Positions 1 to 64,000 of a stretch of 64,000 nt of DNA are shown here, piece after piece; the stretch's first letter is position 1, and the number at the start of each line of letters is the position of its first letter. Under the pieces are notes generated by a model that was not told the DNA's origin, did not search any database, and saw nothing but the letters and a program-made list of their open reading frames with translations. This stretch comes from Anaeramoeba ignava BMAN. Taxonomy: Eukaryota; Protista; Anaeramoebae. Position numbers and translations under genes: made by a program. The stretch spans positions 361,535 through 425,534 of the forward strand of contig JAPDFW010000074.1 in the NCBI GenBank assembly GCA_028826165.1, in the 5' to 3' direction.

Positions 1-858
1 AAATTAAATTATTTGAAATTAAATTATTTGAAATTAAATTATTTGAAATTATTTTAAATTATTTGGAAATTAAATTATTTGGAAATTAAATTATTTGAAA
101 TTAAATTATTTGGAAATTAAATTATTTGAAATTAAATTATTTGAAATTAAATTATTTGAAATTAAATTATTTGAAATTAAATTATTTGAAATTAAATTAT
201 TTGAAATTAAATTATTTGAAATTAATTTAAATTATTTTGGAAATTAAATTATTTGAAATTAAATTATTTGAAATTAAATTATTTGAAATTAAATTATTTG
301 GAAATTAAATTATTTGGAAATTAAATTATTTGAAATTAAATTATTTGAAATTAAATTATTTGAAATTAAATTATTTGAAATTAAATTATTTGAAATTAAA
401 TTATTTGGAAATTAAATTATTTGAAATTAAATTATTTGAAATTAAATTATTTGAAATTAAATTATTTGAAATTAAATTTGAAATTAAATTATTTGAAATT
501 AAATTATTTGAAATTAAATTATTTGTATTTAAATTATTTGAAATTAAATTATTTGAAATTAAATTATTTGAAATTAAATTATTTGGAATTAAATTATTGA
601 AATTTAAATTATTTTGAAATTAAATTATTTGAAATTAAATTATTTGTATTTAAATTATTTGAAATTAAATTATTTGGAAATTAAATTATTTGGAATTAAA
701 TTATTTGAAATTAAATTATTTGTATTTAAATTATTTGAAATTAAATTATTTGGAATTAAATTATTTGAAATTAAATTATTTGGAAATTAAATTATTTGGA
801 AATTAAATTATTTGGAAATTAAATTATTTGAATTTAAATTTTTTGGAATTAAATTGTT
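1..858. repeat. 15-bp tandem minisatellite (AAATTAAATTATTTG)n, probably filling an intron of the minus-strand gene
   Basis: More than 50 near-perfect copies. A minus-strand GT donor (ACAA|GTAAAC) lies at 861, next to the array. Confidence 0.9.
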
Positions 859-861
859 TAC

Positions 862-1564
862 TTGTGTTTTAATTAATTGAAGAAGTGATTTAATATCAGT
901 TGTTAAATCTAATAATAAATCAAAAAGTCCAAAATTGAAAAGAGTTTGTCTATTAAATTTTGATTCAACAAGAATTCGAAAAATTTCAAAAGATGAAGCA
1001 ATTTTAAATTTTGAACGAGAAGAAGATAAAAAATTTAAAATTGATTCATTTGAAGAACTTATAGAAATATAATCTAAATAAAGGAATAAAAAAAGAATAA
1101 AAAAAAAGGAAAATTATTTTGAATAAAAAAAATTAGTTTTTGATTTCTTACTTTTAATTAAATTTTTAAATTCTAAAAATATATTAATTATCATAACAAT
1201 AAATTCTTGAGAATGTCCACAATCATTTGCTACTGCTTCTTTAAGTTCTTTTTGTGAAAATTCAAATAAAAATTTTCCTCTTTTTTGTTTTGCATTTTCA
1301 CATTTAATTTTGACTTTTTCAGGATTCCAAGAACGATAACTTTGAAGAAATACTTCTGAAAAAGAATTAAACCATAAAAGATGTTCTTCCTAATTTTATA
1401 TTTTCAGATTGATGATTAATATTTGATTCATTTTGTGAATAAAAAGTTTAATTTCTTTTTAAATTTTGTTTGAAAATTTCTTTTTAAAAATATTTTTATA
1501 CTTTGGATTTATTTGGTTGTCTTTGTTGCCAAAGTGTTAATAATTTTGAATTTTTTGAAAACAT
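862..1564 (-). CDS. 5' part of an unknown multi-exon gene that runs off the window start
   Basis: ATG at 1564 (MFSKNSKLLTLWQQR...), preceded by four TCATTTT motifs. Coding-like segments, an intron at about 1074-1151 and a donor at 861. Frameshifts present; no family recognised. Confidence 0.45.
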
Positions 1565-1764
1565 AAAAATAACACAATTAAAAAATGAAAAAAAAATGAA
1601 AAAAATGAAAAAAATGAAAATAAAAAATAAAAATAAAATTAATTTTAATTTAAAATTTTTTCATTTTTGTTCCACTTTTTTTTAATTAAATTTATCAATT
1701 CAAAAAAAAAAAAGCAAAAAAAAAAATTATTTTCTTTTCGGTTTTTTTTCTTTTTTTTTCAAAA

Positions 1765-4700
1765 TTACACTTTATTAAAAACTGCTAAAGGAAAATATTT
1801 AGTTTGAGAATTCCATTGAGGTCTAATTGTTATTAAAGAAACTCCAGTCCAATCAATACTATCAATATTAACAACAAATCCTTTTTTATTATCAAGTGTT
1901 TTTGCTAATAATTTTGAAATTTGTAAAGCTCTTCTTTGATATTTTGTTTCTTTTTTACTTGATAAATTTCTTTTTTTATCTGTATAAACTGTTAATAAAG
2001 AAAAACTTTCTCCTGAAATTGGTAATTCATTTTGATCTAATTTTAATGCAAGTGCAATAGTTCTTAAAGGAGTAGCAACAACAAATTCCAAAGTAACATG
2101 TTTTGTTATCTAAAATAAATTAAGAATAAATAAATAAAATAAATTTTGTTCCACTTTTTTTATTTTAATTTTAATTTTAATTTTACTTTTTATCTTTTCT
2201 TTCTTTTTGGATTCTTTTTCTTTTCATCTTTCTCTTTTATTTCTTTTTATCTTTTTGATGTCTAACCCAATAATCAAGACTAACTCTAGGAGGTTCTGAA
2301 ACATGTTCATTTTGTTTTTCAAAATCTTTTTGTTCACCAATTTTCATTGATTTAAGAAATGGAATTGTTTTTTGAATTATTAATGAATCAGAATCTTCTC
2401 CTTTTATTGTTAAAAATGCTTCATTAATATTTAATAATGTTGTATATTTTCCTCCATATATATATTTATCCATTGATGAAACAATAAATTCTATTTCTTG
2501 ATTTGTAAATTTTTCTTGTTCATCAAATAAATTTTTCCAATTACTATGAATAAATAAAGTTCTATATTGTGAATCTAATGATGCAATATGAAGTGCAATA
2601 TCAATTTTCTTGCCTTTTTTAATTTTGATTTTATTAATAATTTTATTAATAATTTTATAAATAATTTTATAAATAATTTTATATTTAATTTTATTAATAA
2701 TTTTATATTTAATTTTATAAATAATTTTATATATAATTTTATAAATAATTTTATAAATAATTTTATAAATAATTTTATAAATAATTTCATAAATAATTTT
2801 ATAAATAATTTTATAAATAATTTTATAAATAATTTTATAAATAATTTTATAAATAATTTTTATAAATAATTTTATAAATAATTTTATAAATAATTTTATA
2901 AATAATTTTATAGTAAATTTATAAATATTTTTATATATAATTTTATAAATAATTTTATATATAATTTTATAAATAATTTTATATATAATTTTTATAATTA
3001 ATTTTATAATTAATTTTATATTTAATTTTATATTTAATTTTATAAATAATTTTATATTTAATTTTATATTTAATTTTATATTTAATTTTATAAATAATTT
3101 TTATATAATTTTATAAATAATTTTATATATAATTTTATAAATAATTTTATAAATAATTTTATATTTAATTTTATATTTAAGTTTATAAATAATTTTATAA
3201 ATAATTTTATAAATAAATTTATAAATAATTTTATAAATAATTTAATAAATAATTTTTATAATTAATTTTTAAGAAATAAATAATTTTATAATTAATTTTA
3301 TAAATAATTTTATATATAATTTTATAATTAATTTTATAATTAATTTTATATATAATTTTATATATAATTTTATAAATAATTTTATAAATAATTTTATATA
3401 TAATTTAATAAATAATTTTATAAATAATTTTATAAATAATTTTATTGTTAATAATTTTTTCCATTTAATTTTGAATATTTAATTTTATATTTAATTTTAT
3501 AAATAATTTAATATATAATTTTATAAATAATTTTATATATAATTTTATAAATAATTTTATATATAATTTTATATTTAATTTTATAAATAATTTTATAAAT
3601 AATTTTAAATCTACCTATTGGTAAAATATAAAATTTTATTAATTCAAGTGGTTTTTGAGTTTTTGATAAAATATCAACATATGAACGTAAAATTTCTGTT
3701 ATAAAAACATCAGATCCAAGAACAACAATTTTAAAAGGAGTTCTATTTGTTTTAATTTTTTGTTGATATTTTACAACTGTTGAAAATGTTTGTTGAATAT
3801 CTAAAAAATTTTGAATCCAAATTAATTTTCCTTGAAGAGATGATAAATTAATCCATGGTAATAATTTTTGAGTTCTTCTTTTTCCTGCTTTTAAAAGGAA
3901 TATATTTTCCACTGTTTTTGATGAATTAAATAAATTTTGTAATGTTCTTGTTACACTTTCAAAAGAAACTAAAAAATTGATTATTAATTTATAAATAAAA
4001 AAAGAACCAACAAAATAATAAATTAATAAATCCAACTTGTTTTCAATTTCAAATTTAAATTCAATAAAATCAATTTACTTAAAGGATAAGAATTTGCTGA
4101 ATTTGATTTTTTTAAACTAGATTTAAGTGATTTATTTTCTTCATTCATAAATTTTATAGGTGTTTCTGATTGTGATTCTTGTTCTATTTTTTCAGTTGAT
4201 TCATTTCCTTGTTTTTCTTGTTCAAGATTTTTTGTCAAATTTATTATTTCTTTATCACTTGAATCTTCTTCTTTTATCATTTGATTTAAATCATTATTTG
4301 ATTGATTTTGATTTTGATTTTGATTTTGAATTGAAATAATTTCATTTTCTTGTTTTCCTCCTTTCTTTTTAATTCCTTTTCTAAATCTTGCTCCAAATTT
4401 AAGTTTATTTCTTAATTTTCCAAATCTTTTCTTTTTTTGTTTTGGTTCAATTTGTGTTAATTCTGGACCTTCAATAAGATATTGTAAATCATCTGAATCA
4501 GAAGAACTAAATAATAATTTATTAATTTAATAATTTATTAATTTAATAATATTTAAAATATTTAAAATATTTTTTTTACTGTTTATCTTTTTCTTCAAAA
4601 TCTTCTCCATCAATATCATTAACTTCTTCATTTTGAATATTTAATAATGCTCCAATTTTTAAAGGTATTGTTACTACACGAATATTAATTTTAGCTCTTA

Positions 4701-6500
4701 AATTATTTGTATTTGGTTCTATTAATTTTAGTGATGAATCGAAAGTCATTTGTAACTAATTTTAATAAATTTTTAAAAAATAAATTTAATCAATTTTTGT
4801 TTTTAAAATAAAATTTAATCAATTTCTGTTTTAAAATAAATTTAATCAATTTCTGTTTTTAAAATAAATTTAATAAATTTCTGTTTTTAAAATAATTTTA
4901 ATAAATTTCTGTTTTAAAAATAATTTTGATAAATTTCTGTTTTTAAAATAAATTTGATAAATTTCTGTTTTTAAAATAATTTTGATAAGTTTCTGTTTTT
5001 AAAAATAATTTTGATAATTTTCTATTTTAAAATAATTTTGATAAATTTCTATTTTTAAAATAGTTTTGATAAATTTCTGTTTTAAAAATAATTTTGATAA
5101 ATTTCTGGTTTTGAAATAATTTTGATAAATTTCTGTTTTTAAAATAATTTTAATAAATTTCTGTTTTTAAAATAATTTTGATAATTTTCTGTTTTTAAAT
5201 AAATTTGATAAATTTCTGTTTTTAAAATAATTTTAATAAATTTCTGTTTTAAAAATAATTTTGATAAATTTCTGTTTTTAAAATAAATTTAATAAATTTC
5301 TGTTTTTAAAATAATTTTGATAAATTTCTGTTTTTAAAATAAATTTTGATAAATTTCTGGTTTTAAAATAAATTTGATAAGTTTCTGTTTTTAAAATAAT
5401 TTTGATAAATTTCTGGTTTTAAAATAAATTTAATAATTTTCTGTTTTTAAAATAAATTTGATAAATTTCTATTTTAAAATAAATTTGATAAATTTCTATT
5501 TTAAAATAAATTTGATAAATTTCTGGTTTTAAAATAATTTTGATAAATTTCTATTTTTGAAATAAATTTAATCAAATTTCTGTTTTTAAAATAATTTTGA
5601 TAATTTTTTGTTTTTAAAATAAATTTGATAAATTTCTGTTTTTAAAATAAATTTAATAAATTTCTGTTTTTAAATAAATTTGATAAGTTTTTGTTTTTAA
5701 AATAAATTTGATAAATTTCTGTTTTTAAAATAAATTTGATAAATTTCTATTTTAAAATAAATTTGATAATTACAACATCTGCAAGATTTATTTTACCAAT
5801 ACCAATTGTTGATTTTTTCTTTCCTCTTTTTTTTGTTCTTTGAAGATGAATATTTAATATATTATCTGAATACTAAAAAATATTAAAAAATTAAATTAAT
5901 TAATTAATAAATTAATAAATTAATTAATAAATAATTTTACTTTTAAATTGTGTAAATAACGAAAAGAAAAAACATAAGCAAGTTGATAAATAAGTTGAGA
6001 ATCATTTTCTGTAAAAGGTAAAATTAAATTTGAAGATTCTAATTTATTAGAAATATTTTTCTTATCATTTTTTGAAGGAGTTATAGTTATTGGAGTTGAT
6101 TTTCTTTGTTGTTTCATTGTTTGAATTGTTGTTTTTGTATTTTTATTTTGTTTTTGATTTTTTGATTCATTTTCTTCTTCTTGTTTAATTGGAATATGAA
6201 TTGCTCCAGTTGAAAGTTTACTCTTTCCTGAATCAATACTTAATGATAATTCTAAAGGTGAAGGAAAATCAAATTCTTCATTTAAAAAAATTTCTATTTT
6301 TATTTTTATTTTTTTTAATTTAAAATTTTAATTTAAAATTTTTTTCTTATTTTTATTTATTATTATTATTAACCAAGTAATGTTATTTTTGCAATACAAG
6401 TTCTTGGAACACAATGAGCTGGAATATCTTTAATATCTCCTTTTTTTATTCCTGAAAATAATTTTGTTTCAATTCCAACTTTTTGTTCTTCAGAATTCAT
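1765..6500 (-). CDS. PACS1: PACS-1-like phosphofurin acidic cluster sorting protein (multi-exon)
   Basis: Exons match remembered PACS motifs: HCVPRTC, FSFRYLHNLK, LQRTKK...GIGKINLADV, KIVVLGSDVFITEILRSYV...FYILPIG, SLDYWV, IDSIDWTGV...QWNSQTKYFPLAVF. Large introns at 2614-3614 and 4756-5773. Confidence 0.8.
2614..3614 (-). repeat. 1001-nt GT-AG intron filled with a ~12-bp repeat (AATAATTTTATA)n
   Basis: Donor GTAGAT at 3614 and acceptor AAAAAAG at 2614. Splicing joins ...ILPI-G-KKIDIALHIASLDSQY in frame. Confidence 0.85.
4756..5773 (-). repeat. 1018-nt GT-AG intron filled with a ~30-bp minisatellite (TTTGATAAATTTCTGTTTTTAAAATAAT-like)
   Basis: Donor GTAATT at 5773 and acceptor TTAG at 4756. 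Splicing joins INLADV-LQMTFD. Confidence 0.85.
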
Positions 6501-6708
6501 TTAAAAAAAAAATGAAAAAAATGAAAAAAATGAATTTAATTATTTAAAAATCAAGAAATTTTTCAAGTAATTCTTTTTGTTTTTTATGAAATTTTTATTT
6601 ATTTTTATTTAAAAATCAAAATTTAAATCATTTTTTTTAATTGTTAACCATTTTTTTATTTTTGATTTTATTTTGAATTTTTTTTGATTTTTTTCTTCAA
6701 TTTTTGTT

Positions 6709-9700
6709 TTAATAATTTTGATTTTGATTTTGATTTTGATTTAATTTTGATTTTGATTTTTGATTTTGATTTGAACGTTTGAATTTAATTGATTTGATTT
6801 TGATTTTTGATTTAGGTTTTGATTTAATTGATTTAATTGATTTTGATTTAATTGATTTAATTGATTTAATTGATTTTGATTTAATTGATTTAATTGATTT
6901 TGATTTAATTGATTTAATTGATTTTGATTTAATTGATTTTTGATTTTGAAATTGATTTAATTGATTTAATTGATTTAATTCATTTTGATTTAATTGATTT
7001 TGATTTAATTGATTTTGATTTAATTGATTTTGATTTAATTGATTTTGATTTTGATTTAATTGATTTAATTGATTTTGATTTTCATTCCCAAAATTAATTA
7101 AAGAATTTAAATCAATTCCAAAAAAATTTAAATCAAAATTTCCTAAATCAAAATGTTTTTCCTTTTTCAAATTCAAAATTTCAACATTTTTACAAACATC
7201 ACTTGCATAACAAATTCCTCCCATAGAAAAAATACAATGTTTAATAACAGAATTCCAAACAGAACTAGAATTTAAAACCTTTTGTCTTCCAACAATAATT
7301 AAATGATTTTTAGCTCTACTTAAAAGAACATTTAATCTATTTGGTGATTCAATAAAACCAAGATTTTCTGTTCTACAACAAGAAACAATACAAATTTCTT
7401 TTTCAGCTCCTTGAAAAGCATCAACTGTTGATATTTGAATTTGTTTCATTTCATTTTTTCCACTTTTTTTTATTATTATTATTTGTTTTTCTTTTTGTAA
7501 ATGTATTTTTTAATCCTAATATTCCTGTTGATTTTTCTTTTTTATTTTTCTTCTTTTCTTTTTCTGATTTTGATTTTGATTTCCCATTTTGAAATATTGT
7601 TAAAAGTTTATTGATTAATCTTGCTTGTTCTTTATATAAAGTGATTACACCAATTTTACTTGAACTAATATTTTCTTTCAAAAGCATTTCAATTAATCCA
7701 ATAATAATTTTAGCTTCATAAAAATTTCTATAACTTCCTGTCCAAGTTTTCTCTTCTTTTCCATTTTCAGAATCTAAGAAAAAAAGTGGTGGAAAATTAT
7801 TCACAATTGGTTTTCTTTGATTTGAGGAAATTCCATCTAATAAAGCTCCTTGATAAAATAAGTTATTACATATTTGACTAATTAAAGGATGACATCTATA
7901 TTGAGTTCTAAGCATAATTGGTTTATATTCATTTGCTGCTAATCTATCAAATAATGTTTTATATAAATTATCAATTTGATTTGAATCTTGATTAATTGAA
8001 TTTTGATTAATTGAGTTTTCTTTTAAATAATAATTTGTTTTATGATAATTTTCATTTCCTGCTAAATTTGGTGGTAATTGTAATGGATCTCCAAATAAAC
8101 ATAATCTTTCACATGAAAATTTTAAAATTGGAAGCATTGAAATTGGTTCAATCATTTGACTCACTTCATCAAGAACTATAATTGGAAATTTCCATCCAGA
8201 TAAAATAGGAAAATTTGTAGCAGCACATGTTGTTCCAACAACTCTTATTTTCTTCATTTTTTGATTGTATAAAATATGTGAATTATTCTTGATAAATTCA
8301 TATTCATCTAATGTTTTTTTAATTGATTCTAATTCATTCTCATCTTGATAATCTTCTTCTGAAATCATTTCTTTTAATTCTTTGATTGTTTCTTCAATAT
8401 CTTTTTTTTTCTCTCCTGATATTGTATATGGTAATATTTTTTTAGAAATTTTCTTTAAACTTCCTATTCTAATAAATTCTTCAAATCCAAGTTCAAGTAA
8501 TCCTTCTAATACTCTATCAACTGCAATATTAGTAATTGCACTAATCATAATTTTAATATGTTCTGATTCATTTAAGTTATCAAGAATTTCAATCATAAAA
8601 ATTATTAATATTGTTAATAAAAAACTTTTTCCTGAGCCAAATACTCCATGAACTAATACTATTGAATTTTCATAACTTTCTTTTTTAATAAACCATTTTG
8701 ATATTTTTTCTAATATTTCAATTTGATCTTCATTTAAATTATATTTTTTAATTGTTTCTATTTTTGATTCTTCAATTAAATCATTTGAAATTTGTTCAAA
8801 AGGAAATGAATAATTTTTTTGATTATTTGGAAATATTTTCCCTTCATATTGAATAGATTGAGTTTTAAAATTTGAAATTATTTTATGTGATTTTTTGTAA
8901 GCAATTTCTGATGGGAATTTAATTTTAGATTTCAAAGGTTTTTCATTTTCATTTTCTTCATTATTTTCATTTTCATTTTATTTTCATTTTCTATTTTCAT
9001 TATTTTCATTTTCATTTTCATTTTCATTTTCATTTTCATTTTCATTTTCATTTTCATTTTCTTGATTTTGATATTTCTTTAATATAAATTCAAGTAATGG
9101 AATATTTTCTTCTTTTATAATTTCTATATTATTAATTGCTGAAAATTCTGTTGATGCATTAAAACATTTAATTGCAAAAATATCTTTATATTTCTTATTT
9201 GGTTCAATTTCAAATAAATTTGGAAAATCTCCTATTGGTTCAAGTGTTACTAAACCTGATGTTCCAACTCCAAAAAATATACTTTTAGCAAAAAAAATAA
9301 AATCATCTTTTTGTTTAGGTTCAAAATTTTGAACATTAGAAATAACCCATAAATCATCTTTTGTATATTCAGCTCCATTAATTTGTTTTTTAACTTTTAA
9401 AAAAAATTGATTTCCTGTTGTTTGTTTAATAAAAGATGTATCTTTTTTTTCATCTTCACTTTCATCACTTTCTTCATCTTCACTTTCATCACTTTCTTCA
9501 CTTTCATTATTTTTACGTCTTTTTTGATTTCTTCTAAATTGTTTTTGTCTTTTTTTAAATGCTAAATTTCTTTTTTTAATCATTTTTGTAAATAATTTTG
9601 ATTTCTTTTCTTGTACATTTTCAATCTTTTTAAAAATTTCACAATTTGAATGAAATAAAATTTGATTTGAAAAGAATAATTTTTCAAGTTCAGGAAGATG

Positions 9701-10924
9701 AAGATTAAAAATACTTGAATAATTTGATTTATCTAAATTTGGAATTTCTTTCCTTTTTTTGATTTTAATTCCTTTGTTTTTAGAAGTAATATCACGATCA
9801 GCCCAAGCAAAAGCATCACAACAATCTGGATCTTTATGAGGTAATCTACAAGAATAAAAAAATCTTCCTTGATTTTCTCCTTCTTTTTTTACAATTTTAA
9901 TAACACAAGGTCCATGTTTACAACAAACAATATTTTCATCTTCTGAAACCCATTTAAGTTTACGAATTAATGAATAAAAAGACATTCCAATTTCAAGTAC
10001 TTTAATATTAATTTCCTCAATTAAAGAAGAAATGAAAATATTTTTATATTCTTCAAAATTTTCAAATTCTTGTGGTATTTTAATTTTTCTTTCTATTTTA
10101 GAATTAACTGGTAAATGAAAGCATTGATAACTTGTTGGGAATAAAAATTTAGATAATGGTCTAAAATAAATAAATATTTTTATATAAATTTAGTAAAGAT
10201 TATTGAAATGAATTAAATAATTTTTTTTTACCTAAATCCTTCATATAATTCTTCAATATTATTTTTTAAAGGAGATTTTAATATAATTTCATTTTGATTT
10301 TGATTTTGATTTTGATTTTGATTTTGATTTTGATTTTGATTTTGATTTTGATTTTGATTTTGATTTTGATTTTGATTTTGATTTTCATTTTGATTTTTAT
10401 TTTGATTTTCATTTTCATTTTGATTTTGATTGATTTTTTGATTTTTGATTTTCATTTTCATTTTCATTTTCATTTTCATTTTGATTTTCATTTGGTTTCT
10501 TTTTAAAAGGAACTGTAAATTTTTTTCTTTTGTTTTTTTGTCTTTTTTTTTCTTGAGAAGGTAAATTTAAAGAATTTAAAGAATTAAATATTTTTTGATT
10601 TGAATTATTTGAATTATTTTTTTTAGTAATAGAAGAAGTAGAAGTATTTTTAATAAGTTTTTCTTTAATTCCAGTTATAATAACAGAATAATGTAATAAA
10701 TAAATATTCTTTCCAATTTCAAGATCATCAGTTTTTTTTAACCAAGAACGTTCTAATTCTTCATCTTCATCATTAAAAAGTGTTACCTATTAATTTTATA
10801 AGTAAATTTATTTGATTTAATTAAATTTATTAATTATTACTCTTCTATTATTAATTTTAAGTATTCCTGTATTCCAAGATTTATGTTTTTTTTTAACATC
10901 TTTTGTAAAATCAACTTCAAACAT
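6709..10924 (-). CDS. ZGRF1: ZGRF1-like protein: DUF2439 + GRF zinc finger + UPF1/DNA2-like SF1 helicase
   Basis: N-terminal FTKDVKKKHKSWNTGILK; GRF finger CKHGPC...VKKEGENQGRFFYSC...C..FAWAD; helicase motifs HGVFGSGKS, LDEVSQ, GDPLQLPP, QYRCHP, TVDAFQGAEKE, RLNVLLSRAK. Split by small introns and homopolymer frameshifts. Confidence 0.85.
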
Positions 10925-11034
10925 TTTTTTAAATTTAAAAAAAAAGAAAAAAATAAAAATTTTAAAAATTCTTTTATATTGTTTGATTTTTTTTTTTTAT
11001 TTAATTTTTTTTAATTTTCTAAATTAATTTTTTT

Positions 11035-12516
11035 CTATTTTAAATTTATTTTCTTTTTCTCTATAAATTCTTGATATTTTTTTAATGCTTCATCTTTAGC
11101 AAAAGCATAATTAAAACTTTTTTTTGAAATTTCTTTTAATTCTTTTATTGAAAAATTTAAATAAAAACTAACATTTGCAAATTCTTTAGATAAAGAAGTT
11201 AAAAAAACACCTAAAACATTAAAAATTAAAATTAAAATTAAAATTAAAATTAAAATAAACATTAAAATCGGATAAAAATTATAATTAAAATTAAAATTAA
11301 AATTAAATTCGGATAAAAAATTAAAATTAAAATTAAATTTAAAAATTAAAATTAAAATTAAAATTAAAATTAAAATTAAAATTAAAATTAAAATTAAAAT
11401 TAAAATTATTAAAATTAAAATTAAAATTAAAATTAAAATTAAAATTAAAATTAAAATTAAAATTAAAATTAAAATTAAAATTAAAATTAAAATTAAAATT
11501 AAAATTAAAATTAAAATTAAAATTAAAATTAAAATTAAAATTAAAATTAAAATTAAAATTAAAATTAAAATTAAAATTAAAAATCGGATAAAAAATTATA
11601 ATTAAAAATTTGGATAAAAAATTTATAAACCTTGATCATCTGTACAAAATGAAATTGGATGATTTCTTTTATAAAATTCTTTTGCATGATGTTTTTCAAA
11701 ACTTGGAACAGATTCAGTTTTTACATTTGAAGTTAAACAAATTTCAACAGGAATTTTTGAATCAAATAATAAATTACGAATTTCATCATTTAAATAATTA
11801 GCATGACCTAATCTTTGAGGATTAAATTTTAACATTTGAATACTTTCTTCATAATCAATTTTTTCTGCAAAATGTAAAGTAATAAAAAGACCTAAATCTT
11901 TTGCTTTTTTTAAAACAGGAACAAAATCAATAAATTTATTTTTAAAAGGATTTCCAGCAAAATCAATTCCAATAATAACATCTTTTTGATTAATTTGTGA
12001 TATAATTTCAATAGTTTCATTTGCAATTTCTTTTGAATATGCTCTATTTATACTTAATATTAATTTAACAACAATTCCATTATTTAAATTTTTAGTTGTT
12101 TCTTTAATTGTTGATATAATTGTTTCAATATGTTCTTTTTTAGTTGCTTTTTCTTGATTTTCTGATGATTTCTTTAAAAAACGTGGAGTTGTTCTAAGCT
12201 CAAGATAAATACAATTATCATAATAAAAATCTTCAATTACTTCTTTTGTAATTCTTTTTATTTTTTCTAAATCATCAATTAATAAATATATTAAATCAAA
12301 TAATTTAAAACAATCACTAAGTGTTCTTTCACTTCCTTTTTCAAGAAGTTTTGTATCTTCTGGATTTATTTTGTTTTTTAAATTTGATTTTTCTATAAAT
12401 TCTTTAATTGTTGATTCTCTAATTGATCCATTAAGATGTGCATGAAGTTCTGCTTTTGGAATTTTTTTACATTTATTTAAAATTTGTTGAAAAGTTAAAT
12501 TATTATTCTTATTCAT
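11035..12516 (-). CDS. ADAL: Adenosine deaminase-like protein (ADAL/MAPDA type), two exons
   Basis: ELHAHLNGSI, YLELRTTP, TLHFAE, RLGHA, EICLTSN, CTDDQG|VF. Intron at 11211-11630. Confidence 0.88.
11211..11630 (-). repeat. 420-nt intron composed largely of (TTAAAA)n
   Basis: GT at 11630 and AG at 11211. Splicing restores DDQGVFLTSL. Confidence 0.85.
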
Positions 12517-12586
12517 TATTATTATTTATTTATTTTTATTTTTAAAATGAAAAAAATGAAAAATGAAAAAATGATTTTTTTAAATT

Positions 12587-15500
12587 TTAATTCTTTTCTT
12601 TTCTTTTATCAATTTCTTTTTGAATTTTAATAATTTTTTTATGAATTTTATCATTTTCAGATTTTAATTTTTGAGTATTTTCCATAAGATATTGCCAAGT
12701 TTGATTAATATTAAGAATTTTTTCATCAGAAGAATGTAAACCAGCTTCAGTCATTCCTTTCATATAAAGTCTAAATAAAATAAAAAATAAATTATTAAAA
12801 TTTAAATTAAAATTAAAATAAAAAATTCTTCACCTTTCCCAATAAGAAAAATGTCTTAAAAATGAACTTGGATATAATGATCCAGATATTGGTGAATAAA
12901 CTTGATTAAGATAAATATCTTTTCTTTGGTTCATATAAGTCCATAAAGAATAAGTATATTTAGATAATTCAAAATCATTTCTTTCTTTATCACAATTTCC
13001 CAAAAAAGTGCCAAATCTTAAAGAATAAACATGTTCAATAACTCCCAATAAGAAATCCTCATTAAACTCAAAAGCATTAGGATATTGTCTCCAAAATTGA
13101 TAAACACAATCCATCCATTGCAAGAAAACAGGAGATCTTTGTTTATCCTTTGATTTTTTATCAGCATGACCATGTCTTTGTGAAAATTTATGACCAAAAC
13201 TTAACCAATCCTTTTCAATTAAAACAATAAATCCATTAAATGTTCTGTAATAAGGATCCAATATTAATTCAGCAAGTGAACAAACTTGAGCTGTTCTATC
13301 CCAGCCATCAGAACAATGAACAAGAATAGAATATTTATCTTCAATATATTTAGCTGTTACTGTTGACCAATAAACAATTTTTTGTAAATGTAAAAACCAA
13401 TTTGTTTCTTCCAATTTAGTAAGCCATTTCTTATCATTAAGAACTGCATTTTGTGATATTTTGATTAGTTTCTTCAGAGATCCTCTCATAACATGAATAT
13501 TATCTATTCCTAAAAATGTTAATTTGCAATCGGAATAAAAATCTGTATTTTCAAATCCTCCTCCTTTAGCTTTATTAGTAACTGCATTTGCTTTTGGTCT
13601 ACAATCAAATATTTGGAGTTTAAATCCTTTACTATTAAGTTTTCTTATATTTTTTAATAATTTTTCATCATTTGCATTTCTTGAATCAGCAAATCCTTTT
13701 CATTTAAAATTTTTTTTTTTTCCGATTTTTAAAAATTTTTTCCGATTTTTAAATAATTTTTTTCTTTTTACCTGTTTTTGGTTGTGATGATCTACAAAGA
13801 ACAGCTTCACTATCTGGACTTTTCCAAGTTAAAACTGGTAATCTATTTTTTGTTCTGAATTTAGAACAATCTTTTATTTTCTGTTCCATTTTACTTGGAA
13901 AACCAAATATTCTTGGATAAGTAGGACAAAGAGAATAATCTTTATTTATATCATATATTCTCCAATCTCCAGATTCAAAAATTAATCCTATTTTAAAAAT
14001 TTAAATTAAAAAAATTTTTTAATTGAAAAAACCAATAAATTATTATAAAATTATTTTGATTTACCTTGTCTTTGATATTCTTTAACTGGATCATAAATTG
14101 ACCAACCTAAATCTTTTATTTCAGAGTTTTTATGAAAGAATGAAAATGTTTTACGAACATCTGAAATAAATGCTCTTTGGAAAATTTTAATAAAAATTTC
14201 TCTTCTACTATGATTTTCTTGAAGAAAATAAAAACGATAAGTTCTAAAATCTTTACAAACAACTTTAATTCCATATGAATATTCTTTTCGACTTTTTTGT
14301 CCTCCTATTTTTTCAGCTCTTTCAATAATTCCATGAGGAATATCTGGAAGTTCTTCACTTAATTGATTATTCTAAGAATATTTATTTTAATATTTTAATA
14401 TATAATATTTAATTTAATATTTAATTTTAATATTTATTTTAATATTTATTTTAATATTTATTTTAATATTTATTTTAATATTTATTTTAATATTTATTTT
14501 AATATTTATTTAATATTTAATTTAATATTTAATTTAATATTTAATTTTAATATTTAATTTAATATTTAATTTAATATTTATTTTAATATTTATTTTAATA
14601 TTTATTTTAATATTTTATTTTAATATTTATTTTAATATTTAATTTAATATTTTTATATTTAATATAATATTTTAATATTTTAATTTAATTTTTAATATTT
14701 AATTTTAATTTTAAAATTTAAATTTAATTTATTTTATTTTATTTTATTTAATTTAATATTTAATTTAATATTTAATTTAATATTTAATTTAATATTTAAT
14801 TTAATATTTAATTTTAATATTTAATTTAATATTTAATTTTAATATTTATTTTTAAATTTATTTATTTAATTTTTATTTATTGATTAAATTTAATATTTGT
14901 TCATATTTTTTAATATTTAATAATATTTATTTTAATTTTAAAATATTTAATTTAATTTTTTAATTTTAATATTTTAATTTAATAAAAATTTATATTTAAA
15001 TTTAATTTAATATTTAATTTATTTTAATATTTAAATTTATTTTTAATATTTAATTTAATAAATTTTAAATTTATTTTAATATTTATTTTAATATTTAATT
15101 TAATATTTATTTTAATATTTTATACATAAATAGATTCATCATCAGGTATAAAATATAATCTATAACTTGTTAATATAAGTTCTCCTAAAATATTTAATTG
15201 TGATTCTGTATTTTTTTTATTATAAATTATTGTAACATTTTTGCTGATTCAATTAATTGTTCATTTTCAATATGAATAACTTTTTTTTGAACTGATTTTA
15301 AAAAATGTGAATCTTTTGTTGCAACTTGAATAACTCCATCTAAAAATAATTTAAATTTATAAATACAATCCAATTCAATCCAATTTAATAAAGAAATAAT
15401 TTTGGAATTATAAATAAGGTATTTTTTTTTGATTAAATTATTTTTATTATTAAGAATAAAATACAGCTTAATTCATTTGGATTTTGATTTGAATTTTCAT

Positions 15501-15921
15501 TTTGATTTTGATTTGAATTTTCATTTTGATTTGAATTAGAATTTTCATTTGAATTTAAATTTTCATTTTGATTTGAATTTTGATTTGAATTTTGATTTGA
15601 ATTTTCATTTTGATTTTGATTTGAATTTTGATTTGAATTTTGATTTGAATTTTCATTTTGATTTGAATTAGAATCTGAATTAGAATTAGATTTAGAATTA
15701 GAATTAGAATTAGATTTTTTCTTTTGATTTTTTTTTAACGTTTCTTTTTTTTCTAAAGATTCATTTGAAAAAGAACTTCTTCTTTTTTTTGGTTTTTCAT
15801 TTTGTTTATTTTCTTTTGGAGAAACAACAGTTTTTCTTCTTTCTTTATTAATTTGTCTTGGAATTTGTTTTTGATTTGAATCTTTTTCTTTTTTTTTTCC
15901 AAATAAACCATAAACAATCAT
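12587..15921 (-). CDS. Myotubularin-family phosphoinositide 3-phosphatase (active type), multi-exon
   Basis: Catalytic motif VHCSDGWDRT, plus WLSFGHKF, SPVFLQWMDCVYQ, CPTYP, RIPVLTW, DCRPKANA and a PH-GRAM-like N-terminal region. Confidence 0.92.
14372..15125 (-). repeat. 754-nt intron of nearly pure A/T short tandem repeats
   Basis: GT at 15125 and AG at 14372; (TTTAATATTTAA/T)-like units. Confidence 0.75.
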
Positions 15922-15991
15922 TATTTTAAAAAAATGAAAAAAAATGAAATTTTAATTTTTAATTTTTATTTTTTTAATTTAAAAAAAAAAT

Positions 15992-18900
15992 ATGAGAAGA
16001 AAAAAAAGAATTTCAAAACAAAAAAAATTAAAAAATAATAATCAAAATCAACAAGATTTATCAATTTTATCTCCAGAATTATCAGCTCAACTTGGAATAA
16101 CAAATGATTATCAAACTAATGATTTATCAAATCAAATTATAATTAATAAAAAAAATGAAAAAGAAATTGAAAAACAAAATCAAAAAAAACTTCAAAAAAA
16201 AATTGAAAAAAATCAACCTTTAAAAAAGAAAAGAATAAGTAAAAGAAAAGAAAAAAAACTTTGGAAATTAAAAATGAAACAAAATAAATTCATTTTAAAA
16301 GATAAATTAATTAATCAAGTTGCTAAAGGAAATCTTAATGATGATAAATTAAAATTATTTAGATCTTCAAAAAATTTAGGTAAAAAAGAAACTTTAAAAG
16401 AAAAACTTAAAAGAGGTTTATTGAAAAGAAAAAAAAAATCAAAATCAAAATTAATGAATAACAAATCAAGAAATTGAACAAGAAAGAACAAGAGAAAATC
16501 AAATTGAAAATCAAATCAAATTGGAAAATCAAAATGAAAATGAAATTGAAAATGAAAATGAAAATAAAAATCAAAATCAAAATAAAAATCAAAATCAAAA
16601 TCAAAATCAAAATCAAAATCAAAATCAAAATCAAAATCAAAATTGAAAATAAAAAAAATCAAAATCAAAATAAAAAAAATCAAAATCAAAAATAAAAATG
16701 AAATTGAAAAATAAAAAAGAAAAAAAATTCATTTCAAATTATAGATGAAAATCAAAATAAAAATCAAAAATTAAAGGAAAATCAAATTGAAAATCAAAAT
16801 CAAAATGAAAATGAAAATGAAAATGAAATTGAAAATCAAAATCAAAATCAAAATCAAAATCAAAATCAAAATCAAAATCAAAATCAAAATCAAAATCAAA
16901 ATCAAAATCAAAATCAAATTGAAAATGAAAATGAAAATGAAAATGAAAATCAAAATCAAAATCAAAATAAAATAAATTGTAGATGAAAATAATCAAAATC
17001 AAAATAAAAATAAATTAAAGAAAAGTTCATTTCAAATTGTAAGATGAAAATCAAAAAATCAAAATCAAAATAAAAAAGAAAAATCCATTTCAAATTAAGA
17101 AAATAAAAAAAAATCAAAATCAAAATCAAATCAAAAGAAATCAAAAATCAAAATCAAAATCAAAATCAAAATCAAAATCAAAATCAAAATCAAAATCAAA
17201 ATCAAAATCAAAATCAAAATCAAAATCAAAATCAAAATCAAAATCAAAATAAAAATCAAAATCAAAATCAAAATCAAAATCAAAATCAAAATCAAAATCA
17301 AAATCAAAATCAAAATGAAATTGAAAATAAAAATAAATTAAAGAAAAATCCATTTCAAATTATAGATGAAAATCAAAATAAAAATCAAAATAAATTAAAG
17401 GAAAATCAAATTGAAAATGAAAAGAAAATTGAAATTGAAATTCAAAATAATAAGGAAAATAAAGCTTTCTTTGTTCTTGTAAATAGAAAAAAAGAAATTC
17501 AAAAACATCGTTTAGAACTTCCTATTATTAGCGAAGAATATAATATTATAGACTATATTAGAAATGGAAACTTATTAATAATTTGTGGTGAAACAGGTTC
17601 AGGAAAAAGTTTACCAAATAGTTCTATTGTTTACACTCCTTATGGTCCTCAAAAAAATGGAAATTTAAAAAAAGGAGATTTAGTTTCTACTCCATTTAAT
17701 CAAAATTTTTCTAAAATTATTCAAATTTATCCTCAAGGAAAATTACCTGTTTATAGAATATTTTTTGATAATAATGATTTTGTTGATTGTAGTCTTGATC
17801 ATCTTTGGCTTGTTGATGAATATAAACTAAATAATTCAAATCCTCAAAAAAAACTTTATAAAACAAAACAATTGCTAAAATATATTAATCAAAATTCTTC
17901 AAAATTCAAATTCTCAATTCAAAATCCAGATCCTATATTCTTTTTCCCTCAAAAAATAGATATTGATCCTTATCTTTTTGGATTATCAATTTCATTTAAC
18001 GATATTTCTTCATCAAATAATTATTATCTATTCATCTATTTATTAGCTAAAAGATTTAATGATATTAACCAATTTCAAAACTATCAATCTTTTTATAAAC
18101 ATCTTCTCCACAACAAAAAATCAATTCCCAAAAAATTCATTTTTAATTCAATTTCTATTCGTGAAGAAATTATTCATTCTTTTCTTGATTTAAATAGCAA
18201 AATTACAAAATCAAACAATTTAATTTATCAAACAAAATTCCAAAAAATTGCTCAAAATATTCAATTAATAATTCAATCTCTTGGAGGTTTATGCACTATA
18301 AATAACCTCAAAAATGGAGAATTTCAATGTGAAATTATCTATTCAAATCCATTTAAATATAGAAATTTAAACAAATTTAATTTAATAAATCAACAAAAAA
18401 ATGTTCATTTAAAAAGATTTATTACTAAAATTGAAAAAAATCGAGAAGAAGAATGTTCTTGTATTTTAATTCAAGATTCTGATCATCTTTATCTCACAAA
18501 CAATTTCATAATAACTCATAATACAACTCAAGTTCCTCAATTTTTATATGAATCTGGTTATGGATCAATTAAAAGTTGTAAGTAAATAAATAATTTTTTT
18601 TGTTCAATATTTAAAATATTTAAAATATTTAAATAATAAAGCAAATCCAGGTAAAATTGGAATAACAGAACCAAGAAGAGTAGCTGCAGTTAGTATGGCG
18701 AAAAGAGTTTCAGAAGAATTAAATTTTAAACTTGGAGAAGAAGTTGGATATCAAATTAGATATGATAAAAAAATTAATGATAAAACAGTTATTAAATTTA
18801 TGACAGACGGAATATTACTTAAAGAAATTGAAAGTGATTTTCTTTTACAAAAATATTCAGTAATTATTCTTGATGAAGCACATGAAAGAACATTGAATAC

Positions 18901-21315
18901 TGATATTTTAATTGGTTTATTATCAAGAATTGTTATGATTAGAGCAAATTTATATTTGGAATCAAGAAAAAAGAAATTGAATTTGGAAAAGGAAATTGAT
19001 GATGATTTAATGGATGTAAACAAGAAAATTGATATTGGAAATAAACCAACACTTTTAAAATTAATAATCATGTCAGCAACTTTAAGAGTTGAAGATTTTA
19101 CTTCAAATTCAAATTTATTTCCAATTCCTCCACCTGTTGTAAATGTTGAATCAAGAAGATTTCCTGTAACAATTCATTTCAACAAAAAAACACCTTTGAA
19201 TGATTATATAAATGAAGCATTTGATAAAGTTGTCAAAATTCATAAATTTTTACCTTTTGGTGGTATTTTAGTATTTTTAACTGGGAAAAGAGAAATTATT
19301 GGTTTATGTAAAATGCTTAAAAAGAAATTTCCAATGAGAAAATTAGATCAAGATCATGAATTAAAAATGGAAATTGAATTTAAAAATTATTTTTTTGATG
19401 ATGAAGAAGAATTTAATAATTATAATGAAAATGAAAATGAAAATGAAAATGATTATGAAAGTGAATACGAAAATCAATTAAAAAATTTAGATCAAAATCA
19501 AGACTTAATTATTCCAGATTTAAAATCACAACCTTTATATGTTTTACCTTTATATTCTGCATTACCAACAAAAGAACAAATGAAAATATTTGAAGAAAAA
19601 CCAGAAAATACAAGATTAGTTGTTGTTGCTACAAATATTGCAGAAACTTCATTAACAATACCAGGAATTAAATACATTGTTGATAGTGGAAAAGTTAAAG
19701 AAAAAACATTTGATCCAAATACAAACATTTCCAAATATTCAATAGTATGGATATCAAAAGCATCAGCAGAACAAAGAGCAGGAAGAGCAGGAAGAATAGG
19801 ACCTGGTCATTGTTATCGTCTTTATAGTTCATCAGTTTTCCAAAATTTTTTCCCTAATTTTTCTCAACCTGAAATCAAACGTTTACCAATTGAAGATATT
19901 GTACTTCAAATGAAAAATATGGGAATTAATAATATTATTCATTTCCCATTTCCAACTTCACCAGAAGAAAAATCTTTGAAAAATGCAATTCGTATTTTAT
20001 TAAATCTTGAAGCAATTGAAAAATCTACTTATAAAATTACAAAATTAGGAAGAATACTTTCCCAATTTCCAGTTCTTCCAAGATTTGCAAAAATGTAAAT
20101 ATTTTATAAAAAATCATTTCAATAAAAAAATAATAATTAATTTTTTATTTAATTTAGGATTGTATTGGCAAAACAATATAATTGTCTTCTTTATATTATA
20201 GCTATTGTAGCTGCACTTAGTGTTTCAGAAATTTTTATAGATCAAGAAATTTTAATTGATGATGAAAATTCAAAAAAATTAAAAAAGAAAAATTATCTCA
20301 ATGGAAAAATTCAAAAAGTGATATTTTAGGAATTTTAAAAGCAATTGGAGCTTGGTTATATTCAGGTTGTTCTGAAAAATTTTGTATAGAAAATTATCTT
20401 AGATATAAATCAATGGTTGAAATTTATAAATTAATGCAACAATTATATTCAATTTGTTTAGAAATTTTCTCTTTAGAAAATGAAAATGAAAATGAAAATT
20501 TATTATCCAAAAAATATGTTAAATTATATAATCCAATTACTTCAATTTGGGAAAAACAAAATACTAATTTTCAAAATTTAAAACCACCAACAAAAACTCA
20601 AGAAAATCAAATTTGTCAAATTATAACAGCAGGTTTTTGTGATCAAATTGCTAAAAAAATTGGAAAAAAACAAAGTAAAAATCAAAACTTTGTTTTAACT
20701 GAATATTTATCATGTGAATCAGAAAAAATTCTTTATTTACATCCTTCTTCTTCATTATTTGAAGAACAACCAGAATATGTTGTTTATCATGAAATTATTG
20801 AAAGTTCAAAACCTTTTATGAAAGGAATAACAAAAATCGAATCAAATTGGTTATCAAAATTATCACCAAATTTATGTGAATTTTCAAAACCTTTAGAACA
20901 ACCTTCACCAAAATATTCTTCAGAAAAAGATCAAATAACTTGTTTTGTAATTCCAAGTTTTGGAATTCATTCATGGAAACTTCCACTTCTTGAGATTGAA
21001 ATTCCTTCACTTTCTGAAAGAGTTAAATATTTTGCATTATTTTTTCTTGAAGGAAAAATTTTTCCTCAATTAAATCAAATCAAACAATATTTAATTGAAT
21101 CACCTTCTATTATTGTTAAATCCTCTTCTTTTCCTCAAAAGAAAATTTATAATTTACTTCATATTTTACTTGAAAATCAAATTTGGTCAAAAAATTCTCT
21201 TATTAAAAAATGGGAAAATAATTCTCAATTTTTATTTGAAGAAATATCACTTTGGTTTAGAAAAAATAATCAAAAAAAACTTTATAATATTTGGAAAATA
21301 ATTACAAAAAATTAA
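15992..21315 (+). CDS. DHX37: DEAH-box RNA helicase DHX37/Dhr1, interrupted by an intein; introns at 18578-18641 and 20095-20157
   Basis: [15 protein letters not shown]-[intein][14 protein letters not shown], [50 protein letters not shown]. The Q/N-rich region at 16.43-17.4 kb is frameshifted. Confidence 0.92.
17608..18522 (+). mobile_element. Intein (305 aa), class 3-like, with a degenerate LAGLIDADG homing endonuclease
   Basis: A 915-nt in-frame insertion splits GSGK|T. It starts [13 protein letters not shown], has block [10 protein letters not shown] and block [17 protein letters not shown], and ends FIITHN followed by extein Thr. Confidence 0.95.
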
Positions 21316-21399
21316 GAATAGATTTTTTAATAATAAAAAAAATTTTTTTTTTTAGAATTTTATTTTTTCATTTTTTTTCTTTTTATTTAAATAAAGAAA

Positions 21400-24300
21400 A
21401 TGGAAAATAAAATTAAAATTTTTAAATTTTTATTTCTTTGGCAAAAATTTTCAAATTCAAAAACTTTTAAAAATCAAATACAATTAAGAAATGAACTTGT
21501 TGACAATTTTATTCTTCTTTTTTCAAATACTCCAAAATATTTTATTAAACTTCAATTAATGGAAAGTTCAAATATTTTTTATACTTTATTTTCAAGTTTT
21601 ATTTTTCAAATTCAAAAATTACAAAATAAAAAAAGTTTTGATAAATTTACAATTTCAATTACAAATTTATTAATTAAGAAAGAAACAATAAAATTATTTA
21701 AAGTACTTAATATGCTTGATTGTCCCAATGATCAATCTATTCAAGGGATGATAACATTATTACTTTCCTTATTAAACACAATTCAGAAAACAGATATTTT
21801 TCAAGAATTAACAGAATATTTTCTTCAAAAAAAAACATTTTTCCTTCCAATTAGCTTTTATTTTTATCCAGAAACATTTCCTATTGAATATTCAAATAAT
21901 GATCTGAATAATATCTCAAAAGAATTTTGTGATGATAAACTTATAAATTCTAATGATTATTTAAACAAAATTCTTAGAAATGAAGATTTAAGTTCTTCTT
22001 TAAACAATTTTGATAATCCAGCCTTTTTAATATTAGAATTACTAAATAATATTGCTTATCAAACAAATAATTTAAATGAATTTATTGACAATCAAAATTT
22101 ATTGAAGTTATTTAATCTTTTGAATCCAAAATATCCATCAAATTTACTCAGATTTGTTCTAAGAATAATTACTCAAATTTTCAAACAAGCAATTTCATCA
22201 AATTCAAAATCATTTCTCAGTTCTCCTCCAAATATTGTTCCATTTCTTTTGCATTTAGCAAATACAGAAAATAATACAGATTTTAAATGGGTTGTTGAAA
22301 TATTCCAATTTTTATTCTTCATTTTTCGTTTATTTAGTCTTGAATCTTCTTTTGTTTTATTTCAAAGCTTTGAAAAGAATGATGGATATAAATTAATGGA
22401 GAATTATCTAATTCATCTCGCAGAAACAAAAAACAAAGAAGATGATTTCCAATCCAAATTTGAAGAATTTATTACAACTTTTTCTCAATTTTCTTTTATC
22501 AAAAAACCTCAAAATTTACAAATTAGAAAATCTTCACTTTATCAAATAGATTCTTTTGATATTAATTCTACAAATCAAAAAACCAATTTGGAATATGAAA
22601 AAGAAAATATGTTGGATGCAACTAAATCTAACAATAAAATTATGAGGAATAAAAAACCAATAATAACTCTAATGAATATTTTCAATTCCAAAGCATTTGA
22701 TTGGAAAGTTGAATCACAAACACTCATTTCGATAACCAAAATTCTAAAAGCTCATCTAATCAATTTCCATTTCATTAATACTACAAATATGATTCCCATA
22801 TTATTTTCCAAATTTGATTCATTAAAAGATGAAGATCAAGATAATTTACTATCTTTTTTTGAATACATTACTTCATATCATAAAATTACTATTGAAAATG
22901 GAATATCATCTTATACAAGTCTTTTATTAAGTTATGAACCAAAAACAATTTTGAAAGTTTCAAATCACATTACAAAATTACTACAAAATCAAGAATTTAA
23001 TGAAATGTTGACAGAATCAGGAATAATTCTTATATTTTTTGAAATTATTAAAAGATTGAAAATTATGCATGAAATTGAAGGAAAAAGCAAAGAAGATGAT
23101 CAAGGAAAGCATGTTTATAACGAAATACTTTATACAAAACCTTTCAGATTTAAATTGGCATATGATTCCTTATTAAATCTTTTGTTGAAATTACTTAAAA
23201 ATAGTGAAGAAAATCGGCAAATATTTTGGACACAAGGAGCCTTTTCAATTCTTTTTGATTTGATAATGATAACAGATTCACCATGGAAAATTTTGAAAAT
23301 TTTATTATCAATTTCTTTCATTTCTGGACTTGATGAAGTTAAGAAAATCCTTTCAAGATTGATAATGTGTTTACCACTTTTGGGAAGTGCTTCAACACTT
23401 GATATTGATATTTTGATGAGAAGAGTTGATATATTAACATGTATATTGATAATATTTTATAAAAGACCAGAACTCAAGAATAATTTCGATTCAGGATTTG
23501 TTTGGATTTTTTCAGTTATTCATGGAATTGGAAAATCTATTGAAAATGAAATGAACAATTTAAGAAATTCAAAAAGTCAAGAAAAACTTGAGAATTTACA
23601 AGATGTTGAATTTTATGCTTTTATATTCATTGATATATTAATTAGAACATTAACAATAGCAGTTAATGGAAACAAGAAAAACCAAAAACTTTTGGAAAAT
23701 GAATTTAAATTCAAAACATTTTGTGACTCTTTAGAATCAACAAAATTATTCTTCTCTCCTTATTCTGAATTATTAATTGAAACATTTCTGAATCTTTCTG
23801 TTGGAGGAGGAATAAAAAGAAGAGCTATACTTTCAGAAAACTCAAAGAAATTAATGAAAGAAAAGCACATTTCTCATTTTTATACATCAATAATATCTCA
23901 AAATGAAAATATACTTTTGGAAATAATTAAATCAGAAAATTATTTTGAAATGAAAAAGAATGATGATGATAATATTTTATCAGTTCTTGAATTAATTTTT
24001 CCTTCTTATGATTTAAGGAATTCTGAACATTCTTTTATTATTTTATTTCCTGAAATGATCAAATTACTTTTTTCTTTAATTTCCAAACCAATAGAATCTC
24101 ATCATATAAAAACAGAAATTGTTGATAATGTGATTGAAGATATTATTTATCTTTCAGAATCAAACCAAATTAATTGTGAAAAACTCACTTCAATTTCCTT
24201 TATTAATGATCTACTTAATCTTTATAAAAAAATACTTATTGATGAGAATAATCCTTTACAACCTAAAATTATTCGCTTAATTCAAGTACTTAGTTCCCAT

Positions 24301-27300
24301 AATATTCGAGTTAATGAAACAAAGCAATTAATGAGATTATTAATGAAAGAAAAATGCCCACTTAATATTCTTCAAAATTTGGTTTATCTTTGTGAACACG
24401 AACAATCAAAACCTCAAAAATATGTTTCTTTAAATTTGAATGAAACACAAAAAAAGGATGAAATTGAATTTGTTATTCCACCAACAATGAACAGAAGTTT
24501 TCAAGGATTTACAATTAATTTTTGGTTCAATGTTACAGATTCAGCACTTTTATCAACAAAAAAATCACAAAGTTATATTTTATTAGCATCTTTATTATCA
24601 TATGACAAAACTTCTATATTATTTCGTATTGAATTATCTCCTGAACAAAAAATTTGTGTTTCAACTCAGAAAAATTTACATATAAGTTTTGAAAAATTTT
24701 CATTTAGAGCTAATTTTTGGTTTAATATTTCAATTTGTTATTCTTTTAGCAAGAAAAGTAATCGAAAATTAATTTTATATGTTAATGGAATTGAAGCTGA
24801 TTCTTTGAATATTAAGATTAGAAAAAAATCACTTATAAATAATTTCAATTACATTATTTTTGGAGGAAAGGAATATACAAATATTCAAATTATATCTAAA
24901 TTAAAACAAACAGATCAAGAATATCTTAATTTATCAAAAAGGAAGAATTTGTGGTATTTGGCAAACTTTTTAGTGTTTTCTCAGCATTTAGATTCAACTC
25001 AAAATTTATTCTTATTTTTATTAGGATCAAATTATTCAAAATTTACTTCTAAAATTTCTATAGAATCATCAATTGATATTTTAACTCATCAACAATTACA
25101 AATTTTTTTAGAAAAAACTGAAGGGAAATTGGAAAAATTATCATCAATTTCAATTAATGATCATATTAGAAAACCTTTATTATTTGCATTTTATCCAAGG
25201 AAAATAGCAGCATTAATTCAAATAACTTATGATAAATTTCCTGAATATTTAGTTTTTGCTCCATTAAAACCATCCAATAAAAATTCCAATTTATGTAAAA
25301 GAATGAAAGTTACAAGAATAAAAGATGCTATTTTTTCCTTAGGAGGAGTTAATACAATACTTTATTATTTGACACAAACTTTAGTTAAAGATGATTCTTT
25401 TCAAAGATATTGTTTTTCTTTACTGAGATTAATTTTGGATGATACAAACTTTGAATTTAAATATAAATATAACCAAGAAATTTATTTAATAATTCAAAGA
25501 ATAATAAGAAATCGAAATTTTAAATTAACTTATATTATTCTTGAAGAATGTTTTGCAATGTTTGGAATATTTAAAAATCAAATTATTGTTAAAAACGAAA
25601 ATGATGAAGAAGATGAATTCCAAAAAAAATATAAGGAATTTTTTGGAGAAAGATTTCCAAATGATGATGGAAATGGGAATTATCTATTTAATGTTGGAAT
25701 TATCAGAAATTTTGATTCTTTTTTAAATTTATTTTTGGATTGGACAATTTGGAAAAGAGCCAAATTAAAAATTCAAATTCAATTACTTTTAAGTTTATAT
25801 TCAATAATAACATCAAAAGAAGATTTATTTGATCACAGAATACGAAATTTCCAAGAATTGAATATAATTGAAAAGTTGCTATTAATAATTTTACAAGAAA
25901 AATCAGATCTTGATTCAAATGTTAAATTTTTGATATTTAAAATTATTGAAAAGATTCCATTTCGTTCTTCAGATTTTGAATTGGTTATTGGATATATAAT
26001 TCTTTTAAATGTTGTTTATTCAGGTGTTAATCCGATATCATTTGAAATTGCAAATTATAAGGATTTAAAACTTATCAGTAATATAAACACAGAAATTGAT
26101 GTTTTATTTAGACATGAAGAAGATTTAAGTGAAATTGAAAAGTTTGCATTTCAAGTTCTTTTTTCCATTTCTGAAAAAAATAAACAAAAAATTGATTTAT
26201 TAGTTGGACAAGCACAAATTGAAACATTAGTATCTTATTTTCAATATGCTTCAAAAGAATCTAAACCTGCTCTTTTAAAGTTAATATGTAGTTTAATGGA
26301 TTCAAATACACTTTCTTCTCATTTACATTCAATTTCTGGATTTCAATTAATGGGGAAATATTTTCAAAATGTAGAAATGGATCAAGAAATTGTTGCAATA
26401 ATTACAAGTTTTTTAGAAAAGAATTCAGAAGCAATTTATTTAGTTTTTGGTTCAATACCATTTATTCAAGATTTACAACTTAAAAACATTTTAGTATCAA
26501 ATGTTCAACAAATTCTTATGAATAGACAACATCAAGAACAAAAAAAACAAAGTATTTCATTAATTGATTTTATTAAGTATTTTTTTGGAATTATTCCAAA
26601 TATAAATTCAAATCAAAATGAAAATCAAAATGAAAATCAAAATGAAAATCAAAATCAAAATCAAATTCAAGTTTCTTTAAATAATTTATATCAAGATAAT
26701 CTTGAAAAATTATATTTTACATTATTTTTTGGAATTTGTTCATGTGATAAATTAATTCAAATTGGAAATCCTGAAAAAATTTCAACAGTTCTCTTTTCAA
26801 TATCAAATGTGAAAAATTTAACATTTTCAAAAATGAAATCATTTCAACAAAAATTTATGATTGAAGTTTTTGAGTTATTTGAAGAATCTTTTAAATTAAA
26901 GAAAAATCAAGCTAGTTATCAAAAAACAATTCAAAATAATTTTATTAGTTATATAAGAATTGTAACACAATTTATTCTTTTTTGGTCACAAAATCCAGAT
27001 GAAATTTCACAACATCAAGATGCTATATTTATTCATTTGATTCTTGATTCATTATTTAATTATTTATCCAAAATTGATTTGAGAAGTAAAATACAAGAAT
27101 TTGGAAGTAAAGAAATGAGAGAATGTATTACAAAATCAGTTATGGATTTGATTTTTAATTTTCTTTCTGTAAATCAACCAAATCATTTACAAGTTTCAAT
27201 TTTGAATATTATACTTGATAAAATTGAAACTAGAGAAATGATGATTCAAAATAAGATTCTTTTACGCAATTCTTTGTTTTATCTTTGTAATTTGAAAGAA

Positions 27301-30300
27301 AAAAGCACAAATATCAAAATTAAACATTTAGTAGAACAAGTATTACAAGTTCTTGAAACACATCCATCATTTTCAATTCGAAAAATTCAAAAATTCTTAA
27401 AACAAAATGTGAAAATTAGAAATATTTTAAATGTTGAATATAATCAATTAAATAATAATTCTATTATTAAAGGTCAAAAAATGGAACAAGAAATGAAAAT
27501 GAATAATGAAAAATTTTCCAAAGAAATTCAAATAAATATCACAAAAATTGAACAAGAATATGAAAAAAGTAATTTATCATCAAAATCAATAAATTTAGAA
27601 AATGATTTAAGAAGGAAATTTAAGAACAGAATTGATAATAGGTTTAATCATTTCATAAATTTATTGGAAAAAAGAGCTTATATTGAAAAAAGAAGTGGAT
27701 TGAAATGGGATCAGATTATTAAAGATATGACTCATGAAAGAGGAGTTTGGTTTCAATCAACAAAATTAGTTTTATATTGTTCAATGTGTATTGAATCACC
27801 TGAAAGAAAGAGAATAAGATTGAAGAAAGTGTTTATTCCTGATGAACAAATTCGGGAAAATTTACCAAAATTTAATTCACCTGATATTTACAAAAGAAAA
27901 CAAAATATTGAAGAGAATAATAACAATAACAATAACAATAATATTGAAATTGAAAGTGAAAATGAAAATGAAAATGAAAATTTGGAACATTTTTATTCAG
28001 ATGAATCAATAAGAGCAAAATTGAAAATTAAAGTTCAACCTAAAAAAATGCTTAATTTAATAAATGATATTAACTTTGTTCAAAAATCACAAAAAAACAA
28101 ATTTATTCAAGTTTTAGTGAAAATTTCTTTTGTTAGTAAGGAAAATGGAAATGAATGGAAAGAAGAAAATTCAAATGAAGAAAATGATCAAAATAAAATT
28201 GCTATAAGAAATAAGAAGAATATGAAAAAAAATACAAAAGAACAAAGTTCAAAACCATATAAATCATTATTAAAATTAATTACAAAGGAAATATCAATAG
28301 CAAATACAAAATTTTCAAATGTTTATGTTCAAAAATTATTTGCACCATTTATTAATACATTAGGATGTATTTCATACAAAGAAAAGAATGTAATTTCAAA
28401 TGAATGCAATTTGATAACATTTTATTTAGTGATAAGATCGAAAATTATAATAACTGAGAATTGTATTCATTTGGTTTTATTGAAGTATACTGGTGATAGT
28501 AATTTATTTTCATTCAAATTATTTTCACAAACGATAAATGATTATTATAAAATCAAATACAATGAGATTAAATACATTTTGAAAAGAAGATATTTAGCAC
28601 AAGATTATGCATTTGAAATATTTTTTACAAATGGAGTAACATTATTATTCTCATTCAGTTCATTAGATGAAAGAGATCAAATTATAAAAGAAATTTTAAA
28701 TCATAAACTTGAAAATTTTATTGATTATGAAAATGAAACCACATTGAAAGCATTGAGTAAATTATGGAGAAATGGAGATATAACAAATTTTGCATATTTA
28801 ATGCATTTAAACACACTTTCAGGAAGATCATATCATGATATTGGACAATATCCAATTTTTCCATTTATTATTTCAGATTATCAATCCAAAAAAATTGATC
28901 CAAACAATATTAATCAATTCCGAGATATTTCCAAACCAATGGGAGCATTAGATTCCAAAAGAGCACAAAGATTCATTTCAAAATACAATGATCTTAAAGA
29001 ATCAGGATCAGATCCTTATCATTATGGAACACACTATTCAAATTCAAGTGGAGTTATTTTATATTTAATAAGACTTGAACCTTATTCATCTTTAATGATA
29101 AATTTACAATCAGGGAAATTTGATCTTCCTGATAGATTATTTGACAATATTGGTTCAATTTGGAGAATGTATTCTTCAAATGCAGAAAGAGGAATCAAAG
29201 AGTTAATTCCAGAATTTTTCTATTTACCTGAAATGTTTTTGAATATCAATGGATTTGATTTTGGAAAAAAAATTATTACAGCAACAAGAGTTAATAATGT
29301 TGTTTTACCAGAATGGAGTCATAATAATGCAAGATATTTTACAAGAAAACATATTGAATTATTTGAATCAAAATATGTTTCTTCAAATATTAATAATTGG
29401 ATTGATTTGGTTTTTGGATATAAACAAAAGGGTTCTCCTGCTATTGAATCAATTAATGTTTTCCATCCTTATACTTATTATGAAAATGTGAATTTGGATT
29501 CAATTAAAGATCCTGTTGAAAAAGAATGTATTATTAAAATGACCAAAAATTTTGGACAAATGCCAAAACAATTATTTAAAACAAAACATCAATTAAAAAA
29601 GAAAATAAAATTATCAACTCAATTCATTAATGAAAATGAAAATGAAAATGAAAATGAAAATGATTTAATTGAAATTCAAGATGGAAATTTAAGATTAAAC
29701 AGTTTTTTCCAAAAAATTATTCCAACCAAAATGAAAAAAATTGGAGAAAGGAATCTATAAAATATTATACATTGGGAATCGAATAGAAACATTTAAAAAG
29801 CATCAAACATTTATATTTTCTGATCAAAATATGAGTGTTTTATGGAAAACATGGGATCAAACATTAAATTTCACTTCATTTGATGGGAATCGAAACTATT
29901 CCAAAAACATACCATTTGATGAAGTTATTAAATGTTGTCATTGCACAAAAGATGGGAAATATTTAATATTAGGAGGAAGTAAATGTTTAATAACAATTTG
30001 GAAAATTTCAACTGAAAATGGGAAGTTAAAAAGATTGAAAATGAAGAAGACATTATATGGACACACTGATTCAATTTTATCAATTGATTCATCTTGTGAA
30101 CACAGAATAATTGTAACAGGTTCAGCAGATGGAACAGCAATTATTTGGGATTTAAATGATTTCACTTGTTGTTATTCTTTGAATAACAATAACAATTATA
30201 ATAATTCAAAAGTTAATATTGTTTGTATTGATTCGATTAATGGAGATATTTTGACTTTTAATTTAAGTTCTTCCAAAAAAATTCCAAATTCTCTTAATTT

Positions 30301-30616
30301 ATGGTCAATTAATGGAGTTTTAATCAAGAAAATTTTATTACCTCAAAATGAAATTGTTACTTCTGCAATTTTTTCATCAGGAATTTCTGGAATTTATCAT
30401 AATGTTATTTTCACTGGAATGAAATCTGGTTCAATTGAAATTTGGGATTCTTTAGATTTAACTCATATTTCTTCAATTACAACATTTGATTCAAAATATC
30501 CAATAACTGCTTTATTAATGAGTTTTGATCAAAAAACTCTTTATTCTGGAAACAAAAATGGAGATTTAATTGAATATTCTTTAAAAAATAATTCTAATTC
30601 TTTTCTTTTGATTTAA
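21400..30616 (+). CDS. BEACH-domain protein (helical region, ConA-like, PH-BEACH, BEACH, WD40), LYST/NBEA/LRBA family
   Basis: WRNGDITNFAYLMHLNTLSGRSYHDIGQYPIFP, YHYGTHYS, GKFDLPDRLF, KELIPEFFYLPE, WIDLVFGYKQKG, FGQMPKQLF. A WD40 ORF (29741-30616) follows after one frameshift near an A run. Confidence 0.92.
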
Positions 30617-30620
30617 TTTT

Positions 30621-33431
30621 TTAATTTTTTCTAAAAGTTTTTAAAGGATCTTTTTTTCTAATCTAATTAAATAAAAAATAATAAAAAGAATAAGAAATAA
30701 ATTTAAATTATAAAATTTATAAAATTTAAAATACCTTTTTGTTATTTCTTTTTGGAAAATTAAATTTCTTATTCTTTTTGTTTTTATGAAAATTTTGAGA
30801 ATTAATTTTTGATTTTTCTTTTTCAGATCCTGTTAATAAATAATCAGGAACATTTTTCAAATGAGGTTTAATATGCTGAGGTTGTAAATGTAAATCATGT
30901 TTAAGAGCAACTAAATCATTAGGATGCTCTTCAAAATGAGTTTTTAATTTTGAAGAGTTTATAATTTCAACTTGTAATTCTTTCAATCTTGCTTTTTTTA
31001 TTGAATTTTTAGAGATTGTTTTGAGAACATCTTCACATCTATATTTAAAAGGAGAAACTTTTTCTTGAGGAAAAGGAACCAAATCAAAAATATTTGATGA
31101 TTGTTTTTTTTGTTGAATTTTTGATTCGAAAAAATTTTTGATTTGGAAAAATAATGATTCATTTTTGGATGTTATAAATGATATTGCAGTTCCTCTTTGT
31201 CCAGCTCTTGCTGTTCTTCCAATTCTATGGATATAATCCTTGATATTTAATGGGAAATCAAAATTTATAACTGTTTTAACATTTTTAAAATCTATTCCTC
31301 TTGAAACTCCAAATTCAGAATCTATATTGAGTTTTGATTTTTGATTTTGATTTTCTAAATTTAAATAATTTTCATAAATTGTATCAATTTTAGATAAACT
31401 ATTTTCATTTTCATTTTCATTTTCATTTTCATTTTCATTTTCATTTTTAATTTTAATTTCTTCATCAATATTAATTGCTTCAATTTTCTTATTTGAAATT
31501 TCTGTATCATTTGCAATTAAAATTTCAAAACTTCCTTTATTAAAATTTTCCAAAATATTTGTTCTTGAATTTTGAGGAAGTTCTGGATTAAGAACAACAG
31601 AAGATATTGAGAATCTTTCAAGAAATAATTTCAGTTTAAAAGAATGATCAATACTATTTGTGAAAATTAAAGCTTTTCTTTGAATTTGATTTAATCTAAT
31701 AAGAACATAAATGAGTAAATATTTATCTTTTTCTTCACATTTAATTCCAAGTTGATTCATAAATGATTTAATATTTGTTTCATTAACTGAACAAATTATC
31801 TTTTTAAAAGAAAACAAATTTAAAAAATTTATTAAAAATTTTTTTGAATTAATTTTTTTACAGGATCATGTAATAATAATTGTTTTAATGTTTCAACATC
31901 TTGTGTTAAAGTTGCTGAAACTAAAAAATTTTGGCAAATATTTGGAATATTATCAACAATAAATCTTATATCTTCTGAATAACCAAATGAAAGAACAAGA
32001 TCTGCTTCATCAATTACTAAAATTTTTAAAGAATTTTTTAAATCAATAATATTTGCTTTTAAATGAGCAACTAAACGATTTGGAGTTGAAATGATAATAT
32101 CAGGTTTTTGAGCAATTAAACGAATTCTTTTTTTTAATTTTAATTTTAATTTTATAAATGAATTTTAATTTTAATTTTATAAATAAATTTTAATTTTGAT
32201 TTTATAAATGAATTTTAATTTTAATTTTAATTTTAATTTTAATTTTAATTTTAATTTTAATTTTAATTTTAATTTTAATTTTAATTTTAATTTTAATTTT
32301 AATTTTAATTTTAATTTTAATTTTAATTTTAATTTTAATTTTAATTTTAATTTTAATTTTAATTTTAATTTTAATTTTAATTTTAATTTTATAAATGAAT
32401 TTTAATTTTAATTTTATAAATGAATTTTAATTTTAATTTTAATTTTAATTTTAATTTTAATTTTAATTTTAATTTTAATTTTAATTTTAATTTTAATTTT
32501 AATTTTAAATTTTAATTTTAATTTTAATTTTATTTATATTGAATTTTAATTTTAATTTTTAATTTTAATTTTAATTTTTTAATTTTAATTTTAATTTTAA
32601 TTTTAATTTTAATTTTAATTTTATTAATTTTAATTTTAATTTTAATTTTAATTTTAATTTTAATTTTATAAATGAATTTTAATTTTAATTTTAATTTTAA
32701 TTTTAATTTTAATTTTAATTTTAATTTTAATTTTAATTTTAATTTTAATTTTAATTTTAATTTTAATTTTAATTTTAATTTTAATTTTAATTTTAATTTT
32801 AATTTTAATTTTAATTTTAATTTTAATTTTAATTTTAATTTTAATTTTAATTTTAATTTTAATTTTAATTTTAATTTTTAATTTTAATTTTAATTTTAAT
32901 TTTAATTTTAATTTTAATTTTAATTTTAATTTTAATTTTAATTTTATTTTTAATTTGAATTTTAATTTATAAATGAATTTTAATTTTAATTTTAATTTTA
33001 ATTTAAAATAAAATATACCGTTGAGTTTCAAGTGAAACATCTGCAGCTAAATGTAAAGAAGATAAAACTTTACGACAATAATAAGATAATTCAGCAATTT
33101 GTTTATTTACTTGTTCACAAAGTTCTCTAGTTGGAACAAGAATAACAGAAAAAGGATGAAAAATATTTTCTTTAATTTTTGAAGTTTGAAAATTTTCATT
33201 TCTTTTTTGATAAGTTAAAATTTGATTAATAATTGGTAATAAATATGAAGCTGTTTTTCCTGAACCTGTTGGTGCTTGAATTAATATATCTTTTCCTTCT
33301 AATCCTATTGGTATTACTTTTTTTTGTATTTTTGTTGGTTTTTCAAAATTAAGTCTTTCACATGATGATATTAATCTATCATCTAAATTAAATTCTTGAA
33401 AACTTTTAATTTCATTTTTTTTCTTATTCAT
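30621..33431 (-). CDS. DDX56: DEAD-box RNA helicase DDX56/Dbp9; introns at 32127-33018, 31800-31861 and 30663-30734
   Basis: [65 protein letters not shown]-terminal KKDPLKTF. Confidence 0.9.
32127..33018 (-). repeat. 892-nt intron of (AAAATT)n with interspersed CATTTAT variants
   Basis: GT at 33018 and AAAAG at 32127. Splicing joins [13 protein letters not shown]. Confidence 0.85.
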
Positions 33432-33502
33432 TTTTAATTTAAAAAAAAATAAAAAAATAAAAAAAATTTTTTTCATTTTTTTTCTTTTTATTTTTAATAA
33501 AA

Positions 33503-35155
33503 ATGGAAAATTATTTAAATTTAGAAAAACTTTCAAATGATTTAAAAAATTTATTTCAAAATCAAAATCAAAATGAAGATCAAGAAGAAAGTTATTTTGA
33601 TTTTGAAATAATTTGTGAAGAAAATAAAACTTCATTTAAAACTCATAAATCAATTCTTTCTTCAAGAAGTCATTATTTTAAATCTCTTTTTAAATCTAAA
33701 ATGAAAGAATTTCAAGAAAATAAAATGATTTTAAAAGATGTTTCAAGTTCAATTTTATCTTCAATCTTAAATTATCTTTATTCAGGAAAAATTGAAATTA
33801 ATTTAGAAAATGCAATTCAAATTTTAATTTTTTCATCAAAATATTTAATTGATGAATTAATTGAAACTTCTTCAAAATTTATCAAAAAGAATTTTCAAAT
33901 TGAAACTGTTATTGATATTCTTAAATTATCTGAATCAATGAACCTAAGTGAATTATTGGATTTTTCTTATCAATTTATTTCTGAAAATTTTAGAAAATTT
34001 ATCCAAACTTCATTTTTTCTTGAACTTGAAGAAAATCATTTAAATTCACTTTTATCAAATGATTATATTCAAATAAATGAATTTGAAATTTTTCAATCAA
34101 TAATAAAATGGGGAAAACATAAATCAAATATTAAAAAAGAAAAATTACAAAATCAAATTTCAAATTTTATTGATAAAATTAGATTTATTGATTTTTCATA
34201 CAAAGAACTTGCAGAAACTTTAGAAGAAGATTTAATTCCAAATGAACTTTCACAAAAATTAACAAAACTTCTAATATTAAAAATTCAAGAAAATGAAGAA
34301 AAATTAAAACAATTTATTCAAAAAGAAAATTCATTAAATTTCAAAACAAGATTTGAAATGAAATTTAAATCAATAATTATTCAAGAAAAACAACATTTCC
34401 AGAAATTAAGAGAATGGATAAATGATGATGAATTCTTTTCCAAAATGAAATTAGGATATTCAGCAAAACAAGATGGATTTTCTTCTAATAACTGGCATTT
34501 AAAATGTGATAATAAAGGAAAAACATTAATTATTATCAAAACCAAAGATAACTTTATTTTTGGAGGATTTACATCAGTTGGATTTATAAATGAAAAATTA
34601 AAACAAAATCAAAACCAAAACCAAAATCAAAATCCATTCAATCAAAATCCATTTAACCAAAATCAAAACCCTTTTAACCAAAATCAAAACTCTTTTAATC
34701 AAAATCAATTTGGTCAAAATCCATTTAATCAAAATACATTTAATCAAAATCAAAATCCATTTAATCCAAATCCATTTAATCCAAATCCATTTAATCAGAA
34801 TCCATTTGAAGAAAAAGTTATTGAATATATTCCAGATTCAAAAGCATTTCTTTTTTCATTAAGAAATGATCAAAATAATCGAAAACCAGAAAAATTATCT
34901 ATTATTGAAGGTAAAGAAAAATATGCTATTGATAACAATTCAATTGATCGTTTAGCTTTTGGAAAAAATTCTAATTCATTTGGTGGAAGTTATGATTTAA
35001 GTTTAAACTCTAATTTAAAAACTGGTTATTCAAATTTAGGTTATATTTACAATCTTCCTATTGAAATGCAAATAAAAAAAGAAAATTCACAAAATTATTT
35101 AGCTGGTTCTTATAATTCATGGAAAATTCAAGAAATTGAAACTTATTTCATTTAA
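33503..35155 (+). CDS. BTB-BACK-TLDc protein with an NPF-repeat insert (paralogue 1)
   Basis: BTB: DFEI...FKTHKSILSSRSHYF...YLYSGKI. BACK: EFEIFQSIIKW...IRF. TLDc: YSAKQDGFSS..WHLKCDNKGKTL...IFGGFT...AFLFSL...EIETY. Confidence 0.9.
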   Translation: MENYLNLEKLSNDLKNLFQNQNQNEDQEESYFDFEIICEENKTSFKTHKSILSSRSHYFKSLFKSKMKEFQENKMILKDVSSSILSSILNYLYSGKIEINLENAIQILIFSSKYLIDELIETSSKFIKKNFQIETVIDILKLSESMNLSELLDFSYQFISENFRKFIQTSFFLELEENHLNSLLSNDYIQINEFEIFQSIIKWGKHKSNIKKEKLQNQISNFIDKIRFIDFSYKELAETLEEDLIPNELSQKLTKLLILKIQENEEKLKQFIQKENSLNFKTRFEMKFKSIIIQEKQHFQKLREWINDDEFFSKMKLGYSAKQDGFSSNNWHLKCDNKGKTLIIIKTKDNFIFGGFTSVGFINEKLKQNQNQNQNQNPFNQNPFNQNQNPFNQNQNSFNQNQFGQNPFNQNTFNQNQNPFNPNPFNPNPFNQNPFEEKVIEYIPDSKAFLFSLRNDQNNRKPEKLSIIEGKEKYAIDNNSIDRLAFGKNSNSFGGSYDLSLNSNLKTGYSNLGYIYNLPIEMQIKKENSQNYLAGSYNSWKIQEIETYFI

Positions 35156-35400
35156 AATTCTTATTTTTTTTCATTTTAATTTTAATTCCTTTCCAACAAT
35201 TTTAATAAAAAAAACAAAATCAAAATTAAAATCAAAATTAAATTCAAAATCAAAATCAAAATTAAAATCAAAATCAAAATCAAAATCAAAATCAAAATCA
35301 AAATCAAAATCAAAATCAAAATCAAAATTAAAATCAAAATTAAAATCAAAATTAAAATCAAAATTAAAATCAAAATTTTTATTCAAATTTAAACCCTTTT

Positions 35401-36460
35401 TCTTTTTGTAAATATAAAAAATGAGAATAGATTTAATTTAATATTTAATTTATAAATTAATTTAAAAATATAATTTAATATTTAATTTTATGTTTAAAAT
35501 AATAATTTAATGTTTTAGATTTAAATATTTTATTATTTAAATATTTAACATAAAAATATAAAAAATAAGAATAGATTTAATTTAATATTTAATTTATAAA
35601 TTAATTTAAAAATATAATTTAATATTTAATTTTATTATTAAAATAATAATTTAATGTTTTAGATTTAAATATTTTATTATTTAAATATTTAACATAAAAA
35701 TATAAAAATAAGAATAGATTTAATTTAATATTTAATTTATAAATTGATTTAGAAATATAATTTAATATTTAATTTTATTATTAAAATAATAATTTAATGT
35801 TTTAGATTTAAATATTTTATTATTTAAATATTTAACATAAAAATATAAAAAAATAGAATAGATTTAATTTAATATTTAATTTATAAATTAATTTAAAAAT
35901 ATAATTTAATATTTAATTTTATTATTAAAAATAATAATTTATTGTTTTAGATTTAAATATTTTATTATTTAAATATTTAACATAAAAATATAAAAATAAG
36001 AATAGATTTAATTTAATATTTAATTTATAAATTAATTTAAAAATATAATTTAATATTTAATTCCAATATCAAAAATAATAATTTAATGTTTTAGATTTAA
36101 ATATTTTATTATTTAAAATATTTAACATATAAATATAAAAATGAGAATAGATTTAATTTAATATTTAATTTATAAATTAATTTAAAAATATAATTTAATA
36201 TTTAATTTTATTATTAAAATAATAATTTAATGTTTTAGATTTAAATATTTTATTATTTAAATATTAAACATATAAATATAAAAAATGAGAATAGATTTAA
36301 TTTAATATTTAATTTATAAATTAATTTAAAAATATAATTTAATATTTAATTTTATGTTTAAAATAATAATTTAATGTTTTAGATTTAAATATTTTATTAT
36401 TTAAATATTAAACATATAAATATAAAAAATAAGAATAGATTTAATTTAATATTTAATTTA
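35401..36460. repeat. ~144-bp AT-rich satellite array (7 full copies and a partial copy)
   Basis: The GAATAG anchor recurs at 35425, 35569, 35712, 35856, 36000, 36145, 36289 and 36433. Confidence 0.92.
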
Positions 36461-36931
36461 GAAATTTGAAGGAAATTCAAAAAGAAAAAGAAAACAAAAT
36501 TCTTTAATTAATTTTTTTTATTGATCAAAAAAGAAAAAAGAAAATGAGTCATTTTGTGAAATTTGTTTCTCATTTTTCTTTAAATAAAGATTTTAAATAA
36601 AAATTTAAATTTATTTTTTTTGCTTTTTCAATTCATTTTTCTTTTCTTCTTTTTTTATTTTTTGATTTGAGAAAATAATTTAATTTAAAAAAGTAAGTTA
36701 AAAGAGAATTGGATTAATTTATTATTTTTTTTTAACAAGTTCTTCTTTTCTTTTCTTTTCTTTTATTTTGAAATTTAGCAAACTTAAAAAAAAAAAAGTA
36801 AGATAAAAAAAGTAAGATAAAAAAAAGCAAAATTCTTTTTTTATTTTAAATAAACCAAGCAAATAAATAAATTAATTTTCTTTTTTATTCTTTATTTTTT
36901 ATTTTTTTGAAACAAACAAAAAAAAGGCAAA

Positions 36932-39900
36932 ATGAAAGCAATTCTTCTTAGTTTCTTTTTATTAAATCTCTTGATTTCCATTGGATCAAATCAGAATCAA
37001 GAAACAGTATCATTATCAACACCACAATCAAGATATTTTTCTTCTGGAGATGAAGGTTATATTTGGAAGTTAATTGACACTCTTTATGGAACCGGTATTT
37101 TTGGATGGGGAATTTCAATTTATGGAGATATTTTAGCAATTTCTGAGAGAATGATGGAAGAGATCTATGTTTACAAATTTAATGGAACAAATTTTGAAAA
37201 TATACAGAATATTACTGAGCCTCCAGGTACAATGGTAGGAAATTTGCTTTCAATTTATGAAGATATACTTGTTGTTGGTTCTGATGGTACAGATGAAGTA
37301 TTTATTTACAGAAACAACGATTCATATTTTGAAAGTATACAGAATATTAGTGGACCTGCTGGTTCATATTTTGGAGCGCGTGTTTCGGTTTATGAAAATG
37401 CTCTTGCTGTTGGAGCATGGGGAATAGATCAAGTATTTATTTACAGAAACAACGATTCATATTTTGAAAATATACAGAATATTACTGGACCTGCTGGTTC
37501 ATATTTTGGATGGACTGTTTATGTTTATGAAAATGTTCTTATTGTTGGAGCATGGGGAATAGATCAAGTATTTATTTACAGATATAATGAATCTATTTGG
37601 AATTTTGAACAAAATTTTACTGGAGCTTCAGGTTCAAGATTTGGATTTTCTGTTTCAGTTTATGAAAATGTTCTTATTGTTGGAACTCGTGATACAGATG
37701 AAGTATTTATTTACAGATATAATGGAACTATTTGGAATCTTGAACAAAATTTTACTGGAGCTAATAATTCAAATTTTGGATATTCTGTTTCAATTTATGA
37801 AGATGTTATTGTTATTGGTGCCTCTTATGCAAATCAAGCATATATTTACAGATATAATGGAAATTTTTGGTATCTGGAAGAATTTTTTAATCAAACTTCA
37901 GCTGTAAGTTTTGGAGAAAGTGTTACAGTTCATGAAAATTTTACAGCTATTATCGATCCTACCTACCCTATAACATATGTCTATCAATGCTATTTTATTC
38001 TACAAGTTAATATTCTTAATTGTTCATCTTTGTTTTCATCATTTGATTGTTATTGGGATAAAATAGAATGTGGATTAACTTTGAAATATCAAATTAATTA
38101 TGGATATGATTGGATTGATATTGATTCTCCAATTCTTGAAGATGGAAATGTTTATTATCAATTATTTAATTCTTCATTTTATGATAATATTACTGGGAAT
38201 GAATATTATCCTATTCAAATTCATGCTTGTGATGTTGAATCATTAATTTGTGGAGAAGCATCTTCATTTTTTAATTTAACAACAAGAATTGATTCTGTAA
38301 AAGATTTCCAATTATTAAATCCAACTTCTTTTTCAATTAATATTACTTGGAATCATCCAAATGTCTCTTTAGATGAAGATATTGCTCATCTTGATCATTA
38401 TAATCTTTCTTATTTCACTCAATGTGATCCTGAATCAGTTTCATCTATTTCAATTGATAATTCATCAACTTCATATCTTTTAGATATTGAATGTGGAAAT
38501 GATTACAATGTTTCAATTTGTGGGTGTAGAACACATGAATGTGAAGGAGAAGATAAAGGAGAAGTTGTTGAATCATCTATTTCAATTCCTTTTCAAGATA
38601 TTGAAGATTTAACATGTTCAATTCAATATGCATTAGATATTAATTGTAGTTGGAATCAACCAATTAATTGTTCAATTCCATCTTATTATAATTTTAGTTA
38701 TCAAGCAATTTCAGAAGATGAATCAGGAAATGAAAATCTAACATCATCAAATCAATATTTCACAAATTATTTGCAAAATCAAGAATATCAAATCAATGTA
38801 TCAGCATGTAATTCAATGAATAAATGCTCTAATATCTCAACAACATCAGCTACAACTGATAATTTAACAACTTCTCCAACAATTTATGAAACAATTTCCA
38901 AAATTGAAGAAATTGAAATAATATTCACAAAAGTAACAGGAGCTTATAATTATTCAATTTCACTTAATAATGGAACAAATTGGCAAAATTTCACATCTCT
39001 TGATTTAGGTGGAAGTGAAGGTATTGGAATAATAAATGAATTATCAGGAAATATTGAATATAATATTTCAGTTAGAGGATGTTCAGATTTAAATTGTAAA
39101 ACTGAATATTTAGGAGAATCAAGTTCAATCATTTCAACAAAAGCTAAATTAGGAAATATTACTTCATTAAGTTGTTCTTCGTTGATTTGTGGATTTGAAT
39201 GTACTTGGGATTCATTAAATTTATCAACAGGATTAAAAGCATATTCATTTAGATACAATTCAACAACAACTTGTTTCCAAGATTTAAGAACAAGTCATTC
39301 AATTTTATCAGGATTAATTCCATCAGCAAATTATGAAATTTCAGTTTACTCATCAGCAACTACAGATTGTTCTTATAATGAATATTCAGGAATTGAAACA
39401 ACAACAATAGTAACAACAGATAATTTACCAGCACCAACAATTAATCAATTAATTTCCAAAATTGAAGAAATTGAAATAATTTTCACAAAAGTAACAGGAG
39501 CTTATAATTATTCAATTTCACTTAATAATGAAACAAATTGGCAAAATTTCACATCTCTTGATTTAAGTGGAAGTGAAGGTATTGGAACAATAAATGAAAT
39601 ATCAGGAAATATTGAATATAATATTTCAGTTAGAGGATGTTCAGATTTAAATTGTAAAACTGAATATTTAGGAGAACCAAGTTCAATTAATTCAACAAAA
39701 GCTAAATTAGGAAATATTACTTCATTAAATTGTTATGGAATATTTAATGGATTTGTTTGTACTTGGGATTCATTAAATTTATCAGATGGATTAAAAGGAT
39801 ATCTATTTAGATACAATTTAATAACAATTTGTTTCCCAGATTTAAGAAATTATTATTCAATTTCAGGAGTAAATGGAGGAGAAATTTATGATATTTCAGT

Positions 39901-40168
39901 TTATTCATCAGCAACTTCAAATTGCACTCTTAATGAATATTCAGGAATTGAAACAACAACTTCAGTTACAACATTATCACCAACTCAAACAAGTGAAAGT
40001 TCATCAAAAGCACCAATAATAGCATTAGCAGTAATTGTTCCAGTTCTTGTTATTGCAGGAGTAATTATAATAATTGTTTTGATTAAGAAACAGAAAAAAA
40101 GTATCAAAACAATTATCAAACAAAGAGAAAAAGAACTTGAAAAATCAGGAGGAATTGAAATGATTTGA
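36932..40168 (+). CDS. Type I surface protein: signal peptide, 7 FG-GAP-like blades, Cys-rich FN3-like repeats, TM helix, short basic tail (paralogue C)
   Basis: 40-aa repeats FGxSVSxYExxxxxGA...YRYNG; FN3-like W...Y...Y.I.V motifs; TM IIALAVIVPVLVIAGVIIIIVLI followed by KKQKK. Confidence 0.85.
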   Translation: MKAILLSFFLLNLLISIGSNQNQETVSLSTPQSRYFSSGDEGYIWKLIDTLYGTGIFGWGISIYGDILAISERMMEEIYVYKFNGTNFENIQNITEPPGTMVGNLLSIYEDILVVGSDGTDEVFIYRNNDSYFESIQNISGPAGSYFGARVSVYENALAVGAWGIDQVFIYRNNDSYFENIQNITGPAGSYFGWTVYVYENVLIVGAWGIDQVFIYRYNESIWNFEQNFTGASGSRFGFSVSVYENVLIVGTRDTDEVFIYRYNGTIWNLEQNFTGANNSNFGYSVSIYEDVIVIGASYANQAYIYRYNGNFWYLEEFFNQTSAVSFGESVTVHENFTAIIDPTYPITYVYQCYFILQVNILNCSSLFSSFDCYWDKIECGLTLKYQINYGYDWIDIDSPILEDGNVYYQLFNSSFYDNITGNEYYPIQIHACDVESLICGEASSFFNLTTRIDSVKDFQLLNPTSFSINITWNHPNVSLDEDIAHLDHYNLSYFTQCDPESVSSISIDNSSTSYLLDIECGNDYNVSICGCRTHECEGEDKGEVVESSISIPFQDIEDLTCSIQYALDINCSWNQPINCSIPSYYNFSYQAISEDESGNENLTSSNQYFTNYLQNQEYQINVSACNSMNKCSNISTTSATTDNLTTSPTIYETISKIEEIEIIFTKVTGAYNYSISLNNGTNWQNFTSLDLGGSEGIGIINELSGNIEYNISVRGCSDLNCKTEYLGESSSIISTKAKLGNITSLSCSSLICGFECTWDSLNLSTGLKAYSFRYNSTTTCFQDLRTSHSILSGLIPSANYEISVYSSATTDCSYNEYSGIETTTIVTTDNLPAPTINQLISKIEEIEIIFTKVTGAYNYSISLNNETNWQNFTSLDLSGSEGIGTINEISGNIEYNISVRGCSDLNCKTEYLGEPSSINSTKAKLGNITSLNCYGIFNGFVCTWDSLNLSDGLKGYLFRYNLITICFPDLRNYYSISGVNGGEIYDISVYSSATSNCTLNEYSGIETTTSVTTLSPTQTSESSSKAPIIALAVIVPVLVIAGVIIIIVLIKKQKKSIKTIIKQREKELEKSGGIEMI

Positions 40169-40226
40169 GTTTTTCTTTTTTCATTTTTCATTTTTCATTT
40201 CAATAATTTTAATAAAAAAAGCAAAA

Positions 40227-41924
40227 ATGGAAAATTATTTAAATTTAGAAAAACTTTCAAATGATTTAAAAAATTTATTTCAAAATCAAAATCAAAATGA
40301 AAAACAAGAAGAAAGTTATTTTGATTTTGAAATAATTTGTGAAGAAAATAAAACTTCATTTAAAACTCATAAATCAATTCTTTCTTCAAGAAGTCATTAT
40401 TTTAAATCTCTTTTTAAATCTAAAATGAAAGAATTTCAAGAAAATAAAATGATTTTAAAAGATGTTTCAAGTTCAATTCTATCTTCAATCTTAAATTATC
40501 TTTATTCAGGAAAAATTGAAATTAATTTAGAAAATGCAATTCAAATTTTAATTTTTTCATCAAAATATTTAATTGATGAATTAATTGAAACTTCTTCAAA
40601 ATTTATCAAAAAGAATTTCCAAATTGAAACTGTTATTGATATTCTTAAATTATCTGAATCAATGAACTTAAGCAAGTTACTATATTTTTCTTATCAATTT
40701 ATTTCTGAAAATTTTAGAAAATTTATTCAAACTTCATTTTTTCTTGAACTTGAAGAAAATCATTTAAATTCAATTTTATCAAATGATGAAATTTTAATAA
40801 GTGAATTTGAAATTTTTCAATCAATAATAAAATGGGGAAAACATAAATCAAATATTAAAAAAGAAAAAGAAAAATTACAAAATCAAATTTCAAATTTTAT
40901 TGATAAAATTAGATTTATTGATTTTTCAAAACAAGAACTTGCAGAAACTTTAGAAGAAGAATTAATTCCAAATGAACTTTCACAAAAATTAACAAAACTT
41001 CTAATATTAAAAACTCAAAGAAATGAAGAAAAATTAAAACAATTTATTCAAAAAGAAAATTCATTAAATTTCAAAACAAGATTTGAAATGAAATTTAAAT
41101 CAATAATTATTCAAAAAAAACAACATTTCCAGAAATTAAGAGAATGGATAAATGATGATGAATTCTTTTCCAAAATGAAATTAGGATATTCAGCAAAAAA
41201 AGATGGATTTTCTTCTAATAACTGGCATTTAAAATGTGATAATAAAGGAAAAACATTAATTATTATCAAAACCAAAGATAACTTTATTTTTGGAGGATTT
41301 ACATCAGTTGGATTTATAAATGAAAAATTAGAACAAAAACAAAAGCAAAATCAAAATTCAAATGAAAATGAAAATGAAAACCCATTTAATCAGAATCAAA
41401 ACTTATTTAACCAAAATCCATTTATTAATAATTCAAAAACATTTCAGAATACTCCAACTTTACATGTTAAAAATCAAAATCCATTTAATCAGAATGAGTA
41501 TCAGAATAATCTTGATGAAATTATAGATCGATTTGGTTATAATCTAAAACCTTTGTCTCCTAATCAAGACTCATTTGAAGAAAAAGTTATTGAAGATATT
41601 CCAGATTCAAAAGCATTTCTTTTTTCATTAAGAAATAATAAAAATAATCGAAAACCAGAAAAATTATCTATTATTGAAGGTAAAGAAAAATATGCTATTG
41701 ATAACAATTCAATTGATCGTTTAGTTTTTGGAAAAAATTCTAATCCATTTGGAAATAATGATGATTTACATTTATATTCTAATTTAAAATCTGGTTATTC
41801 AAATTTAGGATCTATTTACAATCTTCCTATTGGAATCAAAAAAGATAAAAAAGAAAGAGAAAATTATTTAGCTGGTACTCATAATAAATGGAAAATTCAA
41901 GAAATTGAAACTTATTTCATTTAA
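40227..41924 (+). CDS. BTB-BACK-TLDc protein (paralogue 2)
   Basis: Near-identical to 33503-35155 except in the TLDc insert and the C-terminus. Confidence 0.9.
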   Translation: MENYLNLEKLSNDLKNLFQNQNQNEKQEESYFDFEIICEENKTSFKTHKSILSSRSHYFKSLFKSKMKEFQENKMILKDVSSSILSSILNYLYSGKIEINLENAIQILIFSSKYLIDELIETSSKFIKKNFQIETVIDILKLSESMNLSKLLYFSYQFISENFRKFIQTSFFLELEENHLNSILSNDEILISEFEIFQSIIKWGKHKSNIKKEKEKLQNQISNFIDKIRFIDFSKQELAETLEEELIPNELSQKLTKLLILKTQRNEEKLKQFIQKENSLNFKTRFEMKFKSIIIQKKQHFQKLREWINDDEFFSKMKLGYSAKKDGFSSNNWHLKCDNKGKTLIIIKTKDNFIFGGFTSVGFINEKLEQKQKQNQNSNENENENPFNQNQNLFNQNPFINNSKTFQNTPTLHVKNQNPFNQNEYQNNLDEIIDRFGYNLKPLSPNQDSFEEKVIEDIPDSKAFLFSLRNNKNNRKPEKLSIIEGKEKYAIDNNSIDRLVFGKNSNPFGNNDDLHLYSNLKSGYSNLGSIYNLPIGIKKDKKERENYLAGTHNKWKIQEIETYFI

Positions 41925-42077
41925 AATTCTTATTTTTTTAATTTTAATTTTTAATTCCTTTCCAAATCCAAAAAAAAAAAGAATAAAAAAAAAGCAAAAA
42001 AAATTTTTCATTTTTTCATTTTTTCATTTTTTCATTTTTTCATTTTTCATTTTATTTTTATTTAAAAACAACAACAA

Positions 42078-43435
42078 ATGAATTTATCAGAACAATTAGA
42101 TAATTATATAAATGGACTTCTTCCAACTTCACTTGCAGAATTAAAACAATCTTCACAACAACTTGATAAAATAGCACAAATAAGTATTGGAGAATATAAA
42201 ACTAATCCTGATGAAACAAAAATGAAAACTCAAAATGCAGTTAATGAAGGTCTTCAAACAGTTGCTCAACATATTTTTGCAGTTAGTACTCATCTTAATA
42301 ATCTTCTTACACTTCAAGATAAACAAATTGAAAAATTAGATTTAGAAATTCGTTCAGCTCTTGCTGTAAATTCATTTATAAAATTTAAAATAAATAAAAA
42401 TTAATATTCATTTATAAAATTAAAATTAAAATTCATTTATAAAATTAAAATTAAAATTCATTAAAAATTAAAATTAATATTAAAATCAAAATTAAAATTA
42501 AATTAAAATTAAAATTAAAATTAAAATTCATTTATAAAATTAAAATCTAAATTAAAATTAAATTTCATTTATAAAATTTAAAATTAAAATTTAGAATTAA
42601 AATTCATTTATAAAATTAAAATTCATTTATAAAATTAAAATTAAAATTAAAATTAAAATTCAAATTAAAAATAAAATTAAAATTAAAATTAAAATTAAAA
42701 TTAAAATTCATTTATAAAATTAAAATTAAAATTAAAATTAATATTAATATTAAATTTAATATAAAAATCGGATATAAAAAGAGAATAAAAGGTGCACATA
42801 TAAGAGTTGGTCAAGCTGGATTACAAAAATTATACAAAGAAAGAATACCAATAGAAGGAGAAAAAACACACAAACTAAAAGAAGAACAAATACAAGCAGA
42901 ATATAAACAAAAAACACTGATAAACATAAAAGGATACAACATCAACTTTGAAGCACTTGATAACATTGGAATAAGCTTATCAAATCCAAATCAAGAATCA
43001 AACACAATAAAGATGAAAAACAAATCAGAAAATCCAATTCAAGAAGCAATCATAAAATCAAGTGAAAGAAAAGAAGAAGAAAAAACTGAAACAGAAACTG
43101 AAACAGAAACTGATGAATCAATATCAAAACCAAAATCAACAGAAAATACTTCAAAAACTTCACTTGCAATTGAAAATAAATCTCCTCCAATTCTTCCTCA
43201 AAGAACTTCTTCTTTACCTCAACCTCCTATTCAAAATACTCAAAATCCTTCTTTTGATAATATTCCTCCTCCTATTGGTGATGACTTTCCTCCCCCTATT
43301 GATGATCTCCCTCCTCCTATTGATAATATCCCTCTTCCTATTGGTGATGATTTCGGTTTGATGCCTCCTCCTATAAATGATGATTTCCCTCCTCCTATTG
43401 ATGATATTCCTCCTCCTTTTGATGATAATAATTAA
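42078..43435 (+). CDS. ABI: ABI (Abl-interactor, SCAR/WAVE complex subunit)-like protein; intron at 42366-42781
   Basis: N-terminal helical region (LQTVAQHIFAVSTHLNNLLTLQDKQI) resembles the Abi WAVE-binding domain. Pro-rich PPPIDD repeats at the C-terminus. Splicing keeps frame with ORF 43013-43435. No SH3 domain seen. Confidence 0.72.
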
Positions 43436-44253
43436 TTTTGTTCTTCTTCTTCTTCTTTTTTTTTTCAAAACCAAACAAAATCAAATCAAATCAAATCAGA
43501 AAATCAAATCCAAAATCAAATCAAATCAAAATCAAAATCAAAATCAAAATCAAAGGAAATAAAAAACGAAAAATTGTTATTCCAATTTAAACCTTTTTTC
43601 TTTTTGTAAATATAAAAAATAAGAATAGATTTAATTTAATATTTAATTTATAAATTAATTTAAAAATATAATTTAAAGCCTTCCCCGCAAGCAAAAATAT
43701 TTTGTCATTTTTTCCCCTTTTGAAGTGACAGCTGTCACTTTGAAAAAAAAATAAAAAAAAATAAAAAATTTGATTTTTCCCCTTTTTATTAAAAAAAATA
43801 ATTAAAGAATAGATCAAAAAAATATCAATTTTTTCTATTTGGAAAAAGAAAAAGAAATACTACTTTTTTTTTATTTGGGACAATCTCCATAATTTCATAA
43901 TCCAAAACTTTTCAAACAAATTTTTATCTTTTGGAAAATTTTGTTGAATATCTCTTCATTTTGGTTCTTTTTTCTATTCTGTTTCATACAACTGAACTTG
44001 ATTATTTGAGAAAGAAATTGATGAGAAAAATTCAATTAATGATATGAATAAGAAATTTATGAGAATTCAAAAGATAATTGTTTTGATCAATTTTTCAAAT
44101 TTTTCTTTTTCATTTTGAAATATATTAATTTTAACTGAATCCAATACAAAATTCAATTATTTCCTTCAACAAAAATTCTTTATTTTTCTTTGTAAAAAGA
44201 TTTTGAAAAATAAAAGATGTGAAAAATGATTTGAAAAAAAATCAATTTAACGT

Positions 44254-45624
44254 TTAAAAATTAGAGAGATTCATCAAAAAGAAAAATGAATTGTGCCGAT
44301 ATTTTTGGGGTGATTTTTGTATTATATCTTGAATGAATTCTGGTGATTTGAATAATAATTGAATTCTGGTTGATTTACAAATACATTTTAGGATCATGAA
44401 TCTAAATCTGACAGCAAGTGAATGGTTGATAATTTCCACTGCTTTTTCAATAGGAATTTTAATAGTGAAAATCAACCATAAAAAAAGTAGTACTGAATTC
44501 CCACATTGGGCGCCATCTTCTTGGATTTTTTTCTTGACTAGTTCTTCAATTTCATAATTTTCATTTATGCGCCATTTAATATACTGTTTTATATGATTTC
44601 CCATATCTTCTACTTCCTTTTTTGCATATTTTGGAATAGTGTTATATAAATAGATTTTATGAAATTGTTTATCAATCAAAAAACACACATAATGATGATT
44701 AGTCAAATATATTATTGGTATAATATCTAAAGGTTCCTTTTCATCCCATTTCATCAATCTTTCGCATTCTTCAAAATTAAATAATATTGTTCTTAATTGC
44801 TTCCAATCATCCACTCCTTTCTCAAATTCTATTAACGATTCAAACAATTCAATTTGGTTTCTGAGTTCTGGAGACATCAACCAATTAGAAAAGACATCTA
44901 TTTTGTTCATTCTCGGTCGATTTTCAACGAAATTGTTGAAATGGTCAATCAATTTGGGATAACTTTTTTTTGAAGCTTCTAAAAATTTATCAAAATCTTC
45001 ATAAATTTGATTTCTTCTGTTTTTGAATGCTTGAAAATCTTTGTATTCTTGATGTAATTTTTGGATCGTGGGTTCAAAATCTAATCTGGTAAATTCTACA
45101 TCATTTTGATATTGAGGATATAAAAAATTTACTAATCCAATAGACAAATCTTGAGACTCCAGCATTTGCTCTAAGTCCCATCTTTTCCACCATGATCCTT
45201 GTATCCCACTTGGAAGATACAGATTAATGGGGTTATCAATTAAATCATTCAGAAATCTCTTTATTTCTTCTCTTTTGTTGTGTATATAATCTTCCTCAAG
45301 GAGTTGAATTTCTCTGGGTTTGGGAAGTTGAATATTTTGGATAGCATTATGATTGTTTGTTTTTGTTTGAATGGGAACGTCATTTTTATTATCGATTTTA
45401 CTTTTTCTTGATAACAATGAAGGATTTTGATTGGAAAAAATGTGCAAATCATGTATATTGGGACATGAGTTCTCTGTTTCCTTTTGAGTTTGTTTATGAG
45501 TTTCTTTTGGATTTAACATCTCCAAAGCATCTTTGAAATGGATTTGAAATGTAGGAAGCAAGGAATAGTTTTCAAAATCAAACAAATTGGGTTGAATCTT
45601 ACTTAATAAAAATGTTGAGATCAA
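44254..45624 (-). CDS. Transposon-borne ORF with a C-terminal Ulp1/SENP (C48)-like cysteine protease domain
   Basis: IIPIIYLTNHHYVCFLID...IYLYNTI...IQEDGAQCGNSVLLF matches the clan CE pattern H...D/N...QxDGxxCG. Confidence 0.75.
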   Translation of the reverse strand: MISTFLLSKIQPNLFDFENYSLLPTFQIHFKDALEMLNPKETHKQTQKETENSCPNIHDLHIFSNQNPSLLSRKSKIDNKNDVPIQTKTNNHNAIQNIQLPKPREIQLLEEDYIHNKREEIKRFLNDLIDNPINLYLPSGIQGSWWKRWDLEQMLESQDLSIGLVNFLYPQYQNDVEFTRLDFEPTIQKLHQEYKDFQAFKNRRNQIYEDFDKFLEASKKSYPKLIDHFNNFVENRPRMNKIDVFSNWLMSPELRNQIELFESLIEFEKGVDDWKQLRTILFNFEECERLMKWDEKEPLDIIPIIYLTNHHYVCFLIDKQFHKIYLYNTIPKYAKKEVEDMGNHIKQYIKWRINENYEIEELVKKKIQEDGAQCGNSVLLFLWLIFTIKIPIEKAVEIINHSLAVRFRFMILKCICKSTRIQLLFKSPEFIQDIIQKSPQKYRHNSFFFLMNLSNF

Positions 45625-45638
45625 GTTTTTTTTTGTTT

Positions 45639-48048
45639 TTAAACTTGCTTTTTTGGTGACTTTCTACTTCTTTTTTTTTCTTTTTGAGGAGGGACAATTT
45701 CTTCTGAGCTATTTCTTTTCTTTTTTTTGATTCTTGAGAGAGTTAAATTCTTCAAATAAGATGTACTTTTTTGAAAGATACCTGGTAAAGAGAGATGAAG
45801 TAATTCTTTTTGCCATTCCATATCTTTTTCTTTTTTTTGATTTTCTTGTAATACATTTTTTTCATTGAATTCAATTTCGTTTTCTTGGTTTCCTAAATTT
45901 ATTTCCTTTTCATTTTCTTTTTCCTATTTTGGTTCCAATCAATGATGGCAAGTTGATAAAGAAGATTATAATTTTTAAAATGACTTATTTTTTCGCGATA
46001 ACCGTTTAAAGTGCTGAAAAAGGATTCGTTGTAGCTTGTGGATAAAAAATATCTACAAAAAATTAATTTTTAATAATGGTGAAATCAGAAAGTATCATTT
46101 TGAAGAATGCTTCCTCCTCTTTGTTTGTAATTTTTTTATCTTCAGGATGTTTATTTTCGTTTGAATTTTCATTTTTTGTGCATGGACTATTTTTTGGGCA
46201 AAGGGAATGATCGCCTTTAGCGTGGAGAAAATATCTAAACCATTCAGATAATAAAGTCGTCATATCGCCTTGGCAAGATTTTGCACATCTTAGAAAATGG
46301 AAAATTATAGATTCTTTCCATGACATCAAATGTTCTTTTTTTTTTCGCATTTTCTCGCTTTCTTTCTTTTGAGCGTTTCTTTTTATTTGATCCACAGAAT
46401 TTGTTAACAAGTTTGTTGTATCTTCTTCGAATTGATCTAGTTACGTGCCAGGGATCTAGTAAATGCATGATATTCGGGAAACACTGTTTAACTTTAGATG
46501 AGGTATTCTGGTCATGGACCGTGGCAAGGATATTGTATTTCTCCGAAAGCTTTTGTATTCCTTTGGGAATCAAAAATCCCTCTAAACTTTGTGGATGGAT
46601 GGTTGAAGTTGAGCTCATTCTTTGGTAATGTATAATTCTGTTAAATTTTGTGTTCGCTTCAATAAAAATTGCGCATGCATCTGCAGCTCGGTTATTCCGA
46701 TGTGAATATGCTACATCATGAGAAAAAATCGAATCTATTTTTTTAGTGGAATCGACTTCTGGTTGAGATTCATTCTCTATCTGTTGATTTGAATTATTCT
46801 TGTTCTGATCTTTTCTTTCGATTGAATTTTTTTTTTCATTACTTATGACTAATTGATATATTTTTTCTTTGAGGTCTAGAAGGGAAGATGAATTTGTCAA
46901 TTCTTTATTAATAAATAATTTTCTTGAGGAGTTAGCAATTTTATCAATATCTTTATCAGATATAAAGTGATTTTTCATATGTTCCATGGTTTGTGTTGAA
47001 GAAGGATCAGTAGATTGTTCTACTTCCTCTGCAGATAAATCTAGAATTGATTCTGCCATGCTATTAACTATTGGAGCTAATTTGATTTTAACTTCATCGC
47101 AATAATCTTGCAATCCATCTTGTGTCTTGATTTCAAATAAGTTGAGGAATCTATAAAATTTTGAAATACTGATTCCTACAATTTTTGTCCCAATATTAAA
47201 TGCAGATCTCATTTTGCGATCGTTTTCATATAGTTTTCTGAATTTTTTAATTGATTTAGATTCAATTTTTGTTTTTTCCTTTCCTTTTCCCTTTTCATTT
47301 TGATTGTTTTCATTTTGATTGTTTTCATTTTGATTGTTTTCATTTTCACCATCAAGTGAGGTTTGATTTTGAGAGAGATTTTTGAGTGAATCTCTTTTCA
47401 TTTGTTCTTCCTCCTTCTTTTTTTCCTTTCTTTTCGGTTTAGTAATTTTCCAATAATATACACTATCTCTCAAATTCCCAATTTTAATCTGATTTTTTTC
47501 CACTTGTGTTTTTAAATCTTGATTTTCTTTTGTAAGTTGATACATCAAATGTGAGTGGATTGTGATTTGTTGATTCTTCAAATTTTCTTTTTCCTTTTGA
47601 ACTTCACACAGATTTTCTCTAAGTTCCATTTCAGTTCTAGCGATGCTGTCACATTTTTCATTGAGGATATTCACCCAAGAGAGAGTTGTTTTCAATTGTT
47701 TTTTGACTTCTTTATAAATTGAGAATTGGTGATTGATTTCTTTTTTTTGTTGTTGAACCAACTCTTTTAAATAATCTAATTCTTGTTTGAGGCAGCTATT
47801 TTCTTCTTTGATATCCTTGTTTTCCTGAATAAATTTTTTCTGAAAAAAGATGGAATGAGAAAAAATTAAAAAGAAGCAAAATAACTAAAATATACCATTT
47901 TTAAATTATCTCTATAGCACCGATTACATATTTTATTACTTTTTCTTCTTGGAGTAGATTCTAATTTCAAAAATAATTCATTTTTGGATGGAACTTGGGC
48001 TTTAGGGATTTTTTTTTTCCCACAAATATAACAAGTTATTGCTTTCAT
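45639..48048 (-). CDS. Kolobok-type DDE transposase with N-terminal C2C2 zinc finger and coiled coil (intron 47840-47895; homopolymer frameshifts)
   Basis: CYIC...CNRC finger. Candidate catalytic D (FSHDVAY, about 46716), D (TVHDQN, about 46512) and E (TSYNESF, about 46026). Also HLLDPWHV, WKESIIFH...W...H...H..C and LAIIDWN. Confidence 0.78.
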
Positions 48049-48754
48049 GTAAAAAACGAATTAAAACAAAGATTTGAAAAAAAAATAAAAAGATAAAACA
48101 GAATAAGAAAATAGAAAAAAAGAAAAAAATTTTAAAAAAATGTCAAAAGAAAAATGTTTTGTGATCTTGTTGTTTTTTTTTTATAAAATATTTTTTTTTA
48201 TTTAAATAGTGTTTGTCAACAAATAAGAAAAAAAAGTAAGAGAAAAAACAAATAAAAATAAAAATAAAAAGAAGATTAATGGTTGAAATCGACAAAATAA
48301 ATGATCAATGAGTTGATATAAAAATTTGAAAAATGCCAATTTTTGATCAACAAATAAGCATCCCATTTCTATAAAACACGAAAGTTTTTGAATTTATTTG
48401 AACCTAAATAAGAATATAAAATAATCTATAAATTAAGCATGTTGAAAAAAATAGGACCAGATTCTGAAAGTTCTGCAACAATAGAAATTATTGATTTCAA
48501 TAAAATTTTAATAATTTTTTTCATTCTTGAGCATGAAAATTAAATTTAAATCTAATCTTCTAATTATTTATATGCAGCAGCTTGAGTATATCATTTCCTA
48601 AAATGGATATTTTGAAAAAAAAATCACCTGATAAGCTTCGAAAGTTAGATATATTTGCTTTTATTAATCATTTTTCTCAATTTTTTGAGAATGATTACAC
48701 TTAATTTTTTGTAAGTGTAAGTAAAAGAAAATATTTTTGCTTGCGGGGAAGGCT

Positions 48755-49095
48755 TTAATATTTAATTTTATTATTAAAATAATAATTTAATGTTTTAAAT
48801 TTAAATACTTTATTATTTAAATATTAAACATAAAAATATAAAAAATAAGAATAGATTTAATTTAATATTTAATTTATAAATTAATTTAAAAATATAATTT
48901 AATATTTAGTTTTATTATTAAAATAATAATTTATTGTTTTAGATTTAAATATTTTATTATTTAAATATTTAACATATAAATATAAAAAATGAGAATAGAT
49001 TTAATTTAATATTTAATTTATAAATTAATTTAGAAATATAATTTAATATTTAATTTTATGTTTAAAATAATAATTTATTGTTTTAGATTTAAATA
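48755..49095. repeat. 144-bp satellite array; continues the array that starts at about 43595 and is split by the transposon
   Basis: Same unit as 35401-36460; the unit is interrupted exactly at TTAA. Confidence 0.9.
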
Positions 49096-49250
49096 TAAAA
49101 TAAATAAAAAAAAGTGGAATGAAATTTTGATTTTTATTTTGATTTTCTTTTCTTGGTTTTTGAAATTGAAAAAAAAGAAAATGAAATTAGAATTGAAAAA
49201 AGAAAAATGAAAAGAAGGAAATTGTTTGAAAAATGAAATGAAAATTGAAA

Positions 49251-51977
49251 TTAAATATCCAAATCATCTTGAAGTTCTTTTTCTTCTTTGTTTTCTTCTT
49301 GTTTTTTTGATTTTGATTTTCTTCTTTTTTTCTTTTTATATAAAATAATTCCAATAATAATTATTGAAATAACCAAAAGAGGAATAATTATTCCTAAAGT
49401 TATTGCTGTTGTTTTTGAATTATTATTAGATTCATTTGTTGATGATATTGTAATTGATGTTGTTGAATTAATTCCTGAATATTCATTAAATGAACAATTT
49501 AAATCAGCTGATGAATAAATTGAAATTTCATAATATTCTCCTCCTTTTAATCCTGAAACTGAATAATTTGTTGTTAAATTTGATAAACAAATTGATATTG
49601 AATTATAAGTAAATGAATATGCTTTTAATCCACTTGATAAAATTAATGAATCCCAATTACATTCAAATCCATTAATTAATGAATTACAAGTTAATGAAGT
49701 AATATTTCCTAATTTAGCTCTTGTTGAAATAATTGAACTAGGTTCTCCTAAATAAGGTGTTTCACAATTTAAATCTGAACATCCTCGAATTGAAATATTA
49801 TATTCAATATTTCCTGATATTCCACTTATGATTCCAATACCTTCATTTCCACTTAAATTAAGAGATGTGAAATTTTGCCAATTTGTTTCATTATTAAGTG
49901 AAATTGAATAATTATTTGCATTTGTTAATTTTGTGAAATTAAATTCAATTTCTTCAATTTTAGAAATTGTTTCATAAATTGTTGGAGCTGCTGGTAAATT
50001 ATCAGTTGTAATTGAAATTGATGAAATATATCCACATTTTCCATTTGAATTACATGCTGATATATTGATTTGATATTCTTGATTTGGAAATTGAACTGTA
50101 AATTGTTGATTTAATGAAGTTGGTTGATAATTTCCTGAATCATTTTGATAAATTGATTGATAAGTTAAATTATAATAAAATGGAATTGAACAATTAATTG
50201 GTTGATTCCAATTACAATTAATATCTAATGAATATTGAATTGAACATGTTAAATTTGTAACTTCTCCAAATATTAATGAAATTGATGATTCAACAAGTTC
50301 TCCTTTATCATCTCCTTCACATTCTTGTGTTCTACATCCACAAATTGAAATATTATAATCATTTTCACATTCAAAATTATTCCAAAGATAATCAAGTGAA
50401 GAATTATCAACTGAAATTAAAGATATTAAATCAGGTTGAGATTTATTTAAATAAGAAAGATTATAATGATCAAGATGAGCAATTCCTTCATCGATTTGAA
50501 CATTTGGATAATCCCAAGTAACATTAATTGAATAATTTGAAGGATTTGATAATTGAAAATCTTTTACAGAATCAATTTTTGTTGTTAAATTAATGAAAGA
50601 AGAAGATTCACCACATTTCATTGTTTCATTATCACAAGCTTTGATTTGAATTGAATAATATTCATTCCCAGTAATATTATCATAATTTGAAGAATTAAAT
50701 TGTTGATAATAAGCATTCCCATCTTCAAGAATTGGAGAATCAATATCAATCCAATCATATCCATAATTAATTTGATAAATCAATGTTAATCCACATTCAA
50801 TTTGATCCCAATAACAATCAAATGATGAAAACAAAGATGAACAATTAAGAATATTAACTTGAGGAATGAAATGAGCTTCATAAACAAATGCTTGATTTGC
50901 ATCATAAGCTCCAATAACAGTAAAATTCCCATAAATTGAAACAGAATTCCCAAAATCTGAAACTGAAGATTCATTCAAATTTTGTTCTTGATTCCAAATT
51001 GTTCCATTAAATCTGTAAATATATGCTTGATTTGCACCAGAAGCACCAACAACAATAACATCTTCATAAATTGAAACAGAACCTCCAAAAGTTGAAACTG
51101 AAGATTCATTCAAAATTTTTTCTTCATTCCAAATTGTTCCATTATATCTGTAAATATATGCTTTTCTTGCACCAGGAGCACCAATAACAATAACATCTTC
51201 ATAAATTGAAACAGAATTCCCAAAAAATAAAACTGAAGATTCATTCAAAATTTTTTCTTCATTCCAAATTGTTCCATTATATCTGTAAATATATGCTTTC
51301 TTTGCATCATTAGCTCCAATAACAATAACATCTTCATAAATTGAAACAGAATATCCAAAATCTGAAACTGAAAATTCATTCAAAATTTGTTCTTCATTCC
51401 AAATTGTTCCATTATATCTGTAAATATATGCTTGATTTGCAACATAAGCTCCAATAACAGTAAAATTCCCATAAATTGAAACAGAATATCCAAAATCTGA
51501 AACTGAAGATCCATTCAAAATTTGTTCTTGATTCCAAATTGTTCCATTATATCTGTAAATATATGCTTTATATGAAATAGAAGCACCAATAACAATAACA
51601 TCTTCATAAATTGAAACAGAAGATCCAAAAAGTGAATATGAAGATCCATTCAAAATTTGTTCTTGATTCCAAATTGTTCCATTATATCTGTAAATATATG
51701 CTTTATTTGCAACATTAGCTCCAATAACAATAACATCTTCATAAATTGAAACAGAATGTCCAAAATATCCTGGATTTGAAAATTGATTTAATAAATTCCA
51801 AATCCAAGCTTCATCTAGAGTAGAATAATATCTTGTTGTTTCTGTTAATAATCTTGTTGTTTCTAATTCTTGAATTATTGTGGAAATTGAATTTTTTTGT
51901 TGATCTTGATTTGATTGAATTAAGAAAACATTAATAATTAAGAAAAAGGAAAAGGAAAAGAAAAGAATTAATTTCAT
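49251..51977 (-). CDS. FG-GAP propeller (7 blades)/FN3-like/TM surface protein (paralogue A)
   Basis: Intact 908-aa ORF with signal peptide, 40-aa repeats, TM AITLGIIIPLLVISIIIIGIILY and a KKKKRRK tail. Confidence 0.87.
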   Translation of the reverse strand: MKLILFFSFSFFLIINVFLIQSNQDQQKNSISTIIQELETTRLLTETTRYYSTLDEAWIWNLLNQFSNPGYFGHSVSIYEDVIVIGANVANKAYIYRYNGTIWNQEQILNGSSYSLFGSSVSIYEDVIVIGASISYKAYIYRYNGTIWNQEQILNGSSVSDFGYSVSIYGNFTVIGAYVANQAYIYRYNGTIWNEEQILNEFSVSDFGYSVSIYEDVIVIGANDAKKAYIYRYNGTIWNEEKILNESSVLFFGNSVSIYEDVIVIGAPGARKAYIYRYNGTIWNEEKILNESSVSTFGGSVSIYEDVIVVGASGANQAYIYRFNGTIWNQEQNLNESSVSDFGNSVSIYGNFTVIGAYDANQAFVYEAHFIPQVNILNCSSLFSSFDCYWDQIECGLTLIYQINYGYDWIDIDSPILEDGNAYYQQFNSSNYDNITGNEYYSIQIKACDNETMKCGESSSFINLTTKIDSVKDFQLSNPSNYSINVTWDYPNVQIDEGIAHLDHYNLSYLNKSQPDLISLISVDNSSLDYLWNNFECENDYNISICGCRTQECEGDDKGELVESSISLIFGEVTNLTCSIQYSLDINCNWNQPINCSIPFYYNLTYQSIYQNDSGNYQPTSLNQQFTVQFPNQEYQINISACNSNGKCGYISSISITTDNLPAAPTIYETISKIEEIEFNFTKLTNANNYSISLNNETNWQNFTSLNLSGNEGIGIISGISGNIEYNISIRGCSDLNCETPYLGEPSSIISTRAKLGNITSLTCNSLINGFECNWDSLILSSGLKAYSFTYNSISICLSNLTTNYSVSGLKGGEYYEISIYSSADLNCSFNEYSGINSTTSITISSTNESNNNSKTTAITLGIIIPLLVISIIIIGIILYKKKKRRKSKSKKQEENKEEKELQDDLDI

Positions 51978-52574
51978 TTTTTGTTGTTTTGCTATTTTTT
52001 ATTTAATTAAAATAAAAATAATAAAATAAATTTATTTTTTGTGTGTTTATTATTTAAAACAAATTATTTTTTTTACTTTTTTGCTTTTGTTTACTATTTT
52101 TTATTTTAAATTAAATATAAAATTAATAAAATAAATTTATTTTTTGTGTTTATTTGTGTTTATTAATTAAAACAAATTTATTTTTTTACTTTTTTGTTTT
52201 TGCTTGTTGAAAAAAAAATGAAAAGAAGAAAAAATGATCAATTTTATTTTTTAAATTAAAAATCCAGTAAAAAAAATTATTTTTTCTGTTTGTTTCTTGT
52301 TTAATTAAAAAATTGAATAAATGAATTTAAAATTAAATTATATTTAAGAATAATTTTTTATTATTAATTAATGATAATTTCTATTCAAATTAATGAAATA
52401 AATTTTAATTTAAATTTTCCAAAAAAAAAAAATAAATTTAATAAGAATTTAATAAGAATTTAATAAGAATTTAATAATAATTTAATAAGAAAAAGAAAGA
52501 GAATTTTATTTCTAATTTAATTATTAATTAAATCTAAATTAAATCTAAATAAAATTTGATTCAAATTTATATCT

Positions 52575-53425
52575 TTTTTTTCTTTTTGTAAATATAAAAA
52601 ATAAGAATAGATTTAATTTAATATTTAATTTATAAATTAATTTAAAAATATAATTTAATATTTAATTTTATTATTAAAATAATAATTTATTGTTTTTAAA
52701 TTTAAATACTTTTATTATTTAAATATTTAACATAAAAATATAAAAATAAGAATAGATTTAATTTAATATTTAATTTATAAATTAATTTAAAAATATAATT
52801 TAATATTTAATTTTATGTTTAAAATAATAATTTAATGTTTTAGATTTAAATACTTTATTATTTAAATATTTAACATATAAATATAAAAATAAGAATAGAT
52901 TTAATTTAATATTTAATTTATAAATTAATTTAAAAATATAATTTAATATTTAATTTTATGTTTAGAATAATAATTTATTGTTTTAAATTTAAATATTTTA
53001 TTATTTAAATATTTAACATATAAATATAAAAAATGAAAATAGATTTAATTTAATATTTAATTTATAAATTAATTTAAAAATATAATTTAATATTTAATTT
53101 TATTATTAAAATATTAATTTATTGTTTTAGATTTAAATATTTTATTATTTAAATATTTAACATAAAAATATAAAAATAAGAATAGATTTAATTTAATATT
53201 TAATTTATAAATTGATTTAGAAATATAATTTAATATTTAATTTTATTATTAAAATAATAATTTAATGTTTTTAAATTTAAATATTTTATTATTTAAATAT
53301 TTAACATATAAATATAAAAAATGAGAATAGATTTAATTTAATATTTAATTTATAAATTAATTTAAAAATATAATTTAATATTTAATTTTATTATTAAAAT
53401 AATAATTTATTGTTTTATATTTAAA
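52575..53425. repeat. 144-bp satellite array (about 6 copies)
   Basis: Same unit and same leader (TCTTTTTGTAAATATAAAAAAT) as the other arrays. Confidence 0.9.
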
Positions 53426-53584
53426 TATAAAATAAATAAAAAAAAGTGGAATGAAATTTTGATTTTTATTTTTGATTTTTCTTTTCTTGATTTTTGAAAT
53501 TGAAAAAAAAGAAAATGAAATTAGAATTGAAAAAAGAAAAATGAAAAGAAGGAAATTGTTTGAAAAATGAAATGAAAATTGAAA

Positions 53585-56181
53585 TTAAATATCCAAATCA
53601 TCTTGAAGTTCTTTTTCTTCTTTGTTTTTCTTCTTGTTTTTGATTTTGATTTTTCTTTTTTTTCTTTTTATATAAAATAATTCCAATAATAATTATTGAA
53701 ATAACCAAAAGAGGAATAATTATTCCTAAAGTTATTGCTGTTGTTTTTGAATTATTATTAGATTCATTTGTTGATGATATTGTAATTGATGTTGTTGAAT
53801 TAATTCCTGAATATTCATTAAATGAACAATTTAAATCAGCTGATGAATAAATTGAAATTTCATAATATTCTCCTCCTTTTAATCCTGAAACTGAATAATT
53901 TGTTGTTAAATTTGATAAACAAATTGATATTGAATTATAAGTAAATGAATATGCTTTTAATCCACTTGATAAAATTAATGAATCCCAATTACATTCAAAT
54001 CCATTAATTAATGAATTACAAGTTAATGAAGTAATATTTCCTAATTTAGCTCTTGTTGAAATAATTGAACTAGGTTCTCCTAAATAAGGTGTTTCACAAT
54101 TTAAATCTGAACATCCTCGAATTGAAATATTATATTCAATATTTCCTGATATTCCACTTATGATTCCAATACCTTCATTTCCACTTAAATTAAGAGATGT
54201 GAAATTTTGCCAATTTGTTTCATTATTAAGTGAAATTGAATAATTATTTGCATTTGTTAATTTTGTGAAATTTAAATTCAATTTCTTCAATTTTAGAAAT
54301 TGTTTCATAAATTGTTGGAGCTGCTGGTAAATTATCAGTTGTAATTGAAATTGATGAAATATATCCACATTTTCCATTTGAATTACATGCTGATATATTG
54401 ATTTGATATTCTTGATTTGGAAATTGAACTGTAAATTGTTGATTTAATGAAGTTGGTTGATAATTTCCTGAATCATTTTGATAAATTGATTGATAAGTTA
54501 AATTATAATAAAATGGAATTGAACAATTAATTGGTTGATTCCAATTACAATTAATATCTAATGAATATTGAATTGAACATGTTAAATTTGTAACTTCTCC
54601 AAATATTAATGAAATTGATGATTCAACAAGTTCTCCTTTATCATCTCCTTCACATTCTTGTGTTCTACATCCACAAATTGAAATATTATAATCATTTTCA
54701 CATTCAAAATTATTCCAAAGATAATCAAGTGAAGAATTATCAACTGAAATTAAAGATATTAAATCAGGTTGAGATTGATTGAAATAAGAAAGATTATAAT
54801 GATCAAGATGAGCAATTCCTTCATTGATTTGAACATTTGGATAATCCCAAGTAACATTAATTGAATAATTTGAAGGATTTGATAATTGAAAATCTTTTAC
54901 AGAATCAATTTTTGTTGTTAAATTAATGAAAGAAGAAGATTCACCACATTTCATTGTTTCATTATCACAAGCTTTGATTTGAATTGAATAATATTCATTT
55001 CCAGTAATATTATCATAATTTGAAGAATTAAATTGTTGATAATAAGCATTCCCATCTTCAAGAATTGGAGAATCAATATCAATCCAATCATATCCATAAT
55101 TAATTTGATAAATCAATGTTAATCCACATTCAATTTTATCCCAATAACAATCAAATGATGAAAACAAAGATGAACAATTAACAATATTAACTTGAGGAAT
55201 GAAATGAGCTTCATAAACAAATGCTTGATTTGCATCATAAGCTCCAATAACAGTAAAATTCCCATAAATTGAAACAGAATATCCAAAATCTGAAACTGAA
55301 GATTCATTCAAATTTTGTTCTTGATTCCAAATTGTTCCATTAAATCTGTAAATATATGCTTTCTTTGCATCATTAGCTCCAATAACAATAACATTTTCAT
55401 AAATTGAAACAGAATATCCAAAATCTGGAACTGAAAATTCATTCAAAATTTTTTCTTCATTCCAAATTGTTCCATTATATCTGTAAATATATGCTTGATT
55501 TGCACCAGGAGCACCAACAACAATAACATCTTCATAAATTGAAACAGAACCTCCAAAAGTTGGAACTGAAGATTCATTCAAAATTTTTTCTTGATTCCAA
55601 ATTGATCCATTATATCTGTAAATATATGCTTGATTTGCACCAGGAGCACCAATAACAATAACATCTTCATAAATTGAAACAGAATTCCCAAAAAATAAAA
55701 CTGAAGATTCATTCAAAATTTGTTCTTCATTCCAAATTGTTCCATTATATCTGTAAATATATGCTTGATTTGCAACATAAGCTCCAATAACAGTAAAATT
55801 CCCATAAATTGAAACAGAATATCCAAAATCTGAAACTGAAGATCCATTCAAAATTTGTTCTTGATTCCAAATTGTTCCATTATATCTGTAAATAAATACT
55901 TGATCTGCAACATTAGCTCCAATAACAATAACATCTTCATAAATTGAAACAGAATGTCCAAAATATCCTGGATTTGAAAATTGATCTAATAAATTCCAAA
56001 TCCAAGCTTCATCTGGAGTAGAATAATATCTTGTTGTTTCTGTTAATAATCTTGTTGTTTCTAATTCTTGAATTATTTTGGAAATTGAATTTTTTTGTTG
56101 ATTTTGATTTTGATTTGATTGAATTAAGAAAATATTGATAATTAAGAAAAAGGAAAAGGAAAAGAAAAGATTTAATTTCAT
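53585..56181 (-). CDS. FG-GAP propeller (6 blades)/FN3-like/TM surface protein (paralogue B), tandem duplicate of paralogue A
   Basis: ORFs 54244-56181 and 53598-54377 are joined by a single-base homopolymer frameshift near 54270. The stalk is nearly identical to paralogue A. Confidence 0.85.
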
Positions 56182-57193
56182 TTTTTGTTGTTTTGCATTT
56201 TTTGTTTTGTTTTGCTATTTTTTATTTTAAATTAAATATAAAATTAATAAAATAAATTTATTTTTTGTGTTTATTTGTGTTTATTATTTAAAACAAATTT
56301 GTTTTTTTACTTTTTTGCTTTTGTTTACTATTTTTTGTTTTAAATTAAATATAAAATTAATAAAATAAATTTATTTTTTGTGTGTTTATTAATTAAAACA
56401 AATTTATTTTTTTACTTTTTTGTTTTTGTTTTTGCTTGTTGAAAAAAAAAATGAAAAGAAGAAAAAATGATCAATTTTATTTTTTAAATTAAAAATCCAG
56501 TAAAAAAAATTATTTTTTCTGTTTGTTTCTTGTTTAATTAAAAAATTGAATAAATGAATTTAAAATTAAAATATATTTAAGAATAATTTTTTATTATTAA
56601 TTAATGATAATTTCTATTCAAATTAATGAAATAAATTTTAATTTAAATTTTCCAAAAAAAAAAAATAAATTTAATAAGAATTTAATAAGAATTTAATAAG
56701 AAAAAGAAAGAGAATTTTATTTCTAAATCTAAATTAAAATCTAAATTAAAATTAAATTTAAAATCAAAATCAAAATTAAAATCAAAATTAAAATTAAAAT
56801 TAAAATTAAAATTAAAATTAAAATTTTGAGAATTTTCTTTTAAAAAAAAGAGATCAAAAGAAAATAAAAAGAAATTTATAAAGAATTCTAAATTAAAATT
56901 AATTTAAATTTTTGAAATAAAATTGATTTAAAAAGAAAAAAAGAGAAAAAGAGAAAAAAACTCAAAAAAAAAAGAAATTATTCATAAATTAATCATAAAT
57001 TAATAAAAAAAAGAAAATAAAAGCAAAAAAAATTAATTTGATTAAATTCATTCTTTTTCTTTTCTTTTCTTTTCTTTTTTTATTTTTGATTTTCAATTCT
57101 TTTTAAAAAATTTTGTAAGAAAAAAGAAAAAAATTCCAATTTATCCAAAAAATAAAAAATTTTAATCTTTTTTCTTTTTTAAATTCTTTTTAG

Positions 57194-58335
<1,142 letters not shown>

Positions 58336-58480
58336 ATCTCAATCTAAATCAAAAATCAATTTCCAAAATCAAATCAAAAACAATTTTCAAAATCAAATCC
58401 AAATCAAATTCTTTTTTCTTTTTTTGTTTTTTTTTTAAAAAATTGAAAAAGTAAAATTCCAATTCAAAATCAAATTTTTT

Positions 58481-59000
58481 AAATAGTTTTGATTTATTAT
58501 TTAATTTAGAATTAAGTTTAAAAATATATTTTATTTTTAATTTTATTATTAATTTAATATTTTTTAATTTAAAATTAATTATATTTTGTTAATAAATATT
58601 TTAATTTAATTTATATCTAATTTTTTAAATAGTTTTGATTTAATATTTAATTTAGAATTAAGTTTAAAAATATAATTTATTATTAATTTTATTATTAAAT
58701 TATTATTTTTTAATTTAAAATTAATTATATTTTGTTATTAAATATTTTAATTTAATTTATATCTAATTTTTCAAATAGTTTTGATTTAATATTTAATTTA
58801 GAATTAAGTTTAAAAATATATTTTATTTTTAATTTTATTATTAAATTAATATTTTTAATTTAAAATTAATTATATTTTGTTATTAAATATTTTGATTTAA
58901 TTTATATCTAATTTTTCAAATAGTTTTGATTTAATATTTAATTTAGAATTAAGTTTAAAAATATAATTTATTATTAATTTTATTATTAATTTAATATTTT
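58481..59000. repeat. ~146-bp satellite, a diverged relative of the 144-bp family (about 3.5 copies)
   Basis: The AAATAGTTTTGATTT anchor recurs at 58481, 58627, 58773 and 58918; it shares a TTTAATATTTAATTTA...TTTAAAAATATA core. Confidence 0.85.
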
Positions 59001-59198
59001 TTAATTTAAATTTAAAATAAAATTTGTTTTTTTCATTTTTTCATTTTTTTCTTTTTTAAAAAGTAAAAATAATTAATTTTATTTTAATAAATTTATTCGG
59101 AATATAAAATAGAAATTAAAATAATGTAAAAATAATAATTTAAAACTAATTTTAATCCTTTTATTTTTTTTGTTATTTTTTAAAAAAAAAAAGCAAAA

Positions 59199-62100
59199 AT
59201 GAATCAAAAATCAAAAGAGTTAAAATTAAAAGAAATTCAATAAATTCTTAATAAAACAAGCTAATAAACAATTTGGTTTAATTTTTGAAAATGAAGAAAG
59301 TTCAGATTTTAAAATTTATTGTGGAAAAGATAAAATTTCAATTCCTTGTCATAAATTTATTTTAGAATCTCGTTCAAAATATTTTATGATAAAAACAAAA
59401 GAAAATCAAATAAATTCAATTCATTTTAATAATTTTAGTTCAGAAATTGTTAAACCAATTATTAAATTTTTATAATGGAAAATTTAAATTTGATAAACAA
59501 AAATTTGAAGAATATTTTTAATTTTGCAAATGAAATCAAATCAAAAAGAAATTAAAAACAAAAATTGAACTTGAAATTGAATTGATTTTAAATGTTGAAA
59601 ATATTTTGGAAATTTATTCCAAAACCCAAAAAATCAAATCAAAAAATCTTTTACAAATTTGTCAACAATTCATTTCTCAAAATGTTCAATTAATTTCTCC
59701 AAATCAAGAAATTGAAAAAAATTTAAATCAAAATGAAATTGAATATCAAAATCAAAAAGAATTTTTTACAAGTTTTCCAAATGGAAGTGAATTGTTTAAA
59801 ATTTGGAAAGAAATTATATCAAAGAATTATACTGAAGTAAAGAAAAAATAATTTAATTTAAAATAGTCAAACAAAAATTAATTTAATTTTCTTTTAGATT
59901 AATGAAAAAATTATTGAATTTGGTTTATTATTTCAAACTTCATTTCAAAAATGGAATCCAATTCAAACAAAATCAAATCAAAATCAAAATGAAAAATATT
60001 TTGAAAATGAAGCAATTAATGAAGCAATTTTACAAAAAGAAGCTCATCCAATAAAAATTTATTCATTTCATTATAAATTTATTAATTTATTCAAAGATTT
60101 TATTAAAGGTTTTTATTGTTATTTTTATTATAATTCTTTTTTTTTTGGAAAAATGAAAATATTAAAAATTTTTAAAACACAAAAAGGAAATCAAAAGGAA
60201 AACATTCAAGCTCATAAAAATTTGATTTTCTTTATCAATCATTTCAATCATTTCAAAATCAAAATTTAATCGTCAAATTTTATTTGAAAATGAAATTTTT
60301 CAAATTATTCAAGATTTATTGAATTTACAAAAATCTTTTTAAATTAATGGAAAACTTATTTTTCAAAAACAAAACGAATCAAATTCTTCACTTTCAATTT
60401 ATTATTTAATTGAAATCCAATTTATTCTTTCAGAAATTATGGAAATTTTATATCAATTTTTAAGACCAAGAAGAAAAGTTCTTCCAAAATGAAAAATTTT
60501 AGAATCATTTAAAAACAAAAATAATTTCATTATTAATTGGTAAATTTAAATTTAAATATTAAATATTAAATTATTTAAAATTAATTTAAAAATAATAGAA
60601 TGTTTTGAAATTATTTTAAATCTCAGAAAATCATTCATTTTCACAACAAAACAATTTGAGAAATTCAATCAAAAATTCCTCAAATTTTTGAGATTTGTTA
60701 TGAATTAAATTTATTATCAGAAAAAGAAAAATTGATTTAATTTTACTTTTTAACATCTTTTAAACCTCCAAATTTATCATCATCTCTTCCAAATATTGGA
60801 TTTTCAAATGAAGAGAAAATAAATTTGGCATTCAAGTTGAAATTGGTTTCTTGAATTTCAAAAAGAAAATGAAAAAGAAAATGAAAATGAAGAAAAATAG
60901 TAGAATATGAAATGAATGAAATTGAAGATTTTTCCAAACAAATTATTTGTATTTGATCCAAAAATCAAAAAAGAAGAAAATCATTTCATTTTACAAAATT
61001 TCAAACCTTTAAAAGGAAATTTAATTCATTTTGAATTTGATTTTCGTTCAAATATTTTCCAATTCCTTGTTAAAATTATTGAAGAAGAAAATATAATTGA
61101 ACAAATTATAAACAATAATAATATTTCATATATTGGGGATTTTATTCTTTGGGTTTCTTATTATTTTCAATTAGCCTTACCAAAAAATTTGAAAGAAGAT
61201 CAAAATCAAAATGAAAATATTAAACCAAAAAAAGTATCAGAAATTAATTTATACAACCACTATTTGGATATACTTTTTAATCATATTAGAAATTTCAAAA
61301 GATTGGAAAAATCAAATGAAAATGATTTATCAAAAATATAAGAAAAGAATTAGATAAATTTGCAAATGAAACAAAAAGAAAAGTTAATAATTTCAAAGAA
61401 AGATTATTTTTTTATATTGATTTATTCAAAAATCCAAATGAAAATTCATCTTTTAATTCATATTCTATCAAATCAACAAAATTATTCAAATTCAAAAATT
61501 TATCAAAATATTTACCCTCAAGTTCAAATGTATGTTTTATTTGAATTAAAGAGAATGATTATTAATGATGTAGAGATAAAAGAAATTCTTAACTTTTTCA
61601 AAAATGGAGGTTGGGAAATTTGTTTTTCTGATTATTTTATCAGAAATAATTTCAATAATTCGAATGTAAAGAAAAATCTAAAATTTAAATTTAAATTTAA
61701 TTTAATTTTAATTTAATTTTAATTTCAATTGGATTAAATTAAATGAAATTCAGATTTACAAACATTATTAATTGATCTCATGATTAATGTTTTAACATTT
61801 CAAGATTATTTTGGTTATAAATTCTTATTTAATCAAATTTTCAAAAATCAAAATATCAAATCAAATTTATCGTTATTAAATCGATTTTTAGAATGATAAT
61901 TGAACTTATCAATAAAAATCCTCAAATTTCATCAAATAAGATTATTGAAAATTAAAGCATTTGAAGGAATTGAAGAAATTTTGTTTCATTCAATCCAAAA
62001 ACAAAATAAATCAATTGAATTATGTTTAAAAATTCTAGATTTGTTATTTCAAAAAGCAGATATTGAAATTATTTTGCAAAATCAAGAACTTACCATTAGT

Positions 62101-64000
62101 TTAATTAAATTATTTAAAAACAAAATTACTCAAAAAATTTCTTTAACTCATATTCCAAAAATTCTTGAAAAACAAAAATTCAAATGGAGAAAAGGAGAAT
62201 CAATTCATCTATTTTTGTTTCAAAATTTTATTTTTAATTCAAGAAATCAATTTAAAAACAAAATCAAAACCAAGAATCAAATGAAATTTAATGATATTGA
62301 AGAACTTTTTCAAAATGTTCAGAATCAATTTCAAAAACCGAGAAGTTATTCAACAAATAATTTTTAAATTCAAAAACTATTATTCATTTTTCAGACATTA
62401 TTAGATGAAAAGAACAAAAATCAACTCATCTTATTTTAATATTTTTGAATGAACTTATCAGAAACAATGAAACAATTTATTTTACGAATTTCATCAATTA
62501 ATTCCAAAATCTGAATTTATTAAATTATTTTATGAAACAGAAAAAGAAAAGCCAACAGAAAAATTATTACAAATTCTTTTTGATTTAATGATTAGTAATG
62601 GCAAATTTTTCATTAGAGGAATAATTTTATTATCAGAAACAAAATATGATAAATATTATTTTGGAACTTTATTGCCAAAATCAAAAGGGAAAATGAAAAA
62701 GAATTTGATAAAGTTTTGAAACTTTATCGAATTTTTGTGAGAAATCAATTCATAATATTTATTGTTTTGTGAAAAGAATTATTTCCTTTTTACTTGAATT
62801 AATCCCCAATATTCAAATTTAAATTTATTCAAAAATTATTCAATTTATTTGGAAAACTTGGAAACATAAATTTCTTGTTTGTGAAATGAAGAAATATTTT
62901 TCCATTTGAAAAGATCAATTAAGAAAAAGAAAAGAAAAGCAAATCAATTTGCAAATTTAATGTTAATTGAATTAAGAAAAATGATAAATCAAAATCAAGA
63001 TCAAGATCCAATAAATTTTTGATTTTTATGAAGAAAATTCAAAATATAAAACTTCCAACTTTCAAAAATGATTTTAATTTCGGAAAATTTTTTTTTTTAC
63101 TTGGATAAGAATTGAAGATTTTCAAATGAGCAATATTCCTTTATCAAAAAGAAAATGAATTGAAAAATGAAAAATGAAATTTGTTTAAAAACAAAAATAT
63201 TTAGTTTTTAAACAGAAAATTCAAAAGGAATTGAATTACTTTGGAATTTAACAAAGAAAACAAAAACCAAAATCTTATTTATCAAATCTATTCAAATCAA
63301 GAAAATCAAATTATTGGAATCAAGATTTCCATTTGTCGAAAATGGTATTTTTCTTTTTCACACAAAAATACAAAATCAAATTAGAACTTGAAATAACAAT
63401 TTATATTGATGGAAATCAACAGAAAACAATAATTTAAAAACAAAATTGGGAATGGAAAAATTTTATCAAAATGAAATTGGTTCAAATTTTTACATTTTCA
63501 ATTCAACAAAAAGAAATTCAAAATCAAATTCAAATTCAGCAACCGTATTTTATGGACAGATGGGAACAATTTATATTTTCAAAATTTTTAATGAAAATCA
63601 AGTTAAAGCAATTCAATTTTGAGCAAATTATAATTATTTTTATCAAAATGAAATTTTCAAATATTCAAGTTCAGAATTTGAAAAAGATCAGTGAAGAAAT
63701 TAACTCAAAAATAATAATTTATCATAATCCAAAAACAATACAAAGAAAATTTATTGAATGAATCTTCAACAAATATTATCAAAAACATTCAGCACAATAA
63801 GAAGATGATTCATTTACAACAACTATTACAAGATATTATTCACTGTTTAGGAGGATTTGAAGATATTTTTATTTAATTTTAGAAATTGATGAATTATTCA
63901 AGAAGGAAACAGTACCAAAAATAATCAAATGAAGTCAATGAAGAAGAAAACTGGAAAATCAAAATGAAAAATCAAAACGAAAAATAATGGTACAATAATG
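59199..64000 (+). pseudogene. Heavily frameshifted large gene: N-terminal BTB domain then a long helical region, possibly BEACH-family-like; pseudogene or low-quality assembly; runs off the window
   Basis: SDFKIYCGKDKISIPCHKFILESRSKYF (BTB) at about 59300. Many short ORFs in shifting frames, and a DIIHCLGGFEDIF motif near 63840. Confidence 0.5.

Follow-up and report, generated by a model that had tools for sequence, protein, structure and literature searches.

A putative class 3-lineage intein with an N-terminal serine in the DHX37 Walker A motif of Anaeramoeba ignava

The segment at positions 17608–18522 (+) of the window, i.e., the whole 64,000-nt stretch of Anaeramoeba ignava DNA that was analyzed, probably encodes a genuine, translated intein of the class 3 lineage in the Walker A motif (GSGK|T) of DHX37, which stems from an Anaeramoeba-specific clade dispersed over the P-loops of ATPases unrelated to one another, and whose endonuclease is probably dead. 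We put the probability of this reading at roughly 85%. If it is right, an essential eukaryotic ribosome-biogenesis helicase is predicted to be ATP-competent only once a class 3 intein of phage type has spliced out. It is not the first class 3-type intein in a eukaryotic P-loop: class 3 inteins that all reside in P-loops, and that hop among those of unrelated proteins, are already published for this organism as the ‘cluster 1’ inteins of Anaeramoeba (Gallot-Lavallée et al., PNAS 2023, PMC10710043). Judged from its sequence, the DHX37 intein matches this cluster: the finding is solid but largely known. The locus itself contributes little beyond this: one more host, should DHX37 be missing from those authors' list; a Ser at position 1 that is maintained clade-wide by both serine codon families; and the loss of the endonuclease active site in every clade copy.

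The insert and its host gene

Direct translation of the segment gives a stop-free, in-frame insert of 305 codons (915 nt), which splits the DHX37 sequence CGETGSGK|TTQVPQ. Its removal exactly regenerates the DEAH Walker A motif. The insert begins with SLPNSS and ends with FIITHN, and the extein Thr (Thr+1) comes next. Each of the remaining five frames of 17608–18522 contains 18–38 stops. The probability that no stop occurs in 305 codons was calculated from the base composition to be 1.5e-12, and stop-free sequences were never obtained by shuffling the insert (0/20,000).

On the upstream side, the N-extein end of the DHX37 exon (17464–17607, +) is translated into the conserved helicase motif up to Walker A, with Lys at the −1 position, and it gave short matches of 50–57% identity to DHX37/DHR1 fragments. 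On the downstream side, the C-extein remainder of the exon (18523–18577, +) ends in phase 1 and is followed by a spliceosomal intron of 64 nt (18578–18641, +; GTAAGT...AG), which, with its boundaries as inferred from the sequence, rejoins the reading frame after IKS. The next exon (18642–20095, +; the 3′ limit is approximate) encodes the helicase core, namely the rest of RecA1, RecA2, and the start of HA2. In the PDB, it matched Dhr1 (7mqj, E 5e-132) and DHX37 (6o16, E 9.5e-129), as against ~1e-79 for DHX8/Prp43, and its Pfam domains are Helicase_C and HA2_N. The C-terminal exon (20413–21312, +) encodes the OB fold and the DHX37_C domain (Pfam PF07717, PF23362). A second DHX37 copy was not found in the A. 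ignava genome, and the host is, by these matches, the single-copy DHX37/Dhr1 gene of A. ignava. In exon-by-exon protein searches, no A. ignava DHX37 protein record was found within the length range covered, a scope to which a full-length record does not belong. The lack of the species' own DHX37 protein among the 50% representatives is attributable to clustering; the exteins are ~50% identical to fungal ones.

As modeled, the insert is a HINT-fold intein with an inserted LAGLIDADG endonuclease domain. Translation, homology, and predicted structure assign residues ~1–105 and ~266–305 to the HINT part and residues ~110–260 to the LAGLIDADG-type domain. The AF2 model of the insert had a pLDDT of 90.4. 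When this model was examined with Foldseek, PI-SceI (TMq 0.73) and the class 3 DnaB inteins (TMt 0.70–0.78) were matched, as were gp41-1, the Prp8 and DnaE inteins, and a hedgehog autoprocessing domain, in agreement with a HINT fold. Among the PDB sequences, the best match of the single sequence was gp41-1 (phmmer, E 5e-9). The search with intein HMMs, which the earlier note had proposed, gave a divided result. Pfam and NCBIfam provided no family match for the single 305-aa sequence even at E ≤ 10, a silence that is explained by an AT-biased sequence escaping these models, whereas a family profile matched known inteins: gp41-1_WCT (4e-20), PI-SceI (6e-15), and the class 3 inteins MchDnaB1 and Msm DnaBi1 (~1e-13). 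At E ≤ 1e-3, 7,897 relatives were obtained, with the homology spanning all 305 residues, and nearly all of them are inserted as GK|...THN|T/S in PhoH, RecA, terminase, and AAA proteins. The reading frame, the homology, and the AF2/Foldseek results thus agree with the initial claim that an intein starting with Ser and ending with THN splits the DHX37 Walker A motif, and the PDB and Pfam matches described above agree with DHX37 as the host.

That the segment is instead an intron, excised at the RNA level, is hardly conceivable. Its boundaries are AGT...AAT and not GT...AG; the known introns here are ~64 nt long (GTAAGT at 18578), and the segment is 915 nt long and stop-free. Furthermore, the homology over all 305 residues is at the protein level, and the intein of the paralogous dynein is retained in a transcriptome-derived ORF (EukProt, P0006). 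The intron reading was rejected on the basis of the boundaries and the coding signal. It is also very improbable that the insertion is dead, i.e., that it is a nonsplicing intein, a pseudogene, or a source of nonfunctional DHX37 protein. The decayed endonuclease active site (see below) and a near-copy of the locus that carries a frameshift and lies at the beginning of contig C103 can be cited for this possibility. However, the frame is open, with every splicing residue intact, and the exons that follow are undamaged and strongly resemble DHX37. The genome has no second DHX37 gene, and in yeast, small-subunit maturation cannot proceed without Dhr1/DHX37.

The class 3 signature and the residue at position 1

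Blocks A, B, F, and G were all recognized in the translated intein, including H65, H304–N305, and Thr+1. The core of block B is S62-L-D-H65-L-W67 (17791–17808, +), in which, according to the family alignment and the alignment with gp41-1_WCT, Ser is at B:7, His at B:10, and Trp at B:12; His65 and Trp67 (in DHLW) are encoded at 17800–17808. Block F contains Cys283-Ser-Cys285 (18454–18462, +), and Cys285, the second Cys of ECSC (18460–18462), occupies F:4, the class 3 branch-point position. Block G consists of Thr303-His304-Asn305 (18514–18522) and, together with the extein Thr+1, which is the Walker A Thr, extends over 18514–18525 (+). The class 3 triplet (Trp B:12, Cys F:4, Thr G:5) is therefore present as W67, C285, and T303, and Thr+1 conforms to the Thr or Ser that class 3 inteins have at +1. 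The corresponding Trp, Cys, and Thr of the engineered gp41-1_WCT intein (PDB 6riz: F65W, D107C) align with these three residues, the D107C position with C285.

The alignment of 182 family members gave the same picture. His B:10, Trp B:12, Cys F:4, and the terminal Asn are invariant (182/182 in each column), and in block G, Thr G:5 occurs in 181 and His in 180 of the 182 members. The +1 residue is T in 131, S in 44, and C in 7 of them, and Lys is found at −1 in 162 of the 182 junctions. Moreover, the numbering of His65 and Trp67 is identical in the class 3 inteins Msm DnaB-1, Mle DnaB, and Bvi IcmO (PMC5222942). The earlier note's W-C-T triad at the class 3 positions is thus upheld by both alignments.

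In terms of the described class 3 chemistry (PMC2807308, PMC5222942, PMC7664689), splicing may be pictured as follows. The DHX37 precursor would be unable to bind ATP properly before the excision of the intein. Cys285 (F:4), aided by His65, Trp67, and Thr303, would attack the Lys(−1)–Ser1 peptide bond, giving the block F branched thioester, and the N-extein would then be transferred to Thr+1. Finally, Asn305 would cyclize, and an O-N shift would restore GETGSGKTTQ. A WCT graft alone is insufficient for class 3 splicing, and gp41-1_WCT is unable to splice (PMC7664689); as evidence of the mechanism, the triplet is therefore required but does not suffice.

One class 3 characteristic, an N-terminal residue without nucleophilic character, was not found: residue 1 (block A position 1) is Ser, encoded by AGT (17608–17610, +). 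Ser is likewise present at this position in all nine or ten members of the Anaeramoeba clade. Across the family (n = 182), residue 1 varies (Ala in 123 members, Ser in 20, Pro in 11, Cys in 6, and other residues besides), so the combination of Ser1 with WCT is not unprecedented. Ser1 or Cys1 stands alongside WCT in 13 of the 169 non-Anaeramoeba relatives (~8%), and 3 of the 37 WCT inteins in the list of Tori et al. 2010 begin with Ser or Cys (PMC2807308). For these reasons, Ser1 is no peculiarity of this allele.

Nevertheless, Ser1, common to the whole clade, appears to be kept there by selection. It is fixed in all the clade members of two species, despite their being only ~35–45% identical, and its codon is AGT or AGC in five copies and TCA or TCT in three. 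Interconversion between AGY and TCN takes two substitutions, via Thr or Cys; otherwise, two origins from Gly or Ala are needed. By either route, the split suggests selection for a hydroxyl at position 1. The same facts can be cited for a class 1-type or dual mechanism, in which the N-O acyl shift would be the work of Ser1, either by itself or side by side with Cys F:4, and the clade would be a reverted or hybrid descendant of class 3 inteins. We regard this as a real, if minor, possibility. It also draws on position B:7, where the residue is Ser in every clade member: Ser or Thr occurs at B:7 in 10 of the 13 non-clade members with Ser1 or Cys1, as compared with 41 of the 156 others (Fisher p 4e-4), and in class 1 inteins, a Thr at B:7 spring-loads residue 1 (PMC6195587). 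On the other hand, the replacements P1S and P1C in MP-Be DnaB reduced splicing and brought no improvement (PMC2807308). W, C, and T are invariant within the clade, and the link between residue 1 and B:7 was not significant in a phylogenetically controlled independent-pairs test, which was underpowered (median p 0.25), so that this covariation may be taken as a hint only. Natural WCT inteins with Ser1 or Cys1 are also said, by Tori and Perler in 2011, to splice still via the class 3 route.

A more specific proposal, which we offer tentatively and consider unlikely, is that Ser1 in the Anaeramoeba clade is both selected and catalytically used. The inteins would then be class 1/class 3 hybrids with Ser1 (oxyester) and Cys F:4 (thioester) as the initiating nucleophiles, and the AGY/TCN codon split and the hydroxyl association between residue 1 and B:7 would be the footprints of this state in the sequences. 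Such hybrids could sustain the splicing of essential P-loop proteins when the block F cysteine is oxidized or, conversely, could let an anaerobe tune splicing by redox state. For the question of whether an N-terminal nucleophile can be used, or used again, by a WCT intein, the Anaeramoeba clade offers a handy natural set of test cases.

Origin of the copy and decay of its endonuclease domain

The putative class 3-lineage intein of DHX37 has at least nine paralogous copies in other P-loops of A. ignava. Their hosts include dynein AAA1, a second dynein P-loop, kinesins, a second DEAH helicase, a Brr2-like helicase, and RAD51C, and they are 100% identical to NCBI records entitled ‘intein-containing ... 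precursor [Anaeramoeba ignava]’. These own-genome paralogues and a kinesin intein of A. flamelloides were the best matches of the DHX37 intein (42–47% identity), as against ≤37% for the prokaryotic ones. In the IQ-TREE mixture-model tree, which is a quick search tree, and also in the FastTree tree, the Anaeramoeba inteins, including the DHX37 copy, form one clade (SH-aLRT 99), the internal relationships of which are poorly resolved. This Ser1 clade is nested among Ala1 WCT relatives, a nesting relative to the family only, as the tree contains no class 1 outgroup. The nesting and the profile matches to MchDnaB1 and Msm DnaBi1 point to common descent with class 3 inteins, which are reported to be monophyletic. 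The nearest outgroups in the trees are metagenomic sequences. The sister group in FastTree, two Gly1 sequences, did not recur in the IQ-TREE mixture-model tree, which places a Cys1 terminase intein and an Ala1 AAA intein there (support 88).

The Anaeramoeba-only clade, together with a GC3 of 0.092 in the insert that resembles that of the host exon (0.088), makes intragenomic spread more likely than a fresh lateral transfer as the immediate origin of the DHX37 copy. The wider family is, from its sequences, a P-loop class 3 lineage abundant in phages and bacteria. Its prokaryotic and phage character, with metagenomic PhoH, RecA, T7-like terminase, and AAA hosts, and the metagenomic outgroups would suit a class 3 intein having passed directly from a phage or bacterium into DHX37 by lateral transfer, but such an event is improbable: in addition to its position within the clade, its closer Anaeramoeba matches, and its host-like GC3, the DHX37 copy has the Ser1 specific to the clade and, like the other members, lacks the endonuclease Asp residues. 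The lateral acquisition suggested in the earlier note accordingly finds a basis in the wider relatives and not in the immediate origin of this copy.

The endonuclease domain retains two LAGLIDADG helices within the alpha-beta-beta-alpha-beta-beta-alpha fold: profile positions 115–334 match PI-SceI, Foldseek found PI-SceI and TliVMA, and relatives of the insert carry PF14528. Based on the family column counts, S-F-N replaces the consensus G-D-G in the first LAGLIDADG helix (13 residues; 17965–18003, +), where the catalytic Asp is absent, and Asn196 replaces the catalytic Asp in the second (15 residues; 18160–18204, +). In the first helix, 136 of the 182 family members have the Asp, but none of the Anaeramoeba Ser1 copies does; the block C column alignment is gappy, and its motif is less certain than that of block E. 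The second-helix Asp is present in 147 of the 182, and the Anaeramoeba clade has N, S, F, Y, I, or K there. A catalytic Asp/Glu at each helix end is thus lacking in the DHX37 intein and in all the Anaeramoeba Ser1 copies. With both Asp residues lost, the domain is probably no longer a nuclease. With the active site lost in every clade copy, one may ask by what means, or at what time in the past, the spread from P-loop to P-loop took place.

Comparison with known inteins

The cluster 1 inteins (PMC10710043) are from the same organism, reside in the P-loops of nonhomologous ATPases including dyneins and a kinesin, and were described as class 3 inteins that have relatives in phages and an uncommon residue at the N-terminus. 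The DHX37 intein shares the P-loop site, the class 3 signature, and the grouping with other P-loop inteins, the features on which, rather than on the authors' similarity network, the comparison was made. The split Ser1 codons and the clade-wide loss of the catalytic Asp are absent from the main text of that paper. Among the papers searched, none combined ‘intein’ with ‘DHX37’.

The class 3 inteins of bacteria and phages, namely MP-Be DnaB, Msm DnaBi1 (6bs8), MchDnaB1 (6rix), and the P-loop inteins of phage TerL1-a, resemble the DHX37 intein in having WCT at B:12/F:4/G:5, Thr or Ser at +1, and the insertion point between the Walker A Lys and Thr/Ser. However, their residue 1 is Ala or Pro instead of Ser, and the DHX37 intein resides in a eukaryotic nuclear gene with spliceosomal introns. 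In addition, the DnaB class 3 examples are mini-inteins, whereas the DHX37 intein carries the decayed LAGLIDADG domain. gp41-1 and gp41-1_WCT (6qaz, 6riz) share the THN C-terminus, and the engineered W and C fall on W67 and C285, but gp41-1 belongs to class 1, is split in nature, and has Cys1, with Phe in position B:12 and Asp in position F:4. PI-SceI (the yeast VMA1 intein) has the same two-domain architecture of HINT and LAGLIDADG, and differs in being a class 1 intein (Cys1) with an extra DNA-recognition region and an active endonuclease in which both catalytic Asp residues are present.

The host gene and the insert in its Walker A motif

The host gene was compared exon by exon, with no spliced model joined. 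Its downstream 467-aa exon matched yeast Dhr1 (7mqj) at E 5e-132 and mouse and human DHX37 at about 1e-128, whereas the matches of the same exon to DHX8 and Prp43 reached only about 1e-79. The final exon carries the OB_NTP_bind and DHX37_C domains, and the top database relatives of the host exons are named DHX37/DHR1. The host is thus DHX37, as an earlier note had claimed from the sequence alone. A second DHX37 gene was not found in the A. ignava genome (42.8 Mb, 147 contigs); the next DEAH paralogues show at most 48% identity over part of the core only, and the DHX37_C exon is unique in the genome. The helicase core is directly preceded by about 1 kb of hexamer repeats of the (CAAAAT)n type and their variants (16400-17420), partly in frame with the core as Gln/Asn/Lys/Ile-rich low-complexity sequence. 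Immediately 3′ of DHX37, an uninterrupted 2,786-aa ORF is found at 21400-29760 (plus strand).

The insert at 17608-18522 (plus strand), located in an open frame of 492 aa, was translated into 305 residues with zero stops; the remaining five frames over the 915 nt contain 18-38 stops. The probability that 305 codons are stop-free at the insert's own composition (21% G+C) is 1.5e-12, and no stop-free sequence occurred among 20,000 shuffles. Excision of exactly Ser1 to Asn305 yields GETGSGKTTQ, the canonical DEAH Walker A motif. These results bear out the earlier description of a 915-nt stop-free insert splitting Walker A, and every residue named in it was located in the translation: His65 and Trp67 in DHLW, Cys285 as the second Cys of ECSC, and Thr303-His304-Asn305 followed by the extein Thr+1. 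The one sequencing run with matches contains 46% of the sampled words and is not recorded as RNA. Removal at the RNA level, with the insert being an intron, is argued against by several features. The boundaries read AGT...AAT, not GT...AG, and the insert is 14 times as long as the neighbouring predicted intron (GTAAGT...AG, 64 nt, 18578-18641, plus strand, read from the sequence). Moreover, a transcriptome-derived A. ignava ORF (EukProt EP01156, P0006) keeps a paralogous dynein intein with 99.8% identity to the genome. The intron reading was rejected on the basis of the ends and of the coding signal along all 915 nt.

Intein identity and the endonuclease domain

Pfam and NCBIfam gave no match for the single intein sequence. 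By phmmer against PDB sequences, it matched the gp41-1 intein (E 5e-9). The better-scoring gp41-1 entry was 6riz, the engineered gp41-1_WCT with the substitutions C1A, F65W and D107C (PMC7664689), whose grafted Trp and Cys and native Thr align with W67, C285 and T303, the class 3 signature (WCT). An exhaustive HMMER search provided 7,897 related proteins at E ≤ 1e-3 and 4,046 at E ≤ 1e-10. The inteins excised from the best 150 of these proteins, together with the own-genome copies, gave 182 instances, in which the junctions are overwhelmingly G-K/A-Q-P-L-D-S...T-H-N/(T or S) within P-loops (slashes mark the intein ends). All 182 have His B:10, Trp B:12, Cys F:4 and the terminal Asn; Thr G:5 is found in 181. 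The relatives come from metagenomes, with PhoH, RecA, T7-type terminase and MoxR-like AAA proteins as their hosts, and most carry Pfam LAGLIDADG_3. The family profile matched gp41-1_WCT (4e-20), PI-SceI (6e-15) and the solved class 3 inteins MchDnaB1 (6rix, 2e-13) and Msm DnaBi1 (6bs8, 5e-13). The AlphaFold model is confident (pLDDT 90.4, pTM 0.89), and its Foldseek matches are PI-SceI (TMq 0.73), the TliVMA intein, gp41-1 and the class 3 DnaB inteins (TMt 0.70-0.79). Hence, in the Hint/intein check proposed earlier, Pfam and NCBIfam were silent, but phmmer, the family profile and the structure model all point to an intein. Since these approaches agree, the insert comprises a HINT domain interrupted by a LAGLIDADG domain.

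The family consensus motifs of the latter domain are P-Y-L-L-G-x-L-L-G-D-G and L-Q-G-L-M-D-T-D-G, with the catalytic Asp in 136 and 147 of the 182 copies, respectively. In the DHX37 intein, the first motif has S-F-N where the consensus has G-D-G, the second reads SFLDLNS, with Asn196 in place of Asp, and no Anaeramoeba copy starting with Ser has an acidic residue at either position, in an alignment that is gappy in block C and clear in block E. The fold of the domain is predicted with confidence, yet the lowest pLDDT of the model occurs there. The loss of acidic residues at both positions suggests that the nuclease is probably dead in all extant copies. This would be consistent with old, ameliorated insertions.

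Sister inteins and the origin of the clade

A six-frame genome search with the 305 aa revealed at least nine further intact copies in A. ignava (34-43% identity), each of which separates the Walker A Lys from the Thr that follows it. They occur in a second DEAH helicase that presumably resembles PRP16/DHX38 (locus L006, GQTGSGK/TTQLTQ), dynein AAA1 (L007/L008, GPAGTGK/TETV), a second dynein P-loop (L003-L005, GPPGSGK/TMTL), two kinesins (L012 and L016, GATGAGK/TYTM), a Brr2/ASCC3-like helicase (L015, GK/TNIAL) and RAD51C (L010). The Ser-Leu start, DH[LI]W, C-x-C and THN/T are common to all of them. Two paralogues are 100% identical to A. ignava database entries, KAJ5071176.1 ("intein-containing dynein heavy chain precursor") and KAJ5066843.1 ("intein-containing DNA repair protein rad51 precursor"). 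Strain BMAN was reported to have a PRP8 with five inteins and a dynein with three (PMC10710043).

The dynein regions with their P-loop inteins (L003, L004, L005; L007, L008; contigs C35, C92, C113) exist in two or three near-identical copies (91-100% protein identity), which suggests either that extein and intein were recently duplicated together as one segment or that haplotypes were left uncollapsed. A near-copy of the DHX37 N-extein and intein lies at the beginning of contig C103 (L002, G000:C103:1-2729; about 326-1866, minus strand), with 94.4% identity over 1,585 columns, 31 mismatches, 39 gap openings and a frame broken more than 10 times. Because indels are as many as substitutions, an unpolished contig end or haplotig is more plausible than a pseudogene of some age; a dead duplicate of very recent origin is also conceivable. 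Two broken copies of the same intein type (L013/L019, G000:C68:374472-375423; L014/L022/L023, G000:C113:182675-183611) may be decaying duplicates: one, with stops, adjoins a DEAH helicase fragment, and the other is of dynein AAA1 type, its N-terminal part disrupted by stops or frameshifts. One further intein, of 373 aa, interrupts an SNF2-type helicase (/TIQTISLL; L021:724-1842, minus strand; G000:C71, about 846.3-847.5 kb) and is not part of the Ser1 clade. Its first residue is Ala (AQPLDAM), as is standard for class 3, and an intron appears to end (3′ splice site ..AAAAAG) directly before its first codon, so that intron and intein would share a boundary.

In a quick IQ-TREE search under a mixture model, with residue 1 excluded, nine distinct copies formed one clade (SH-aLRT 99) within the Ala1 family, taking in the A. 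flamelloides KIF18A intein (P0041). FastTree on 179 rows recovered the same clade; its outgroup and internal order are unsettled. GC3 is equal in the insert (0.092) and the host exon (0.088). Cluster 1 of Gallot-Lavallée et al. 2023 comprises inteins that "appear to be Class 3 inteins", "all ... inserted in P-loop motifs" of unrelated hosts, and their atypical first residue occurs in phages as well (PMC10710043). The Anaeramoeba Ser1 clade, which shares the class 3 signature, the P-loop sites and the unrelated hosts, matches this cluster. Given the Anaeramoeba-only clade, the GC3 match and the cluster 1 correspondence, the DHX37 copy most likely came directly from another Anaeramoeba P-loop rather than from a phage. 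The lateral acquisition inferred earlier therefore holds for the clade's ancestor, which is of phage or bacterial origin, but probably not for the DHX37 copy nested within the clade. The insert is a genuine intein of class 3 descent, and its host is a notable one, but its family has already been published in the same organism. Among the papers searched, none pairs "intein" with "DHX37"; there is a good chance that the allele is simply already catalogued, as the earlier note had guessed. The small additions made here are the Ser1 codon split, the hint relating residue 1 to B:7 and the finding that the endonuclease has lost its Asp residues throughout the clade.

Residue 1 and the splicing route

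Residue 1 is the variable active-site position among the 182 instances (Ala 123, Ser 20, Pro 11, Glu 7, Cys 6, Gly 4, Met 4, Leu 3, and others), and a variable residue 1 with fixed WCT is the pattern defining class 3 inteins (PMC2807308). The class 3 signature and Ser1 do coexist, as noted earlier, but this is not peculiar to the DHX37 allele: 3 of the 37 WCT inteins in the founding paper start with Ser or Cys (PMC2807308), as do 13 of the 169 non-Anaeramoeba relatives here, scattered across the tree, and Ser1 belongs to the whole clade. Its codon is AGT/AGC in the DHX37, second DEAH, kinesin A, kinesin B and Brr2-like copies, and TCA/TCT at the two dynein sites and in RAD51C. These codon types are two substitutions apart, via Thr or Cys; alternatively, they originated separately from Gly (GGY) and Ala (GCN). 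By either route, Ser was kept or re-found. B:7 is Ser in every clade member. Outside the clade, Ser/Thr occurs at B:7 in 10 of the 13 inteins with a nucleophile at position 1 and in 41 of the 156 others (Fisher p 4e-4); a phylogenetically controlled pair test gave the same direction but was underpowered (median p 0.25).

The codon split and the B:7 association suggest that Ser1 is not neutral in Anaeramoeba, and both would be compatible with a Ser1-dependent or dual splicing route in the clade. Against this route, W, C and T are unchanged across the clade, and their invariance argues that the WCT chemistry is probably still in use. Judged from these sequence patterns, splicing would be initiated by Cys285 with a probability of about 0.6, and a Ser1-dependent or dual route seems rather unlikely.

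A second Cys lies two residues before F:4 (C-x-C; residues 283 and 285; 18454-18462). Of the 182 family members, 79 have this Cys, among them every copy of the Ser1 clade that aligns there, and Cys60 (17785-17787) lies just ahead of block B. The catalytic Cys of Msm DnaBi1 pairs with another Cys in a disulfide of regulatory function (PMC6195587); by analogy, a redox switch is conceivable in the DHX37 intein.

Follow-up and report, generated by a model that had tools for sequence, protein, structure and literature searches.

The stretch of DNA analysed here, a 64,000-nucleotide piece of the Anaeramoeba ignava genome (hereafter, the window), raises the question of whether an element flanked by TTAA, in which both transposase and protease motifs can be read, is a Kolobok-type transposon and, if so, in what form and with what function it carries a protease. 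Its limits are the following:

43677..48754, minus strand: complete Kolobok-type DNA transposon, family 1, 5,078 bp
43677..43703, plus strand: 27-bp terminal inverted repeat (TIR) at the protease (3′) end, starting with AG, same sequence in five of five copies
48728..48754, minus strand: 27-bp TIR at the 5′ end of the element
43673..43676, unstranded: TTAA target-site duplication (TSD), left copy
48755..48758, unstranded: TTAA TSD, right copy, the insertion lying inside a dispersed 144-bp AT-rich repeat

The perfect 27-bp TIRs and the AG...CT ends announced in the original prediction are both there (43677-43703 and 48728-48754). The TTAA is a true duplication, since the flanks of the element, when joined over a single TTAA, recreate the adjacent 144-bp repeat unit at 48888, which thus represents the empty site; it is further borne out by the five full-length copies of family 1 in the A. 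ignava genome (97-99% identical), all of them flanked by TTAA and each at a different locus. The family has multiplied recently, and the best explanation of the element is that of an autonomous cut-and-paste transposon of Kolobok type, for which the transposase core provides the principal evidence:

45800..46740, minus strand: Kolobok-type DDE core, with three 1-nt frameshifts in the window copy
46717, minus strand: first catalytic D (SHD)
46513, minus strand: second catalytic D (HDQ)
46456-46445, minus strand: DPWH signature
46027, minus strand: catalytic E, in TSYNESF (46039-46019)
within 45800..46740, minus strand: H/C zinc-finger residues and the C-terminal WQKELL...IF motif

The DPWH and TxxNESF motifs on which the DDE transposase had been predicted were thus both found, and in an alignment of 45 sequences D16, D84, D103-P-W-H106 and E246 are conserved, as are the residues of a zinc finger located between DxxH and the catalytic E (H155, H180, H185 and C188/C194), within a fold that is RNase H-like and contains an insertion. 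Kolobok-like identity is supported by (i) hhalign of the transposase against its hit set (99.8%, E=1e-28); (ii) the presence in that set of a Kolobok0 element (TTAA|AG) that combines THAP with a transposase and KolX (KolX verified in L067), the matches to Kolobok0 relatives ranging from E 1e-8 to 1e-13; and (iii) an order of motifs that agrees, compared by eye, with the published Kolobok alignment. Pfam yielded no useful match for the window ORFs, word-based protein searches returned A. ignava proteins alone or nothing, and no relative was confirmed when metagenome, viral and prokaryotic contigs were scanned for patterns taken from the DDE and protease alignments.

Other superfamilies were considered. 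The piggyBac elements have YY...RR ends (5′-CC) and a DDD core, and were rejected on account of the AG...CT ends, the presence of DxxH and E, and the lack of any piggyBac family among the Pfam matches. In MULE/Mutator elements the TSD is variable, of 8-10 bp, and this assignment was also rejected, as here the TSD is fixed as TTAA and the MULE/PF20700 Pfam scores are weak and common to the Kolobok0 relatives. Membership of Kolobok0 (Kol0) itself was discarded, as the element has neither KolX nor THAP.

The element shares with the Kolobok superfamily (Kapitonov and Jurka 2007; Kojima and Bao 2022, PMC9587614) the TTAA TSD, the RR...YY ends, the DDE core with C/DxxH and the zinc finger between DxxH and E, which is found in all lineages but Kolobok1. 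The DDE core of Kolobok0 (the Kolobok-1_XT type) is homologous to that of the element, although Kolobok0 occupies a separate branch in a transposase tree made by a quick method, with neither a non-Kolobok outgroup nor Repbase sequences, in which the element falls in a long-branched clade with two metagenomic relatives that encode transposase only. The nearest outside relative likewise targets TTAA and encodes a transposase alone, with no protease.

The absence of KolX had been proposed as a mark of distinction. The absence itself stands, given that the element holds no further ORF and no match to P2RX7_C (KolX being P2X7 ballast-like); what does not stand is its distinctiveness, because KolX belongs only to the Kol0 lineage, several other lineages encoding the transposase alone (PMC9587614), so that its lack is ordinary. 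The same can be said of THAP, not matched anywhere in the element by Pfam scan (PF05485) and carried by 17 of 68 relatives of the transposase: the nearest outside relative and several described lineages consist of a transposase only (PMC9587614).

The second part of the original prediction, a protease encoded by a same-strand downstream ORF as a second gene in the place of KolX, has to be replaced by a different arrangement, which can be appreciated from the following features:

47896..48048, minus strand: exon 1, 51 codons, with a CxxC-x29-CxxC finger; same exon in NCBI model M0811_03984
47840..47895, minus strand: predicted intron, 56 nt, GT-AG; identical splice in NCBI gene models P0001 and P0005
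47100..47839, minus strand: start of exon 2, a coiled-coil-like region and an N/E/Q repeat of variable length
45650..45660, minus strand: 4-nt loss within a run of A, private to the window copy and interrupting the single ORF

The window copy bears five frame-breaking indels (46365, 46072, 45925, 45655 and 44282), and that at 45655, on the divide between transposase and protease, is missing from L002, L003, L004 and L005; the junction is therefore open in four of the five family-1 copies, and frames of 939 codons (L002) and 876 codons (L003) continue past the transposase and on into the region of the protease. In a second Kolobok family (family 2, at C68), both domains lie in one unbroken frame of 1,534 codons. 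Because the break is private, the four other copies read through and family 2 has a single frame, family 1 encodes one fused protein of ~1,250 aa, of which the protease is the C-terminal domain. That there might be two separate genes after all, or a programmed frameshift or hidden intron joining them, would fit the NCBI annotation as split genes and the fact that the assembly contains no intact family-1 copy, every one having at least one break. However, the positions of the breaks differ between copies and are mainly in homopolymer runs of an R9.4 nanopore assembly polished with Pilon, for each junction at least two of L001-L004 keep an open frame, and family 2 is unbroken, all of which makes this alternative very improbable. 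A column-majority consensus was left unused, as it mis-splits the family-1 ORF because two different alleles each preserve the frame; exons and domains were searched separately.

The layout that best explains the fused protein is thus a C2C2 finger, a coiled coil, the DDE transposase, a charged linker and a CE-clan cysteine protease. The predicted finger is present (48048-47908, minus strand), is not of THAP type and is putatively DNA-binding; its sole Pfam match was C1_2 (E=0.07), and comparison with the Atlas gave none. At the start of exon 2 (47100..47839, minus strand), the block NDRKMRSAFNIG... is conserved in family 2.

As to the C-terminal domain, its landmarks are:

44280..45250, minus strand: CE-clan (Ulp1/SENP-like) protease domain
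45180, minus strand: N-terminal motif WDxxxxL..D
within 44280..45250, minus strand: ~110-aa helical insertion
44694, minus strand: active-site His (HHY, 44697)
44643, minus strand: active-site Asn (YNT, 44646)
44523 and 44505, minus strand: oxyanion Gln and active-site Cys (QEDGAQCG, 44523-44500)

All the elements of the predicted core, HHY...YNT...QEDGAQCG with Asn at the usual Asp position, are present, and Asn is an accepted triad residue in clan CE, which is characterized by the order His, Asp/Glu/Asn, Cys and an oxyanion Gln (PMC1847702). An AF2 model of the domain (core pLDDT 76-89) aligns with Ulp1 (1euv) at a VIA Z of 13.7 (rmsd 3.8 A, 191 residues), followed by NEDP1 (13.3) and SENP1 (13.2), the first non-CE-like fold scoring ~5; a PDB profile search gave ChlaDUB1 (E=2e-5) and SENP2 (E=0.01). 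Pfam C48 (PF02902) was matched in two of five protease members (best in A1, E=2e-4), with no match in family 1 and 19.4 bits in family 2 against a curated cut-off of 20.7. H, N, Q, C and G are invariant across five families at just 15-37% identity. The modelled fold and the retained residues thus identify the domain as a clan CE cysteine protease of Ulp1/adenain fold with a His-Asn-Cys triad, as had been predicted. It shares this fold, the His-(Asp/Asn)-Cys order and the oxyanion Gln with Ulp1/SENP1-7, NEDP1 (SENP8), ChlaDUB1/2, SnCE1 and ElaD/SseL, although at 10-20% identity it is orthologous to no single subfamily.

SUMO, ubiquitin and NEDD8 deconjugases cut after the C-terminal Gly-Gly of the ubiquitin-like modifier, and the Gly-Gly tunnel region of Ulp1 typically contains two tryptophans. 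Both are absent from the family-1 protease (QML in place of GWL, HY in place of HW), and in all five families the residue after His is Tyr/Phe, not Trp. This, the large novel insertion and the alignment obtained with acetyltransferase-type CE folds as well (Z 7-8) could indicate a different enzymatic chemistry, some CE-fold proteins being acetyltransferases or of dual activity, or a non-catalytic module binding ubiquitin-like modifiers; but the full triad and the oxyanion Gln are retained and the top structural scores are to SUMO/NEDD8 proteases, and we consider this reading unlikely.

Families 1 and 2 share 50% of amino acids in the DDE and 37% in the protease, compared with 28% and 21% of fourfold sites, so silent sites are saturated and the pattern of substitution indicates that purifying selection acts on both domains. 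A protease that was passive cargo from a host gene, with no part in transposition, would be consistent with the closest relatives (L061-L064), which multiply without it, and with the other C48 genes of the host genome. Against this, the in-frame fusion and intact active site persist in two Kolobok families despite that saturation, and across the PHIS families described below, leaving such a role highly doubtful.

In our judgement, then, this is probably an autonomous, recently amplified Kolobok-type transposon encoding one ~1,250-aa protein whose tethered protease is predicted to strip ubiquitin or ubiquitin-like modifiers, its most likely function being their removal during transposition. The transposase would bind the TIRs and integrate at TTAA, while the protease would detach ubiquitin, or one of the ubiquitin-like modifiers SUMO and NEDD8, either from its own transposase or from chromatin or repair proteins at the transpososome, in such a way that the element may escape degradation or silencing, or the repair of the break may be steered. 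The substrate cannot be read from the sequence, because the ~110-aa insertion occupies the site that sets specificity in CE proteases.

The original prediction had also contemplated that the protease processes the transposase; it would then free or mature it, much as the viral CE proteases adenain, I7L and pS273R act on polyproteins. The protease does lie in the same polypeptide, after a long linker, the viral enzymes share its fold (Z 9-11) and a language model places unnamed Nucleocytoviricota clusters nearest to it. This idea is weakened, however, by the fact that neither Kolobok family has a Gly-Gly or adenain-type site, by linkers with no common motif past the transposase end, and by a nearest relative that transposes without any protease, and it now seems improbable.

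A role in the removal of modifiers has been proposed before, for the Ulp1, OTU and USP domains carried by other transposases (PMC2836005). The transposases of Ginger1 and MULE (KAONASHI/VANDAL), with a C-terminal Ulp1 or OTU, have the same design, and an IS5-like transposase of Trichomonas with a peptidase C19 is likewise a DDE transposase with an appended deconjugating protease (PMC2836005). In all these cases, however, the transposase superfamily is unrelated to Kolobok, and the protease described here differs in its His-Asn-Cys triad, its ~110-aa helical insertion and its just remote similarity to Pfam C48. Among Kolobok lineages, KolobokE and KolobokH also have an accessory enzyme downstream of the transposase, but a CE-clan protease is listed for none, KolobokD, E, H and P included, and the element differs from them in having no THAP, KolX or CCHC finger after the first D (PMC9587614). 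Within the searchable literature, which does not cover Repbase or subscription journals, we found no description of Kolobok with Ulp1, protease or SUMO, and nothing relevant on Ulp1 in Zisupton; to that extent, the pairing known from Ginger1 and MULE is new for Kolobok, and the proposal of an undescribed lineage holds.

In the A. ignava genome, at least four Harbinger/PHIS-type families carry the same protease type as a fusion. This suggests a domain swap, of unrooted direction, between the Kolobok and Harbinger/PHIS superfamilies, and the domain may have been acquired within the Anaeramoeba lineage from a co-resident PHIS-type transposon, a direction favored because the closest outside Kolobok relatives are without it while four divergent PHIS families have it.

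One protease subfamily on two unrelated transposase superfamilies in one genome points to shared host selection and domain exchange, and the accessory domains listed for Kolobok gain a protease. For the public annotation it entails a correction, as there the copies are broken up into entries for hypothetical proteins and for a host-like “deneddylase.” Proposals on the role of Ulp1/OTU domains in transposases go back to 2006-2010, with no demonstration found in the searchable literature; the question becomes testable with an element that is young, compact and specific for TTAA, given that family 2 offers an unbroken copy and that a relative without the protease exists. More tentatively, A. ignava might curb its DNA transposons via a ubiquitin-like-modifier pathway, and the CE-protease cassette, with its triad and insertion, could be a portable module of counter-defence exchanged between Kolobok and PHIS, in which case the two Kolobok families would form a new protease-bearing lineage. 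If so, the transposase-only relative would be a natural control for the role of transposon-borne Ulp1 domains.

In the window the element occupies 5,078 bp and has the anatomy of a cut-and-paste transposon, with perfect 27-bp inverted repeats, AG at its start, CT at its end and TTAA on the left and right. It is inserted within a 144-bp AT-rich repeat and, since its flanks fused over a single TTAA give the next repeat unit, the TTAA was duplicated at insertion; sequence and repeat comparison together bear out the terminal structure first proposed, and the motifs proposed with it are all found, on the minus strand. The host genome, that of Anaeramoeba ignava, holds five full-length copies of this family (family 1; L001 in the window, L002-L005 elsewhere), 97-99% identical and each at its own distinct TTAA, that is, a TTAA-targeting element that has spread recently.

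Features of the window
43677-48754, minus strand: family-1 element
35475-36466, 48755-49185, 52655-53374: 144-bp AT-rich repeat
36911-40165 (plus), 49254-51977 (minus), 53601-56214 (minus): paralogous FG-GAP repeat/fibronectin III membrane proteins

The 144-bp repeat is dispersed and tandem (92-97% identical), also flanking L002, L005 and L055, and each of the membrane protein paralogues lies near one of its arrays; a PIF/Harbinger-type (PHIS) element on contig C117 is likewise inserted in or beside it. Old family-1 remnants and a more animal-like Kolobok fragment occur at C35:497100-497825, 505709-506053 and C1:87225-87590 (L046).

The transposase is of Kolobok type, as originally predicted, and this is supported by profile matches, motif order and a structural model. 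A profile of this family and a second one (family 2) gave 156 matches among 1.84 billion proteins, the best outside ones being P0010 and P0011 (E about 1e-33), both metagenomic, and the others mainly animal-type proteins, with THAP in 17 of 68. Among them P0039 belongs to a true Kolobok0: its TTAA-AG element encodes THAP upstream of it and, on the opposite strand, KolX (P2RX7_C). Profile-profile comparison with the match set gave 99.8% (E=1e-28). By eye, the order of the motifs agrees with the Kolobok alignment in the literature, and at the first D the motif DVAYSHRNN is similar to that of trichomonad families, for example DARWTHRRN in Kolobok-1_TV. The structural model (pLDDT 87), an RNase H-like fold that contains a helical insertion, aligns over some 200 residues with the ISCth4, Hermes and P-element transposases. 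In a quick tree, which had neither Repbase sequences nor an outgroup and so does not formally fix nesting inside Kolobok, both families of A. ignava join P0010/P0011 in a single long-branched group (SH-aLRT 99), separate from the THAP set. The P0011 element, the nearest relative, is minimal (2,278 bp, TTAA-AGACCTGCCCGC...GCGGGCAGGTCT-TTAA, 13-bp terminal repeats, four insertion sites on metagenome contigs, L061-L064), its sole product being a 577-aa transposase, with no accessory gene. The missing KolX, first proposed as one of the traits that may define an undescribed lineage, is ordinary, because KolX is confined to the Kol0 lineage and several Kolobok lineages encode the transposase alone (PMC9587614).

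Transposase and protease of family 1 are one ORF and not, as had been supposed, two. Five indels break the frame of the window copy, and the one dividing the two domains, at about 45655, is private to that copy: there L002 and L003 have four extra bases relative to the window copy, and L004 and L005 a common different allele, six bases shorter, which likewise keeps the frame. The breaks of the family differ in position from copy to copy and lie mostly within or adjoining homopolymer runs, and between any two neighbouring motifs the frame is open in at least two of L001-L004. Errors are to be expected in near-identical repeats, because the assembly derives from R9.4 nanopore reads treated with Racon, Nanopolish and Pilon (10.1101/2023.03.03.530753), although real decay of the copies is also conceivable. 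The gene, of about 1,250 aa, comprises a 51-codon exon with the C2C2 finger, a 56-nt GT-AG intron, present in NCBI gene models too, and a long second exon; homology searches used exons and domains individually rather than a joined full-length model. The NCBI models KAJ5071396.1 (P0003, 1,947 aa, "aardvark"), KAJ5079676.1 and KAJ5075284.1 ("deneddylase 1") split the transposon or merge a copy with an adjacent host gene.

Independent proof of the fusion is the unbroken copy of family 2, where a single 1,534-codon frame spans the DDE core (48% identical to family 1) and the protease (37%).

Copies of family 2
G000:C68:366671-372376 (L035, L052): unbroken frame; long NK/NENN repeat insertions; related terminal repeats
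C69, about 257000-262949 (L039, L040, L053): further copy
C68:465750 to contig end (L045): further copy

In the first, the terminal repeats are of AGCCTTC type and span 5,706 bp; the 3′ end is flanked by TTAA and the 5′ end by TAAA. Between the families fourfold-degenerate sites are saturated (21-28% identity), yet the proteins retain 37-50% identity; therefore both domains have been under purifying selection.

The protease domain, for which Pfam gives no match in family 1, has the fold of the CE clan (Ulp1/SENP-like cysteine proteases), as originally proposed. A PDB sequence search returned ChlaDUB2/SnCE1 (E=0.009), and a five-family profile ChlaDUB1 (2e-5) and SENP2 (0.01); the model aligns with Ulp1 (Z 13.7, 191 residues, 3.8 Å), NEDP1 (Z 13.3) and SENP1 (Z 13.2), CE-clan and related cysteine proteases heading the ranking before a drop to about 5. 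In the family alignment His, Asn, Gln and Cys never vary, Asn being an accepted second triad residue in the clan (PMC1847702), and a helical insertion of about 110 aa separates an N-terminal W-L-x-D helix from the catalytic sheet. Other Peptidase_C48 matches in the genome, in frames of 677-946 codons (C20:8105-8674, C114:172868-173518, C1:785183, C41:8872, C64:986884, C109:127747), would be either host SENPs or additional transposon fusions; across the whole genome at least 127 ubiquitin-like domain matches include polyubiquitin arrays and many divergent tandem ubiquitin-like repeats.

The same CE protease domain lies C-terminal to DDE_Tnp_4 (PHIS) transposases in ORFs at C117 (L055) and C74 (L056), in a four-copy family (L057-L060, on C137, C134, C126 and C134), whose C126 and C134 copies hold the DDE and protease start within one frame, and, more distantly, at C35 (574411-576054) and C98 (18483-20162), making at least four such families in A. 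ignava. The 3′ flanks of the four copies (ATT, AGT, ATT, AAT) would fit, judged from these ends only, the ANT duplication of Pangu (PMC4482050). Kolobok and PHIS proteases have in common the core, N-terminal motif, insertion and Asn (hhalign 94.6%, score 52; shuffled maximum 17). None of 150 transposase matches, many of them fragments, carries the protease, and PHIS proteases, mutually 22-25% identical, diverge more deeply than those of the Kolobok families (37%). Since outside relatives lack the protease and the PHIS versions diverge deeper, the simplest reading would be that a Kolobok captured it from a PHIS element in the Anaeramoeba lineage.

The tethered protease would, with moderate probability, act on the transposase or on proteins present where transposition takes place and free them of ubiquitin, SUMO or NEDD8; such a role was proposed for the Ginger1 Ulp1/OTU domains by Bao et al. 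(PMC2836005), who cite as parallels MULE, Helitron and an IS5-like transposase of Trichomonas that bears a C19 peptidase. Self-processing of its own polypeptide is less likely, because neither Kolobok family has a Gly-Gly site. Family 1 has not kept the tryptophans that surround the tunnel of Ulp1, so a different chemistry or a binding role is conceivable.

The union of transposase and deconjugase is already known from other superfamilies; a Kolobok-Ulp1 link was not found in the searchable literature, whose coverage excludes Repbase, and an Ulp1-type protease is not one of the accessory domains listed in a 2022 Kolobok survey (PMC9587614). Genome-wide, the CE proteases borne by transposons in A. 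ignava may, quite tentatively, be read as counter-defence, in which a host ubiquitin-like-modifier pathway would restrain transposons and the protease cassette would have passed between Kolobok and PHIS in answer.
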